Positions 1 through 10,902 of a stretch of DNA of 10,902 nucleotides are shown one piece after another; positions within the stretch are counted from its first letter, which is position 1; each line of letters opens with the position of its first letter. Source of the stretch: Microcoleus sp. SU_5_3. GTDB lineage: Bacteria; Cyanobacteriota; Cyanobacteriia; Cyanobacteriales; Microcoleaceae. The position numbers and the translations under genes were made by a program. Location of the stretch: assembly GCA_012030835.1 (NCBI GenBank), contig JAAUVD010000242.1:1-10902 (forward strand). Reading direction: 5' to 3'. The notes beneath the pieces are model-generated. The model was not told the DNA's origin, ran no database searches, and saw nothing but the letters and a program-made list of their open reading frames with translations.

Positions 1-7983: not shown

Positions 7984-7984
7984 A

Positions 7985-8088
7985 ATTAGTCATTGGTCAT
8001 TAGCTATTAGTCATTAGTTATTAGTTAACAATGCCCAATGCCCAATGCCCAATGCCCATGCCCAATGCCAATTCCCAATTCCCTACTG
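7985..8088. repeat. 104-bp array of heptamer repeats: ATTAGTN x6 followed by CCCAATG-family x8 (STRR-like)
   Basis: Strict 7-nt periodicity: attagtc attggtc attagct attagtc attagtt attagtt aacaatg cccaatg cccaatg cccaatg cccatg cccaatg ccaattc ccaattc cctactg. It sits between the stop of 7663..7983 and the ATG at 8090. Confidence 0.85.
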
Positions 8089-8089
8089 A

Positions 8090-8884
8090 ATGTTTTTATT
8101 TCTGTCAAAACTGCTGCCGCTGTTTATTTATCCTTTAGGCTTAAGTTGCCTATTAATGATTGCGGCTTTAATCACTTTGTGGAAGCGTCCTCAATGGGTG
8201 GCGCTGCCAATTGCTACTGCCCTAATTATTTTACTACTTGGCAGTAGCGGTTGGGTGTCAAAATCCTTAGTTCGATCGCTCGAATGGCAAAATCTACCAC
8301 CCGCTCAATTCCCCCAAGCTGAAGCTATTATTGTCTTGGGCGGTGGAGTCAAATCAGCCTCGCCACCCCGAAGTTGGGTAGAATTGAATGAAGCGGGCGA
8401 TCGTATTATCTACGCTTCCCGACTGTATCGTCAAGGTAAAGCACCCGTGTTAATTCTCAGTGGCGGTAGAGTAGATTGGAAAGGTGGAGGCACTCCCGAA
8501 TCAGCAGACATGGCAGAAATTGCCCAAACTCTTGGCGTACCAGCATCCGCAATTCTCGAAGATCCCGATTCACACAACACTCATCAAAATGCCGTTAATG
8601 TTGGTAAAATCTTAGATGCCAAAGGTATCAAAGGATCGGTATTGCTAGTAACATCTGCGATGCACATGACGCGATCGCTCTTAATCTTCCAACGTCAGGG
8701 AATCAAAGTAATTGCTGCACCCACAGACTTTCAGATAACCCAACAGGAGATTGAAGCATCCCAAAGAAATTGGCAAGCAGCAGCACTAGATTTTTTGCCA
8801 GATACTTATTATTTACACCAATCAACTAAAGCCTTAAAAGAATACATTGGTTTAATTGTATATCGCCTGCGGGGATGGCTTTGA
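8090..8884 (+). CDS. YdcF/DUF218 family protein (ElyC/SanA-like), N-terminal membrane segments
   Basis: 264 aa. The N-terminus is hydrophobic. The DUF218-like core contains IIVLGGG...DRIIYASRLY..GKAPVLILSGG...NTHQNA...LLVTSAMHMTRS. The ATG immediately follows the heptamer array. Confidence 0.8.
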   Translation: MFLFLSKLLPLFIYPLGLSCLLMIAALITLWKRPQWVALPIATALIILLLGSSGWVSKSLVRSLEWQNLPPAQFPQAEAIIVLGGGVKSASPPRSWVELNEAGDRIIYASRLYRQGKAPVLILSGGRVDWKGGGTPESADMAEIAQTLGVPASAILEDPDSHNTHQNAVNVGKILDAKGIKGSVLLVTSAMHMTRSLLIFQRQGIKVIAAPTDFQITQQEIEASQRNWQAAALDFLPDTYYLHQSTKALKEYIGLIVYRLRGWL

Positions 8885-8959
8885 ACAATTTTAGATTTTG
8901 GATTGAATCCAAGATTTAGGCACGGGGATTAAAAAATTCTAGACTAAATTTGGTAAGAC

Positions 8960-9022
8960 GTAGGGTGCGTCAGTTGAGAAACCTGAACTTGTCGTACTAA
9001 ACTCTAGACTGACGCACCTTAC
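8960..9022. repeat. Single-copy inverted-repeat element: 14-bp arms gtagggtgcgtcag / ctgacgcaccttac (13/14 complementary) around a 35-nt loop
   Basis: Read directly from the sequence. The arms share the GGTGCGTC/GACGCACC core with the 74-bp tandem units at 10706+. tctagact occurs at 8938-8945 and again at 9003-9010, just before the right arm. Confidence 0.7.
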
Positions 9023-9083
9023 AAGCTACACGATCGCCATTAATGTAATACAATATAGTTATTAAAGTAATTACAGCAAATAT

Positions 9084-9338
9084 TTGCTACATTCGCCCCA
9101 AACAATCATGTTGCCCCACGAGTTGCAAAACATTGTCCCCGAACCGACGCCAACGGCCGAAATTTTTCAGAGACACCAAATTGTCCGCGAGTTTTACGAC
9201 GAAGTTAAGTATCGTCAAGAATTTGAACTTTATTGTCAATGGTATTATGCTACAGCCAAGCAACATCAACAGGAATTGCAGAAAATGCAAGGAGATTTAA
9301 ACATCTTCGCTTGGTTCCGTCGCGGACATAAAAATTAA
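9084..9338 (+). CDS. Small hypothetical protein; 84 aa from a TTG start at 9084, 76 aa if the first ATG at 9108 is the real start
   Basis: ORF with no recognisable motifs, in an intergenic context. The stop is followed by caattgacagtt, the same heptamer motif that follows CDS 5884..7434. Confidence 0.35.
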   Translation: MLHSPQTIMLPHELQNIVPEPTPTAEIFQRHQIVREFYDEVKYRQEFELYCQWYYATAKQHQQELQKMQGDLNIFAWFRRGHKN

Positions 9339-9546
9339 ACAATTGACAGTTAAATTAAATCGAAATCCTCAGACAGTCCTTCAATCTGTTGAAACAATCA
9401 GAAATCGTCTTAAAAATCCCCCTCAAACCTTCAACAGTTATAGAACCGATTTGACATCTTTTCTTGAACAAGAAAGGCAGATCGATCGGCCGTCTGGCAT
9501 AAGTCAATGGTAAAATTTTTCAAGAAATGGATTTACCGAAATTTTT

Positions 9547-10656
9547 ATGAATAGAAAATGGTCGAGGAAAAACTTATTTCGATCGCACAACTTCTGGATA
9601 ATTGTGCTAGTTGTGGTCATCTCTAGGATTGCCTTACATTCGCAGCTTGACGAGTGGATTGGCGTAGCGCCACCTTCAGCACCAATCGAACGTCTCGCAA
9701 TCGTCACCACCATGACGCGGGAAGCGCAACAAATTTTCTACCGGCAAACTCCAACGATCGAACCCAAGCAAACCTTCTTTAAAGTCTGTCAAACAAAGGA
9801 AAAGCTGAACGATACCTTAATTATGTTTGGATGCTATATGACCAACGGTAAATCCGGCAAAATTGCGATTCAGTCGATTACAGACGATCGATTTCAAGGC
9901 GTGATGGAAGTGACAGCAGCCCATGAAATGCTCCATGCCGCTTACAATCGCCTCAGTCCATCGGATCGCGACAAGCTAACACCCCAACTCAAACAAGCTG
10001 CTTTGCAAATCAAAAACGATCGCTTGTCTAGAATATTGAAGGAATACAAGCAAAAGGATATTGCTTTGTATGTTAACGAATTGCACTCGTATCTGGGGAC
10101 AGAACTTGGCTATCTCGGCGATGTCGAACTCGAAAAATACTATCAGCGTTACTTTCGCGATCGCCAACAAGTGGTAAAGCTAGCCGATCGATCTCAAGAG
10201 AGCGTGCGAAAATTAGATGAGAAATCCCAGCAACTCAAACCTGAAATTGAGACATTAGAAGCAAGTCTCGCACAAACCAAGCAAACAATCAAGGAGCACG
10301 ATCTCGAACTCGGATCGAAGCAACGCAATCTAGATGCACTGCAATTGGATTTAATCCGTTTTAAGGAACAAGCTGAAGAATCTTACCGACAGGGTAACGG
10401 CTCTCCAGAAAAGGTGTTTCAGTTTGAACAAAAGAAATCTGATTACAATCAAAAAGTGCAAGAATTTAACGATCTAGTGCGCCAAAAGAAGGAGCGTGTT
10501 GCTGGTTTTCAACAGCAATTCGATATTTACAAGCAGAAAGTGAACGATTACAATGCAATTGCTCGTGAAGAAAAAGCCCTCTTCACCAATCTCAAAGCTA
10601 CCCCACCAGCCAAGCCCGAAGCCCCAGCCGGCGATGATTCCCATCTTGCCAACTGA
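9547..10656 (+). CDS. Membrane-anchored hypothetical protein with HExxH motif (HEMLH) and long C-terminal coiled coil; Pro-rich tail
   Basis: 369 aa. The N-terminal TM segment is FWIIVLVVVISRIAL. TAAHEMLHAAY could be a zinc-metallopeptidase-type HExxH. Residues ~200-340 are heptad-rich charged sequence. The tail is ATPPAKPEAPAGDD. Confidence 0.6.
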   Translation: MNRKWSRKNLFRSHNFWIIVLVVVISRIALHSQLDEWIGVAPPSAPIERLAIVTTMTREAQQIFYRQTPTIEPKQTFFKVCQTKEKLNDTLIMFGCYMTNGKSGKIAIQSITDDRFQGVMEVTAAHEMLHAAYNRLSPSDRDKLTPQLKQAALQIKNDRLSRILKEYKQKDIALYVNELHSYLGTELGYLGDVELEKYYQRYFRDRQQVVKLADRSQESVRKLDEKSQQLKPEIETLEASLAQTKQTIKEHDLELGSKQRNLDALQLDLIRFKEQAEESYRQGNGSPEKVFQFEQKKSDYNQKVQEFNDLVRQKKERVAGFQQQFDIYKQKVNDYNAIAREEKALFTNLKATPPAKPEAPAGDDSHLAN

Positions 10657-10705
10657 TATCATGTCGGGTAGATTACCCTTTTATAATCTCGTAAATGTAG
10701 TAAAT

Positions 10706-10902
10706 GTAGGGTGCGTCGCCACGAACAACTTTCGTTACTATTGGGAAATATCCTAGCGACGCACCATACCAATTATCATGTAGGGTGCGTCGCCACAAAC
10801 AACTCTCGTTACTATTGGGAGATCTCCTAGCGACGCACCACCCCAATTATCATGTAGGGTGCGTCGCCACAAACAACTCTCGTTACTATTGGAGCATCGA
10901 TC
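10706..10902. repeat. Tandem array (2.7 copies, runs off the window edge) of a 74-bp unit, each carrying the inverted repeat ggtgcgtcgc ... gcgacgcacc
   Basis: Unit starts (gtagg) fall at 10706, 10780 and 10854. Units differ at about 6 of 74 positions spread across the unit. The perfect 10-bp arms extend to 13 bp with one mismatch and are separated by a 37-nt loop. The array is preceded by gtaaatgta x2. Confidence 0.8.

Follow-up and report, generated by a model that had tools for sequence, protein, structure and literature searches.

The analysed stretch of DNA, hereafter the window, comprises 10,902 nucleotides of contig JAAUVD010000242.1 from Microcoleus sp. SU_5_3. HIP1 (GCGATCGC) occurs five times in it, against 0.14 expected, and tandem heptamers (CTTCTTC, AATCTAA, TAGTTGA, ATTAGTC and CAATGCC) lie in intergenic DNA at 1-52, 5847-5878, 7501-7538 and 7985-8083, resembling the short tandemly repeated sequences of filamentous cyanobacteria. 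The HIP1 enrichment and the frequent heptamers fit a filamentous cyanobacterium. An 887-aa ORF on the minus strand (1676-4339) encodes a full-length homologue of the major vault protein, with Vault repeats and an MVP shoulder domain (Pfam E values of 1.6e-63 and 7.5e-52). More familiar from eukaryotes, the major vault protein is an unusual find in a cyanobacterium. The spacer between the vault protein and PfkB genes contains two repeats, a direct one of 32 nt (copies at 4500-4531 and 4645-4676, with 91% identity and a distance of 145 bp) and one of 18 nt, AAA(C/A)AAGAACGATCGCCC, whose copies are 24 bp apart (4674-4715); positions 4670-4721 gave a weak, sub-threshold Rfam match to the Plastid-psbA-2 3' UTR (E value of 5.2). 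Within the ORF at 454-1428, whose protein has no Pfam match, a 15-nt repeat (GCTGTGACTGCTCCT, 694-764, 4.7 copies, 85% identity) translates into a 5-residue periodic peptide.

Near the end of the window, a plus-strand gene (9547-10656) encodes a 369-aa coiled-coil hypothetical protein without a Pfam match, which is 100% identical to NJS12219.1 of Microcoleus sp. CSU_2_2 and to NJK68978.1 of Microcoleus sp. SU_5_3 (via P0180). A tandem array begins 50 nt past its stop codon. Tandem Repeats Finder (TRF) placed this array at 10704-10892, with a period of 74, 2.6 copies, 94% matches and no indels. Unit 1 (10706-10779, plus strand), delimited by sequence reading, TRF and repeat comparison, consists of the left arm GTAGGGTGCGTCGC, which includes a GTAG head (10706-10719), an A+T-rich loop of 36 nt (10720-10755), the right arm GCGACGCACC (10756-10765) followed by ATAC up to 10769, and a 10-nt linker, CAATTATCAT, ending at 10779. 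Unit 2 (10780-10853, plus strand; arms at 10780-10793 and 10830-10839) has the same architecture and is 92% identical to unit 1, in agreement with the divergence of about 8% estimated previously; the (N)TAC at the far end of the units is degenerate, and in unit 2 the reverse complement of the far-side GTAG reads GGGG. The 74-bp unit is thus a 64-nt GTAG-to-NTAC element plus a 10-nt linker, repeated head-to-tail. Unit 3 (10854-10892, plus strand) is partial, retaining the left arm and about two-thirds of the loop up to the end of the array called by TRF.

The sequence-only reading had described at least 2.7 units of 74 bp, cut by the window end, with near-perfect arms around a 37-nt loop. The tandem arrangement and the hairpin arms hold, and the loop is 36 nt by sequence reading. 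The truncation is doubtful: the match to the array unit is lost over the last ten bases of the window (10893-10902, agcatcgatc), and the partial third unit may therefore be the true end of the array, ten bases being too few to decide.

A solitary hairpin of the 'CAG' subtype, recovered by an inverted-repeat search at 8960-9022, lies in the spacer between a DUF218 gene and the next ORF. As had been noted, its arms are 14 nt long (GTAGGGTGCGTCAG, 8960-8973; CTGACGCACCTTAC, 9009-9022); they differ by one mismatch and enclose a 35-nt loop. Both this element and the array are intergenic and lie just 3' of co-directional genes. The core GGTGCGTC was found seven times in the window against 0.14 expected, a count that none of 200 shuffles reached, and the 12-mer GTAGGGTGCGTC six times with up to two mismatches, against 0.41 expected. 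GTAG stands directly beside the stem at 8960, 10706, 10780 and 10854, while the heads on the opposite strand read GTAA, GTAT and GGGG. The window hairpins gave fold z-scores of -3.8 to -5.1 as RNA and -3.5 to -5.8 as DNA, unit 1 being predicted to fold at -27.8 kcal/mol (z-score of -5.1) and -18.4 kcal/mol (z-score of -5.8), respectively; the predicted RNA folds agree with the earlier expectation that transcribed copies would form stable stem-loops. The units contain no inner CGCACC/GGTGCG palindromes and their loops measure 35-36 nt, a geometry that departs from that of canonical REPs and REPINs.

The window elements belong to a dispersed repeat family

We scanned reference genomes, one per species, with the arm pattern GTAGGGTGCGTC-N20-50-GACGCACC. 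GTAG was included in this pattern because a looser arm pattern applied to viral contigs had returned 73 stretches, nearly all of them chance matches in G+C-rich DNA. The genome scan yielded at least 120 stretches, and after removal of palindromic double matches the matches listed contained 145 elements, mostly GTAG...CTAC hairpins of about 64 nt from filamentous cyanobacteria. Approximately 125 of these 145 were of the long-loop type, from Microcoleus, Tychonema, Phormidium, Lyngbya, Anabaena, Nostoc and their relatives. The distance between the searched cores was sharply peaked at 40-41 nt, and the stem was prolonged past the core by at least two Watson-Crick pairs (AG/CT, GC/GC, TC/GA, AC/GT or TT/AA) in 115 of the listed elements. 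The two dominant subtypes, ...CAG/CTG... (64 listed elements) and ...CGC/GCG... (36), are exactly those found in the window. The 3' tail read CTAC in 66 and NTAC in 90 of the 145. Twenty of the listed elements, which come from Gammaproteobacteria, Planctomycetes and Brocadia, have the same head and take the classical form of a short-REP doublet, such as GTAG-GGTGCG-TCTCA-CGCACC present twice in inverted orientation.

The family recurs within genomes as well as among them. Several Microcoleus genomes, including that of strain CSU_2_2 (L119, L120 and L134), each carry the element on at least three separate contigs, and the solitary element shares 84% identity with a copy in L120. At no fewer than ten other loci the cyanobacterial element forms tandem arrays, with periods of 70-114 and 1.9-4.7 copies. 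Both the proposal of a dispersed repeat family and that of its additional amplification in tandem are thereby supported, and the window elements are copies of a REP/REPIN-like family that is widespread in cyanobacteria. A blastn search of plasmids with the window array gave no match, and the array unit was not found in metagenome contigs by an exact/degenerate scan.

The sub-variant present in the window comes with a leader, cccttttataatctcgtaaatgtagtaaat (10673-10705, plus strand). Including about 30 nt of this leader, it recurs at L085 and L119 with 93% identity over 92-97 nt, the wider flanks being unrelated. Beside element copies at L119 (160-235) and L085 (7060-7100) lie further repeats, namely a GTAGTGAGGA...TCCTTACTAC hairpin and a shared module, ATATCATGTCCNGTCNATTACC/GATACCAAATCCGGGTT, which is also present at positions 10647-10670 of the window; several repeat families appear to be nested together. 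At two other loci, L082 (1681-2442) and L130 (6592-7518), small toxin-antitoxin cassettes lie between paired GTAGGGTGCGTC elements, a RelE/ParE-like protein with an antitoxin in one and a DUF5615-like with a DUF433-like protein in the other. This bracketing is probably a by-product of elements filling consecutive short spacers. An analogy to integron attC sites was considered for these loci and rejected: the GTAGGGT...ACCCTAC ends occur on both strands, their polarity is opposite to that of RYYYAAC...GTTRRRY, and no integrase was seen.

Arrays of the same type flank RAYT genes in Microcoleus

A motif search identified a REP-associated tyrosine transposase (RAYT) gene in a planctomycete locus (L074), where it is bracketed by GTAGGGTGCGTCCACGACGCACC REPs. 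Its product shares about 41% identity with E. coli RayT. The homologues of this protein in cyanobacteria, about 183 aa long, make up a conserved family named 'REP-associated tyrosine transposase' by NCBI. The cyanobacterial genes are flanked by GTAGGATGCGTTA short REPs in Kovacikia (L195) and Gloeocapsa (L194), by GTAGGGTGCGTTAGCG short REPs in inverted pairs in Floridanema (L196) and Dolichospermum (L197), and by a long-loop element, GTAGGGTGCGTGAC-37 nt-GTCACGCACCCTAC, in a member of Aerosakkonemataceae (L198). In two Microcoleus genomes, arrays of GTAGGGTGCGTCGC units with periods of 70-83 bp stand on both sides of the RAYT gene. At L199, the gene P0124 (10001-10561) is preceded by three 70-bp and followed by at least 3.5 83-bp GTAGGGTGCGTCGC...GCGACGCACC units; at L211, on a 701-kb contig, arrays of 71-bp units are present in 3.1 copies upstream and 5.4 copies downstream.

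P0124 scored 175 bits on NCBIfam NF047646 (cut-off 80), matched E. coli TnpA-REP (PDB 4ER8) with an E value of 4e-38, and contains an HUH motif and a YIHYNP tyrosine motif; judged by its sequence, it is a bona fide RAYT. Since no RAYT gene is present in the window, its units are linked to RAYT by way of congeners and of a sibling MAG. Microcoleus sp. SU_5_3 has a RAYT, NJK66831.1, that belongs to the P0124 90% cluster. When reverse-complemented, the window units align without gaps to the RAYT-flanking units, with a loop of 36 nt in both; the identity of the loops is weak but above chance (16/36, p ~0.03). Furthermore, among the matches listed to the Microcoleus RAYT, 80 metagenomic RAYT loci (47-57% relatives) were inspected, and 69 of them contain a GT[AG]G 12-mer at least twice, mostly with GTAGG(A/G)TG(G/C)G heads, which explains the occurrence of the same head in several phyla.

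The long-read contig L211 also carries, at 758-1116 and 18744-19923, a tandem array in which a small palindrome (AAGGGGG...CCCCCTT) recurs 9.2 times with a period of 39 bp, and very long arrays of heptamers, with 17-35 copies each. In Anabaena sp. UHCC 0451 (L109, 7250-8000), a second, distantly related RAYT of 172 aa with NHIH and YIKDNP motifs has a different REP, GTAGGGGCAATCCCCCCGTGGTTGCCCC, repeated upstream. As this RAYT has a REP of its own, at least two RAYT/REP pairs exist in one genus.

A probable RAYT-dependent origin of the array and the solitary hairpin

Together, we consider it likely, with a probability of about 0.85, that the array and the solitary hairpin are REP/REPIN-type repeats of filamentous cyanobacteria spread by RAYT, the array being a tandem cluster of them. 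One element consists of a GTAG head, a G+C-rich stem of 10-14 bp (GGTGCGTC extended by AG or GC), a loop of about 36 nt that is rich in A+T, and the arm in inverted form; because this arm often ends in CTAC, the GTAG-stem can be read on both strands. A single-copy HUH/Y1 nuclease, the RAYT, would recognise and spread the family by binding the GTAG-tagged hairpin on single-stranded DNA and by cutting and rejoining it without creating a target-site duplication. Data on RAYT binding to, and cleavage of, the single-stranded repeat at GTAG come from E. coli only, as cited in PMC3733652 and PMC6006769, and mobilisation of window-type units by the Microcoleus enzyme is put forward here as probable. 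The array is a tandem cluster in which the units are repeated along with a little adjoining DNA, and it would have followed a single insertion 3' of the coiled-coil gene. Its growth most likely proceeded by local duplication, whether through slippage, through unequal recombination between hairpin units or through RAYT processing.

A bolder version of this reading is that the symmetric GTAG...CTAC element of about 64 nt, with one stem of 10-14 bp and a loop of about 36 nt, constitutes a distinct, previously undescribed REPIN architecture of filamentous cyanobacteria, in which the constant loop is a structural requirement (for example, for a RAYT dimer on both GTAG ends) and the arrays, both those beside the RAYT gene and satellites like that of the window, are functional rather than by-products of duplication. 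If so, the arrays might be source copies for dissemination, regulators of RAYT, or RNA 3'-end structures. We regard this version as rather unlikely as a whole. Two features deviate from canonical REP geometry, the loop with its constant length of 36 nt and the direct arrays that bracket RAYT, and we assign a modest probability to their being functionally meaningful. The string GGTGCG is absent from the text of PMC3733652, and string searches of the text of the searchable literature for the arm and for GTAGGGTGCG returned unrelated primers only. As GTAGGGTGCG was not found there in the present context, the long-loop family of Microcoleus and the arrays that flank its RAYT genes are apparently undescribed by sequence.

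Alternative explanations

Next in standing to a RAYT-spread repeat is an element kept by the host, in which repetition reflects function: an mRNA 3'-end stabiliser or terminator, an NsiR1-like array of tandem small RNAs, or an array of protein-binding sites. The position of both loci just downstream of co-directional genes and the stability of the predicted RNA hairpins agree with such a function, as do the secondary roles of this kind that are established for REPs and BIMEs of E. coli (PMC3733652). One Nostocales copy, moreover, occupies a locus that is conserved between species, its flanks being identical in L105, L124, L161 and L189. Against this, a search of the window with Rfam 15 found no family at 8900-10902 even at E<=10, and the NsiR1-like array was dropped as a candidate. 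Neither promoter-like nor terminator-like sites are enriched, the stems are not followed by a run of T, and conservation of the loop sequence is poor. A host function would also leave unexplained why the same units flank a RAYT gene.

The orthologous site speaks against a conserved host function as well. The GGTGCGTC element is absent from the orthologous intergenic site of ten PH2017 MAGs of Microcoleus (90% identity at the protein level). The orthologous spacer (L201-L210, about 5110-5640) is instead occupied by another GTAG-headed hairpin family (GTAGTTGCGCTTYAGCGCTCTTT...), present in three copies. L204 and L206 have, in addition, a polymorphic insertion of a G+C-rich palindrome there (GTGGGATGGGCGTCCCGCCCGTC...), and the length of the spacer therefore varies (370, 447 or 528 bp). 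Given the absence of the element from ten relatives and the presence of other repeats there, the window array is lineage-specific and the spacer is a hot spot for repeats. A host-selected RNA or DNA element is unlikely as the primary explanation; as a secondary role it is possible, and any host-level effect, for example through binding of a protein or through a hairpin at an RNA 3' end, is putative.

The sequence-only reading had left open whether the repeats are MITE-like or REP-like. A classical MITE is a deletion derivative of an insertion sequence that retains terminal inverted repeats and is moved in trans by a DDE transposase, leaving target-site duplications. The 14-bp terminal inverted repeats, small size (about 64 nt), dispersal and lack of coding capacity would suit a MITE, but none of 48 symmetric elements has a border direct repeat of k>=4, and repeats of k=2-3 occur at the control level. 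In 39 of the 48, base pairing extends no further than the GTAG/CTAC border. This border pattern without duplications is consistent with transposition of the Y1/HUH type and speaks against a DDE-type MITE. The tctagact sequence, which had been thought to flank the solitary element as a duplication, occurs 14 nt upstream of the left arm (8938-8945) and again at 9003-9010; the second copy is inside the element, overlapping the loop and the right arm, so that the pair is not a target-site duplication. All-against-all clustering of 1,014 ORFs from 120 listed loci uncovered no recurrent linked transposase, only common families (SUMF1-like proteins, response regulators and ABC proteins); no parent insertion sequence was found, and the sole gene found bounded by the arms encodes a Y1/HUH RAYT, not a DDE transposase. 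A MITE is accordingly very unlikely, and of the two labels REP-like is the one that survives, given the GTAG at the start of the arms, the missing duplications and the units flanking the Microcoleus RAYT.

A CRISPR-like or degenerate CRISPR array, for which a regularly spaced, partly palindromic repeat might be mistaken and which had already been argued against, can be dismissed almost with certainty, since the whole 74-bp unit repeats at 92-95% identity with differences spread over its entire length, and therefore without unique spacers, no cas-like gene was found in the window, nor any Cas domain in a domain search of it, and the family consists mostly of single dispersed copies.

Comparison with known systems

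As REP/REPIN-type repeats probably spread by RAYT, the window elements find a place in a known system, and a conspicuous repeat is explained without a new kind of system being opened. What is added is a clearly bounded family of cyanobacterial repeats that has two subtypes, a long loop of constant length and RAYT genes bracketed by direct tandem arrays, in the ecologically important genus Microcoleus. Such arrays break short-read assemblies, and annotation may mistake them for CRISPR or MITEs. Furthermore, the GTAGGGTGCG head is common to Cyanobacteria, Planctomycetes and Gammaproteobacteria, where it is joined to very different hairpins, and thus offers material on substrate recognition by RAYTs.

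MITEs such as Nezha of cyanobacteria are likewise small, non-coding and dispersed in intergenic DNA, with terminal inverted repeats. Different from the window-type elements, which lack target-site duplications and are associated with a Y1 transposase gene, they derive from insertion sequences with a DDE transposase and generate such duplications.

The REPs and BIMEs of E. coli with their RayT (TnpA-REP, YafM; 4ER8) share with the family described here a GTAG head beside a G+C-rich hairpin, extragenic and dispersed units that are clustered (BIMEs), and a Y1/HUH transposase whose single-copy gene stands among repeats of its own kind. In E. coli the REP loops are short and successive REPs of a BIME point in alternate directions, whereas the Microcoleus elements have a loop of about 36 nt and form direct tandems. 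Unlike an E. coli REP, the Microcoleus-type element often has GTAG at both ends, in the symmetric form GTAG...CTAC.

The REPINs of P. fluorescens SBW25 are similar in another way, each being a dispersed hairpin unit of about 60-110 nt made of an inverted pair of GTAG-tagged ends. In this strain, REPINs also form ordered tandem clusters of near-identical units that include flanking sequence, and clusters adjoin RAYT genes (Bertels & Rainey 2011, PMC3116915). A REPIN consists of two REPs, each with a small palindrome, whereas the cyanobacterial elements have no inner palindromes. Inner palindromes are present in the gammaproteobacterial and planctomycete relatives with the GTAGGGTGCGTC head (20 doublet-like elements among the matches listed). 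As these same-head relatives are doublets and the cyanobacterial element is not, the latter is a structural variant.

In cyanobacteria themselves, the GTAG-tagged REP families GTAG-12, GTAG-15 and GTAG-16 have been described (Di Nocera et al. 2013, PMC3733652). They are palindromic repeats of Anabaena, Nostoc and Cyanothece, and REP units reiterated in tandem with flanking DNA are reported in the same article, much as in the window. Cyanobacterial TnpA-REP subclasses, whose genes are flanked by GT[AG]G REPs, are another match (Quentin et al. 2018, PMC6006769), and the loops of canonical REPs are given there as 2-5 nt. The unusual feature of the window family is its long loop of constant length. 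In its higher-order arrangement, the window array is the same kind of cluster as the BIMEs of E. coli and the tandem REPIN clusters of P. fluorescens.
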